A stretch of 64,000 nucleotides of DNA from positions 33,480,001 through 33,544,000 of the forward strand of contig NC_042998.1 of NCBI RefSeq assembly GCF_006345805.1, read 5' to 3'. The notes below the pieces were generated by a model. It had not been told where the DNA came from and ran no database searches. It was given only the letters and a program-made list of their open reading frames with translations. The stretch is from Octopus sinensis. Lineage: Eukaryota. The translations under genes were made by a program, and so were the position numbers. Every line of letters begins with the position of its first letter. Positions within the stretch are counted from its first letter, which is position 1. Shown here piece by piece: positions 1 through 64,000 of the stretch.

Positions 1-143
1 TAAAAACATTACAATACAAATAAATGATATATGTTGTAAAGCTCAAAAGAAAATGAGAGATGTGAAAACACCTACAGAGATGTTTCAGCCCCTTGTTGAT
101 ATGCAATTTTAAGCATTTGGTTTATTTGCTAAGTAAGGCATCA

Positions 144-525
144 TCTCTCTCTATATAAACGGCAGTTTGTCTGTGCGTGTTTCTGTGTGTCTGTTTGCTT
201 GTACCCTCACCCTGACCACGGCTTTCAACCGATTCTGATGAAACTTAACACACACATAGCCCAATGTCATAATTCAAAACTAACGCAGCGAAAATTTTGA
301 AAAGTTCCCCCAGTTCTGAAAAAAATCGATAAATTCGACATGGGGTCGAGAATCAGAAACACAAACCGCAAACTGTCTAGGGGACGCAACTCCACCTTTT
401 TTTACTCTCAAAAAAATTTACCATCATTTTTTTCCATTTTTTGCTATTTTTTGGCTATAACTCTCTAAAAATGCTTTATAGTTATTTCCCTTACAAACCT
501 GAGCAACGCCGGGCGATACTGCTAG
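144..525 (+). mobile_element. Non-autonomous Helitron-like insertion (382 bp)
   Basis: Starts with TC and ends with CTAG after a GC-rich hairpin-like motif (cctgagcaacgccgggcg). Inserted between A143 and T526 with no TSD. The exact empty site ggcatca^tttttaact is in the paralogous block at 21397/21398. Confidence 0.85.
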
Positions 526-752
526 TTTTTAACTATATTGGAGCAGAACTTCTTCAGGGTTATTATGGGCTTATAGAATTAAGGTTAACATTTTTCTTTG
601 AAGGATACATACAGAATGTGTGTGTGTGTGTGTGTGTGTAAAATACAATTGGGACAAGAACGCAAAACATCCAAATAGACGATACAAAAAACACGGACGG
701 GTCATTCGAAGCCTTTAATCTTCAGTCAAGAACCGGATCATCCTCGTAATTG

Positions 753-796
<44 letters not shown>

Positions 797-848
797 ATAT
801 GTATGTATGTATATATATGAAATATATATAGGGAGAAAGAGAGAGATT

Positions 849-1211
<363 letters not shown>

Positions 1212-1249
1212 ATTAAAACGTATCTATTGAAATATGGAATCATATTTAC

Positions 1250-1500
1250 CACAGCTTTTTCCAAGTATGTTAAATGAGCTAATGCTTCTTCCGTTTCATA
1301 TTTCAATCTTCTTAACATGGAAGTAGCGATTCCTGAATGTATGTGTAAGGCTATAGCACTGTGTGTATTCGCATGCGGAGTGCATGGCTGAGTCCAGGGT
1401 CTAAACGTCTTTTCTTGAGTAACAGATGGTAACGCCATTGTCCAAGTTTTTCGAATGAATAATATTGCTAACATAGTTATTACTTTGCCAGCTGGGTATC
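1250..1500 (-). CDS. Gene A coding exon 2, putative secreted Unpaired/IL-6-like helical cytokine (downstream exons lie left of the window)
   Basis: Acceptor ttacag|GATACC (phase 1), donor GTG|gtaaat (phase 0), 251 nt open. Encodes (G)[83 protein letters not shown]. Splice sites are conserved in two other copies. Confidence 0.85.
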
Positions 1501-2214
1501 CTGTAAGTATTTAAGATATACATTTACAATCAAAATACATTTACAACTAATTTACACGTGGAAAACAAAGAGAAAATATTCAATAATGAGCTGCTAATAT
1601 AAAGAAGTAATTGTAACCCATTGAGTGTCCAAAGCGTTTTCAGACGTTTGTCTTAAGCGTCCGTGCTTGCTTCCCAATTTTTAGCAAATCTTTGTTTCAT
1701 ACGTTCTGAGTAAAATAAAGCTTTCTTATCATGTCTCATGTCACTCTGGTAGTTGGAAGAAAAATTAGGAATGTGTATGATATATGATGCATGGACGCTA
1801 GGGTATTAGATGGAATACAGAGGACAAGCAAACGGTTAAAATTGGTGTGAGAAATGGATTTTACCATGATTCAGGACAATGAAATTTAGTGAGAGGTCAG
1901 AGTCATGTGACTGGCACTTATGGAACCAATGAGGGAATTACTGCGTGACCGCTCGACCTGCTAGAAATAAGAACCAAATCTTCCTCAAATCACAATCCAT
2001 CGATTAAATAAACGGCATATTGTTATAATGAGATCCTAGGTTCCCTATACATAGAGAAAAGACGAGATGGTCAAGGCTGGGTGCCTTGACCTTCTCGTTG
2101 AACTGGAGATTTGTTTGAAATGGAAAACTGATCGCGATAGGATTTGAACTCCGGATTCAGGGAACCATAACAAATACCACAAGGCTTTTATATAGATCGT
2201 TCTCGAATCACATC

Positions 2215-2425
2215 GATTCATATGGCCGGTTCCCCGGTTTCCGCGATGACTATATTTCCCCACTGGACGGGATGCAGGATTAACTCGTTCTTGCCAGCTG
2301 AGCGGACTGGAGCAATGTGAAATGAAGTGCTTTGCTCAAGAACACAACGAATCACCCGGTCATGGAATCGAAACCACAATTTTACGATCATGAATTCAAC
2401 ACCCTTACCACTATGTCACACGCAT
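2215..2425 (-). mobile_element. tRNA-headed SINE (family D), degenerate
   Basis: Similar to 49945-50200. Minus-strand B-box-like GGTTTCGATTCC. Paralogous copies at about 23220-23430 and 25345-25560. Confidence 0.7.
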
Positions 2426-2534
2426 CCATATTTGTCCTGCAAGGCATATGTTCTGCGCTCTGACAACTCTACCAATTCACTCACCCCTAAATGTAATTAA
2501 TGAAAGGCATTTTAGGAAATAAATTAATCATAGA

Positions 2535-2694
2535 CGCGGCGGAGGCTGTGAGGTAAGATGCTTGCTTCCCAGCCACGTGGTTCTGGGTTCAGTCCTACTA
2601 TGCAGCACCTTGAACACGTGACGTCTACTATAGCCTCGGGCCGACCAAATCCCTTTAAGTTGATCTGGTAGACGGAAACTGGAAGAAGCCCGTC

Positions 2695-2697
<3 letters not shown>
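2535..2697 (+). mobile_element. tRNA-headed SINE (family A), 5' half
   Basis: ggctgtgaggtaag...ggttcagtcc...gtagacggaaactggaagaagcccgtcg matches the other family A copies. Confidence 0.8.
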
Positions 2698-2734
<37 letters not shown>

Positions 2735-2825
2735 ATATATACATATATAAACATACATATATCTATACATACATACATATATATACGTATGTATGTATGT
2801 ATGTATTTATGTGTGTGTATGTATA

Positions 2826-2948
<123 letters not shown>

Positions 2949-2956
2949 ATATATAA

Positions 2957-3240
2957 TATTAGAAAAAAAACACCTTTTATCAATTCAAAATGAATAATTA
3001 AATTACACCATCTAGAAAATTACCTATAATAGAAAAGTTAAAATTAAAATAACAATAAAAAGTAAAGATTAAGTAAATTACAAAAGTAATATAATGTATA
3101 TGATAAGTAGAAAAAGACACGTGTTTCGCTACTATTATTAAGAAATGATTATAGTAGTAGAGAAAGCATTTCCTTAAAAATATAGTCGCTCATCAGGTCA
3201 AAATAAAACAATAAAATAATTAATTAATAAATATACTTTA

Positions 3241-3305
<65 letters not shown>

Positions 3306-5370
3306 ATAGCGAGAATAATATGTTAATGGAAAGTAAGAAAACCTATCAACCCAAATTAAAGAAAGGTGCTAAAATATTAGAACCAAAGAACAATACACTA
3401 TGAAGATGTACAATCACAATCACCAGTCCTCTACCAAACCAGTCAATAACATTAGTAATAATGAAAACGATCAAAGTCAAAATAATAGCAAGAACTAACT
3501 AATATTGATTAGCAAACTAAATTACTAAGTTCTACGATTCTGTTAATCTATCTAGATTTTAAAATGATAAGCTTCTAATTAATCAACTCAATCGATTCCA
3601 TTCATGAAAAATACAATCAAAAATTTGAAATAGTACAAATACACTCAAATCCATTATATAAATTCGTTATATTAATATCCATGTATAATATCTATAGATT
3701 TAATATATCACACGATAAAAAAGTTAAGCATAAACTTTATATTAAAATAAAAACTAGTTTATTTTTAAATAATACTATTTAATGAAAATATTATCTAATT
3801 ATATTAAGAAATAAAGTCAAACACTATTATTTCTCAAATTAAATAATATGTAAAACGTAAAATCTTTTATAACAATTAAACATCGGACGTAAAAATACTA
3901 TCAAGAAACTATAAATAAATAAAAATATTACATCAAACAAAAATAATATCAACAATAATAATAATTTCAAACACACAACGGTTCAATATTCAAATGAAAT
4001 AGAGAAACGATAAAAATCAGACTTAGCTTTAGCGAAGAATGAAGAGTAACTGATTTCTAAAAGAGATATATATTTAAGGCGTTTATAAAATTATCGTGCG
4101 GATACATAGTGCAAAGAAATAGAATAAATCCTCAATGAAAGTGGCAAAACTTTTAACAATGAAAAATACGAAAAAAACGTTTATAAAATTTATCGCGTGG
4201 AATACAATAAATACTCAATGAACGTGGTGAAATTATTATCAATGAAAAATACGAAAAGACGAAAAAACTTAAAGCCTCATCAACTAAAAAATTTGAGAAA
4301 AACACAACTAATGGAGAAACTAATATAAAAAAAACCCAAATAAATATAACAGACACCTATTATTATATCAATAGCAAAATTAATCCCAGCTAAACATTAA
4401 CCCCCTCCCCAAATACAAATCCAAAGTAAAGGAGAAAATAACGTTGCTAAGTTAATTAGAGAATATCACTATATTATAAACGTAAAGAATAATATTTAGC
4501 GTCTATAAGAAATAAAACTCGTGGAGACGTTGCATGGAAAAATAGAACATAACTATTAATGAAAAAGGCTAAAAGAAAATTATTAATGAAATACGGGAAG
4601 TATCTAAACTTCATGAATCAAATAAAGTTAATAAAAGTAGTAATAGTAAAAATAGTATATTAAGTATTACTTGTTCATCATCACTACCCGGATTCTGTAA
4701 CAAGCTATACGCGATTATAAATATTATGACCATTAATATTATAATAACTAACATAAAAATTAACATTATTAATATCATTATAAATTACCATCACTAACAA
4801 ATTCCAATCTACAACAAACTGCCAACTAACTTCAAATTCATTCACAGCCGACTATCTCCTACCATTCAACCTTTCCTAAAAACTGCAACAGATGAAGCCG
4901 AAAACTCATCTCAAACTCACCAGCAACAAATATTATTCATCATTATTTTTAAAATATTAATATGATTTATAATAAAACAGTAAAAAAACTCTAATACTAT
5001 TAGATAATATCTACAATAAAAAAAAAGCCACATAAGACAAGATAAGGTTTAATAATACTAAAGATAAGTTAAATGTAATATATAATTACTTAAAATATCA
5101 TTTAATTTTTAAAAACTATTTACTATAAATTTAAAGTTTAAATAATAAGTAATCAAATAAAATACATATATATTATTTTGAAAGTAATTTATATTACTAT
5201 AATATTGATTTTAAAATAATATAATTATTTATTTATCATTTAAATCTTTTATAAAGGTACTTTAATTTATGTTTACATTTAATTTTACGTTCTTCTAAAG
5301 AGTTTAACAACGCACAATTTTATGAAATAATATCTCCCTAAATTCGTTATTACAAAGAGAACAACTATTA
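2957..5370. mobile_element. Very AT-rich degenerate element, possibly Penelope-like, in gene A intron 1
   Basis: Its left end resembles the reverse complement of 19975-20035. It contains a minus-strand hammerhead-like core at 3116-3199 and no intact ORF. Confidence 0.35.
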
Positions 5371-5376
5371 TATATA

Positions 5377-5768
5377 GTGGCTGTGTGGTAAGTAGCTTGC
5401 TAACCAACCACATGGTTCCGGGTTCAGTCCCACTGCGTGGCATCTTGGGCAAGTGCCTTCTGCTATAGCCCCGGGCCGACCAATGCCTTGTGAGAGGATT
5501 TGGTAGACGGAAACTGAAAGAAGCTTGTCGTATATATGTGTATATATATGTGGGGGGTTGTGTGTCTCTGTTTGTCCCCCTAGCATTGCTTGACAACCGA
5601 TGCTGGTGTGTTTACGTCCCCGTCACTTGGTGGTTCGGCAAAAGAGACCGATAGAACAAGTACTGGGCTTACAAAGAATAAGTCCCGGGGTCGATTTGAT
5701 CGACTAAAGGCGGTGCTCCAGCATGGCCGCAGTCAAATGACTGAAACAAGTAAAAGAGTAAAAGAGAG
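5377..5768 (+). mobile_element. tRNA-headed SINE (family A), full length
   Basis: A-box-like GGCTGTGTGG, B-box-like GGTTCAGTCC, internal (TA/TG)n linker, 3' end gactgaaacaagtaaaagag. More than 15 full or partial copies in the window. Confidence 0.9.
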
Positions 5769-6148
5769 TATATATACATACATATATAAATATATATACA
5801 TACATATATAAATATATACATACATACATATATAAATATATATGAATATATATACATACATACATATATAAATATACATTCATACATATATAAATAGATA
5901 TACATAACTACATACATATATAAATATATATACATACATATATAAATATATATACATACATATATGAATATATATACATACATAAATAGATATATGTATA
6001 TACATATATAAATAGATATACATACATACATACATATATAAATATATATACATACATATATAAATATATATACATACACATATAAATATATATACATACA
6101 TATATAAATAAATAAATATGTACATACATACATACATAAATAAATACA

Positions 6149-6180
<32 letters not shown>

Positions 6181-6494
6181 CATACATACATACATACATA
6201 CATACATTTGCAATATCCGCCAACTAGTTTGTTTGCTTTGCTTTGTTTTCCTATAATTTCGGACCCCTGGACAACTTGCTCTATAAGGGTATTATTATTT
6301 TTTCGTTTTCCTGTGAATGTTGACTGGCATCAATCGAGCAAGATTTTTAACCTTGCCAATTTTACTGGTCTCAGAGGGCCTGAGAAAAAAAACCATGGGA
6401 ACAGACTTTTTCTCCTGAACAATCGAACAAAATGAAAACAAGAAAGAAAGCAATCGCAAAAATTAAATAAAGATTAGAAAACACTTAATCGTAC

Positions 6495-6516
6495 CTTTCA
6501 ACAGTTCGAATGCCAT
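6495..6516 (-). CDS. Gene A coding exon 1 (MAFELLK+G, phase 1)
   Basis: ATGGCATTCGAACTGTTGAAAG|gtacga. Phase 1 joins exon 2 as G|GA = Gly. Identical in the paralogue at 28253-28274, with TATA and Inr upstream. Confidence 0.75.
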
Positions 6517-6635
6517 TCTTGTATTCTATCTTCAAAAGTTGTGTATCGGTGATGAGAATAATAAAGTTTTCAGATAAGTTATCTCTGTACTTACAACACT
6601 TGTTAATGTGTACTCGTGTCGTGAGCCTTACGTTC

Positions 6636-6850
6636 AACTGCTTCATCCTTACAAATTCCCCCATATATATACCAACTCAAGATGTGAAATTCATATTAAA
6701 CGCATGACACAAATGAAAGTAAATTTTCATCAAAATACCTTTTCGGAAGACAATATGATGATGGCTGATGATGTCATTACGGAAACTGAAAGAACAATTT
6801 CCGGCCACATCCGCCACAAGTGGAAAGATGCAAACAACTTTCAGTTCTCG
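6636..6850 (-). promoter_or_regulatory. Putative gene A core and proximal promoter
   Basis: TATATATAT at 6671-6663, about 30 nt upstream of Inr-like GCAGTT (A at 6639). CRE-like TGATGTCA next to ISRE-like GAAACTGAAA (6782-6791). Block conserved with 28394-28610. Confidence 0.55.
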
Positions 6851-6861
6851 ATGACAGACTT

Positions 6862-7100
6862 CCTATTTTACTTGCTTCAGTCATTTGACAGCGGCCATGC
6901 TGGGTGTGACACAAACACACACACACACAAACATATACACACACATACATATATACATATACGACGGGCCTCTTCCAGTTTCCTTCTATCAAATCCACTC
7001 ACAAGGATTTGGTCGACCCGAAGCTATAATAGAAGACTTTTGCCCAAGGTGCCACGCAGTGGGATTGAACCCGAGACTATGTGGTTGGTAAGCAAGCTAC
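6862..7100 (-). mobile_element. SINE family A, internally deleted; paralogous to 28621-29040
   Basis: Reverse complement of family A at the same position upstream of both promoters. Confidence 0.8.
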
Positions 7101-7876
7101 TTTATTTCATAAAATTTGTCATCATAGACACAAAGAGTGTGCAGCTTTGCGGGCTGGACAAACACATTAATGAATGAAAATGAAATATAACGAATAAGTG
7201 AGAGACGAAACCCAACACCCGCCGATTGGATTTTTGTCGAAGACATATTTTCTTTTTTTAAAAATCAATATGAGGTTTCAAACCTCTTACAAGAAGGAGG
7301 CACTAAAACCTCTTACTTAACATGTTTTTCTTTAAACACACAATTGAGGTTATAAACCACTGCAAATAATACAATAAGATGAGGTTTCAAACCCTATAAC
7401 GAGGGTCTTTCACCTCCTACTCTTCGATATATCCATCGATATATTCATCATTATTCAATGCCGCTTGAGTTCCTGTATCCCGCCATTTCCCATGCCTCAC
7501 TCATGTAGGACATATAAGTCGTGTAAGGGCCACCCGGCCATATGTGACACTCCTCCCCAAATCCTTTAAGCCTTTCCCACAAGGGAAACCTTATGACCTC
7601 CGCAGCTATCTGCGGAGGCCATTCAGAATCCCGTGTGAAGGGTATATTTACTGTCTCTTTATGTCCTTCTACAATTTTTCCACCTCCCCGCCCTTATAGA
7701 AAAAGATAATTAATTGATCATCTTTAAGGGTAGTCCATGGACTCCCTGGGGGAGTCCGTAAAGATAGTAGTGGGGGGCTTCGTGGACCTTTCAACGTCCT
7801 GGGGTCTGTGAGAAAACTCATTTAAATATAAGAGGTCTTCGATAGAGAAAAGGTTGGGAACCACTGATGTATATAA

Positions 7877-8152
7877 TCACCATCACCATCATCATCATCA
7901 TCATCATCCTCATCATCATCATTATCATCATCATTATTACCATCATCATTATCACCATCATCATCATCATCATCATCGCCGTCGTTGTCGTCGTTATCGT
8001 CATCGTCATCGTCTTCATTATCACCATCATCATCGTCGTCGTGGTCGTCGTTATCGTCATCGTCATCATCATTATCACTGTCATCATCATCATCACAACC
8101 ACCACCATCAGCATCATTACCACCACCACTACCAACAACAACAACAACAACA
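7877..8152. repeat. Compound (CAT)n/(CGT)n/(CAC)n/(CAA)n microsatellite
   Basis: Direct reading. Paralogous array at 29303-29790. Confidence 0.95.
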
Positions 8153-8315
8153 AGCAATTTAAAAAAGCAATTAAAAAAGCAATTACAAAAAGCAATTAAA
8201 AAAAGCAATTAAAAAAAAGCAAATAAAAAAGCAATTAAAAAAAGCAATTAAAAAAGCAATTGAAAAAAGCTATTGAAAAAAGCAATTAAAAAAAGCAATT
8301 AAAGAAGCAATAAAA
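8153..8315. repeat. Short minisatellite (GCAATTAAAAAA[A])n
   Basis: About a dozen 12-14 bp units. Three similar units at 31779-31817. Confidence 0.9.
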
Positions 8316-8476
8316 AAAGAGATAGGCTCTCTTTCTTTCTTGATAAGAAGATTGCATTTTACACCGTTTATTTCTTTTGAATAAAACCAAGTTGTCTTCG
8401 AAACATATGTCGAAACCAAAAGAATTTTAATTACATCTTCGTTCAACTCCATTTATTTACTTATATACATATATAT

Positions 8477-8571
<95 letters not shown>

Positions 8572-8574
8572 TAA

Positions 8575-8618
<44 letters not shown>

Positions 8619-9951
8619 ATTATGTATGTATTATGTATGTATATATATAATATATATACATATATATAATAATATATATAAATTATATATCACACCGCGA
8701 CGAGACTTCCGCCGCTGTCTTTCTGGCCTGGCCCTCTCAAGGTAATGGACGACATTCTTTTTGCTCCGCTCGTCGTTCATAAAAAATTCCGCGTTCGCAA
8801 TACTTTTTTTCGTTCGGCGTTAACAGCCCTTCTTATCTTGTTTTTCCTTTACCTGTCTTTTACTGTTTATAATTTGTACTGTCGTTACTGTCCTGCTTTT
8901 GTTACCATTTTTTACCCCTCTCCGAAAAGATCTCAGAATTTTAATTGATTTGCTTTTCGCAGGAAGGAAAGTTTCTTGTCGAAGATACGTCTCGCTTTTA
9001 TCCTTCGAAACGTAGAGTATATTAAACCATAACGACTGAAGACGGGGTTTTTTCTTTGTGTTAATTGTCCTGTACTCTATTTTTTTGTTGTTGTTTAAAA
9101 AAATGTCCAGTTCCTTTGGTTTGTTCTATGTTTTCGTTTCTCATTGTGTTCGACGTCCTTTTGGTGTCCTGTACTCATATATGCGAGTTTATGTACATGT
9201 AGAGGTAGGTACGTACAAATATGTTTATATATATGCATATGTTTTATTTTATTTATTAATATATATATATATATATATTCGCCAATACATACACACACAC
9301 ACTCACGTTTTCTCTCCAGTGATGGAGGCAGCTTGCATGCAGACTGCTAAAACCAAAACGAAAATAATGACCTAATTCTTTCATAACTCGGAATACCCAC
9401 AGCATAAGAAGAAGAAGAAAAAGACGAAATGAAAGAGAAGAAGAAGAATGATGAAAATATTAGCATAAAAGTTATGGAACCCACAACTGGGATGTTTCAA
9501 GCGGCGGGACTTCAGATGTAGGAAAAATAAAACGGAGTCGAAGGAAAAAGAAAAGAGAAAAAAAAGTGGGGGGGGGTTAAAAAGGAAAAATGGAATTATG
9601 GCAAAAATAACTGAAGACTCTAAGTGTGAAGAACATCAATATAATTTTGGGTTCGGTTTTTTTTTATACCTAAGCTAATTTTCCCATTTTCACTTTCGGT
9701 TCTCCTCTTGGTTCGTGCCAGAGAAGTCTCAGATGCACCGAAGAAGGACAGAACGGTTGTACACGTTGCTAGAAATATCAGCCAAATGTTTATATACACT
9801 ACAAGGCCATATGATGAGAGGTCGTCTCACGATACGTAAAGCAGGGTTCTGTGTTCTAAGATAGTATCAACTTTTTAGTGAGGATAAATATTATCTTTTG
9901 ATATTAATATTGATTTTCTGGCTCCTAGTTTATATAAATATACACGTGCGA

Positions 9952-10548
9952 AAGGCGGCGAGCTGGCAGAAACGTTAGCACGCAGGGCGAAATGCTTAGC
10001 GGTATTTCGTCTGCCGCTACATTCTGAGTTCAAATTCCGCCGAGGTAGACTTTGCCTGTCATCCTTTCGGGGTCGATTAAATAAATACCAGTTACGCACT
10101 GGAGTCGATATAATCGACTTAATCCGTTTGTCTGTCCTTGTTTGTCCTCTCTGTGTTTAGCCCCTTGTGGGTAGTAAAGAAATAGGTATTTCGTCGGCCG
10201 TTACGTTCTGAGTTCAAATTCCATCGAGGTCGACTTTGCCTTTCATCCTTTCGGGGTCGATTAAATAAGTACCAGTTACGCACTGGAGTCGATATAATCG
10301 ACTTAATCCGTTTGTCTATCCTTGTTTGTCCTCTCTGTGTTTAGCCCCTTGTGGGTAGTAAAGAAATAGGTATTTCGTCGGCCGTTACGTTCTGAGTTCA
10401 AATGCCGCCGAGGTAGACTTTGCCTTTCATCCTTTCGGGGTCGATTAAATAAGTACCAGTTATGTACTGGGTCGATCCAATCGACTTAATCACTTTCTCC
10501 TTGTTTGTCCCGTCTATGTTTAGCCCCCTGTGGTCAATAAATAAATAA
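9952..10548 (+). mobile_element. SINE family C with its roughly 180 bp body repeated three times in tandem
   Basis: Head aaggcggcgagctggcagaaacgttagc, B-box-like GAGTTCAAATTC, body gtcgactttgcctttcatcctttcggggtcg repeated three times. A related two-unit copy is at 40454-40850. Confidence 0.85.
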
Positions 10549-10852
10549 ATATTGCTATTCTCTCTTTTCATTTATGTGTGTGTACTTATATACATATTTT
10601 TTTATATTTATAAACATCTACACTCGCAAGTAAATATATATAAATATATACACGTGTATATTCATATGTAAACACATAACGTGTACATACATATAAATCT
10701 GCAGGTATGTATACATATATACTTATACAAGTATATGCACAAGTGTATGCCTCCAAACATATACGAGCATACACGCGCACACACATACACATACACATAA
10801 ACACACACACATACACATAAACACACACACACACACACATACACATACACAT

Positions 10853-10900
<48 letters not shown>

Positions 10901-11088
10901 CCCCCACACATACAGGCAACCATAGTATTCCATGTAGCCATATTTGCAGACGGGTACTACCCAGCGAAAGCAATGCCCGAATTTTTTCATCACCGAAATG
11001 ACAATGATTAAAAACATAATGGAACTTTCACCGATAGCATTGCCCGACTAGCAGAGTTTGTCTTGACCCTCATAAACTGAGGTAAAGT

Positions 11089-11475
11089 GTGGTGGAAGCA
11101 CTCCGTCGGTGACGACGATGAGGGTTCCGGTTGATCCGAATCAACGGAACAGCCTGCTCGTGAAATTAACGTGTAAGTGGCTGAGCACTCCACAGACACG
11201 TGTACCCTTAACGTAGTTCTCGGGGATAGTCAGCGTGACACAGAGAGTGACAAGGCCGGCCCTTTGAAATACAGGTACAACAGAAACAGGAAGTAAGAGT
11301 GAGAGAAAGTTGTGGTGAAAGAGTACAGCAGGGATCACCACCATCCCCTGCCGGAGCCTCGTGGAGCTTTAGGTGTTTTCGCTCAATAAACACTCACAAC
11401 GCCCGATCTGGGAATCGAAACCGCGATCCTATGACCGCGAGTCCGCTGCCCTAACCACTGGGCCATTGCGCCTCC
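11089..11475 (-). mobile_element. tRNA-headed SINE (family B) with 13-bp TSD
   Basis: Minus-strand head ggaggcgcaatggcccagtggttagggc...ggtttcgattccc. TSD actgaggtaaagt at 11076-11088 and 11476-11488. Confidence 0.9.
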
Positions 11476-12100
11476 ACTGAGGTAAAGTAACGTTCATCAC
11501 CATCGTCATCACCATCGTCATCACCATCGTCATCACCATTGTTATTATTCAACATCTGGTAGTTTCAAGTAACATTTTATTGCATCACTTGCTTCACTCT
11601 CCTGTTGGTGAGGTGTGTGCAGTATTTCCTTTGTTTTTTTTTTGATGGGGAGAGTATTGTATTGCATTAGTATGTTTTATTATGGGGTTTGGTTTCAGTA
11701 TTCTGTTGTATTAGTATTTGAATCGCGTGTTGTTTGTGCAGTGCAGGTTGTGTTCTGCTGGCTGTCGGGCCTTTCTGGCTTATGCTGTTCGGTTTATTCC
11801 TTTTAGTGGGTATTCACTGTATGAGTTTATTACTGTATATTTTTAAGAAGTGTTGCGTTGTAGTGTGCGTAAATAATTTCATTGCAGTCGTTGTCGTACC
11901 AATCGCTCCTTTTTGGTTTTGTTATTCGTTTGGGCAGCAACATTAAGAGATGGGTCCATCTGTATAGAGTTCACTTTTTGATAAAACACTGTCGCTAACA
12001 ATTACAAAGTGACTCACGTCCGAGAATTTCTTGCGTTATGACAAGTGCCATTCTCGAAACTTTCGACCGTTGAGTAATACTTAATTTCTACCAAATGACA

Positions 12101-12152
<52 letters not shown>

Positions 12153-12511
12153 CGTGTGTGTGTTCAGGTGTGGTGCTCAGTGCAGTGGTCATTAACGTCC
12201 AGACTTATTAATGCTGTGAACTGCTGCTTGGGCAACGTTGACCAAAGTGTCCTGTGGGTTTACTGCAGATGCAATTTCGATTTCTTCCCAAAGGGCCGTC
12301 AGTGTAGCCGGTTTTCTGCGATGCAAAACATCCTTTACGGTGCATTATTTACATTATTTACATTTGATGGATATTTGTCCCCTTCTTGTTTGTTGTTAAC
12401 ACAATATTTCATCTGATATACCCTCCAGCCTTCACCAGGTGTCTTGGGGAAATTTCGAACCTGGGTTCCCATTCATAAGGTATTTTACGATGTTATCATT
12501 ATTATTATTAT

Positions 12512-13231
12512 TCTATGTTTGACTTTTGCTTTATATTTGTACAAGTTGGCTCCAAGTCTCACCCAGAGACCTCAAGAGACAACAGGGTTGGAAGTTCATG
12601 TTGTTGTTATGCCTAGTGTGCCATATATTTGGGGGGTGGGGATGTTGTACTAATGAATGTCTAAAAAAAAATGTTTTTTTGGGGGGGTTTTTTTAAACCG
12701 AAAATTATGTTTGTTTTAAACCTTGAGATTACATAGAGAGTATTTTGCGTAGGATATGAGCAGTTCCCATGAGCACTATCTTTTGAACTTCTGCCATTTT
12801 TGGGTTTCCTGGTATCTGAGTTAGGTAGCTATCAGCCCCTTTTGCTATCATTCCCAGGGCACCTATGACAACAGGTATTGTTTTAGTCTTCAGCTTCCAC
12901 ATTTTGCTGATTTCTATTTCAAGATCTTTATATTTGCTCAGTTTTTGGTAGGTCTTGACAGATACGTTTATATCGATTGGGACAGTCATATCAATGAGGA
13001 GGCATGTTCTTTGTTTGAAGTCTTTCAATATGATGTCTGGCCTATTTGCATCTATCTTCCTGTCAGTTTGAATGGTGAAGTTCCAGAGGAGTGAGATGTG
13101 GTCATTTTCAAGCACTGGGGGTGGTTTGTGTTCCCACCAGTTTTTTTCATGGGGCAAATCCAGGTTTTTACAGATTACCCAGTGAATATATTGTGCAGCT
13201 CTATCGTGCCTGTTGAGATACTCTGTAGGCG
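12512..13231 (-). mobile_element. 5'-truncated REL-endonuclease non-LTR retrotransposon (R4/Dong-like) in a (TAA)n tract
   Basis: Open frame with RHD, RPDII, IDMTVP, KLSKYKDL and IPVVIGALG motifs of restriction-like endonuclease LINE C-termini. Stop at 12729, and (TAA)n on both sides. Confidence 0.85.
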
Positions 13232-13232
13232 C

Positions 13233-13411
<179 letters not shown>

Positions 13412-13530
13412 TCACTGCTTGGAATCGAACTCGGAATCTTGGGGTCAGTGACCTGAATAATAATATAATAATAATAACAACTTCGAAAAATACCTTAGGA
13501 ATGAGAACCCAGGTTCGAAATTTCCCCAAG

Positions 13531-13574
13531 ACACCTGACGAAGGCTGGAGGGTATATCAGCCGAAACGTTGTGT
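13531..13574 (+). ncRNA. Minimal type-I hammerhead ribozyme motif
   Basis: ACAC-CTGACGA-a-GGCTG(loop)CAGCC-GAAAC-GTT-GTGT. Stem I ACAC/GTGT, palindromic AACGTT in stem III. Confidence 0.6.
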
Positions 13575-13819
13575 TAAAACAACAAACAAGATGAGGACAA
13601 ATATCCGTCAAATGTAAATAATGTAAACAATGTACATAATTCCTCATCTCTTAAATATAGAACTGTATCCTATAGGGTGACCCGTAATTAAAAGTCGTCA
13701 GGTGTTAAATCGGGAGAACGTGAGGGGAGCTCAATTGCCCTTCTTCTACCTGTCCAGTGCCCTTGCTCAATCTCATCCACGTAAACTTGCATATCTCAGT
13801 GACCGCGACGAACCCCCAC

Positions 13820-13851
<32 letters not shown>

Positions 13852-13985
13852 CGGGAGACGAAAAAGCGTTTAAAGTAATTCGTTTTAATCCCGTGATGTT
13901 TGAATAAATTTAGTATTCAAATATTTCTCCACGCTTTCTTTCTTTGAATTGTGCATACATTTTTGAAAACATTGCATATAACATA

Positions 13986-14146
13986 GACGCAGACGTCGCT
14001 GTGTGGTTAGAAGCTTGCTTACTAATCACATGGTTCCGGGTTCAGTCCCACAGCGTGGTACCTTGGACAAATATCTTCTTCTATATCCACGGGCCGAGCA
14101 AAGCCGTGTAAGTCGATTTGGTAGACGGAAACTGAAGAAGCCGGCG

Positions 14147-14224
<78 letters not shown>

Positions 14225-14470
14225 TGTGTGTATGTGTGTGTGTGTGTGTGGTTTTTTGTATGTTTGTATATGTTTGCCTGTGCTTGTCCCCCTAACATCG
14301 CTTAACCGATGTTGGTGTATTTACGTCTCCGTAAAATTAGCGGTTCGGCAAATGACACCGATAAAATAAGTACTAGACTTACAAAGAATAAGTCCTGATG
14401 TCGATAAGTTCGACTACAGGCGATGCTCCAGCATTGCCGCAGTCAAATGACTGAAACAAGTAAAAGAATA
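13986..14470 (+). mobile_element. SINE family A, diverged
   Basis: Similar to 5377-5768. Confidence 0.85.
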
Positions 14471-14507
14471 ATTGAATAAAAGAATATGTACGTATGTGTG
14501 TACATGC

Positions 14508-14725
14508 GAATGAGTGAGTGAGTGAGTGAGTGAGTGAGTGAGTGAGAGAGTGAGTGAGTGAGTGAGTGATTGAGTGAGTGAGTGAGTGAGTGAATGAGTG
14601 AGTGAGTGAGTGAGTAAGTGAGTGAGTGAGTGAGTGAGTGAGTGAATGAGTGAGTGAGTGAGTGAGTAAGTGAGTGAGTGAGTGAGTGAGTGAGTGAGTG
14701 AGTGAGTGAGTGAATGAGTGAGCGA
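14508..14725. repeat. (GAGT)n microsatellite
   Basis: Direct reading. Confidence 0.97.
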
Positions 14726-14940
14726 GCGCGCGTGCGACATAATTAACGGGAGTTAATGCGGATTTAATGTTCTATATCTTGTGACGGGACTTGTTTCAAG
14801 GGAAGTAACTAATGAATCTATAATTTTAGTTATCTTCCCTATATGTTATCTCGTTGGAAAGACTTCTACGGCTTCTAGGCATATGCTGTGAATGCAATAC
14901 ATACATACATACATACATACATACATACATACATACATAC

Positions 14941-15310
14941 AATGATATGGGATAGAGAAGAGAAACTGTGCACAGTTGTGGAAATTAGCTGCTCAGCGGA
15001 TGTTAACATAAAGCTGAAGGTCAGTGAAAAAGAGAACACCTAAGCTGAACTATTGATTACAAGTTCAAGTTTATACCCGTAATTATCGGGGCACTGGTAT
15101 ATGTAACACACTGCCTAAATACCAATCTTGAGAAATTAGGCTTCTCAACACCAAAAGTGAGAAAGCTAATTCGAAGACTACAAATCCAATACATCACTGG
15201 AACTGTAAATATCTGTAAAACTTTCCAGAAGTTTATCATTTAAATATATATGAGCGTATCTAGATATGCAAGTATATGCATGAGAATATATACATAAAAC
15301 ATACAAATCT
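14941..15310 (+). mobile_element. 3' end of a REL-type LINE between (TACA)n tracts
   Basis: Translates to DVNIKLKVSEKENT...FKFIPVIIGAL...NLEKLGF...CKTFQKFII*. A related fragment follows (TACA)n at 52145-52280. Confidence 0.7.
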
Positions 15311-16816
15311 GCACATATATACATACATACATGCATACATACATACATACATACATACATACATACATACATACATACATACAAGGACAGACAAAGGGGT
15401 TAAGTCGATTATATCGACCCCAGTGTGTAACTGGTAATTTGAACTAAGAACGTAACGGCAGACGAAATACGGCTACGCATTTCGCCCGGCGAGCTAACGT
15501 TTCTGCCATCTCGCCGCCTTAATACCATTTCTTGGTTGGTGGGAGCTCCGTGCACCATTCCGATGATGAACATTATGATTCCGTTACACGAATCCATGTT
15601 TGTTTTTCAAAAACGTGCAAATTTTTCAAATGTAAAATTTAAAAAGAGACAATTCCGTCAATTCAGGGAAATTGACTAAGACAGGTAGCTGACAAAATGG
15701 AAGAGACACGATTTCTCGGTCAAAATGACATAAGTTCGACAAAAATGTATCCCTATTTAGATAAAATGAGCGAAAATTGCCGAGATTTTACAGACCCCGA
15801 AATCAAACGTGTTTTCTTCTTTAATATTGAACAAAGATTCCTCCAGAATCGACATTGCCTTTCATTCTTTTGAGATCGATAAAATAAGTTCTAATTAAAC
15901 AATGGGGTCAATATAATCGGCTTGGCCCCTTGACCGAAATTGCTGGCTTTGTGCCAAAATTTGAAACCAATATTCAATAACAATAACAACAACAATAACA
16001 ATGTTATTTTTTATTATGGCCTACAGGCCTTTTCATACATACAATAAAACCGTTACAGACAGGGGTTACGAAACATGTGGGGTTGGAATGAACAAGGTTA
16101 TATAAAAATGAAGTGGGGTGGGTGGGTGGAGAGACATTATACAGTCTATTACAAAGACGTGTTAAAAATTTAATATAAATTAAAAGCATAAATTATTAAT
16201 AAATATTATAAAAGCACCGGTATGAGAATGCTATTTAAAAAGCTTTTGTGAGATTCACACCTTACGACGAGAAAGTATAAATTATAAATATTCAATAGGA
16301 AATTTAGATCTCTTATATATTGCCCTAATATCTTGTTATTCTTTAAAAGCAGCAGCATATTTGGAGATATACGAGCACCGTTATTCAAGAAACCAGCCAA
16401 GTAACGTCAGGAATGTTTCGAGTGGAATGCTGTAAGATTTTAATCCTTACAATTTATATATTTTATATATTTTAAAATTTTAAATATTAACAATAAACAG
16501 ACGTATGTCTCGATTAAATTTTTGATATGAAATATGGAAATTTAGCATATTTTGCTAGGCAAATTGTGGAAAAAATATATAATTTTAAATATATTTAAAT
16601 AATTTAGTAATTTATAAAATTTTGTAGTTGAAACCAGTTAAGTTTGAACTGTGTATGATATGTTGAATGAGATATGTTCTGTTATTTTTAATGTTCTTGA
16701 AAAATAATATCTATGAATATACTTCAGATTAATATAATCCAATATTTAGATATCCATTCTTGAATGAGGGTGATATTTGTGTTTGGTGGAAAAGAAAATA
16801 TAACGGGATTGTTCAA

Positions 16817-17137
16817 TTAATTATAATAATGCTGATAGCGACGAAGCAGCTTTCCATATCTGGAAATAACTACGAAATCTCTTTCATATCTTTTAAATGT
16901 GTTTCCAGCATGACGTAGTTTATGGGACATGACAGAACGAGGTGTCTCAAACATTTCGTTTACACCGGTAGAACGAAGCCACATTTGTAGTTCACAGAGT
17001 TGTGAGAAATTCTCAGATTGTAAATCATCCAATTCATATTTCATGTCTGAATTATCTTCATCGGAATACATTTGTTCCAGGAATACTGCGACCTTTGACA
17101 ATGCCACAAAAGCTTCACTATACGAAGCACTTTTATT
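16817..17137 (-). CDS. Gene B last coding exon (predicted helices B-D of the putative cytokine)
   Basis: Acceptor tttcttttacag|AAT (phase 0), 106 codons plus TAA: NKSASYSEAFVALSKVAVFLEQMYSDEDNSDMKYELDDLQSENFSQLCELQMWLRSTGVNEMFETPRSVMSHKLRHAGNTFKRYERDFVVISRYGKLLRRYQHYYN. Confidence 0.85.
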   Translation of the reverse strand, partial: NKSASYSEAFVALSKVAVFLEQMYSDEDNSDMKYELDDLQSENFSQLCELQMWLRSTGVNEMFETPRSVMSHKLRHAGNTFKRYERDFVVISRYGKLLRRYQHYYN

Positions 17138-17440
17138 CTGTAAAAGAAATATTTATGCGTTATACATTACGCGTAAAGAAAGGATTATACTTGCATAAAT
17201 TCACAATTTAAGATGCATTTTAAGATGCAATTTAAGATAAGGTTATTAAGCATTTTGTGATTTTTAATGAAGTCATTATTAAATGATAAGAAATTCATTA
17301 GCCATTTAGCAGTTGGCGTATCGTTCGTGCACTTCATCTCCAATAAACGTAATTATTGAACCAGGTCAACCCCATTTTAATTTTTCTACATGCTGTACGG
17401 ACGGAACATTTGAACTAAGAACTATAAGCTAAAACAGTCA

Positions 17441-17700
17441 AGGAGCGTGACGTAGTGGATAGGGTATTTGCGCACGATCGCAGACCGTGGGTTCGATTCC
17501 CGGCAGTGTGTTATATCCTTGAATAAGACACTTTATTTGATCCAGTCCACTCAGCTGGGAGAAATGAGTTGTACAAGTAATTCAAAGGGCCGTTTTTGTC
17601 ACATTCTGTGCCACGTTGAATCTCCCTGAGAGCTACGTTAAGGGTACACATGTCTGTGGAGAGCTCAGCCACTTGCACGTTAATTGCACGACCAGGGCGT
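17441..17700 (+). mobile_element. SINE, family B-related variant
   Basis: tRNA-like head with GGTTCGATTCC. Body is the reverse complement of the family B body. Confidence 0.7.
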
Positions 17701-17915
17701 TTCATTCTTTTCTACTCTAGGCATAAGGCCCGAAATATTTTGGGCAGGGAACCAGTCGATTAGATCGATCACAGTGCGCAACTTTGACTGTCCTTGTTTG
17801 TACCCTCTATGTTCAGCTCCCTGTGGGCGATAAAGAAATTTTTAAAATGTTCTAATTCTAAAAGGAACAGGTACTGAGGTTTCTGATTGGAATAAAACAG
17901 TTAAAAGAGAGTTAC

Positions 17916-18011
17916 CTGTGTGTTGTTCTGACTGCTTGGTATCTCGGGAAAACCGGAAAGAGTTTTCATTTCAAGATATGAAACTATTTCTGCATCATTA
18001 AATCTAAGGGC
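17916..18011 (-). CDS. Gene B coding exon 3 (96 nt, phase 0-0)
   Basis: Acceptor atattttatag|GCC, donor CAG|gtaact. Encodes ALRFNDAEIVSYLEMKTLSGFPEIPSSQNNTQ, in frame with both neighbouring exons. Confidence 0.8.
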
Positions 18012-18166
18012 CTATAAAATATATAAAACCAAATATTAGGAAGTGCGTTAAAAAGAAAATTAGGGTGAAACAAAATTGGTGAATTTCTGTTTACATTCAT
18101 GCATGCATAGTCCGTGGTCAATGAAAGTTATACTGGAACCGATGATGAATAGTCTAAATATATTGG

Positions 18167-18447
18167 AATGTTATTACCTGTCGGAATATACTTGATGCAC
18201 GTTCGAACTGGGGAAAAAGATACTCACTACGTTTTGTCACGCAGAATATATCCTGTTTGTTGACAAATGGTGTATACACATTTAGGTCAGCTCGCAGCAC
18301 CACTTACCTAGACTTTGAGTCTAAGTAGGTGGCACTGCGAGCTGATCATTTGTCAACAAGTGAGATATATACTCCGTGAGAAAATAGATAGTGAGTGGCT
18401 TGTTTCCCAGTTCGAACGTGTATCAAGCATATTCGGCTGATAACATT
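18167..18447. mobile_element. Imperfect fold-back (MITE-like) palindrome, about 280 bp
   Basis: Nested inverted matches: cacgttcgaactggg/cccagttcgaacgtg, ttgttgacaaatg/catttgtcaacaa, cagctcgcag/ctgcgagctg. Confidence 0.75.
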
Positions 18448-18632
18448 GCATTTTCAATTTCACTATCTAGTCTTCACCCCTGCGTATCATAATATAAATA
18501 TATTGGGTTCAAATTTTGGCACAATGCCCTTGGCACCTTGGGCAAAGTGTCTTCTACTATAGCCTCGGGCCGACCAAAGCCTTGTGAGAGGATTTGTTAA
18601 ACGGAAACTGAAAGAAGCCCGTCGTATATATC

Positions 18633-18663
<31 letters not shown>

Positions 18664-18685
18664 CATACGTATATATATATATATA

Positions 18686-18729
<44 letters not shown>

Positions 18730-19300
18730 TGTATATATGTATGTGTGTGTATATGTTTGTGTATCTGTGCTTGTCCCACCAACATCGCTTGACAACCGAT
18801 GCTGGTGTGTTTACGTTCCCGTAACCTAGCAGTTTGGCAAAAGTGACCGATAGAATAAATACTAGGCTTACAAATAAGTCGACCTCGGCGAAATTTGAAC
18901 TCAGAACGTGAGGACGGACGAAATGCTGCAAAGTAGTTTGCTCGGCACGCTAATGATTCTGCCAGTTCGCCGTCTCAAATTCAATAAATATTAGGGATGA
19001 TTATATAAGCAGTGCCCTCGAACAGTTATAAAGCAACATGTCTGGTTTAGCATGATGGATGGAAGCTAGACTACAGCAGCATTGGACAGAAAACCCTACG
19101 AATGCTGATATTGTAGTGAATGGTCCTGTATCAATCTGGCATTTAAGAAAAATCAGTTTATGATTTGTATGTATTAAATGTACGATAAGGATTATTCTTC
19201 AATGAAATTTAAAGGCGACGAAGATAGATTGAACTAAGAAAAGTGTCAGTCAAAATAAACTTTAAGTAAATACAGATATACGTATATTATATACATACAC

Positions 19301-19381
<81 letters not shown>

Positions 19382-20138
19382 CTATATATATATATATATA
19401 ATACATACAAATAATATGTGGAGCTTAGTTCACATGTGATCTAAACAAAGAGGTACGCCGAGTAAGTGCTATAATTGGCCGTTCGTTATGTTCCAAGTTC
19501 ACAGCTGATGGTGGATCTAGGGATCCGTATTAGAGTTCCATTAGACCAGGTATATATTATATTAAGAAGAAAAAGCAAAACCAAGGCAGAACGAGTATAT
19601 GGAATCATTTCGAATAATTTAATGAAAGTAAACCTTCTTCCCAAAAAAGTCTTGTAACATCCTCGTAAGAGATTTCATAACATTTAAAAACATTTTTTTA
19701 AACCGCTTTTTAAATATATACGTAGATAGATAGATGACTAGACTGGTATATATGTATATACAATATATAAACGAATAGTGGGTGTGTGGATATATAAGGA
19801 TAATGGGTATGTGGATATATATACATATATATACGACGAGCTTCTTTCAGTTTCCGTCTATCAAATCCACTCATTCTACCAATTATATACGTTTTTATTT
19901 TTTTTTTTTTTGCAATTTACTTAATCATCGGTATATTATTGTTATTTTATTTTTAATATTTCTATATATGTAATTTTCTAGGTGGTGTAATTTAATTTTT
20001 CATTTGAATTGATAAAAAGTGGTTATTTCTAATTCATATATATATATATTATACTGTGCGAAATTTGATTAGTATTTCTAAATTGAATTTCCCTGTAAGT
20101 TAGGATTAATATTCCCTCAAATAATTAATAATAATAAA

Positions 20139-20183
<45 letters not shown>

Positions 20184-20501
20184 TTATTATATATTATTAT
20201 TATTATTATCATTATTATTATTATTATAATTATTATATTATTATTATTATTAATAATTATTATATGATTATTATTATTATTTATATATATATATATATAT
20301 ACACATACAGAAAACTAGGCGGAAGGAGGTCAATAGTGATAACGCATTCACATTATACTGAATTCCGCATAGAGAAGTGAACAATTAATGATTGAATCAT
20401 TACTCATGGTAATTCAGAACGCCTAAATAAACACAAACACTTCCAGATTGAAATTTTTGGAAATTCACAGTCTCTGACTAAGTGTCTATACGCGTGCGTT
20501 A

Positions 20502-20535
<34 letters not shown>

Positions 20536-21118
20536 GATATTATATATATATATATAATATATATATATACAACGACCTCCGACACACAAGTGCAAACAAG
20601 GGAGTCAGAGAAAGGCAGAATGCCACTTAAATCTGAACACTACTATAGAAATATTCTTTTAAAAAAACTTTTCTTCTAATTTTTCTAAATTTAATTATTT
20701 AATCGTTACAGTTGAAAAGGTCTCAAAATGACCGAAACCGGTACTGAAATGTTCACTATAAATTATTTTAGCATTTTCTATTTTTGACTTGTTTTTCATA
20801 TATATCAACTCGTGTGTTCCTTTTCACCCATATATATATATTGCTAATTAAACACGCACGATATGTTTTTTTGTTTTTGTGTCAAAAATCCCTTTTGTTG
20901 CATGTCCTGTTAACTCTTCAACTCTTATGCCACACGTTACGACTTGCTCTCTTTAGTCCGTAGGTCTCTGCCTGCAGTAAGCTAAAACAGGCCATATAAT
21001 ATATATTATATATATAATTATATATAATATATATATATATATATAATATATATATATATATCATATATAAATATTATAATATATTATTATTATTATTACT
21101 ATATAGTAGTAGTAGTAT

Positions 21119-21177
<59 letters not shown>

Positions 21178-21542
21178 TAGAAAGAAAGGAAATGGAGAAA
21201 GATGGATGTATGAATAATTTATTTGTATGATATAAAGATGTTAGAAATTTTTTTTAAAAACATTACAATACAAGTAAATGATATATGTTGTAAAGCTCAA
21301 AAGAAAATGAGAGATGTGGAAAAACCTACAGAAATGTTTCAGCCCCTTGTTGATATGCAATTTTAAGCATTTGGTTTATTTGCTAAGTAAGGCATCATTT
21401 TTAACTATATTGGAGCAGAACTTCTTCAGGGTTATTATGGGCTTATAGAATTAAGGTTAACATTTTTCTTTGATGGACACATACAGAATGTGTGTGTGTG
21501 TGCATCTATATATATATATATATATAATATATATATTATATA

Positions 21543-21589
<47 letters not shown>

Positions 21590-21971
21590 TATACATACAA
21601 ATATATATATATATACACATTGGCTATTTTGAAATTAAATCGGCAGTTTATATTTACTGCTGAGAAAACCGCGCGAGTGTAGTGGATTTTGAAAAGTTAT
21701 AGCATATAGACTCGAGGCATGGTTATTATCGCCTCGTGACTATATGGTAGTCCTTGGCTTTCTCATGAAGAGGTAACGCCAGTTGTAAATAAATTTAATT
21801 TATTTACAAAAGATTGCCGAAACTATGCATAGTCCAGAAAGGAGAGGGTAAACGTTTATTATTTCTCTTTCCATTTCAGAATTACAACTGTTAGTGGTTT
21901 GGAGTTTGGCTGCTCTTTCTAGTGAGTCGGATGTCCTATTATGGCCATCCCTTATATGTTTGAATGTATAT

Positions 21972-22026
<55 letters not shown>

Positions 22027-22082
22027 ATGTATGTATTATGGGGAGAGAGAGGGAGAGAGATGATAGATAGATAGATAGATAT

Positions 22083-22171
<89 letters not shown>

Positions 22172-22209
22172 ATTAAAACGTATTTATTGAAATACGAAAT
22201 CATATTTAC

Positions 22210-22466
22210 CATAGCTTTTTCCAAGGATGTTACATGATAAAATGTTTCTTTCGTTTTATATTTCAATCTTTTTAATATGGAAGGAGCGTCTTCTGGATCT
22301 ATGTTTAAGTCTATAGCACTGTCGGTATTCGCATACGGAGTGCATGGCTGATTCCAAGGTCTAGACGTCGCTTCTTGAGTAACAGATGGTAACGCCATTG
22401 TCCAAGTTTTTCGAATGAATAATATTGCTAACATAGTTATTACTTTTACTTTGCCAGCTGGGTATC
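22210..22466 (-). CDS. Gene B exon 2, copy b (257 nt, in-frame KV duplication)
   Basis: Same splice sites as 1250-1500. Contains PWNQPC and ends ...HVTSLEKAM|gtaaat. Confidence 0.75.
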
Positions 22467-23703
22467 CTGTAAGTATTTAAGATATACATTTACAATCAAA
22501 ATACATTTACAACTAATTTACACGTGGAAAAACAATGAGAAAATATTCATAATGAGCTGCTAATATAAAGAAGTAATTTAACCCATTGAGTGTCCAAAGC
22601 ATTTTCAGAAGTTTGTCTTAAGCGTTCGTGCTTGCTGCCCAATTTTTAGCAAACCTTTGTTTCATACGTTCTGAGTAAAATAAAGCTTTCTTATCATGTC
22701 TCATGTCACTCTGGTAGTTGGAAGAAAAATTAGGAATGTGTATGATATATGATGCATGGACGCTAGGGTATTAGATGGAATACAGAGGACAGGCAGACGG
22801 TTAAAATTTGAGAAATGGATTTTACCATGATTCAGGGCAATGAAATTTAGTGAAAGGTCACAGTCATGTGACTGGCACTTATGGCACTTATGGAACTAAT
22901 GAGGGAATTACTGCGTGACCGCTCGACCTGCTAGAAATAAGAACCAGATCTTCCTCAAATCACAATCCATCGATTAAATAAAGGGCATATTGTTATAATG
23001 AGATCCTAGGTTCCCTATACATAGAGAAAAGACAAGATGGTCAAGGCTGGGTGCCTTGACCTTCTCGTTTGTTATACATGTTTGTATAATCCCAACTCAT
23101 CCTGAACTGGAGATTTGTTTGAAATGGAAAACTGATCGCGATAGGATTTGAACTCGGGGTTCAGGGAACCATAACAAATACCACAAGGCGTTTTTATATG
23201 ATCGTTCTCGAATCACATCGATTCATATGGCCGGTTCCCCCCGGTTTCCGCGATGACTATATTTCCCCCCTGGACGGGATGCAGGATTAATTCGTTCTTG
23301 CCAGCTGAGCGGACTGGAACAATGTGAAATGAAGTGCTTTGCTCAAGAACACAACGAATCACCCGGTCATGGAATCGAAACCACAATTTTAAGATCATGA
23401 ATTCAACACCCTTACCACTATGTCACACGCATCCATATTTGTCCTGCAAGGCATATGTTCTGCGCTCTGACAACTCTACCAATTCACTCACCCCTAAATT
23501 TACGAAACGCACTTTAGGAAATCAATTAATCATAGGCGCGTGCGGAGGCTGTGAGGTAAGATGCTTGCTTCCCAGCCACGTGGTTCTGGGTTCAGTCCTA
23601 CTACGCGGCACCTTGAGCAAGTGACGTCTACTATAGTCTCGGGCTGACCAAATCCTTGTGAGTGGATTTGGTAGACGGAAACTGGAAGAAGCCCGTCGTA
23701 TAC

Positions 23704-23747
<44 letters not shown>

Positions 23748-23919
23748 ATATATACGGTTTAAGTAATTGAGATTCAAGTGAGTTCTAATGAATTCACATG
23801 AATATGGTCCTTAACTAGGATGCACCGGAAATCTATATGGTGTTAACCATACGACAAGTGGGGTGATTACAAATAGGAAAAAAAGCAACAAGAATGGATC
23901 AAAATATCGGTACCATTTT

Positions 23920-24003
23920 TCGGCTGATGAGTACGAGCCACCTATATTTACTGCAATTTTTGTAGCTTATTAAAGATGTCCTCGTACGAAACAATTGTAC
24001 CGA
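23920..24003 (+). ncRNA. Type-I hammerhead ribozyme motif
   Basis: TCGG-CTGATGA-GTACGAG(loop)CTCGTAC-GAAAC-AATT-GTA-CCGA. All conserved core nucleotides, 4-bp stem I, 7-bp stem II and GUA triplet are present. Confidence 0.8.
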
Positions 24004-24060
24004 TATTTTATCCATTCTTGTTCCTTTTTTTCCTATTTTTTTTTTTTTTTTCCCTATATT

Positions 24061-24100
<40 letters not shown>

Positions 24101-24218
24101 ATATATACTATATATATATATATATATATTATACAACATACATACATATGTATGTATGTATGTATGTATGTATATGGGGAGAGAGAGGGAGAGAGATGAT
24201 AGATAGATAGATAGATAT

Positions 24219-24273
<55 letters not shown>

Positions 24274-24344
24274 TATAGATAGATAGATAGATGATAGATA
24301 GATAGAATTAAAACGTATTTATTGAAATACGAAATCATATTTAC

Positions 24345-24595
24345 CATAGCTTTTTTCAAGTATGTTACATGATAAAATGTTTCTTTCGTTTTATATTTCA
24401 ATCTTTTTAATATGGAAGGAGCGTCTTCTGGATCTATGTTTAAGTCTATAGCACTGTCGGTATTCGCATACGGAGTGCATGGCTGATTCCAAGGTCTAGA
24501 CGTCGCTTCTTGAGTAACAGATGGTAACGCCATTGTCCAAGTTTTTCGAATGAATAATATTGCTAACATAGTTATTACTTTGCCAGCTGGGTATC
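24345..24595 (-). CDS. Gene B exon 2, copy a (251 nt)
   Basis: Acceptor ttacag|GATACC, donor ATG|gtaaat. Ends ...HVTYLKKAM. Confidence 0.75.
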
Positions 24596-25822
24596 CTGTA
24601 AGTATTTAAGATATACATTTACAATCAAAATACATTTACAACTAATTTACACGTGGAAAAACAATGAGAAAATATTCAATAATGAGCTGCTAATATAAAG
24701 AAGTAATTGTAACCCATTGAGTGTCCAAAGCATTTTCAGAAGTTTGTCTTAAGCGTTCGTGCTTGCTGCCCAATTTTTAGCAAACCTTTGTTTCATACGT
24801 TCTGAGTAAAATAAAGCTTTCTTATCATGTCTCATGTCACTCTGGTAGTTGGAAGAAAAATTAGGAATGTGTATGATATATGATGCATGGACGCTAGGGT
24901 ATTAGATGGAATACAGAGGACAGGCAGACGGTTAAAATTTGAGAATGGATTTTACCATGATTCAGGGCAATGAAATTTAGTGAAAGGTCACAGTAATGTG
25001 ACTGGCACTTATGGCACTTATGGAACTAATGAGGAATTACTGCGTGACCGCTCGACCTGCTAGAAATAAGAACCAGATCTTCCTCAAATCACAATCCATC
25101 GATTAAATAAAGGGCATATTGTTATAATGAGATCCTAGGTTCCCTATACATAGAGAAAAGACAAGATGGTCAAGGCTGGGTGCCTTGACCTTCTCGTTTG
25201 TTATATATGTTTGTATAATCCCAACTCATCCTGAACTGGAGATTTGTTTGAAATGGAAAACTGATCGCGATAGGATTTGAACTCGGGGTTCAGGGAACCA
25301 TAACAAATACCACAAGGCGTTTATATAGATCGTTCTCGAATCACATCGATTCATATGGCCGGTTCCCCGGTTTCCGCGATGACTATATTTCCCCACTGGA
25401 CGGGATGCAGGATTAATTCGTTCTTGCCAGCTGAGCGGACTGGAACAATGTGAAATGAAGTGCTTTGCTCAAGAACACAACGAATCACCCGGTCATGGAT
25501 TCGAAACCACAATTTTAAGATCATGAATTCACCACCCTTACCACTATGTCACACGCATCCATATTTGTCCTGCAAGGCATATGTTCTGCGCTCTGACAAC
25601 TCTACCAATTCACTCACCCCTAAATTACGAAACGCACTTTAGGAAATCAATTAATCATAGGCGCGTGCGGAGGCTGTGAGGTAAGATGCTTGCTTCCCAG
25701 CCACGTGGTTCTGGGTTCAGTCCTACTACGCGGCACCTTGAGCAAGTGACGTCTACTATAGTCTCGGCTACCAAATCCTTGTGAGTGGATTTGGTAGACG
25801 GAAACTGGAAGAAGCCCGTCGT

Positions 25823-25854
<32 letters not shown>

Positions 25855-26049
25855 ATATATATTATATATAATATATATATATATATACGGTTAAGTAATT
25901 GAGATTCAAGTGAGTTCTAATGAATTCACATGAATTGGTCCTTACTAGGATGCACCGGAAATCTATATGGTGTTAACCATACGACAAGTGTGGTGATTAC
26001 AAATAGGAAAAAAAGCAACAAGAATGGATCAAAATATCGGTACCATTTT

Positions 26050-26130
26050 TCGGCTGATGAGTACGAGCCACCTATATTACTGCATTTTGTAGCTTATTAA
26101 AGATGTCCTCGTACGAAACAATTGTACCGA
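26050..26130 (+). ncRNA. Type-I hammerhead ribozyme motif (duplicate of 23920-24003)
   Basis: Same core and stems, inside the 2.1-kb tandem duplicate. Confidence 0.78.
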
Positions 26131-26180
26131 TATTTTGATCCATTCTTGTTCCTTTTTTTCCTATTTTTTTTTCCTATTTT

Positions 26181-26267
<87 letters not shown>

Positions 26268-27159
26268 CATACATACATACATATGTATGTATGTATGTAT
26301 GTATGTATATACATATATATATATACATAGATATATATCTATGTATGTGTGTGTATATATATATATATATATATGCGTGTGTAAGTCTTTGTCTGTGTGT
26401 CTCCCTATCACCACCTGACAACCGGTGTTGGTGTGTTTACATCCCCATAACTTAGCGCTTCGGGAAAAGACTCCGATAAGATAAGTACTAGGCTATAAAA
26501 GGTAAGTCCTGGGGCCGATGTGATTGACTAAAACTCCTCAAGGTGGTGCTACGGCATGGCCGCAGTCATATAATTGAAACAAGTAAAAGAATAAAAGAAT
26601 TTTTAAAATGTGTGTTCGTGTGTGTGTATGTGCCTGTGTGTGTGTATGTGCCTGTGTGTGTGTATGTGCCTGTGTGTGTATGTGTGGAAACTATAAATGA
26701 TATGGATGGCTTATCAACAGTTTAACAACATAGATGCAAAGATTAGAGAGGGTACAAAGTGGTACCGGCATTGCTAGAAATAAGAGCCAAGCCGACTCGT
26801 TAGCCACAAGAGCACTTTCTAAATAAGCTGACAAGGGAGACGAAACAAGCTCCCTACAACATCGGATATAGTCAGATCACTGGTGATTTCGAATAATGAT
26901 GCTAGAGCATCTTAATACCCATCGGTGTCTCTTACCGCGCCTAGGGTTAAACTCAACTCACCTTGTCAATTCATAAGATATCCATTGTACTCATACGCTG
27001 ATTTCAAAAGCGGTAAAAGTGAAAACTACAAATAATATGGGTGGCTTACTAGCAATTTAATACCCTATGGGCAAATTTATAGACGTCTCTAAAGTGATAC
27101 AGGGTACGATGTAGTACCGGCATTGCTAGAAATAGGAGTCAAAAAAACTCAATAGCAAC

Positions 27160-27196
<37 letters not shown>

Positions 27197-27201
<5 letters not shown>

Positions 27202-27355
27202 AGTGGTTGGCGTTAGGAAGGGCATCCAGCTGTAAAAAATCTGCCAGATCAGACTGGAGCCTGGTGCAGCCCTTGGCTTCCCAGACCCCGGTCGAACCGT
27301 CCAACCCGTGCTAGCGCGGAAAACGGACTTTAAACGATGATGATGATGATGATGA
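27197..27355 (+). mobile_element. 3' tail of an RTE-related SINE or LINE ending in (GAT)n
   Basis: ggcgttaggaagggcatccagctgtaaaa motif followed by a ttaaacgatgatgat tail. Confidence 0.55.
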
Positions 27356-27428
27356 TATATATATATATATATATAATTATATATATATATACATACATAC
27401 ATACATACATACATACATACTATATATA

Positions 27429-27470
<42 letters not shown>

Positions 27471-28252
27471 TACATACATAACATACATACCTACATACAT
27501 ACATACATACATACATACCTCATACTACATACATACATATATATATAAATAAGCCACAGCTCGTGAGCTGAAACTAGATAAAATATTTAAAAAATATTAT
27601 ATATATACATACATATATAATTTTCAGCTCAGAAACGGCTGAACTACTCAATTTTACATCAACTGTGAACCTTCTACAAAACTCCGATTGGGCCCCGATT
27701 AATTACTGCACTTAATTATGGGACGGAGCTCTTATTTCATATTTAGACATCTTAGACCGCACCCCTCCCAAAAGGCTTACCCAACCTGGAGGCGCTTACC
27801 GACACACTTTAACTTTTGTCCCCCCCTCCTTACATGCTGCCCCAACTTCCTCTAGTTTTTAGTAACGCTGACACAGTGACCTCTGTTCCTTGGACCCTTT
27901 TTTTTTTATTTCATTCATTCGAACATTCCCTGTTCGTTCGTTTCTCATACTTCTGTCACATTTGAAATATCCGCCACGAAGTTTGTTTGTTTTGGGGTTT
28001 TTTTCCCGCTACAATTTCGGACCCCTGGACATCTTGCTCTGTAAGGGTATTATTATTTTTTCTTTTTCCTGTGAATGTTGACTGGCATCAATCGAGAAGG
28101 AATTGTAACCACGCCAATTTTACTGGTCTCAGAGGGCCTGAGAAAAAAGATCATGGGAACAGACCCTTTCTCCTGAACAATCGAACAAAATGAAAACAAG
28201 AAAGAAAGCAATCGCAAAAATTAAATAAAGATTAGAAAACACTTAATCGTAC

Positions 28253-28274
28253 CTTTCAACAGTTCGAATGCCAT
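28253..28274 (-). CDS. Gene B coding exon 1 (MAFELLK+G, phase 1)
   Basis: ATG at 28274, donor AAAG|gtacga. Identical to 6495-6516. Confidence 0.75.
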
Positions 28275-28393
28275 TCTTGTATTCTATCTTCAAAAGTTGT
28301 GTATCAGTGATGAGAATAATAAAGTTTTCAGATAAGTTATCTCTGTAGTTACAACACTTGTTAGTGTGTACTCGAGTCGTGAGCCTTACGTTC

Positions 28394-28610
28394 AACTGAT
28401 TCATCCTTGCAAATTTCCCCATATATATACCAACTCAAGATGTGAAATTCATATTAAACGCATGACACAAATGAAAGTAAATTTTCATCAAAATACCTTT
28501 TCGGAAAACAATATAATGATGGCTGATGATGTCATTACGGAAACTGAAAGAACGATTTCCGGCCACATCCGCCACAAGTGGAAAGATGCAAACAACTTTC
28601 AGTTCTCGAT
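28394..28610 (-). promoter_or_regulatory. Putative gene B promoter
   Basis: Inr consensus TCAGTT (A at 28397), TATATATAT at 28429-28421, CRE-like TGATGTCA plus GAAACTGAAA (28540-28549). Confidence 0.6.
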
Positions 28611-28620
28611 GACAGACTTA

Positions 28621-29040
28621 CTCTTTTACTCTTTTACTTGCTTCAGTCATTTGACTGCGGCCATGCTGGAGCATCGCCTTTATAGTCGAGCAAATCGACC
28701 CCGAAGCTTATTCTTTGTAAGCCTAGTACTTATTCTATCGGATCTCTTTTGCCGAACCGCTAAGTTACGGGGATGTAAACAAACCAGCATCGGTTATCAA
28801 GCGATGTTCGGGGGTGGGGGACAAGCACAGATACACAAACATATACACACATACACATACATATATATATATATATACATATACGACGGGCTTCTTTCAG
28901 TTTCCGTCTACCAAATCCACTCCCACGGCTTTGGTTGCCCTGAGGCTATAATAGAAGACCCTTGCCCAAGGTGCCACGCAGTGGGACTGAACCCGGGAGT
29001 ATGCGGTTGGTAAGCAAGCTATTTACCACACAGCCACTCC
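28621..29040 (-). mobile_element. SINE family A, full length
   Basis: Reverse complement of the 5377-5768 type. Confidence 0.9.
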
Positions 29041-29302
29041 AGCCCCTTGTTGAATAAATTACAATTGGTTTGGTACTACATGATGACGACAGCATCACCT
29101 TTTTTCTTGCGTTGTATTTCTGTGGCTTTATTTAAACGGTGGGATGCGATATGAGGAAAAATTAGCCTTTATTTTTATCAAGTCAAGTTTAGATATGTCA
29201 CTAGAATTTTTTTTAAACCTTTTTTTCTTTTTTTTATCATATTAATTACCTCTGGAACTTCATAATTTTAATTGGACTAATTATCTTCCTCATCATGAAG
29301 AT

Positions 29303-29334
<32 letters not shown>

Positions 29335-29374
29335 GCGTCGTCGATGTCATCATCGTCATCATCATCCCCATCAC

Positions 29375-29437
<63 letters not shown>

Positions 29438-29447
29438 CATCATCGTC

Positions 29448-29498
<51 letters not shown>

Positions 29499-29566
29499 GG
29501 CGTCGTCGATGTCATCATCATCATCATCCTCATCATCATCATCATCATCATCATCATAATCACCAC

Positions 29567-29609
<43 letters not shown>

Positions 29610-29660
29610 GCTGTCATCGTCATCATCACAACCACCATCATCAGCATCATTACCACTGCC

Positions 29661-29692
<32 letters not shown>

Positions 29693-29790
29693 CCACACTA
29701 CCATCATCATCTTTATTATCATCATTATAACCAGTTTCATAAAGAACACCACCACCACCACCACCACCACCACTCACCCCCTCATCATCA
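29303..29790. repeat. Compound (CAT)n microsatellite
   Basis: Direct reading. Confidence 0.95.
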
Positions 29791-30466
29791 TCATAGTGTT
29801 ATCGCCTTCGGCGATTTTGTTATTGTTGTTTTTGTTGTGCCTTATCACCCTACACCTTTAATTTCCTTTCAGTAAAGCTTAAACGCCACCACATCACATA
29901 AGTGTTCTAAAACAGACACTTTTGATTTTCCCGCTAAAAATGTCCGGCTTTATTATCAATTTCCTCTTTCGTTTCTTCTACGGAAATCTCTGCTTCCTTG
30001 TCGATTGTAAATTTCGTTTTCTTCGTTATTTTTCAAGTTTAGGAAACACCTATTCAAAGAAATTTTGGAAGTAAAAATTCCTATGAAACTTCCTCTGCAT
30101 GGGGGAAGTAATGAACTGAAAGTAAAAGTGGGAAGATTCGTTAGAAATAAGATCGATAATATTGATTTTTCAGCTGAAGTACTACGATATTTTTTTTCTC
30201 TTTTCTTTTCTTTTCTAGTTCTCGCCGGTATCAACAACATTACCATAAATTCTCTCAAGTTCGTCCGTTTCCGATAAACCCAACATGCAAATTAATAAAA
30301 ATCAACTTCGATGAAGTATTTCTTTATTTCAGAGAATGATAATTATTTCAAATATCAAGATGCTGATCAAGAAATTAACAATGGTGTCAGCTATACGTGT
30401 ACAAAACCATATCTGCTGTGCAGTGTACATGAATGAAAAATATAGATCTCAACGTATCACTTAGTA

Positions 30467-30706
30467 TTGGGTTATTGTATAATTATTGCGGCTTTTTCTC
30501 TACTAATTTTATTCAACAAAAACAATAACAACATGTAACAAAAATGATTATTCCGGAGCATATTCACCATCTACTTCAATTACTGCTTCCCATTTGCTTG
30601 GCAGACGGTCAGACCGTCATTTAAAAATGTTTTTGTTAAATATTGTTATTGCTTTTGTTGAATAAAATTTGTTCAAAAAAGCCGCAATAATTTTGCACCA
30701 ACCCAA
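30467..30706 (-). mobile_element. Mariner-derived deletion element
   Basis: Imperfect TIRs ttgggtt..ataattattgcggcttttt / aaaaaagccgcaataattttgcaccaacccaa flanked by TA. The minus strand encodes the mariner-like C-terminus RLPSKWEAVIEVDGEY. Confidence 0.7.
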
Positions 30707-31215
30707 TAGCTATAAATAGATACCAGTGTGCAGGCGTGGGATCGTTCCCAGCCGTCAGCTGTGAGCGTACAGCAATATATCATTTTCTTTTCTACTCTAG
30801 GCACAAGGCCCGAAATTTGGTGGGGAGGGGGCCAATCGATTAGATCGACTCCAGTACGCAACTGGTACTTAATTTATCGACCCCTTAAGGATGAAAGGCA
30901 AAGTCGACCTCGGCGGAATTTAAACTCAAAATATAAAGACAAACGAAATACCTATTTCAAGGGGCTAAACACAGAAGGGACAAACAAGGACAGACAAACG
31001 GATTAAGTCGATTATATCGACCCCAGTGCGTAACTGGTACTTCATTTAGAAAAGGGGGAAATGGGGGAGGAATTGGAAGAAGAGAGGAAAAGAAGAAGAA
31101 GAAAAAGAAGAAGAGGAAGAAAAGAAGAAGAAGAAGAAGAAGAAGAGAAAAGAAGAGAAGAGAAAAGAAGAAGAAGAAGAAGAAGAAGAAGAAGAAGAAG
31201 AAGAAGAAGAAGAAG

Positions 31216-31249
<34 letters not shown>

Positions 31250-32988
31250 TGATGGTGATGGTGATGGTGATGTTTTTATTAGCCAGAATATTGGACCGGA
31301 ATTAATTTTAAAACTTGTATCAATAAATTTTACAATGATTAAACCAAGATATGTAGTGCCCCAGCATGGCCACAGCTCATAAGCTGAAACTAGAATCAAT
31401 CATCAATCAATCACCCACTTGCCTTAATTACTCCCTCCTTTAATGTATCCTCTCCATGTCTTCTATATATTGGTTAACTCTGGTGATTCCAGAAATTACC
31501 TTGGGGAAGAGTCTGTAGTGGGAGGACTTACATCCTGTTGGCATTTTCCATGTTGATGGGCAAGTGTTGTTCGGAGTCCATCGTTATATTTTCTTTGCTA
31601 CAATTTCATATCTTCTGTCCGATCACTCTTTATTTGGATCATTCCCTTGTAGTTCATGTCCGTATTCTATTGTAATTTCATTGGCCTAATGAATGACTGT
31701 GAAGACCATTCCAATCGAACAGGAAACCACATCACTTGAGACTGGATTGCTTTCATAGACGACATACTTCTCTCAGCCAGCAATTGAAAAAAAGCAATTA
31801 AAAAAAGCAATTAACAAAAGTATGAGTGTAAGTATATATTTTTTCATAAGAGTAATCACACTTCAGCGACAAAACAATCTCTCCATGCTAGAGAGGTTTT
31901 CTTCAGAAGAGGTTTACTCGCATTTTGTTGAGTTATTTTTCTATCATTTCCCCCCAAATCCGCCGGTCTCCTGTGACCGCAGTTGGTCCCCTATTATCAT
32001 AAGTGAGTGGGGTGGGGTACTGTGAGGCAGCACGTTTAGTGATTTATTTCTCGCTATTAATGCTGCTATTATGGAAGATTATCATTTCCTCCGCCGGCTG
32101 AGACCAAGAAAGCAGATACCTGAGATTTTGCTCCTAGCAATGAAGACAGAGCTAGAGGTGTGCCTGATGTCACGTTTGAACTGCTAACCTCCATGATGTG
32201 TTCCAGCTCTTACTTTCGTTCTTTTAAATGAGCGAAGACGCCACTAAGTGGCCTTTACTTCTACATGCGTAGCTGCCTGGCCGTCTACAATGAATGCTGA
32301 GTTTTAAGGCCCTATTGTCAGTACGTTCTTAAAGAAAGGGTTCTGATATTATTTTGTAAGCTTGTGGAAACACGAAGGCTTTTATGACTTTAGTAAACCC
32401 CACCTAATCACATATTTCCAATAGTTACCTGTACATTGAACACCTGCTCATAATGAACTACGAAGGTTACAACTACCTGGAGCTCAACAGGATCATCGAT
32501 GTCCTTGACGGTGGCCTTTATATTCTTCCTTCCCAAATACAGCTTATGGCCTGGTGTCGCACACGCAGTTTGTCTTTGCGATTTAGCTCTATTTCCAGTA
32601 TCAATACCCCCAAATATTTAGCTGCTAGAACTCTTAAAGAACACCTAGGAGAAATGTGAAGTATGCTTGGTAATGAAAGTACTAAACCGTAACAACCTCG
32701 AGGCAAAACAAAACATGAAGAAAATGTAAGAAGGGCAATGAATTTACACCTCATCAGTTCATCATCTTATGAACAAATAAACAACACTGTAGAGTGATAC
32801 TTAACAGTAAGCTCATAAGTGGTCGGTGGTGGGGTGTTAAGGACTCAAAAGTACGTACTCGGGGCCCTCGGCGAAAATCTTCGTTACCGCAAACGAAATT
32901 TTGAACGACTCTATAAATCACAATTTTGTTTCTACTCATAGGCAGCATACAGAGAAATGAGTAAGGAAAGTAGTACCGTTAAGAAAGC

Positions 32989-33061
<73 letters not shown>

Positions 33062-33064
<3 letters not shown>

Positions 33065-33422
33065 ATTGTGAAACAGGACGTCAAACATTAAGGCAAGGCA
33101 AACATCTCAAGCTGTATACAATATTATTACAGTAAGAAATTCAAAATCTTATAGCTATTTCTGGGATATCCCCGAGTATCGGATATTCCGTCATCAAACA
33201 CAAATAGGGGAAAAATATGGAAAATATTGTCATCTTATTGATATATATTATTCTCAGTTTCCATATTTCCCCGCCTATTTGTCTCTGATGACGGAAATCC
33301 CATACTCGGGGATATCCCAGAAACAGCTGTAAGATTTTGAATTTCTTCATATAATAATATTGTATACGACTTGAGATGTTTGCCTTGCCTTAATGTTTGA
33401 CGCCCTGTTTAACAATTATATA
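33062..33422. mobile_element. Palindromic Penelope-like element
   Basis: Arms at about 33062-33210 and 33268-33422 are reverse complements, flanked by (TA)n. Confidence 0.75.
33282..33334 (+). ncRNA. Type-I hammerhead ribozyme motif
   Basis: TCT-CTGATGA-cGGAaATCCC(loop)GGGATaTCCca-GAAAC-AGCT-GTA-AGA. Confidence 0.6.
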
Positions 33423-33587
33423 TCCGCTGCATCGGAAATCTACAATGGCTCCATGACTATCGTCTCGGGCTACAACCTTGAAGCACCAGTAATCTATTAC
33501 AACACTTCCTATCGTACCTAATCGTTTAGATTACCTGTGAACTAAAACCCCATACTTTATATGTATATATATATATATAATATATAT

Positions 33588-33661
<74 letters not shown>

Positions 33662-33791
33662 TCTCCTGTTTATTTCTATCTTCCTTTCTGTCGAAGAGCG
33701 TTCGCTCGAAAGGTAAAAGACTTTCTCACTTCCCGAGCGTTAAACTAATACATCTGTTACTTTGTCTTTTGCTTTTTTCTTTATAAATTCT

Positions 33792-33877
<86 letters not shown>

Positions 33878-34037
33878 AACTTGACTTGGTTCGTCAGGTG
33901 CTGGTTCCAATGGAATTAGGTCAGTTGTTTGTGCTGTTGATGTGACCCCTGACCTGTTGGAATTTGGTCATTTGTTGCGCTGCATTCATTGGCAAGAATG
34001 GCTTCTAGTGTAGCCATGTGCGCGTGGAAAATAAGAA

Positions 34038-34078
<41 letters not shown>

Positions 34079-34585
34079 GCTGCGTGGCAGGAAATTTGTT
34101 TTCTAACGACATGCTGCCGAGTTCAGTCCTGTTCCGTGGCACTTTTGGCAAATAACTTGTACTATAGCCTCGGACCGACCAGGGCCTTGTAAGTGGGTTT
34201 AGTAGATGGAAGCTGAAAGAAACCTGTCACACCACACACACACACACACACACACACAAACGCGCGCGCGTATGTGTGTCTGTGTGTGAGTGTGTGAGTC
34301 TTTGTGTCTGTGTTTGCACCCCCATCCCCATCACCGCTTGACAACCGCTGTTGGCATGTTTCGTCCTCATAACTTAGCGGTCCGTCAAAAGATTTCGGTA
34401 GAATAAGTACCATTCATTACAAAAAGTCCTTGGCTGGATTCTTTCTAATTTTAATTTTCATTTTTCCACTTCCTCTTCTGAGATAATTTCAGATACACCA
34501 AAGAGGAAATGGGAATTTGTTCCAATTGCTGAAAATATCAGCACACACATGCATGCGTGTATATATATATATATATATATATATA

Positions 34586-34753
34586 GGCGCAGGGGTTGCT
34601 GTGTGGTAAGTAGTTTGCTTACCAACCACATGGTTCCGGGTTCGGTCCCACTGCGTGGCACATCGGGCAAGCATCTTCTACTATAACATCGGGCCGACCA
34701 AAGCCTTGCGAGTAGATTTGGTAGACAGAAACTGAAAGAAGCCCGTTGTATGC

Positions 34754-34841
<88 letters not shown>

Positions 34842-35063
34842 GTGTGTGTGTGTGTGTGTATGTTTGCATGTATGTGTTTGTCCCGTCCCCCCTCACACCA
34901 TCGCTTGACTACCGATGTTGGTGTGTTCATGTCCCCTAGCGGTTCGGCAAAAGAGACCGATAGAATAAGTACTAGGCTTACGAAGAATAGGTCCCGGGGT
35001 CGATTTGTTCGACTAAAGACGGTACTCCAGCATGGCCGCAGTCAAATGACTGAAACAAATAAA
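34586..35063 (+). mobile_element. SINE family A, with its 3' end duplicated in inverted orientation at 35074-35152
   Basis: Family similarity. The inverted copy shares private substitutions. Confidence 0.85.
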
Positions 35064-35825
35064 TTCTTAATTCTTTTATTTGTTTCAGTCATTTGACTGC
35101 GGCCATGCTGGAGTACCGTCTTTAGTCGAACAAATCGACCCCCGGGACCTATATATATATATATATATTCGCAAGTACATACACACACGCACACACCCGT
35201 TTTCTCTCTAGTGATGTAGGCAGCTTGCATGCAGACTGCTAAAACCAAAACAAAAATAATGACCTAATTCTTTCATAACTCGGAATACCCACAGCATAAG
35301 AAGAAGAAGAAAAAGACGAAATGAAAGAGAAGAAGAATGATGAAAATATTAGCATAAAAGTTATGGAACCCACAACTGGGATGTTTCAAGCGGCGGGACT
35401 TCAGAATGTAGGAAAAATAAAACGGAGTCGAAGGAAAAAGAAAAGAGAAAAAAAAAGTGGGGGTGGGGGTTAAAAAGGAAAAATGGAATTATGGCAAAAA
35501 TAACTGAAGACTCTTAAGTGTGAAGAACATCAATATAATTTTGGATTCGGTTTTTTTTTTATACCTAAGCTAATTTTCCCATTTTCACTTTCGGTTCTCC
35601 TCTTGGTTCGAGCCAAAGAAGTCTCAGATGCACCGAAGAAGGACGGAACGGTTGTACACGTTGCTAGAAATATCAGCCAAATGTTTATATACACTACAAG
35701 GCCATATGATGAGAGGTCGTCTCACGATACGTAAAGCAGGGTTCTGTGTTCTAAGATAGCATCAACTTTTTAGTGAGGATGAATATTATCTTTTGGTATT
35801 AATATTGATTTTCTTGCTCTTCGTT

Positions 35826-35881
<56 letters not shown>

Positions 35882-35974
35882 TATATATATATATATATAT
35901 ATATATGTAGGTCCCGGTTGAGTCGGGGTTAACCACAGTAAATAAGGTACTCAATACATAGCAGAGTAAATTAA

Positions 35975-36113
35975 TTTATTTTATAGAAGGAGCTTCTACA
36001 GGACTAGAACTGTTTCATTCAAATGAAATCATCAGGAAGCCAATTTGGCTTCCTGATGATTTCATTTGAATGAAACAGTTCTAGTCCTGTAGAAGCTCCT
36101 TCTATAAAATAAA
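35975..36113. repeat. Near-perfect palindrome of about 140 bp with a hammerhead-like core in each arm
   Basis: Centre aagccaatttggctt. Arms contain CTGATGA...GAAAC. Confidence 0.8.
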
Positions 36114-36220
36114 AAATATATATATATATATGGTGGGGTGTATACTTATATACATACATATTTTCTATATTTATAAACGCCTACACTCGCAAGTAAATAT
36201 ATATAAATATATACGTGTAT

Positions 36221-36549
36221 TGCTGCTGACACCCCCTTCGGTCATGACTGACCGTGGGATTGCGCCTAGGCACAAGTCCGGATAAGGTTGTTTATGGAAG
36301 ACCAGAAGTCGCCTATGCATACCAGCTTCCCCTCGCCACGCCACCAGTTTTATCCAAGGGAAAGGCAATGGCCATGATACAGCTTGGCACCTGTGAAGTC
36401 GCAACTTATTTCTACAGCTGAGTTAACTGGAGCAACGTAAAATAAAATGTCTTGCTCAAGAACACAACACGCAGCTCGATCCGGGATTCGAACTCACAAC
36501 CTCATGATCGTAAGCTCGATGCTCTAACCACTGAGCCTTGCGCCTTCAC
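36221..36549 (-). mobile_element. SINE present only in duplication block B
   Basis: Minus-strand tRNA-like head. Absent from the homologous sequence near 10655. Confidence 0.7.
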
Positions 36550-36807
36550 TGTATATTCAATTGTAAAAACATAATGCGTGCATACAAATAAATTTGCAGG
36601 TGTGTATACATATATATTTATACAAGTATATACATAAGAGTATGCTTCCAAACATATACGAGAATGCACGCACACACATACACATAAACACACACACACA
36701 GACTTCTCTCACACATTCATGCAACCATACGTTTCTCTCTAGTATTCCATGTAGCCATATTTGCAGACGGGTGCTACCCAGCGAACGCAATGCCCTAATT
36801 TTTTCAT

Positions 36808-37095
36808 CCTGCTCCAGAGCGTCGGCTTCGGGGTCACTCCGAAAAGCTCTATCTGCGACGATTCCATCTCAATCGAAGGAGAGGGGCTTTCTCCGACCGG
36901 GTTGCGGATCCGTGGAATAAGCTGCCGGACGAGATAGTGAAGATGCCGATGACCGCTCGGTTCAAAGTCTCTCTTGACCAGAAATGGCCTGAACTCTTTG
37001 CACGAACACCACCCTGTACATAACTCCATGTCCCCCTACATGGCCTTGCTTTTTGCTTTTTGAGCCAAAAAATTAACTTAACTTAACTTAACTTA
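36808..37095 (+). mobile_element. CR1-clade LINE 3' end with (TTAAC)n tail
   Basis: Encodes RLRGHSEKL...AFSDRVADPWNKLPDEIV...FKVSLD, the CR1/L2 ORF2 C-terminal motif. Empty site at 10990/10991. Confidence 0.85.
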
Positions 37096-37322
37096 TCACC
37101 GAAATGGCAATGATTAAAACATAGTGGAACTTTCACTGATAGCATTGCCCGACTGGCAGAAAATTGTGAGGGCTTGCCGACACTCCAGGTGCCAAGCGCC
37201 CTTTCTTGGTCTACGCTTTTACCATAGCTGTAGGCAAACTGCGTAATGGAAAGGCAGTTGGAAATGACCTAATGGTTGGATCCTGGCACAAAGGGCTGAC
37301 ATTTTATGGGAAACTAACAATA

Positions 37323-38116
37323 TGAGGGGGTACCCAAAAGAAACCGGAATTTTGCAATATTATTTTATTCACTTAATTTTACATGTTTACACTTTTATAG
37401 CCTTCAAAGTATTCTCCATTTGAAGCAATGCATCGGTCCTGACACGTTTTCCACTATTCGAAGCAATGCTGGAACTCTTGCCAAGCGATGCCTTTTAACG
37501 CCATTGTCGTTTTTTCTTCACCTCTTCCACAACTGCAAATTCCGTAGGACCAGCTTTCGTCACCAGTGATGACCTTCGAAAAAAGATCCGGATCAACTTC
37601 GAACTGTTCTTTCAGTTCACTACACGCATTCAGACGTGACTGCTTTTGATCTTCCATGAGCAAGCGAGGCACAAATTTTGCTGCAACCCTTTTCATTCGC
37701 TATTCCCCATCTCAAAATTCGTTGGGAGGAGCTCCTGAATGACGTTGGTCTTCAAGCGACAAGTGACCGTTCATAAAGCATGGAAATCACTCGTAAACTA
37801 GTGTTTTGCTCATGGCAGCGTCCTTGCAAGCGGTTTGAAGCATGACAACTGTTTAGGCCGCCGTTTTCCTCAGCAGAAAACAGAATTTCACGGAAGCACC
37901 CTGTTCCTTCGTTTCAACCATAGCAAAAATCGACGAACAGGAGAGAAGCACTGCAAGATAAAGATGCACCACGTGACTGTAGGACTTCGATCGACGACAC
38001 CGGTCGGCAGACTAATGCTTGAGAATCGCATCAAGTGGCTTCTAGCGGCGATATCCTGGACTACAACGGGCTTGTCCCACAGAGAGCGTTTCTGGTTACT
38101 TTTAGGGCTCCCTTCG
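37323..38116 (-). mobile_element. Internally deleted mariner transposon
   Basis: MKRVAAKFVPRLL...ITGDESW and the C-terminal RCIASNGEYFEG motif. Imperfect TIRs flanked by TA. Confidence 0.85.
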
Positions 38117-38539
38117 TAAGTAAATTTAGAAGTATTATCACAGGTTAGGTTGACATACCATATTGGCTAAGCTATATAACAGATGAGTCTCGTAATCAAG
38201 AATAAAACCACCGAGATGCCCATTGCTTGCCTACACACATTATACGGGAAACCGTAGACAAGCTGTCTCAGCCAATTCCTCCCGGGTCATTATGAATCCA
38301 ACAACATGGTGACTGATGAACAGGCCGGTTAAGAGAAGGGACTGTGGTTGTGTGCCGAACAACTTTTGATAAATAAAGCTGTATTGCCTCAAGTAAAACA
38401 AAAACAAAACCACAAAAATGCGTGGTAGGAACCTTACAACAGAAAAGCTTGATTAAATGAAGACATTTGACTTTATTCCCCACTCATGGCTCCTGAAGTG
38501 AGTCCATTTGGCAAAAGTGCCTGCTATCTTAATCGTTGA

Positions 38540-40250
38540 CATTGGGAGTTTCACAAAGATCTAGGCCTTAATCCTTACACTCAGAACAGAGAGTGGAACG
38601 GTCGTCTCCAGTGCCATAAATACTTCAATGGGAATATTACAGAGAGATAGTCTCTCTGTACTTCTACTCATTTTGGTGTTAAAACCATTATTATTCCGGT
38701 TCCAGAAGTCAAATGGCAACATGATAGGGTCTGCTACTGCAAGAGATATTAATGTAAACCATACTTTCTTTGTGGATGACCTCAGGACTTGTGCTAAAAG
38801 TGTTAACAATGCCACCACCCCAAAAACAAACAGCTGAAGTTAATAACATTTTCAGCTGACACAGGAATGGAATTTGGTCAAAAGAAACATTTAATTGTTA
38901 AACGGGGGAATCCGTCCCCCAGACACAAAACCTGTGCATCAGTGGTCTCGCTATATCTCCTGTCCCACACAAAGAATGCTACAGGTACCTAAGCATTTAT
39001 GAAAATATATCATACAAAAGTACTGTGAATAGAGTGACCCAAGAATATTATACCAGTCTTAGAAAAATATGGCAGTCCGAACTCTCCTCTTACAAGACAA
39101 TATCCCACAATGCATTTTCAGTACCAGTGCTGGTTCCAACATTTGGGATACTTGACTGGACTGTAAAAGAAATCCACTCCATAAAAATAAATTCACTAGA
39201 TTCTGCTATCAAACTGGAAATCTCTACAGAAATAGTGATATCAACAGGCTCTGCCTAAGAAGAGATAAAAGACGTAGAGGCTTGGAATGTCGCAAAGACT
39301 CTCTCAGACAACATTTGCCAAACAACAGCAGCAAAAATAAACACATTAACTTAGTGCTGAAAAGAGAAAACAACAATATCCTATGTGTTGGAAGCGGATC
39401 TCCCATACCACCGCAAATTAGTCGGACTAACATACTGCAAACAAGACCCGGAAGCGAAACACTCATCATGCCAAAAATAGATCATAGCTATGTTTCTCGT
39501 AGACTTGAAGAAGATAGTAATGTTGACATGAAGTGATGCCTCTCTTGGACTCATAACCGTTACATCACATCACGTTTCGAAGGCTATGCATTTGCAATCC
39601 AAGAATAGGAGATTGCTACTAAAATGTCTAATCAACAAAAGAGACAGGGAAGCCATTGGAGTGACAAGAGGCGACCGAAAATATAGATTGCATCATATTT
39701 CAGGGGAAGACATCACACATGTGGTTAGCAGCTGCCTAAAAGTGTCATCAAGGTATTACCTCCCAATGAGACACGAAGTCGTGTCATCCAGAAAAAAAGA
39801 CTGTTCTGGAATAAATGTAGAGAATCCCTCTGTTATCGAACATGTGCACAAACAGCAGCACAAGGAATACTGGTGGAACATTCTCATCAAGACATCTGTC
39901 AAGTCTAAGCATACCAGGCCGGATATTGTTGTTTGAGTCAGACAAGAGAAAGTATGTACCGTTGTAGAGGCCAGCTGTCCTGCCGCTGTGAATGTCTCTT
40001 TGAAAATCAAAGAAAAAGAAGATAACTATGGATAACTGTTTCGAAACCCCCAACTTCTATATATATATATATATATATATATTGTACCAATAATAACTGG
40101 AGCAGTTCGTTTTGTAAGTAAATGCCTGTCAATCTGGATGAGCTTGGGTTTTCAGAAAAAGAAATCAACCAACTTGCTCGCACATTAAAACACAATCTAT
40201 AAGTGGAAAGGGAAAAGCACGCAAGACTTTTCTGGGGTTTAAAATGTAAC
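38540..40250 (+). pseudogene. Degenerate RT plus REL-endonuclease non-LTR retrotransposon ORF (R4/NeSL-like)
   Basis: Frameshifted motifs GILQRDSLS, FFVDDL, GMEFG, FGILDWT, EDITHVVSSC...RH, RPDIVV. Confidence 0.8.
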
Positions 40251-40453
40251 AATGTTTTCGTTATCTACATTACAACGATAGAGTTTTGTATCTTTGTTAG
40301 AAACCAGCTCCTTCTTCAAAGAAAGACTTTAAACGATTAAAAAAAAACAGAAAAGAACACACACACACACACACACACACGAGTGAATAGACAAACGAAA
40401 ACAACCACTTAGCACATTTGGTAAAAGATGCATATATTATTTAATAACAGTTT

Positions 40454-40850
40454 AAGGCGGCGAGCTGGCAGAAACGTTAGCACGCCGGGCGAAATACTTA
40501 ACGGTATTTCGTCTGCCGTTACGTTCTGAGTTCAAATTCCGCCGAGGTCGACTTTGCCTTTCATCCTTTCGAGGTCGATTAAATAAGTACCAGTTACGCA
40601 CTGGGGGTCGATATAATCGACTTAATCCGTTTGTCTGTTCTTATTTGTCCTCTCTGTGTTTAGCCCCTTGTGGGTAGTAAAGAAATAGGTATTTCGTCTG
40701 CCGTTACGTTCTGAGTTCAAATTCCGCCGAGGTCGACTTTGCCTTTCATCCATTCGGGAACGATAAATTAAGTACCAGTTACGCACTTTGGTCGACTTAA
40801 TCGACTCGCCCCTTTCCTTCAAAATTTCAGGCCTTGTGCCTAGAGTAGAA
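40454..40850 (+). mobile_element. SINE family C with two body units
   Basis: Similar to 9952-10548. Confidence 0.85.
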
Positions 40851-41054
40851 TGCTTTACTTAATAACTGCTTGATTCGGCTTCATGAAATCTAAATGTTTT
40901 ATAGGATCATCAGTGATAAAAAGAATTTTCTATTTTTATGAAATTTCCTTGACCTGATGAAAAATGAAAATGAAAGTATATGGAAAAATGAAAATGAAAG
41001 TAGAGAAATTATCGAGTAAAAGACTAAACAGAAAATTATATTGATTTTTTTTTT

Positions 41055-41292
41055 ATTCTTCTATTCGTTTACTTGTTTCAGTTATTTGACTGCGGCCTTG
41101 CTTGAGCATCGCTTTTAGTCGAACAAATCGACCCCAGGACTTTTTCTTTGTAAGCCTAGTACTTACTTATTCTATCGGCTTCTTATGCCGAACCGCTAAG
41201 TTACGGGGACGTGAACACACCAACATCGGCTGTCAAGCGATGTTGGGTGGGTGGGGGTGACAAACACACACACGCGCACACACATATATACA

Positions 41293-41328
<36 letters not shown>

Positions 41329-41480
41329 TACGGGCTTCTTTCAGTTTCCGTCTACCAAATCCACTCACAAGGCTTTGGTCGGCCCGAGGCTATAGTAGAA
41401 GACACTTTCCCAAGGTGCCACGCAGTGGGACTGAACCCGGAACGATATGGTTGGTAAGCAAGCCACTTATCACACAGCCG
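41055..41480 (-). mobile_element. SINE family A
   Basis: Reverse-complement family match. Confidence 0.88.
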
Positions 41481-42149
41481 CAGGTAGCATTAATTTATTA
41501 TATATTGTTTGTTCTAGAATGTCGTCCGTTTCGGAAATCATTCTTCAGAAATGTTTTTTGTGGTTGGCCAAGTGGTTAGGGTGTTGCGCTCACGATCGCT
41601 AGGACATAGGTTCGATTTCCGGACCAGACTGTGAGTTGTGCTCTTGAGCAAAACACTTCATTTCACATTTCCTTGCGATCATCTCGACATCTAGCGTGTG
41701 GCACACTTGTGCGCCTGTTCGGGCAATGTCGATCTGATGGAAGGGGGCAGCTAATGTGCCACATTTGCTCACTAGAAACAAATCCTTTGGGTAGCACTCA
41801 TACGTCGTCTTCGAGGGGAGAGTCCATCATCATCATCAGCAGCAGCAACAGCTGCCATCAAAGTGATACTGGGGTAAAACATACGAAGCCCAGTATACCC
41901 ATCATGACTACCCGTCTCATTAGGGTACACTAGGCACGTGTATCACAACCATATGTGCGCGACATGGTGATCTCATATCAAGATAAACAGCGCATGACCT
42001 TGCAGGTGGGGCCCAGTCAGAATTTTCTTCTGGTCGAGCAGCACATCCCGCTCAAAAAGTCCCTGAATAAGGGTTGTTTAAGGATGTCGAACGAAACACC
42101 TATGTTTCCAGAGGTGAATTATCCAAACCCCAAAGAATTCCGAGGAGTT

Positions 42150-42900
42150 GGCAGAGACAAAGAAAGAAAAAACAATCATGTACAAATGCATTTCGGTAAA
42201 CATAAGCGGCCAGAGATGGCGAACCAGGCAGACGTGGAATGAGCGGCGCTGAAGGAGTTAATGCCCGACATTTTGTGTGTATCGAGGGCAAAGCAGTTTG
42301 CGTGCATTTTGGTGTTCTTTATATCTGAAATCCTGGCCCCCAAACACTTCATGGCTCTCTATCGCAGTGAAAAATATGTATTCCATTCATCCTATTTAGG
42401 AAGGAGGAGGATGCACACAAAGATCGCTGGAATACCACCAGATTTTAGCGTGTGTTGTTTTGAAAGGAAGCAACAGCCTCCTGGAAGAGAAGCGGACCCG
42501 TCGTGAAAATTGGTCTGGGACGTGTGGAGGTGCTCCTCTACATTAAACCAAATGCTCTCCATTAGATCCCAGACTTCATTCGCCTTCCAGCAGGGAAGAC
42601 CTACATGTTACAGCTGAGGGTGGAAGGTCACAGTGCCACCTGTGTAGAGAGACAGGACACTTCAGAGCCTTCTGTCCCCAGCAGAAGGCAGAGGACCATG
42701 GAAGTCCCTTACTGCCAACAACAAATCCCCAAAAGCCTCAATAACCAAACCAACAACGATCAGCAACAAAAGCAGCTCCAGCGCCGGCAACACCAGTATC
42801 ATCAACAGGAACAACAAAATCAGGAAATGCTAGAAGATCACCAATACCAGCAACAACGGCAAAACCAGCAACAGATGCACCACCATCACTCTCTTTAACA
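42150..42900 (+). pseudogene. Decayed gag-like ORF1 remnant with CCHC zinc knuckle
   Basis: 42634-42675 encodes CHLCRETGHFRAFC (CX2CX4HX4C), followed by low-complexity Q/T/P-rich sequence. Confidence 0.55.
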
Positions 42901-42925
42901 GCAGAAGGAATAATAAATATGGACA

Positions 42926-43082
42926 CGAGCGGCTGTGTGGTAAGTAACTTGCTTACCAACCACATGGTTCCGGGTTCAGTCCTACTGCGTGGCACCTTGG
43001 GCAAGTGTCTTCTACTGTAGCCTCTGGCCGACCAAAGCCTTGTGAGTGGATTTGGTAGACGGAAACTGAAAGAAGCCCGTCG

Positions 43083-43116
<34 letters not shown>

Positions 43117-43143
43117 GTGTGTGTGTGTGTGTTGTGTGTGTGT

Positions 43144-43180
<37 letters not shown>

Positions 43181-43400
43181 GTGTTTGTGTGTCTGTGTTT
43201 GTCCCCCTATCATTGCTTGACAACCGATGTTGGTTTGTTTATGTCCCCGTCACTTAGCGGTTCAGCAAAAGAGACCGATAGAATAAGTACTGGGCTTACA
43301 AAGAATAAGTCCCGGGGTCGAGTTGCTCGACTAAAGGCGGTGCTCCAGCATAGCCGCAGTCAAATGACTGAAACAAGTAAAAGAGTAAAAGAGTAAAGAG
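42926..43400 (+). mobile_element. SINE family A
   Basis: Family match. Confidence 0.9.
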
Positions 43401-43626
43401 TACATAGAACCCAGGGGATCTCCCAGTTCCTCCCTTTCTCTGTCTATTTCCAACCCGAATGCTTTCATCGACTCACATCTCGATTCCACAGACACGCATT
43501 CATCTGCAACGCACAGTGAAAATGAAGGGGAACCCCCAAAACCAAAAGCGAAAATTAAAAATAAAAGGAATCACAAGAAAACATCATGCCTCCACATCAA
43601 CACACACATGAACACACACACACACG

Positions 43627-43691
<65 letters not shown>

Positions 43692-44576
43692 GACATAGAA
43701 AATACACCCACAACTGGCACAGACACACCTTCAACATCAACAACCCCTCCAGCACTGCACTTACAATCCACCAACACTACCCCAACTGCAACAACTGACC
43801 AAAAGAAGGTACTGCCAACAGCAACAACCACCCACACAAACGCAAAACTCCGTGCTAGTGGGAAGGGCAAACAAACAATTGATGGATCTCTTAGCACGAA
43901 GGAAGGGCGTCGAGAGAGAGGGTGTGATCTTTGGCACCAACACCTTTCAAATGCCAGAAACACTGGTGTTGGTGCGAATGCCTATAAGGACATTTAAACA
44001 CATTAGGGAGAGCTCCTCTCAAGATGTGGGAACCCCTAATGCGCTAATTCTGTCCGAGAATTACATTAAGGGCTACGTGACTACAGAATGCTCGGCCAAA
44101 TTCGCGTTAATTTAGGAGTCCTCATAGTCGAGTGACGGAGATCCCCATTATATCTGCATTTGCGTGCGTTGTTGTTGTAGTGGTAATGGTGGTGGTGGTG
44201 GTGGTGGTGTGTGTATTATACTGGCAACGCACGCACACACACCCATACACACACACATACACGCATATGCATCTATGTAGCCTCGGGCCGACCAAAGTCT
44301 TGCGTGTGGCTCTAGTAGACGGAAACTGAAAGAAGATTGTCGTGTCTCACTATGTTGGATTACTGAACTCTACACAATTTTTCTCTCTCCATTTTTTTCC
44401 TTCATACTCCTTTCTGTCGAAGAGCATAGGCTCGAAACGTAAAAGACTTTTCCCATTTTCCACAAGCGTTAAATTAAAATACATGCTTGTTGTTCCTACA
44501 CCCGTCTTCGTCTTTCGTGTTCTGTAAATTTGAACTATCTATCTATCTATCTATCTAGATAGATAGATAGATAGAT

Positions 44577-44627
<51 letters not shown>

Positions 44628-44675
44628 TAGATATAGATATAGACATATAGGAATGTATGTATGTATGTATGCATG

Positions 44676-45070
44676 CGGGCGTGGCTGTGTGGTAAGATGC
44701 TTGCTTAGCAACCATAGGATCCCGAGTTCAGTCCCACTGCGTGGCATCCTAGGCAAATGTCTTCTACAAAAGCCTCGGGTCTACTAAGGCCTTGTGAGTG
44801 AATTTGGTATTCGGAAACTGAGAGAAGCTTGTCGTATATATATGTGTGTGTGTGTGTTTGTGTATGTGTGTGTGTCTGTGTGTGTGTGTGTGTCTGTGTC
44901 TGTGTTTGTCCCCCACCCTCACCTGATAACCAATGTTGGTGTGTTTACGTCCCCGTAACTTAGCGGTTTGGCAAAAGACACCGATATAATAAGTACTAGG
45001 CCTACACAGAATAAGTCCCGAGGTTTATTTGTTCGACTAAAAAGCTCTGCTCCAGCATGGCCGCAGTCAA
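44676..45070 (+). mobile_element. SINE family A, diverged
   Basis: Family match. Confidence 0.85.
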
Positions 45071-45502
45071 ATTTCAGTTATCAATTAATTCCATAAGAAC
45101 CTAAATGCATGTGTAAGTGGGTGAGGGGGCGGGATGTGCGTTTTTGTGTATGCGCATGTACAGCCGGCCTTGTAATTAGTTTCTGCTCTGCTATCAGCGT
45201 CCTTCAGGAAACAGTCACGAAGTAAAATGAATGGAAAAAGGTCTTATTTCGATTGCACTTCATCTCATTCGTAAAGGAGGACTTCCATGTTTCTTGGGAA
45301 AACGAAATATGAGATGTATTGTTTGCATCAAGCAATCTATATTTTACATTCTATTTGTTTCATTCATTAGACTGCGACCATGCTGGAGCACCGCCTTGAA
45401 AATTTTTTAATTTTTTTTTTCTATTTTGTCGAATGAATCAGTTTTTCAGAGCCCTGTATTCATTCTATCGGTCCGCTTAGCCGAACCGCTGGGGTACAAA
45501 CA

Positions 45503-45581
<79 letters not shown>

Positions 45582-45765
45582 TATTTATAAATAAGGATAA
45601 TATCAATATTTAAATATCGATCTTATCTAGTGGCCAGCATGGGAATAAATACCATACAAAGGTATATCACGCTTGGAGATGTTTGGCGGGCAATTTGGTC
45701 TGGTCTTGTGCATACGTATATATATATGTATGTATAGTCGTTCGTATATGTAAGGATAACGTATG

Positions 45766-45869
<104 letters not shown>

Positions 45870-46095
45870 GTATATGTATTTATGTACTTTCTGGTATATT
45901 CAACTGAAGAAGGCAGAGCTTCTCTGAAGCAAAGCCAGAATCCAGGATCTTTAATTATCCAGTAAAATAGTTTTTGCTAGTTTATTTTGCCTTTCTGTCT
46001 TCTCTCCAGGCGCGATATGAACATTTAAGGTGGTTTTAGGGTCAGGGTTTTGACTGCTATTTCAGCACGGTAGTATCTCTCAGATACCCTAATTC

Positions 46096-46186
<91 letters not shown>

Positions 46187-46224
46187 AAAAAGGAGATGTG
46201 GAACACGAGTTGTGATATATAAAA

Positions 46225-47103
46225 AAAGGAAATGAAGAAAATGCTGACAAAATAATTTAAGTAAGGGAGAGTGTATTTAATTAGATGAAAGTTCTTTTTA
46301 CCGGTTGCGCATTTGTTATGCTTATCAAAAGATATTTGATATAGAGTTCCTTTCTGATTGATTTTTTTTCTCTTATCTGACTTTATGTTGGGTTTGCTGT
46401 CTCTTATATGTGAAAAAAGAGGCTCCAGGGTTGTTTAAGATTTGCTTGGTTTCGCGCACATATACATACATATAGCTCTTCCTGTCCTAAACGAACTTAC
46501 TTTTCCAGCTCAAATTCAGTCAAGCGGAAAATACACTCCTTAACTACGCGCTAAAAAGCTATTCAAAATATCCACATGACGTCTACTGACCAGCCTGAAC
46601 AATAAGAATTTTCAACAACGCTATTTTCGAAAACTTCATACACCACCCACACCAACATTCATTCTAAACATTCACGTGACCTCTCTATTATGACCACATT
46701 CACGTGACCTCTTTATTATGATCAATAAGAAATTTTAGGCGCGATACTAGCCAAATTTTAACATCTCTGGAGCCTATTTTCTTACCCCAACACCAACTTC
46801 CATTCAAACATTCACGTGACCCCTTTATAATGACCAATCAAAATTGTATTGACCATTGTCCACAAGAAATTTCAGGCGCGAAACCAAGCAAATCTTAAAC
46901 AACTCTGGAGCCTCTTTTTTCACATATAAGAGACAGCAAACCCAACATAAAGTCAGATAAGAGAAAAAAATCAATCAGAAAGGAACTCTATCTCAAATAT
47001 CTTTTGATAAGCATAACAAATGCGCAACCGGTAAAAAGAACTTTCACCTAATTAAATACACTCTCCCTTACTTAAATTATTTTGTCAGCATTTTCTTCAT
47101 TTC

Positions 47104-47107
<4 letters not shown>
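46225..47107. mobile_element. Inverted-repeat Penelope-like element with arms of about 230 bp
   Basis: 46225-46457 is the reverse complement of 46876-47107. Variant hammerhead-like core at 47000-47039. Confidence 0.7.
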
Positions 47108-47151
<44 letters not shown>

Positions 47152-47769
47152 TCGTTTTTTTTAATATGTTATTCGTGTATTTCCACCTGATGAAAACGGT
47201 TTTTTATTCGCATGATATAATAATTCTATTCATCGATACAAAACACTCGTTAGAAACAGCTGTAGTAAATGAACCATTATCTATCTGTTGTTATTTAATA
47301 AATAATTTTTTAGTGTACTGAATCAGCCTTAGTAGATTTTATTTTAAATTCTATCGTTCTCTTCGGTCGCTAAGTTACGGGAATACAAACAACCAACACC
47401 GATTGTCAAGCGGTGGGGAGAGGACAAACACACACACATATATATGACTGGCTTCTTTCAGTTTTCGTCTACCAAATCCACTCACAACGCTTTGACCCCG
47501 GGGTTATAGTAGAAGACACTTGCCCAAGTTGCTACGCAGTGGAACCATATGGTTGGGAAGCAAGCTTATTACCATGCAGCCACATCTTACGCCATTGCTG
47601 ATCTTCTGCAGTTCTCAGCTTATTAAAAATTAAGTCACACTCGATGGATTGGTTACAGCACTCAGGCGTTTTAGAAGTTTTGCGATCTCGTTAAACCTTT
47701 TCGCTCCTTTTAAATATACACCCGTCCATTTCAGTATATTGTATCTGCTCTTGTTTGTATGTTTGTTTG

Positions 47770-48167
47770 CTTGTTGAGCGAAGCGGTCTTCGTCCCAGAG
47801 CTCACAAGATCGCGCCTCAGGATTGTCTGTAGTGGGAGAAGTCCGAAACGTGGTCCTTTGCTATTCGTCAGACCCGCAGAAGAGAAAGCAGGTCAACACC
47901 CGACACCCAGAGCATCGACGGATGGATGAATGCGCATCCAGGCTCAGCGGTTATGTAGGAAGTCAGGGACAAGAAACAGGAAGAAAGAGTGAGAGAAAGT
48001 TAGAGCGAAACAGTACAACAGGGGTCGCCACCACCCCCTGCCGGAGCCTCGTGGCGCTTTAGGTGTTTTCGCTCAATAAACACACACAACGCCCGGTCTG
48101 GGAATCGAAACCGCGATCCTCCGACCGCGAGTCCACTGCCCTAACCATTGGGCCATTGCGCCTCCAC
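47770..48167 (-). mobile_element. SINE with family B head and a different body, imperfect TSD
   Basis: Head as in 11089-11475. Flanks tgtatctgctcttg / tgtgtctgctcttg. Second copy at 49330-49680. Confidence 0.8.
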
Positions 48168-48405
48168 TGTGTCTGCTCTTGCAGCCATTGCACGTGATTG
48201 TTGACTAGGTATTGTCTGAACTTACCAGCTGTTGTCTTTCCGTATCAGGTCAGCTTGTCTTGACAGATATTCGATCAGATGTAATTGAAATTTAATCTTT
48301 CTGTCTCATTTCAAATATAACTGATTTTGGTCGAGTCCTGTTTAATTTCTAATTACTCGTAGCAAACTTAAAGTAAATCATACTTTGTTTAGACAAGGTA
48401 CGTGC

Positions 48406-48480
<75 letters not shown>

Positions 48481-48489
<9 letters not shown>

Positions 48490-48870
48490 TATTAGAGACA
48501 AAACCACTATTTTGCAAAACAAACAAGGAAAGACTTAATCAATACATAAAATTTTAATAAATAGTCAAAAAAACCGCCACTACAATCGTTTCTTGTCTTG
48601 ATCGACAATCTTCAGGTGGACTTCCAATAAGTCAGTTTCAATTATGAAAGTCCACCTGAAGATTGTCGATCAGACATAAACGATTGTAGTGGCGGTTTTT
48701 TTGACTATTTATTAAAATTTTATGTATTGATTAAGTCTTTCCTTGTTTGTTTTGCAAAATAGTGGTTTTGTCTCTAATAATATTTTATAATATTTTCTAT
48801 AAATTGGATTTAATCCTAAATCTGATTTTTTCCCTGTAATTTGGATTTATTCCCTAATATTTATTATTTA
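48481..48870. mobile_element. Palindromic Penelope-like element
   Basis: Arms 48481-48625 and 48646-48790 are near-perfect reverse complements, with a unique 3' extension and (TA)n flanks. Confidence 0.8.
48577..48619 (-). ncRNA. Minimal type-I hammerhead ribozyme motif
   Basis: CCAC-CTGAAGA-TTGTC-gatcaa-GACAA-GAAAC-GATT-GTA-GTGG. The mirror copy on + at 48652-48692 lacks G12. Confidence 0.8.
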
Positions 48871-48996
48871 TATATATATATATATATATAATATATATAT
48901 ATATATTAACACTTTTATGTTCTGGTCCTTGTGTGGTTCTTGTGACCTGAGCGACATGCTAAGCCTCAACTCCCTCTAGCTGCATAGTTTCAAAGC

Positions 48997-50785
48997 AGGG
49001 GTTCTCAACCTTTTTTTTTACCTGTAGATCCACTTACATTCCTATTTTATTCCAGTGGTCACCACCCCTCTCATACCCATTCGATGTTTTTAAAATCCTA
49101 TTGTATTTTCATAATTAAATTTTATTAGGACTTGTATAAAAATTGTTAAAATATTTTGTGTACTGTAGACCTAAAACCAATTTGTTAACAACTAAATTCT
49201 GTGGGAAATGGATGTTCACAAGTAAAATCAGTCATAAATATGCAAGTATACATCTATTAAACTAAGGTAGTACTTTAGTGTTGATTTATTTAATGCAAGT
49301 CTGGTGGTTGGTGCTGCTTTGTTTGTTTGTTTGTTGAGCGAAGCGGTCTTCGTCCCATGTCTGTAGTGAGAGAAGTCCGAAACGTGGTCCTTTGCTATTC
49401 GTCAGACCCGCAGAAGAGAAAGCAGGTCAACACCCGACACCGAGAGCATCGACGGATGGATAAATGCGCATCCAGGCTCAGCGGTTGCGGAGGAAGTCGG
49501 GGACAAGAAGTTAGAGCGAAAGAGTACAACAGGGGTCGCCACCACCCCCTGCCGGAGCCTCGTGGAGCTTTTAGGTGTTTTCGCTCAATAAACACACTCA
49601 GCGCCTAGTCTGGGAATCGAAACCGCGATCCTCCGACCGCGAGTCCGCTGCCCTAACCACTGGGCCATTGCGCCTCCACTTGTTGCTGGTGCTCTCACAC
49701 AGGGTATACAAAATAGAGCATTTGTTAAATAAAACCCCTGTATCTGCCAATCTGACTTCCTACATAACCGCTGAGCCTGCATAAAACCCCTGTATCTGCA
49801 CAATCCATTATATTTCTGAGGGGAATATTATGTTCCTCGAAATAAGTTACAACGTTTTTGAGAATTGTTTTGCCTTTAGTGTCTGTTTGAAGGCGCCTGG
49901 CCAAAAACATTTCCTCTCTGAATTCATTGAAATGGGAAATGTTTGCTTCTCAAGCCATGCCAGGCTGATAAGGGCCGGTTTCTCGGTTTCCTGGTTTCAG
50001 TGGCGTGTAAAATCCCCACCTGGACGGGACGCCGATCCATCGCAGGATTACTCACTTTTTGCCAGCTGAGTGGACTGGAGCAACGTGAAATGAAGTGTTT
50101 TGCTCAGGAACACAACACATCACCCGGTCCAGGAATCGAAACCACAATATTACGACTATGAATCCAGCACCCTAACTACTAAGCCACGCGCTTTCACCTC
50201 CGAATTCATTACCATCCAAAAAAAAAAGAGAAAAAACGCCGATGCACCAATAAAATAGCTTTACTATCTCTCGGGTAGATTAATCAGGTTGAAGAGGCAA
50301 TTTCTGTACTTTTCTGCATCCTTAGCCATTTCGTCAATGCACCTTGACACTGATGAGTTACCTAAAGTAAACACACAAGTAATTTCATTAGCATTTTCTT
50401 TCATAAATGATGAAATTACGACAAATACCGCTGGTAAAATTACAGTTTCACCAATATTATGGGGTTTCCCAACCTTTGCTATCATTTTAGAAATTTCATA
50501 GGATTCCAGTCAACCATTACTATTTTTACATGATTGGTTACAAGATAACTGATTCACCATTTTTTTTTGCCAGGAATTCATTGTGTAGTTTTCTAAAATA
50601 TTCTACTGAATTGTTTTACTTGTCTTTGAGTTTGGTCTCCGAATGAATTTTAAGCTTAGCTGACTTCATGCTATCATTTGACAGTACATCCATACATGTG
50701 AGCCACATTGGTTTCGCTTCGTTCTGTAGCGACAGGATAAAGCCAAAAGACAGATATTCAATGGAATATTATCGGCATTTCTTAG
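48997..50785 (-). mobile_element. Degenerate hAT/Buster-type transposon interrupted by SINEs
   Basis: IAKVGKPHNIGETVILPA...SSVSRCIDEMAKD and TDTKGKTI...FEEHNIPL resemble ZBED8/SCAND3-type transposases. Buster-like terminus CAGGGGTTCTCAACC at 48997. Confidence 0.75.
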
Positions 50786-51662
50786 TTGGAGGGGGTAGAA
50801 TTTTGGTTTAAGCACCCCATATAAACCCTCGTAACTTTACTATGTTCGGAATTTCTAGAAAGTTTTTGCGAATTTGTCTTCTATACATGGGAATTTATAA
50901 AATTATGCAAATAAAATTTTTGTGTGTGATTTAACGGCAATTTAACTGTTGTTTTTAGCACATCCCACAACCACCTGATACCTTCCTTGTTCCTTTGTCA
51001 CTCTGATATGTCCTGATTTTTTCCAAGAGTTGTCCATTTCTAGAACTTTGACAAAAAGTTCTGAGTGTCTGTATTTGAAACTCTGATTTTTTTTTTTTTG
51101 AAAAGAAGTGGGAAATTTTAGGATTTTTGAGGTTTTGAAAAATTAATCTTTTTTTTTTTATTTTTGCAAAAATCGTGTGAATTCCCGTGCGTAGAACACA
51201 AATCCGCAAAAATTTTCTGGAAATTCCAAAAAACAAAAATTATGACCGCCTGCTACCTTCATTTGTGTGTGTGTGTGTGTATTTTCCTCATTTTAAACTG
51301 TGAGTCAGCATTTTGATTTTTGTTGTTTTTGATTTTATTTGTCCATATATGATGGCCGTCCACTCGTGACCGAGGAAGACCATTGCTGACCTTTAAGAAC
51401 ATTATGAGCCCCAGGATTGACTTATATTTTGCATTTGCGACTCCGTTGGTGGCTAATGACCCCTGCTCTTGACAAGCATAAATGATTCCAAACATTGCAG
51501 ACCAACTTTCCCTATTCACTACAACAGCAGTGCACTTTCGAGCAGCACGCTTAAGTTCTTCATGCTGGATACGTGCAGAATGCATCCACGCAGAATACAT
51601 ACATACATACATACATACATACATACATACATACATACATACATACATTCATGCATACATAA

Positions 51663-51987
51663 AGGAGCACTCCATCGGTTACGACGATGAGAGTCCCAAC
51701 TGATCCGATCAACGGAACAACCTGCTCGTGAAATTAACGTGCAAGTGGCTGAGTACTCCACGGACATGTGTACACTTAACGTAGTTCTCGGTGGGATTCA
51801 GCGTAATAGAATGTGAGAAGGTCGGCCCTTTGAAATACAGGTACTACTCATTTTTGCCAGCTGAGTGAACTGGAGCAACGTGAAATAAAGTGTCTTGCTC
51901 AAGGACAAAACGCGTCGCCGGGAATTGAACTCTCGACCTTACGATCATCAGCCGAATGCCCTAACCACTAAGCCACGCGCCTTCACC
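51663..51987 (-). mobile_element. SINE with family B body and alternative head
   Basis: Family similarity, embedded in (TACA)n. Confidence 0.75.
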
Positions 51988-52012
51988 ATACATACATACA
52001 TACATACATACA

Positions 52013-52046
<34 letters not shown>

Positions 52047-53451
52047 CGTGCATGCATACATACATACATACATACGTACATGCAGGCATGCATGCATGCA
52101 TACATACATACATACATACATACATACATACATACATACATAAAGTTGAATACTGTTAACATAAAACTGAAGATCAATGAAAAAGAGGACACCTATGCTG
52201 AACTATTGAGAAATCTGCAGTTATACCTGTAATTATTGGTGCCCCTGGGATATGTAACACACTGCCTAAATACCAATCTACATTTCTTGTAGTCTCTTAT
52301 AACTTTCCTCTTCAATTACTATCGCCTTCATATCCTCTGCATATATGTATGCTGGTACATTTACTCTTACTATTTGGTTGAACTTGAGTATCTTCTTTTC
52401 AAAGATAAAGTCGACCTCGGCGGAATTTGAACTCAGAACGTAGCGACAGGCGAAATACTCCTCTTGACGTCTAGGCTTCCCTCTCTATAGCTACGTATTA
52501 GGCTAGCCTACTTCATCGTCCGGGGGCGTCCACACAACAGTTCTCAACATTATTTTTCAGCTTTCTGGGGAATTCCCGAGTTGATTTTATGACCAGCTTC
52601 ATCTATATATGCTTTTTGTTTTTGATTTTTTTTTTTACTCTTTCATTTGTTTCTATCATTTGACATCGGCCATGCTGGAGCACCGCCTTTAGTCCAACAA
52701 ATCGACTTATTCTTTGTAAGCCTAATACTTATTCTATAGGTCTCTTTTGCCGAACCGCTAAGTTATGAGGGACGTAAACACACCAACATCGGCTGTCAAT
52801 CGATGGTGGGGGAACAAACACAGACACACAAATACATACATACATAAATATACACGCCCACATTCACACGTCAAGGTCACTATCCCCTATCCACACGCGC
52901 ACACACACTCTCACATACACATGCACGCGCACCTTCGTTTTGGAATCACCAATACTTTATTATCTCCCCTTCTTCCTAGCTCTCCTGTCTAACTACCTCT
53001 GTCCAACCAGTCACCATAATTGACCGTTAACCCCTAAAGCTCTTTTTTTATTCTCTCTCTGTTTATTTCCTCGTGTTCCTTTCTGTTGAAGAGCGTAGGC
53101 TCGAAACGTTAAAAACTTTTCTCACCTTCCCGAGCGTTAAACTAATACACCTGTTTGTTGTTTATACACCTGTCTTCGTCTTTTGCTTTTCTGTAAATTC
53201 CAACTGCAAATATATATATATATATACAACGGGCTTCTTTCAGTTTCCGTCTACCAAATCCACTTGGTCGGCCCGGGGCTATAGTAGAAGACATTTGCTT
53301 AGGATTTCTACTAACATATTTCAGGGCGTTTTTAAACAAGTTTCTTAGTATGAGTGCACAACTGTGCAGGGTCAACATTGCAACAGGAGTCCACGTTGGA
53401 AACAACTGATCTAAAATACAATTTTTTCATGACCCCTGAAAAGTACTGTGT

Positions 53452-53716
53452 ACCCCCAATTTACAGCATTTCATCTGTAGACCCTCAATTTACTGCATTT
53501 CATATGTGGGCCCCCAATTTACCGCATTTCATCTGTGGACCCTCAATTTACCGCATTTCATCTGTGGACCCTCAATTTACCGCATTTCATCTGTAGACTC
53601 TCAGTTTACTGCATTTCATCTGTGACCCTCAATTTACTGCATTTCATATGAGGACCCTCAATTTACTGCATTTCATATGTGAGCCCCCAATTTACTGCAT
53701 TTCATCAGTAAACCCC
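53452..53716. repeat. 29-bp minisatellite, about 9 copies
   Basis: Unit accctcaatttactgcatttcatctgtgg, followed by a hAT-like terminus gttgagacccctg at 53741-53753. Confidence 0.9.
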
Positions 53717-55003
53717 TCTAGAAATTTTGTATGAACCCTTGTTGAGACCCCTGTTTTAATGAGTAGAGAGTGATCAACGATTAGCGGTATTAAACCAGTC
53801 TACTTCGAAACAGATTTTATTCTTTTGTGGACTAAACTGCTGCAACAAACGCCACCCAAATATTTCAAATTACAAGTGGTTATTGTTGGTTTTTGGCCCG
53901 TAGGTCATCTCTGTTTGATGATATCTTTGATGAAAACACTTTCAGCCTAAACCATCCGGTCTCTTTGTTATATTTGGGACTACATTTTCCAATGCGTCCA
54001 TTCTTGGCGTGGTGTGATTTCGATTGTGATTTTGTTGCTGTTATTATAACATTTCGTAAGGTGACGGAGAAAATGCTAAGCGACATATCATCCGTCTTCG
54101 TGTTCTGAGTTCAAATTCCGCCGTTTTCTACTCTTATTCTTTCGGGACCGAGGAAATAAGTTCCAGTTGAACACTGGGGTCGATATAATTGACTTAAGTC
54201 CAGCCCTAAAATCTGAAACCATTTTTATGCAATTTACAAAGGCGGTGAGCTGGCAGAGTCGTTGGCACACTGGACAAAATGCTTAGCTGTAGTTCTTTCA
54301 GCTTTATGTTCCGAGGTTCGAATTCTTGTAGGTTGTCTTTGCCTTCCATCCTTTCGCTGTAGATTAAAAAAATAAGCACAAATTTTAACACTGAAGTTGA
54401 TATAATCGATTTTCTCGCCTCCCTTAAAATCGATGGCCTTATGCGGAAATTTTTAATATGATCTCGTTAAACAGGCGAAATACACGGTCAAATTCCTGTT
54501 TTTTTCCCCATCACTTTTGTATACGACAAGCACAAACATCACATTATGTTATTGATCTTACTCCTGTTATTGATCTTATTCCTTAAGCTGTTTGTCAACA
54601 CAAGAAATCGTACGTAAGTATACGACCTAAATCATGAAGATTATAAATATGTATAAAATCAATGATGTTTGTCCTAGATTACTAATATCTTAAATACGCA
54701 GTCATTCTTTATCACAGTTTCCTATTTGAATACACTTCTGTTCAAATCTACGCGGATTTGGGATCGAATATAAAAGTTCATGACAAGGATGACAACAGCA
54801 CTTAGCATGTACTTAGGTTATTAATGCCGGGAGTGTAACGTAACGTCCATCTCCGCTCGATTTAAACACAGAATCCACAGTGACGTCAGTAAATATTGCC
54901 TTGATATCTATACATATAAATTTGACATGGGCAATTCTTTCTTGTCTTGCGATTCATATCAAACGGTTGGGTGGAATTGCGCGAAAAATTACACAGAAGT
55001 GTA

Positions 55004-55391
55004 GGAGGAAGCACTCCGTCGGTTACGACGATGAGGGTTCCGGTTGATCCGAATCAACAGAACACCCTGCTCGTGAAATTAACGTGTAAGTGGCTGAGCA
55101 CTCCACAGACATGTGTACACTTAACATAGTTCTCGGGGATATTCAGCGTGACACAGAGAGTGACAAGGCTGGCCCTTTGAAATACAGGTACAACAGAAAC
55201 AGGAAGTAAGAGTGAGAGAAAGTTGTGGTGAAGGAGTACAGCAGGGATCACCACCATCCCCTGCCGGAGCCTCGTGGAGCTTTAGGTGTTTTCGCTCAAT
55301 AAACACTCACAACGCCCGGTCTGGGAATCGAAACCGCGATCCTATGACCGCGAGTCCGCTGCCCTAACCACTGAGCCATTGCGCCTCCACT
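55004..55391 (-). mobile_element. SINE family B with 12-bp TSD
   Basis: Near-identical to 11089-11475. TSD cacagaagtgta at 54992-55003 and 55392-55403. Confidence 0.92.
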
Positions 55392-55910
55392 CACAGAAGT
55401 GTATAATGATCCGGTGATGATGCTGGGCTTTTTTTAATTTTTTCATAGCTCCCGTGGTTAGCGAGATAATCTCCTATAATAATACCCTTGTGTTTATGAA
55501 TGAGAAAGGAAGGGGTCATGTCAGCGTTTCAACTCTGTGTGAATATATGTGTGTGTGTGTGTAAAAGGGGGGCGGTCGTGAATATGAATGTGTGTGTGAG
55601 TGTGCGCGTGTGTGTGTATGTGCATTTGAATTTGTGTATGTGTGCATGCGCGTGCGCGCAATGGAAGTGAGATGGTTAACATTCAACGCTGAAAAGAAAA
55701 ATAAAACAGCGTTTCAACTCTGTGTATTTGGTATGTTTTACCTGAGTACACATTCTGTTCTCTATGAAGTTACGTGTCTGTTTTGTGTTGACATAAAGTA
55801 ATTTCTTTGGTATTTCACGACCAAATTTTATTTAGCGTCATTATTATTATTAAATTTATGCATTTCTAATCAATTTGGAGATATTTCCTATCGGGTTACT
55901 CTCTTTTTCT

Positions 55911-56302
55911 CTCTTTTACTTGTTTCAGTCATTTGACTGCGGCCATGCTGGAGCACCGCCTTTAATCGAGCAACTCGACCCCGGGACTTATTCTTTTGTA
56001 AGCCCAGTACTTATTCTATCGGTCTCTTTTGCCGAACCGCTAAGTAACGGGGACATAAACACACCAAAATCGGTTGTCAAGCAATGCTAGGGGAACAAAC
56101 ACAGACACACAAAAACACACACACTTATATACATACATATATACGACGGGCTTCTTTCAGTTTCCGTCTACCAAATCCACTCACAAGGCTTTGGTCAGCC
56201 CGAGGCTATAGTAGAAGACACTTGCTCAAGGTGCCACGCAGTGGGACTGAACCCAGAACCATGTGGTTGGTAAACAAGCTACTTACCACACAGCCACTCC
56301 TG
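55911..56302 (-). mobile_element. SINE family A
   Basis: Reverse-complement family match. Confidence 0.9.
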
Positions 56303-56989
56303 CAGATTTTTAACAATGCATTTGGTGATTATTTGCTTTATTTCTCGGGCAAAATTTACAATTTACAATAAAAGAATAAAATTATTGTTTCATTCAAAAA
56401 TTGATGAGCTTTCTTTTTAATGATGACTTGAAATGGCAAATATTTTTCCAACTGTATTTGCTTAAAAAAAAAAAAAAAAAAAAACGATGCACACACAATA
56501 TGACACTCGCTCAGATTCATCTCATAGTATTCTATACTTAGTGGCCGGATATAACTTCTGTTACAACTTGTCATCCTCTGGAATATAATACATTCATGCA
56601 TTTATACTTACCATACGAAAGTTATCATATTTTCTATCTCACTGAATGACAAATAACAAATATCTATTTTGGTATGTCTTTTAAAATGTCACATTTAAAA
56701 TATTTGGAAATTTCATGATTTCTTTAATTCCTGTTCAGTAACATCCGCAATATTGTCCTCAAGTTACTTCACATCCTCAACATAGCAACGACTTCATCCC
56801 AAAAAAAAGATATAAATAAACAAACAGACAAAAATTACACTCCAGCAGATGTTAAGTCTCTGCAGTGTTTCAAAGACACTCCCAAGAGAGTGCTTTTAAT
56901 CCACCAGGAACAGCGTTGTTGTGGTGGTGGTGTTGTTGTCGTTGTTAAGCAACAAGACGGGTAAGGGTGATTAGGTGATGGTCTAGGGC

Positions 56990-57208
56990 TTAGGGGCGGG
57001 AGACCCCAGACCTTGGGAAAAAAATCGTTAGCCGTCTTGTTGTTGTAGTCGAGGGCTCTTCGTTGACGCCCGACACCACTGGGAGGTGGCCCCCGAAGTC
57101 GCTGGAAATGGAGATCTCCAGGTCCAAATTCTTGGACGGCCAGGAAGAGCGTTGTTGCTCAACGCCCTTAGACATTGTCCCAGATCGCTTGCAGAATAAG
57201 TCACGTGA
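56990..57208 (-). CDS. Possible terminal coding exon of an unidentified gene
   Basis: GC-richer non-repetitive island with strong acceptor gttgttttttttag|TCA. Two frames are open to a stop. No recognisable motif. Confidence 0.3.
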   Translation of the reverse strand, partial: SRDLFCKRSGTMSKGVEQQRSSWPSKNLDLEISISSDFGGHLPVVSGVNEEPSTTTTRRLTIFFPRSGVSRP

Positions 57209-57787
57209 CTAAAAAAAACAACATAGAGTTTCTTAACAATACTCTTCCATCGCTGACTTACATATGCTTACAGATGTTTCCTCACTCTGCTTTTCTGACA
57301 TTACTTCGAACTCCCTCTCTTTGATTGCTTCAGTCGTTAATTTTCCGTTTGTCAACTGATACCAATTCGCCGATATTAGAAGGCCTGCAAAGGCTATGCA
57401 TATCTACCTTTCTTCAAGCAACACACACACACACACACACACTCAATCACCGCGCGCGCACTCCCACACACACACTCGCACACACACACACACTCTCGCA
57501 CACACACACTCTCGCACACGCACACTCACACCCACATATTCGCGCGCGCAAACACACAAGGTGCGTGGCTTAGTGGTTGGGGTGTTGCACTCACAAATCG
57601 CTGGATCGTGGTTTCGATTACTGGACCGAGCGAACGCGTTGTGCGCTTTAGCAAGACACTTCATTCTAGTTGCTGCATTCCACCCAACCGTAAATAGGCC
57701 ATCCTGCAATGGACTGGTCTTAATCTGGTTAGAGAGTTCCACTTAAATAAACGTTTTTCTGGATTATATATACACATACATACAAAG

Positions 57788-58194
57788 GTGCAGGAGTGGC
57801 TGTGTGGTAAGTAGCTTGCTAACCAACCACATGGTTCCGGGTTCAGTCCCACTGCGTGGCATCTTGGGCAAGTGTCTTCTGCTATAGCTCCGGGCCGACC
57901 AATGCCTTGTGAGTGGATTTGGTAGACGGAAACTGAAAGAAGCCTGTCGTATATATGTATATATATATATATATGTATGTGTGTGTTTGTGTGTCTGTGT
58001 TTGACACCCTCGCATTGCTTGACAACCGATGCTGGTGTGTTTACGTCCCTGTAACTTAGCGGTTCGGCAAAAGAGACCGATAGAATAAGTACTGGACTTA
58101 CAAAGAATAAGTCCCGTGGTCGATTTGCTCCACTAAAGGCGGTGCTCCAGCATGGCCGCAGTCAAATGACTGAAACAAGTAAAAGAGTAAAAGA

Positions 58195-58196
<2 letters not shown>
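57788..58196 (+). mobile_element. SINE family A
   Basis: Family match. Confidence 0.9.
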
Positions 58197-58234
<38 letters not shown>

Positions 58235-58315
58235 AGAGTTTACGAAAAAAACAAAAGACGAAGACAAGCGGTGTACAAAACAAACGGATGTATTAGTATA
58301 ACGCTCAGATAAATA

Positions 58316-58349
<34 letters not shown>

Positions 58350-58659
58350 CTAGCAGGTAAGCCCGATTTCAACCGGTCAGAGAACGACGTGAAGAGAAAA
58401 ACGAAGACATCAAATAAACAAGCAAATAAATAAATAAATAAACAAACAAAGAAGTGGACACGAAGTGTTGTTTGGGCGATGGATCTTGGTAGACAAGAAA
58501 GAATGTCAGTCATGGTGAGTTATTAAGGAGAGCGTATTAATCTGTACATCTATGCATAAATTATTGTACTTTGAAATTATGGTTGCATGATGAAGGTTGC
58601 GAAACGTCTTAAAGATGTCAAGTGGTTAAATAAACATATTCATCCGTCACACCACCAAA

Positions 58660-58892
58660 CGACGATTTCATCTTAATCGAAGGAGATGGGCTTTCTCCGT
58701 CCGGGTTGCGAATCCGTGGAATAAGCTGCCGGACGAGATAGTGAAGATGCCGACGACCGCTCGGTTCAAAGTCTCTCTTGACCAGAAATGGCCTGAACTC
58801 TCTGCATGAACACCCTACCTGTACATAACTCCATGTCCCCCTACATGGCCTTGCTCTTTGCTTTTTGAGCCAAAAAATTAACTTAACTTAAC
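58660..58892 (+). mobile_element. CR1 LINE 3' end
   Basis: Matches 36850-37095, with (TTAAC)n tail. Confidence 0.85.
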
Positions 58893-59137
58893 ATTTTATG
58901 GCTTATATGCTCCTCGAGCAATAATCTCATCGATCAGATCTCCTTCTGCATTATACTTATCCGTATTGGATTACTATGTATTCTGCTAGCTGAGTTCGTA
59001 AGAGGAGCTTTCTGTGGAAGCCATAAGATTCTGTGAATCCAATTATAACACTACAAATTTGTACATCGGGCGGATGTGTCGAAAGTATATCCTACTTCTT
59101 AGCATGTCTTTGTTTTCAATCTGTTTCCTTTCTCCAG

Positions 59138-59208
<71 letters not shown>

Positions 59209-59209
59209 C

Positions 59210-59267
<58 letters not shown>

Positions 59268-59377
59268 GGTGGTGGTGGTGGTGGTGGTGGTGGTGGTGGT
59301 GGTGGTGGTGTTTTTATTAACGTATTTTTACAGGAAGAAAAGAAAGAGAGAAGCAACATTCAGAGTGTAAAAGATCG

Positions 59378-59755
59378 AGCGGGCGTGGCTGTGTGGTACG
59401 AAGCTTGCTTCCCAGCCACATGACTCCGGGTTCAGTCCCACTGCGTGGCACCTTCGGCAAGTGACTTCTGGTATAGTCTGGGGCCGACCAAAGCCTTGTG
59501 AGTGGATTTGGTAGACGGAAACTGAAAGAAGCCTGTCGTATATATGTATACATATATGTATATGTTTGTGTGTGTGTTTTTGTTCCCTCGTGTGTTTACG
59601 TCCCTGTAACTTAGCGGCTCGGCAAAAAGAGGTTGATAGAATAAGTACTAGGCTTACAGAGAATAAGTCCTGGGGGGTCGATTTGTTCGACTAAAGGTGG
59701 TGCTCCAGCATGGCCGCAATCAAATGACTGAAACAAATAAAAGAATAAAAGAATA
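59378..59755 (+). mobile_element. SINE family A
   Basis: Family match. Confidence 0.88.
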
Positions 59756-59875
59756 AGTTATCGAGAAAAAAAACTCATTACTACGTTACCAAGGAAACAA
59801 CGTAAAAAGGTGGGGGTGGGCGTATGGAGCAAAATATGGAGTGGAGAGTAAGGGTTCGTGTATTTCAGAAGTGAC

Positions 59876-60611
59876 GAGTTTAGCCACGCCTTGTGGGCAC
59901 GTTGGTGCAGAGAATGGTCTGTGACACTCGCTACAACAGCTACCCCACCTCACGGAACTCATATCTCAGATGGGCCGCAGTTACCCCCAATCTGGCGAAG
60001 GAAACCGGCAGTGCGGGATCCAAAAACACCCGATGTCTCGGCGGCCACCTTATTGATTGTATGGTTGTTGCTGTTTAGTGTCAAATCGTTTTTCATTGAC
60101 ATAAAATCAAAGACATTTCATCCAACATCTTAATATAATAATTGTGAATGTCAGTGTGTCAGTGTGTCACGCTCTTTCATCTTTACTCCTAGAGGCCGTA
60201 GCCCAACATATCATACCATTTTGGAATCAGACCGACTCCGTGAGTTTAGCCACGCCTTGTGGGCACGTTGGTGCAGAGAATGGTCTGTGACACTCGCTAC
60301 AACAGCTACCCCACCTCACGGAACTCATATCTCAGATGGGCCGCAGTTACCCCCAATCTGGCGAAGGAAACCGGCAGTGCGGGATCCAAAAACACCCGAT
60401 GTCTCGGCGGCCACCTTATTGATTGTATGGTTGTTGCTGTTTAGTGTCAAATCGTTTTTCATTGACATAAAATCAAAGACATTTCATCCAACATCTTAAT
60501 ATAATAATTGTGAATGTCAGTGTGTCAGTGTGTCACGCTCTTTCATCTTTACTCCTAGAGGCCGTAGCCCAACATATCATACCATTTTGGAATCAGACCG
60601 ACTCCGTGAGT
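59876..60611. repeat. 366-bp tandem duplication
   Basis: 59876-60241 is repeated at 60242-60607, with GAGT microhomology at the junctions. Confidence 0.92.
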
Positions 60612-61451
60612 AAATGAAAAACATTGCGGGCCGAATCCGGAGGCACAATCCTGAAATCATGCATTTTCAAGGTTTCATTACTGCGATTGTATTTGGCGAT
60701 TGTTTTGCAATGAAATTTTTTGTACGATAACAATTTTTATAACTTGGAAATAAATTTGGGGCAAAATCGAAATTAATTGCGAAATCCAGCGATTATTTTC
60801 GGCGTGTTTTTTTTTAGAGTTTTTTTTTGTTTTGTTTTGTCTTGTTGGGGGTTTTTTTGCGACGAATAGGAACAACATCATGGAGATTTGACTCAGGAAG
60901 AAGTGATTGCAACAAATTCTCCAAAAAGTCCTGGGGTCAATTTGCCCGACTAAAAGGCGGTGCACCAGTATGGCCGCAGTCAAATGACTGAAACAAATAA
61001 GAGAATAAAAGAATAAAACAAGTTAGAGATCTCTTCACAGATTTTCCCCATTCAAGCTCAGCAGCTTCAAAGCTATAGACTAGCTTAAAAGCCGTCTGGT
61101 AGGCGGCGGTTTTAAGCTAGTTTACAATACTGATCACAGTTCTAAATTATTGCACGGGATTATTTTGTTGTTGTTGTTCAGAGGAGGCGTTGCTTCCCAT
61201 GTTTAAAAGTTGTTTCCCTTGTTTAAGATACTGCTGTTAGTTTTAATGGCGGTGGTTGTATTGGTTTCGATGTTGATACTGGTTGTGTTGATGTTGAGAA
61301 TAGAAAGTAATGGTGGAGAAGATGGATTCGTGTGTGTCTGTGTGTGTGTGCATGCATGTATGTGTTAGCGTGTTTGTGTATGTATGTGCATTATAGTGCG
61401 CGTGTGTATGTATGTATGTATGTATGTATGTATGTATGTAGATAGACAGAC

Positions 61452-61502
<51 letters not shown>

Positions 61503-61519
61503 TAGACAGACAGACAGAT

Positions 61520-61604
<85 letters not shown>

Positions 61605-62057
61605 CTCATTATGATCCAGGAAAATATACACAAAACACAAATATTCACAGTGAAAAATTCCACCTCACAGTGAGTAAGTGTTTATTGTGGCTCATCCACA
61701 GTGGTGCAGACACGTGCACACACACATACATACATACATACATACATACATACATACATACATACATACATACATACATACATACATACATACATACATA
61801 CATACATACATACATACATACATACATACATACATACATACATACATACATACATACATACATACATACATAGGCTAGGACGAAGCCTTTTGGCAAAGAA
61901 GAAAGTGTAGTTTTTAAATCCTTAAAAGACATCTGCTATTCCCAAACAACGAAATTACAAGCCATATGACGAAGTGAGAAGGCATAATTTACAATTATTG
62001 AAGGCGCGATATCTCGTAAGCTGGGATTTCCGTAAAGTGAAGATGGTATGCAATTCG

Positions 62058-62439
62058 TGGCACTCCGCCGGTTACGACGTCGGGGGTTCCTATTGATCCG
62101 ATCAACGGAACAGCCTGCTCGTGAAATTAACGTGCAAGTGCCTGAGCACTCCACAGACACGTGTACCCTTAACGTAGTTCTCGGGGAGATTCAGCGTGAC
62201 ACAGAGTGTGACAAGGTTGGCTCTTTGAAATACAGGTACACCAGAAACAGGAAGAAAGAGCGAGAGAAAGTTGTGGCGAAAGAGTACAGCAGGGTTCGCC
62301 ACCAGCCACTGCCGGAACCTCATGGAGCTTTAGGTGTTTCCGCTCAATAAACACTCACAACGCCCGGTCTGGGAATCGAACCCGCGATCCCACGACTGCG
62401 AGTCTGCTGCACTAACCACTGGACCATTGCGTCTCCACT
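62058..62439 (-). mobile_element. SINE family B
   Basis: Family match. Imperfect TSD gtatgcaatt/gtgtgcaatt. Confidence 0.88.
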
Positions 62440-63019
62440 GTGTGCAATTAATTAGAAGCTGAAGCATCTTAGTAAAAGCACTCCCTTCTCTTTATCACTC
62501 TCTCTCTCCTCTCTCTTACACTCTCTCTCTTTTCTCTCTTTCTCTCTGTACATTCGTTCAAAACGCGTAGTCGTATTTGATGGTGACAAAGTTACCTCCC
62601 TTATAATATGAGCTTGGTTTATATTACATGAAAATATGTTGTATTACCTCCCCTGCTCAAATCAAACCTATACGCTATAGGTTTGTGGTCCTCTCAACCT
62701 CTGTTGTGCCCCTGGTTTTATAGCTGATTGCGCGGTGAAATGGGTTCACTGCTGCGCAGCTTTTCTTATCCACTCAAAATAAATTCACACATAGGAGCCT
62801 CGCTATGTTTGCACAGATCTACTGAGCTTTTAAGAATCGGTCACGCGTTCGCTTCCACATACTTATAAATGAATGAATGAATGAATGAATGAATGAATGA
62901 AAGAATGAATGAATGAATGAATAAATGAATGAATAAACACACATACACACACAAACACACATAAACGCGCGCGCGCACACGCACACACACACACAACTAA
63001 GGGTATAAGTCTAAAATGT

Positions 63020-63353
63020 TAGTTAGTTAGTTAATTTTTTGGCTCAAACAGCAAAAAGCAAGGCCATGTAGGGGGATATGGAGTTATGTACAGGATGGTG
63101 TTCATGTAAAGAGTTCAGGCCACTTGTGATCAAGGGAGACTTTGAACCGAGCGGTCGTCGGCATCTTCACTATCTCGTCCGGCAGCTTATTCCACGGATC
63201 TGCAAACCGGGCGGAGAAAGCCCCTCTCCTTCGATTGAGATGAAATCGTCGCAGATAGAGCTTTTCGGAGTGACCCCGCAGCCGACGCTCTGGAGCAGGA
63301 GTGAAGAACAGCTCTTTAGAGGGGTTACACTTTCCGCTTATGATGTTGTGAGC
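63020..63353 (-). mobile_element. CR1 LINE 3' end
   Basis: Reverse complement of the 36808-37095 element, extending further 5' (AHNIISGKC...LFFTPAPERRLRGH). Confidence 0.85.
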
Positions 63354-63354
63354 A

Positions 63355-63480
63355 CTCTTCTTTCAGTTTACGACATTCATGACCCCTTTTGATCTTCCGC
63401 AAGGTGTAAATTTTGCTGCAACTCTTTTCATTCGCAATTCCCTTACTCAAAATTCGTTGGGAAGAACTCCAGGACACACC
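63355..63480 (-). mobile_element. Mariner transposase fragment
   Basis: GVSWSSSQRIL...LRMKRVAAKF, similar to 37670-37735. Confidence 0.65.
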
Positions 63481-64000
63481 ATTCAAACTACAATTTTCGT
63501 ATCGAGAAAGCTTCTTGTAGAGATGTATTGTATCAAAAAGCGCAGAAGCGCTTCAGTAGCTGATGGAGGCATGCTGAACGATTTTCGTTTGCTAGTAATA
63601 AACCTCTGTGCTTTTCAGTATTATATTTCTATACGAAATTCTTTCTCGAGACGAATGACGGAGTTTCCTGGCTTTCTACAGGATATCCACATTATGTCAA
63701 ATATACAGAATGATTTTTCTATTGGCAATATGACAAATGTAAATTCTGTTCAAATTTGTATACATGTGTTCAGATGCACATCTTATAATTCTGTGTTTTT
63801 TTTTTTTTTAGCTATTTATCTATTTATTGTAGGTATTTATTTATTCTGAAACAAGTTAAAATGTGTGTGCTACCTGATTTTCAAGGAGGACAAATTGTTT
63901 GAGAGCAGATAGCTGGAGAATATATATTTCTTTATTGCCCACAAGGGGCTAAACATAGAGGGGACAAGCAAGGACAGACAAAGGGATTAAGTCGATTACA

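Follow-up and report, generated by a model that had tools for sequence, protein, structure and literature searches.

What leaves a coding exon of two tandem gene copies more diverged than the intron beside it, and does such a pattern record selection on the encoded protein? The question is raised by two genes of Octopus sinensis, here called A and B. An initial annotation had aligned part of their second exons by eye and read the excess over the adjacent intron as diversifying selection on a receptor- or antagonist-binding surface. The window analysed comprises 64,000 nucleotides (G000:C2:33480001-33544000), and the cluster was mapped by genome searches together with 200 kb of left flank. It is a minus-strand tandem cluster with the 5′ to 3′ order C, B, A, D, followed by E, 65 kb beyond D. 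In A and B alike, a candidate first exon is followed by exon 2, a loop exon of 96 nt and a last exon of 321 nt; the splice sites are canonical GT-AG, the introns have phases 1,0,0, and the open frames span 236 and 238 codons. The parts of gene A are the following, in window positions unless a contig coordinate is given.

1250 to 1500, minus strand: exon 2, with a phase-1 acceptor and a phase-0 donor, holding the hydrophobic signal region
1250 to 1411, minus strand: divergence island in exon 2, containing all 27 A/B exon differences
1396-1382, minus strand: WxxPC motif in exon 2
1336-1250, minus strand: predicted helix A in exon 2, from the fold model
1958 to 2000, minus strand: candidate first coding exon, 14 codons plus 1 nt, with a weak GT donor
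2186 to 2195, minus strand: TATA-like box 5′ of the gene, inferred from sequence
G000:C2:33474241-33474336 and 33471530-33471850: the other coding exons, left of the window

Exon 2 encodes just the first 61 of the 199 mature residues, and two further coding exons lie downstream. An earlier reading of A, as a two-exon gene for a short peptide with its end near 560-600, gave way when these true downstream exons came to light. An insertion of about 370 bp (157-525) lies in the second intron of A, and B is without it. Gene B and the partial copy C are laid out as follows.

22210 to 22466, minus strand: exon 2 of B, with a private 6-nt in-frame duplication; its mature part is identical to P0001
22928 to 22970, minus strand: candidate first coding exon of B
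18178 to 18252, minus strand: in-frame 75-nt cassette of B, present in the RefSeq model P0001 and missing from P0002
17916 to 18011, minus strand: AB-loop exon of B, 32 codons, phase 0/0
16817 to 17137, minus strand: last exon of B, with predicted helices B, C and D and the stop codon
24345 to 25099, minus strand: copy C, limited to candidate exon 1 and to exon 2

The last exon of B is identical to P0001, annotated in Octopus sinensis as 'uncharacterized LOC118762197', and P0002 of O. vulgaris is the orthologue of B. The 75-nt cassette, at which A and B differ in 1 of 75 nt, is likely cryptic and was excluded from all codon and dN/dS counts. An inverted partial copy of it lies about 140 nt upstream (18390-18434) in A, B and D, which suggests that the cassette may have been exonised from a small inverted repeat.

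The 5′ ends of the genes are less firmly placed. Candidate exon 1 of A overlaps a dispersed repeat fragment (41 of 45 among the genome matches listed are off-cluster), and contig depth at 1952-1988 is very high; because of this repeat it is no more than a putative exon. A strict donor pattern searched 5′ of A and E gave no convincing candidate. The first exon of the O. vulgaris model, which matches a stretch 8-10 kb upstream with a weak donor, was rejected. By hydropathy, a hydrophobic stretch that is a candidate secretion signal lies 5′ of a conserved LP in A, B and E, and an in-frame Met directly 5′ of it could be an alternative protein start. Upstream blocks at 6251-6903/28009-28669 and 9279-9930/35169-35825 are common to the A, B/C and D units and, within the 264 kb examined, limited to them; the second pair contains the first exon of the O. 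vulgaris model, and both are candidate regulatory or first-exon DNA.

Copy C is a 2.1-kb tandem duplicate of the 5′ end of B, differing from it at 7 of 1447 non-coding and 2 coding sites, and is either a true duplicate or an assembly artefact. Private coding differences of B are the 6-nt duplication and Y93S (22210-22466), and that of C is E95K (24345-24595). At each of these private changes the O. vulgaris orthologue shows the shared state, and the 6-nt insertion is absent among the contigs listed for the sequencing runs X2 and X3. These private changes may be assembly errors. Elsewhere in the window, 59876-60607 is an exact tandem duplication of 366 bp (100% identical), possibly an assembly artefact, and a minus-strand open frame at 12732-13406 resembles the C-terminal region of a protein from non-LTR retrotransposons.

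Copy D (G000:C2:33454925-33462044, left of the window) is a duplicate of the A unit, at 96-97% identity, whose exon 2 was lost to a segment with 1.2-kb inverted arms. This palindromic segment (G000:C2:33458367-33461059, arms of 1.24 kb, 95% identity) sits at the expected place of exon 2. The loop and last exons of D are intact and differ from those of A by 10 nonsynonymous and 0 synonymous changes (P 0.05); D could be an alternative 3′ module spliced to exon 2 of A, whose phase matches, or a pseudogene. E is a distant paralogue (G000:C2:33412585-33415603) with three exons and the intron phases of A and B, about 36-37% identical to both and acidic (pI 5.2); no database protein was found for it, and its first exon was not located.

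What do these genes encode? At the gathering score, P0002 and the exon pieces matched 0 of the Pfam families IL6, IL11, LIF_OSM and CNTF, and 3 of 48 relatives reach IL11 no better than at E 0.07; PDB sequence searches returned no meaningful match. The octopus rows were also without a match to the Unpaired family PF15972 (gathering score 27 bits), to which one of the 48 aligned rows, the beetle relative P0053, aligned at 19.4 bits (E 8.8e-4), below that cut-off. A profile built from four last exons brought up 58 proteins with E no higher than 0.001. Twenty of these matches were looked up, and the named ones were all 'uncharacterized' or 'hypothetical' mollusc and insect proteins. Relatives occur in a scallop (P0010), an ark clam (P0013), a snail (P0014), a sea slug (P0033), beetles, a bee and hemipterans, and WxxPC or a similar motif is present in 21 of the 25 database proteins checked, each of at least 190 aa. 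Matches of scallop P0010 in the octopus genome are confined to this cluster, which is the sole family locus detected there, as a lower bound. Two unnamed relatives, P0004 and P0006, group with the octopus clade and may point to a comparable set of clustered paralogues in a second animal.

An AlphaFold model of P0002, built on an alignment of 45 profile matches and two last exons, reached a pLDDT of 87.2 (37 only when folded from the single sequence) and contains four long helices at 67-96, 129-153, 157-183 and 207-232. The model aligns with IL-11 at Z 17.9 (rmsd 2.2, 155 residues), with CLCF1 at Z 17.4 and with IL-6 at Z 17.1, and the top 8 structural rows are all members of the IL-6 family, LIF, IL-27, OSM and CNTF included. 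Foldseek ranked the same family first, with no E at or below 0.001. In the Atlas, feature and structure neighbours agreed in placing the protein with helical cytokines of the long-chain type and with a cluster from molluscs (TM 0.85); an Atlas query with the last exon of E gave no usable match. The four long helices and the long AB and CD connections of the predicted model are those of a class I long-chain cytokine. Genes of this class have a first intron of phase 1 and later introns of phase 0, a pattern that the phases 1,0,0 of A, B and the distant E fit. By its fold, the A/B protein is predicted to be an IL-6/Unpaired-type cytokine.

The divergence in exon 2 is as described by eye. Between 1251-1420 and 22211-22380 there are exactly 27 mismatches in 170 nt, the figure first given as approximate; in the mature part of exon 2, 25 are nonsynonymous and 2 synonymous (CCC/CCT, ACA/ACC), and 22 of 61 mature residues change. 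From 1412 to 1568, A and B show no substitution. Exon 1 and the signal codons had been reported as identical apart from the 6-nt duplication of B; this is correct for the signal region, whose codons 16-37 otherwise differ at 0 of 66 nt, but not for exon 1 (2000-1958), which holds one ATT/ATC change, itself synonymous. A conversion tract may explain this identity as well as constraint does.

How neutral, then, is the intron with which the exon was compared? Non-coding A/B sequence differs at 184 of 4901 sites (mean 3.8%), with values by region from 0.6 to 7.6% (chi-square P 2e-8), and a conversion test found an identical run of 308 columns (P 0.0005). In a three-way comparison of the 3′UTR, private sites number 2 in A, 2 in B and 11 in D, the younger duplicate of A. 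Here A is nearer to B than to its own younger duplicate, which argues for conversion; around the cassette, too, B is no farther from A than D is. Gene conversion has homogenised some of the introns and the 3′UTR. Intron 1 does differ by a few percent as first stated (11 of 431 aligned sites, 2.6%), but since introns were converted this baseline is too low and the exon excess measured against it is overstated. The fair neutral baseline is the most diverged, and least converted, intron, with 44 of 576 sites changed (7.6%). The scenario in which conversion homogenised the introns while the exon kept old neutral divergence had been named as one that would undo the claim; its conversion tracts are real in introns and UTR, but exon 2 still lies above 7.6%. 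That exons stand out as peaks between converted introns has been described as a mark of selection, and in opsins the divergence peaks under conversion mark the selected sites (PMC3924837).

Over the 199 mature codons, A and B are separated by 63 nonsynonymous and 9 synonymous differences (Nd 63, Sd 9). Counting methods give an omega of 2.2-2.9 (Fisher P 0.0008-0.016), and maximum likelihood gives 2.5 under MG (P 0.006-0.007) and 1.95 under GY-F3x4 (P 0.055), with dS resting on 9-10 changes. Neutral simulation of the mature pair returned P 0.016-0.027, its simpler count being 7 synonymous of 72. On the full coding sequence, the test that the initial annotation had proposed, omega stays above 1 at 1.75-2.2 (P 0.013-0.09; GY-F3x4 1.75, P 0.09). 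Mature nonsynonymous sites (63 of 461) also exceed the most diverged intron (P 0.001). By exon, the mature part of exon 2 has an omega of 3.9-5.6 (P 0.005-0.033, inflated, the exon having been chosen by eye), the loop exon has 11 nonsynonymous and 0 synonymous differences, and the last exon has 27 and 7; the two exons not picked by eye give 1.44-2.2 (P 0.03-0.38).

The last exon alone shows no significant excess (omega 0.93-1.56, dS 0.08-0.125), and it is here that a neutral reading finds its footing: exons under relaxed constraint would have drifted near-neutrally to an old divergence of about 10-12%, conversion would have erased the introns, and the low dS elsewhere would be an accident of small numbers. 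The real conversion tracts, the borderline GY-F3x4 tests and a pN outside helices A and C of 0.104 all suit it. This last value is indistinguishable from the intron (P 0.10), so that constraint in those parts looks weak. Against this reading stand the 36 nonsynonymous to 2 synonymous differences of mature exon 2 and the loop exon together, and the escape of exons beside converted introns, which itself requires selection against conversion. With the helix and charge results given below, relaxed constraint is an unlikely account of the pair. The claim of diversifying selection is supported for exon 2, the mature protein and helices A and C, but the contrast with the introns had been overstated and the last exon is close to 1. 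The positive-selection signal is real, statistically moderate, and sharper on helices A and C.

Where the changes fall was assessed with helix limits from the predicted model of the B orthologue P0002, not of A, and the helix and charge tests were chosen post hoc, after the data had been seen. Substitutions have hit 27 of the 57 residues in helices A and C, compared with 10 of 52 in helices B and D (P 0.002). The pN of helices A and C, 0.235, is threefold that of the most diverged intron (P 1e-6), which counts against neutral drift of old exons. Helix C, outside the exon inspected by eye, has a pN of 0.21 on its own (P 0.002 vs the most diverged intron). In the IL-6 family, the gp130-binding site II is made up of helices A and C (PMC10570509). 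The proposal of a receptor-binding surface gains from this concentration of changes on the predicted site II face, but tests for surface bias were non-significant: a helical-face test gave no significant avoidance of buried positions (P 0.22), and family hydrophobic columns were changed at 5 of 33 compared with 20 of 71 (P 0.22), again with no significant avoidance of the core.

The 57 residue differences, spread over three exons, also alter charge. Net charge is +15 in A (pI 9.8) and -4 in B (pI 5.6), a gap of 19 units, and of the 22 substitutions that alter charge, 19 shift A towards the positive side (sign test P 0.0009). A charge-blind simulation reaches the A/B gap in at most 0.25% of runs (P up to 0.0025), even with strong AT bias, and so one-sided a shift is unlikely under relaxed constraint. 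Net charge per residue of A is the second-highest of 65 rows and the highest among rows longer than 100 aa; E and most relatives are acidic, making A the charge outlier. B carries three N-glycosylation sequons and A one.

Could A instead be silent or dying together with D, having piled up AT-biased changes while B remained the sole working gene? A database protein exists for B only, D is without exon 2, and A has gained an unpaired Cys, lost two sequons and departed from the family majority at L143F and E179K. Yet its frame is open and its splice sites are canonical through 73 substitutions, and a pseudogene would show an omega of 1, not 2-5. The B branch has also changed about equally, and at the 57 sites the outgroup E shares the residue of A in 9 cases and that of B in 13. 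An early tree in which a fork had collapsed placed nearly all change on A/D, and the idea that only A changed was discarded when constrained trees gave branches of similar length (A 0.19-0.21, B 0.15-0.18). Since both branches show similar change, both copies have diverged, which is not the picture of a single decaying gene. From the non-coding indel rate, 3.5-3.8 frameshifts would be expected and 0 are seen in the A/B open frames (P 0.02-0.03), an argument weakened by the many 1-nt non-coding indels, possibly assembly errors. O. vulgaris P0002 has kept the B type, and no A orthologue was found in another species. Decay of A is on balance very improbable.

Sequencing runs bear on whether the two copies are distinct in the animal. 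DNA runs X2 and X3 each yielded one contig identical to A over 1212-1441 and a second with 29 or 31 differences from A, where A and B differ at 30; the A/B divergence is therefore no assembly error. The two runs come from one study, possibly the source of the assembly, and hence are not independent. In run X4, the contigs listed over exon 2 are of B type only (depth 7.6), with the B state at all 17 B alleles listed between 1316 and 1411, which is no proof that A is absent; coverage by run X1 is of intron and repeat parts only. None of the runs listed was an RNA run, which argues neither for nor against expression of A. Word depth of A-type and B-type contigs is 7.6 vs 4.1 in X2 and 68.5 vs 33.1 in X3, depth not being copy number. 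The roughly twofold ratio, with copy C and the 366-bp exact duplicate as signs of local assembly redundancy, would suit A and B as long-lived balanced alleles or haplotypes that the assembly has set in tandem. The introns of the A and B units, however, carry different mobile-element insertions, and a third unit, D, follows with its own rearrangement. The chance that this explains the locus is slight in the extreme, and balanced alleles so strongly diverged would themselves point to selection on those residues.

The preferred reading is that A and B are young tandem cytokine copies whose differences were likely fixed by selection on helices A and C and kept against conversion (probability about 0.68). 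Both would be secreted long-chain four-helix cytokines of predicted IL-6/Unpaired-like fold, and presumably ligands of a Domeless/gp130-type receptor acting through JAK-STAT signalling. Changes at site II may alter receptor affinity or signal strength. Selection may also have changed the heparan sulfate affinity of both proteins, such that basic A would bind heparan sulfate or matrix and act at short range, and acidic B, with its two extra N-glycosylation sequons, would travel farther. More tentatively, and with doubt prevailing, the cluster may supply the ligands so far missing in molluscs for the Domeless/IL6R-JAK-STAT pathway, within a protostome-wide Unpaired-like family, with a basic matrix-bound A and an acidic diffusible B splitting under positive selection, making different site II contacts and independently repeating the short- and long-range split of fly Upd.

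Positive selection on duplicated cytokines and islands of divergence under conversion are already known patterns. What the locus offers is a concrete candidate for the absent molluscan IL-6-type ligand, with relatives in bivalves, gastropods and insects. According to a 2026 survey, molluscs have the receptor, JAK and STAT but no canonical IL-6 ligand (PMC13203501). The literature searched, mostly open-access main text, contained no paper on a cephalopod or molluscan Upd- or IL-6-fold ligand. The A/B pair is a natural experiment in which 57 substitutions, densest in the predicted site II helices, and a 19-unit charge gap are set against less than 8% non-coding divergence.

Set beside the vertebrate IL-6 family, the octopus model aligns at Z 15.6-17.9 (rmsd 2.1-3.1, 134-164 residues), whereas the protein shares 8-11% identity with it and has no Pfam or PDB sequence match. 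The N-terminal WxxPC motif sets the octopus proteins and their mollusc and insect relatives apart from that family, and among these mostly acidic relatives octopus A is a basic outlier. Drosophila Upd carries a motif of the WxNPC type, and Upd is matrix-bound whereas Upd2 is diffusible. The Drosophila Unpaired proteins, ligands of Domeless, likewise form a small paralogue set of IL-6-like invertebrate JAK-STAT ligands, and fly Upd is described as a heparin-binding, matrix-bound glycoprotein (PMC3670241). The octopus proteins differ in having no PF15972 match and in a very young A/B split (non-coding divergence at most 7.6%). In the primate red and green opsins, tandem copies with converted introns keep their diverged exons apart through selection (PMC3924837). 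The octopus pair departs from the opsins in that its peaks extend over three exons and take in 57 residues, and that dN is higher than dS.

Follow-up and report, generated by a model that had tools for sequence, protein, structure and literature searches.

Vertebrate genes of the IL-6 family have a tiny first coding exon followed by a phase-1 intron and then by phase-0 introns, and the IL-6 gene itself has five exons. In the gp130-family cytokines, helices A and C make up receptor-binding site II; CLCF1 and IL-27 act together with a soluble partner chain. Insect ligands of the Unpaired type, such as Drosophila Unpaired, carry an N-terminal W-x-x-P-C and a later L-C-E motif, and the function of Unpaired and Upd-like proteins has been tested only in Diptera. 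A mosquito Upd-like protein activates JAK/STAT (bioRxiv 10.1101/2025.09.21.677592), and in one survey the annotated homologues of Upd2 were confined to species of Drosophila (PMC5385356). In molluscs, a receptor, JAK and STAT have been reported but an IL-6-type ligand has not (PMC13203501), and surveys list a gp130/IL6R-like receptor together with JAK and STAT without a ligand (PMC13203501, PMC8226699). Our own search of the literature, which covered titles and the starts of abstracts, with few subscription journals and no supplements, found no description of a molluscan Upd- or IL-6-type ligand.

The gene described here, gene A, lies in a 64,000-nucleotide stretch of Octopus sinensis DNA (the window). 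Its gene model has, like the IL-6 genes, a short first coding exon and a phase 1 intron, but in contrast to the five-exon IL-6 gene it encodes the predicted helices B to D in one exon. Its product resembles the gp130/IL-6 cytokines in expected mature size and in a putative leader, and differs from them in its N-terminal arm with W-x-x-P-C, in a cysteine in helix C, and in sequence, being only 8–11% identical to them. Like Unpaired 1–3 and Aedes Upd-like it would be a protostome helical cytokine, given its predicted fold, although at about 230 residues it is much shorter than the Unpaired cluster representatives (410–585 residues).

Structure of gene A

Gene A spans 11.5 kb on the minus strand and heads a tandem cluster of four copies (A, B, C and D), which is new here. 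The predicted coding exon 1 (28274-28253) comprises 22 nt, or 7 codons plus 1 nt, and ends in phase 1; its ATG has A at -3 and G at +4, and the same 22 nt recur unchanged in copies B and C. Exon 2 (24595-24345, 251 nt) encodes the hydrophobic leader, the W-x-x-P-C motif and helix A, exon 3 (18011-17916, 96 nt) a long AB loop with a short helix, and exon 4 (17137-16817, 321 nt) helices B, C and D, the second cysteine and the stop codon. When re-derived, these four exons had AG/GT ends throughout and joined in phases 1, 0, 0 into a 229-residue frame, as the preliminary description had proposed. Its count of exactly two cysteines (Cys47 and Cys171) and three N-glycosylation sequons (positions 120, 124 and 166) was likewise reproduced. 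That description had also called the gene hidden, which is an overstatement: the locus is already annotated in two Octopus species, as XP_036356621 and CAI9718642, both ‘uncharacterized’.

Splice junctions were compared with read contigs over positions 16500-18600 of the gene. Record 17 of run X3 spans 16664-17137 and resumes at 17916, joining exons 3 and 4 exactly through the exon 3 donor (17916) and the exon 4 acceptor (17137); we assume that this run is RNA, as the record bears no RNA label, and it comes from a related species, with 30 differences in 478 nt. Because the record continues 53 nt past the exon 3 acceptor, up to 18064, the exon 2–3 junction is left unconfirmed by it. A profile built from 27 non-octopus homologues gave 124 bits for the spliced protein, compared with at most 7.2 bits among the 891 listed of 1000 shuffles and a best E of 0.87 for reversed sequence; since the rows of the profile had originally been retrieved with the octopus query, these controls are only partly independent.

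The two annotated gene models do not agree over the first exon, nor over a cassette exon. The cassette (18178..18252, minus strand), an in-frame insert of 75 nt used only by the RefSeq model, is also present in copies B and C and falls within an arm of the imperfect inverted repeat at 18184-18434. We rejected it because the insert is absent from all homologues compared, and it is probably not a normal exon. A leaderless start of the protein was rejected too, since the leader is family-wide. The O. vulgaris gene model begins at an alternative first coding exon (35297-35264, minus strand; 11 codons plus 1 nt), which likewise recurs in the units that hold copies B and C and has a weaker donor (GTCATT) and a weaker start context than the 22-nt exon 1.

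A second copy of exon 2 (22466-22210, minus strand), overlooked in the preliminary description, lies within a 2.2-kb tandem duplicate whose arms (24086-26310 and 21953-24175) are 96.6% identical. Many differences between the arms outside microsatellites are 1-nt indels, and each arm has private differences from paralogue B; for these reasons we read the duplicate as probably an assembly artefact. At residue 88 of gene A, the Lys probably reflects an error in the assembly: the O. vulgaris protein, the second exon 2 copy and paralogue B all have Glu at this position. If the duplication were real, copy A could be non-working, with its frame broken and copy B or D supplying the expressed cytokine: a transcript that includes exon 2 twice meets a stop at codon 98, copy C is already without exon 2, and the database models conflict on exon 1 and the cassette. 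We give this explanation very little credence, given that the duplicate resembles a sequencing error, that the O. vulgaris protein has a single exon 2 and, beginning with residue 8, differs from A at no more than 3 positions, and that exon 4 of A aligns with 0 differences to RNA-like contigs from runs X1 and X2.

Upstream of exon 1, a motif scan located a candidate core promoter (28394..28429, minus strand) in which a TATA-like box lies about 30 nt before an initiator-like TCAGTT. No ATG intervenes before the start codon; copies B and C share the identical TATA box and have GCAGTT as initiator. Near the two candidate first exons we found neither STAT nor strict NF-kB consensus sites, the single exception being a loose STAT match at 30061. 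We attach no weight to the ETS-like, AP-1/CRE-like and loose kB-like motifs that occur upstream of exon 1. In the 3’ UTR region (16444..16816, minus strand), into which RNA-like contigs extend as far as 16627 and 16664, there are hexamers of the poly(A) type (16692 and 16444) and ATTTA motifs (16600, 16590, 16519 and 16485); in so AT-rich a region, both kinds of motif are weak evidence.

A protostome family of probably secreted proteins

Word-index homology searches recovered only the two Octopus proteins, a Pfam scan of the exons and full proteins (P0001, P0002) returned 0 families, and profile searches of the PDB by sequence returned no cytokine, only unrelated weak matches. A search with the family profile gave 60 HMM matches at E<=0.001 in molluscs, an annelid, chelicerates and insects, with direct homology between the octopus protein and the family at E values down to 1e-15. 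The 20 matches that we looked up included 11 molluscs, 1 annelid, 3 chelicerates and 4 insects, and relatives come from oyster, mussel, scallop, limpet, Aplysia, annelid, tick and insects. At NCBI, each of the 19 named members that we checked is listed as uncharacterized or hypothetical; a member from Lottia has ‘Ciliary neurotrophic factor’ as its database name. Family members share W, P-C, L-x-x-x-A-V-x-x-E, L-C and R-x-x-R-D; both cysteines are invariant (28 of 28 rows) and W-x-x-P-C is nearly so (26 of 28). Family clusters in the Atlas, one of 91 members, mainly arthropod, and one of 114, mainly mollusc, had model TM values of 0.74–0.85. In a quick tree, in which 17 of 33 inner branches were left open, the octopus copies and six further matches formed their own clade with support 99. 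By these sequence comparisons, the gene belongs to an unnamed protostome W-x-x-P-C family.

The hydrophobic leader noted earlier was found again, with a hydropathy peak of 3.1 at residues 14-23 and a short h-region. Every row long enough to show a leader has one (23 of 23, among 30 rows), and the mature parts of the family proteins have no transmembrane stretch, the mature hydropathy maximum being 0.9 in the octopus protein. The gene A product is likely to be secreted, judging from its sequence.

The motifs had been described as Unpaired-style. W-x-x-P-C and the second cysteine do define a protostome-wide family, and this includes non-dipteran insect proteins, but membership in the Pfam Unpaired family did not hold up. 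Neither the octopus protein nor the octopus genome matched that family (PF15972; gathering score 27 bits), and 0 of 87 scans of relatives rose above the cut-off, the best reaching 19.4 bits. Of 59 relatives, 1, an insect member, gave E 8.8e-4, weak and below cut-off, and in a second set of relatives 5 of 28 gave E 0.03–0.05, all of them sawfly isoforms of one cluster. These weak collinear matches from insect family members begin near the W-x-x-P-C region. The sequence link of the octopus family to fly Unpaired is therefore weak.

Predicted fold

A single-sequence AlphaFold model had a pLDDT of only 38.8, and we used instead an AF2 model with a 49-row alignment (pLDDT 85, pTM 0.76), in which the N-terminal arm has low confidence (pLDDT ~50–60). 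In the model, residues 63-92, 125-149, 153-179 and 203-228 of the gene A protein form helices A to D (67-96, 129-153, 157-183 and 207-232 in the numbering of P0002); the AB and CD loops are long, and the BC loop is short. One intron falls at the end of helix A and one just before helix B. Phe204 starts helix D in A, B and D, and Phe stands there in only 8 of 33 other rows; from its position, it may be equivalent to the site III aromatic of gp130-family cytokines.

The proposed long-chain four-helix cytokine fold was borne out by this model: its best 8 structural matches among 48,161 chains were all gp130/IL-6-family cytokines. In VIA-align the model, a predicted long-chain bundle, matched the vertebrate gp130/IL-6-family cytokines (IL-11, CLCF1, LIF, IL-6, IL-27p28, OSM and CNTF) with Z 15–17 over 134–165 residues, led by IL-11 (Z 17.3, rmsd 2.1, 153 aligned residues) and followed by CLCF1 (17.1), LIF (16.9) and IL-6 (16.8). 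The top 26 rows were all helical cytokines, and the best other fold had Z 8.3. All rows listed by Foldseek were helical cytokines as well, with every E > 0.001 and identities of 8–15%, and the 10 best named matches in the ESM Atlas all belonged to the cytokine clan. With ten vertebrate families removed from the Atlas search, the three matches shown were all Unpaired clusters (scores 0.83–0.76), which are leads only. The Pfam families IL6, IL11, LIF_OSM and CNTF gave no match above cut-off for the octopus protein, and relatives reached at best E 0.014–0.098 on IL11. On its predicted fold, the gene A protein is a long-chain helical cytokine.

Z values of 12–15 were obtained for placental lactogen, leptin and growth hormone, so the shared fold does not fix the receptor. 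The protein could instead be a helical cytokine or hormone that is secreted and controls growth, metabolism or neurotrophic processes by way of a different class I receptor chain, or only with a soluble partner. By structure, CLCF1 is the second and IL-27 the fifth best match, with lactogen, leptin and growth hormone after them, and the name of the Lottia member points the same way. One study describes a second, CLF-3-type receptor in a sea squirt, but it also describes the invertebrates examined as having few class I receptors, with a dome/gp130-like archetype (PMC1963337). The family-wide leader further argues that export probably needs no partner, and we regard this alternative to a Domeless/gp130-like receptor as unlikely.

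Paralogues and their divergence

Paralogue B, also overlooked in the preliminary description, has exon 1 at 6516-6495 and exon 2 at 1500-1250 (both minus strand), with exons 3 and 4 to the left of the window (L022:4336-4241 and L022:1850-1530). It encodes an intact protein of 229 residues, 75% identical to A. Exon 2 is missing from copy C. For copy D, identity is 36%; a first exon was looked for in D and not found, and a word-index homology search with D had no match.

A and B differ by 63 nonsynonymous and 9 synonymous changes, giving a dN/dS of 1.93 (one-sided p 0.04) that rests on only those 9 synonymous changes. Nonsynonymous divergence was 11.6% vs 4.6% in collinear non-coding DNA, a figure that gene conversion could have depressed. 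Changes were concentrated in helices A and C (27 of 60) compared with helices B and D (10 of 52; p 0.005, post hoc contrast). Their polarity is mixed: copy D agrees with A at 10 sites and with B at 9, and the family majority sides with A at 28 sites vs 14 for B. It is likely, from these comparisons, that the B and C copies changed their receptor-facing surface under positive selection after duplication.

This excess of amino-acid changes, together with a net charge of +15 in B (predicted pI 9.8) vs -2 in A, could also mean that the basic, fast-changing copies B and C left signalling and became secreted effectors, for example antimicrobial or salivary, with A keeping the cytokine role. However, B retains both cysteines, W-x-x-P-C and a leader identical to that of A, and it reaches 111 bits against the family profile. 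We consider such a change of role highly improbable.

Proposed function

Taken with the rivals above, we think it quite probable that gene A encodes a secreted cytokine with a predicted IL-6/IL-11-type long-chain fold that would bind a Domeless/gp130-like receptor and switch on JAK/STAT. The leader would be cleaved near Ala29 to yield a glycoprotein of roughly 23 kDa, in which the two invariant cysteines may link its N-terminal arm with helix C. Receptor-binding site II would be made up of helices A and C, as in gp130-family cytokines, and receptor dimerisation would activate JAK and STAT. By analogy to insect Upd and mosquito Upd-like, the likeliest roles would be in responses to infection, wounding or regeneration.

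Exon-by-exon profile searches of the genome gave no match for the receptor families PF09240 and PF25552 and four weak ones for PF06328, the best being a generic Ig-like exon; as controls gave no signal in these searches, they do not show that a receptor is absent. The JAK match was weak (E 0.08), and the sole STAT match came from a small contig, one with tiny introns and perhaps belonging to another organism.

More tentatively, in a reading that falls somewhat short of probable, the family may be the ancestral protostome Domeless/gp130-type ligand, sharing one bilaterian ancestor with IL-6/IL-11, with fly Unpaired as a divergent offshoot. The octopus expansion would then have been positively selected on its receptor-binding face, with A acidic and diffusible, B strongly basic and likely matrix-bound, and D older.

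The octopus gene and its protostome relatives are a concrete candidate for the JAK/STAT ligand reported missing in molluscs, a question that becomes testable with one recombinant protein. Such a ligand would name an upstream signal for immunity, wound healing and arm regeneration in cephalopods and would be informative about how old IL-6-type signalling is. Its paralogues, having diverged rapidly, lend themselves to a natural test of the way in which cytokine families diversify.

Gene structure and transcript evidence

Gene A, a four-exon gene for a candidate IL-6/IL-11-like cytokine, is a real gene. Its exons (28274-28253, 24595-24345, 18011-17916 and 17137-16817, all on the minus strand with AG/GT ends) lie exactly where the preliminary description had placed them, join in phases 1, 0 and 0, and give the expected 229-residue product with two cysteines and three sequons. 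The gene had also been described as hidden, but it is already annotated, although unnamed, since two database proteins labelled uncharacterized, XP_036356621 (under the name Octopus sinensis) and CAI9718642 (under O. vulgaris), match exon 4 at 100% identity.

The three models of gene A (ours, RefSeq and O. vulgaris) disagree. The RefSeq model starts downstream of the leader, takes the second of the two exon 2 copies and includes an extra 75-nt cassette out of an inverted repeat; the O. vulgaris model matches our exons 2-4 with three differences and takes its exon 1 from 35297. Upstream of our exon 1, a TATA-like box lies ~30 nt before an initiator-like TCAGTT with no ATG between, and both donor and start context are better here than at the alternative first exon. 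From these sequence features, we infer that 28274-28253 is the preferred first exon.

Read mapping covered 16500-18600 and, within that interval, confirmed the proposed exon 3-4 junction in a contig from a probable RNA run. Record 17 of run X3, from a related species, joined exon 4 directly to exon 3 at 17137/17916, and the intron stretch 17139-17422 had zero depth in the three probable RNA runs and continuous depth in run X4. The same record continues 53 nt into intron 2, so support for the exon 2-3 junction comes from the homologue alignment and from the model predicted in O. vulgaris. A 250-nt imperfect, MITE-like hairpin (18184-18434 in the window) lies in the second intron of copies A, B and C; it contains the RefSeq ‘exon’ as an in-frame 75-nt AG-GT cassette that could undergo occasional exonisation.

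Exon 2 sits within a 2.2-kb tandem duplicate. Many of the differences outside microsatellites are 1-nt indels, both copies of the duplicate show private differences relative to paralogue B, and splicing in both exon 2 copies leads to a stop at codon 98; these features make an assembly artefact the likeliest explanation. An exact 370-nt tandem duplication (100% identity) at 59876-60611 is possibly another.

An unnamed protostome family with a predicted cytokine fold

Judged by sequence, gene A belongs to an unnamed protostome family. Searching 1.84 billion proteins with a profile made from the octopus copies gave 60 matches at E≤0.001, one being the RefSeq protein itself; the 20 looked up among the other 59 came from molluscs (11), an annelid (1), chelicerates (3), insects (4) and an unnamed source (1). 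In an alignment of 28 near-full-length rows (the O. vulgaris protein and 27 homologues selected for their length), neither P-C nor the second cysteine varied, and W-x-x-P-C was present in 26/28. W-x-x-P-C and the second cysteine mark the family as a whole, non-dipteran insect members included. A profile of 12 arthropod-like rows (five named arthropods and seven unnamed) scored gene A at 78 bits, versus at most 7.5 for shuffles. Of 30 rows, 23 have 20 or more residues ahead of the motif, and every one of these shows a hydrophobic leader; the other seven were too short to judge. Members from Lottia (P0025/P0044) and Aplysia (P0018/P0072/P0073) have neighbouring gene identifiers and contigs of equal length, which suggests that tandem arrays of the family recur in other molluscs. 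A literature search outside the subscription journals and supplements found no description of this molluscan family, and one may already exist.

AlphaFold2 modelling of the O. vulgaris protein (49 rows) gave four long helices with long AB and CD loops at pLDDT 85. Among 48,161 chains, the best structural matches were IL-11 (Z 17.3), CLCF1 (17.1), LIF (16.9) and IL-6 (16.8), followed by IL-27, OSM and CNTF, with the best non-cytokine at 8.3. The comparison tool warns that helical bundles without kinship can reach Z 13-14; the cytokine matches exceed this and cover the whole domain. The Foldseek ranking agrees, with E above 0.001. ESM Atlas placed the query in the same cytokine clan and, with vertebrate families skipped, returned Unpaired clusters at scores usable only as leads. 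Modelling and comparison therefore support the long-chain four-helix fold anticipated earlier. Mapped onto the model, intron 2 lies where helix A ends and intron 3 immediately precedes helix B. The predicted fold resembles that of the gp130/IL-6 family. Pfam did not assign the octopus protein to IL6, IL11 or Unpaired; a few insect relatives gave Unpaired matches below threshold. The product is very likely a long-chain helical cytokine.

A tandem cluster with signs of selection

Exon 4 occurs in four copies, all on the same strand and spanning no more than 85 kb, and a profile search of 264 kb found no fifth. Copy B, which is intact, shares 75% identity with A. Copy C keeps exons 1, 3 and 4, and exon 2 is replaced by other sequence (~3.5 kb, with inverted arms of 1.2 kb), so that its product would be out of frame. 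An ORF in this insertion (L020:9210-9419, minus) resembles a GIY-YIG endonuclease like that of Penelope-like retroelements. In the window, fragments at 12732-13406 (minus) and 38902-39933 (plus) look by eye like the restriction-like endonuclease end of a non-LTR retrotransposon; a Pfam scan of both gave no match. The duplicated unit (35150-35837 and 9260-9942) extends beyond exon 1 on its upstream side by at least 7.5 kb, and each of the three young copies has the alternative first exon within it.

Copy D, 36% identical to A, retains the motif and both cysteines, and its exon 2 still begins in phase 1 and ends in phase 0. The exon 3-4 junction of this copy (L016:4421-4329, 2938-2582) has a one-base ambiguity: the G run that closes exon 3 falls one base short of phase 0, explained either by a slip in the assembly or by phase 2 splicing to a second AG that lies 17 nt further downstream. 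Searches for its exon 1 and for a corresponding database protein found neither.

Between copies A and B there are 63 nonsynonymous and 9 synonymous changes, and the first 29 codons are free of them; dN/dS is 1.93 (one-sided p 0.04). Nonsynonymous divergence is 11.6%, compared with 4.6% in 7,234 collinear non-coding columns (repeat-like, non-collinear blocks excluded), and synonymous divergence is indistinguishable from this background (p 0.32). Of the 60 positions that make up helix A, the BC turn and helix C, 27 are changed, versus 10 of 52 across helices B and D (a post hoc contrast, p 0.005). In gp130-family cytokines, site II is built from helices A and C. Net charge is +15 in B versus -2 in A. 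A quick tree assigned the change to B's branch; the family majority agrees with A's residues at 28 positions and with B's at 14, copy D being neutral (10 to 9). The young cluster carries apparent signs of positive selection, a result limited by the small number of synonymous sites and by the possibility of gene conversion or errors in the assembly.

A candidate ligand for molluscan JAK/STAT signalling

Exon-by-exon searches of the octopus genome found no receptor gene, and the JAK match was weak. The assembly gave a single STAT match, on a contig of its own (L039, G000:C6125) with introns of ~20-30 nt, unlike octopus genes at the gene A locus; it may come from another organism, possibly a parasite contaminant, for instance a dicyemid. 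The presence of the pathway in molluscs therefore rests on published work. A BLAST-based survey reports IL6R, JAK and STAT but no IL-6-type ligand in molluscs (PMC13203501), and JAK, STAT and SOCS are listed for Aplysia, with a passage on cytokines naming only MIF, progranulin, TNF and IL-17 (PMC9334734). Other studies found no IL-6 superfamily member in invertebrates (PMC8226699), and annotated Upd2 homologues were detected in Drosophila species alone but Dome homologues in 48 invertebrates (PMC5385356); a dome/gp130 archetype receptor is described (PMC1963337), and a mosquito Upd-like protein activates JAK/STAT (bioRxiv 10.1101/2025.09.21.677592). In octopus, the gene A product would be secreted, form a disulfide and bind a Domeless/gp130-like receptor, whereupon JAK/STAT would be activated; we consider this protein a probable ligand for the JAK/STAT receptor of molluscs.
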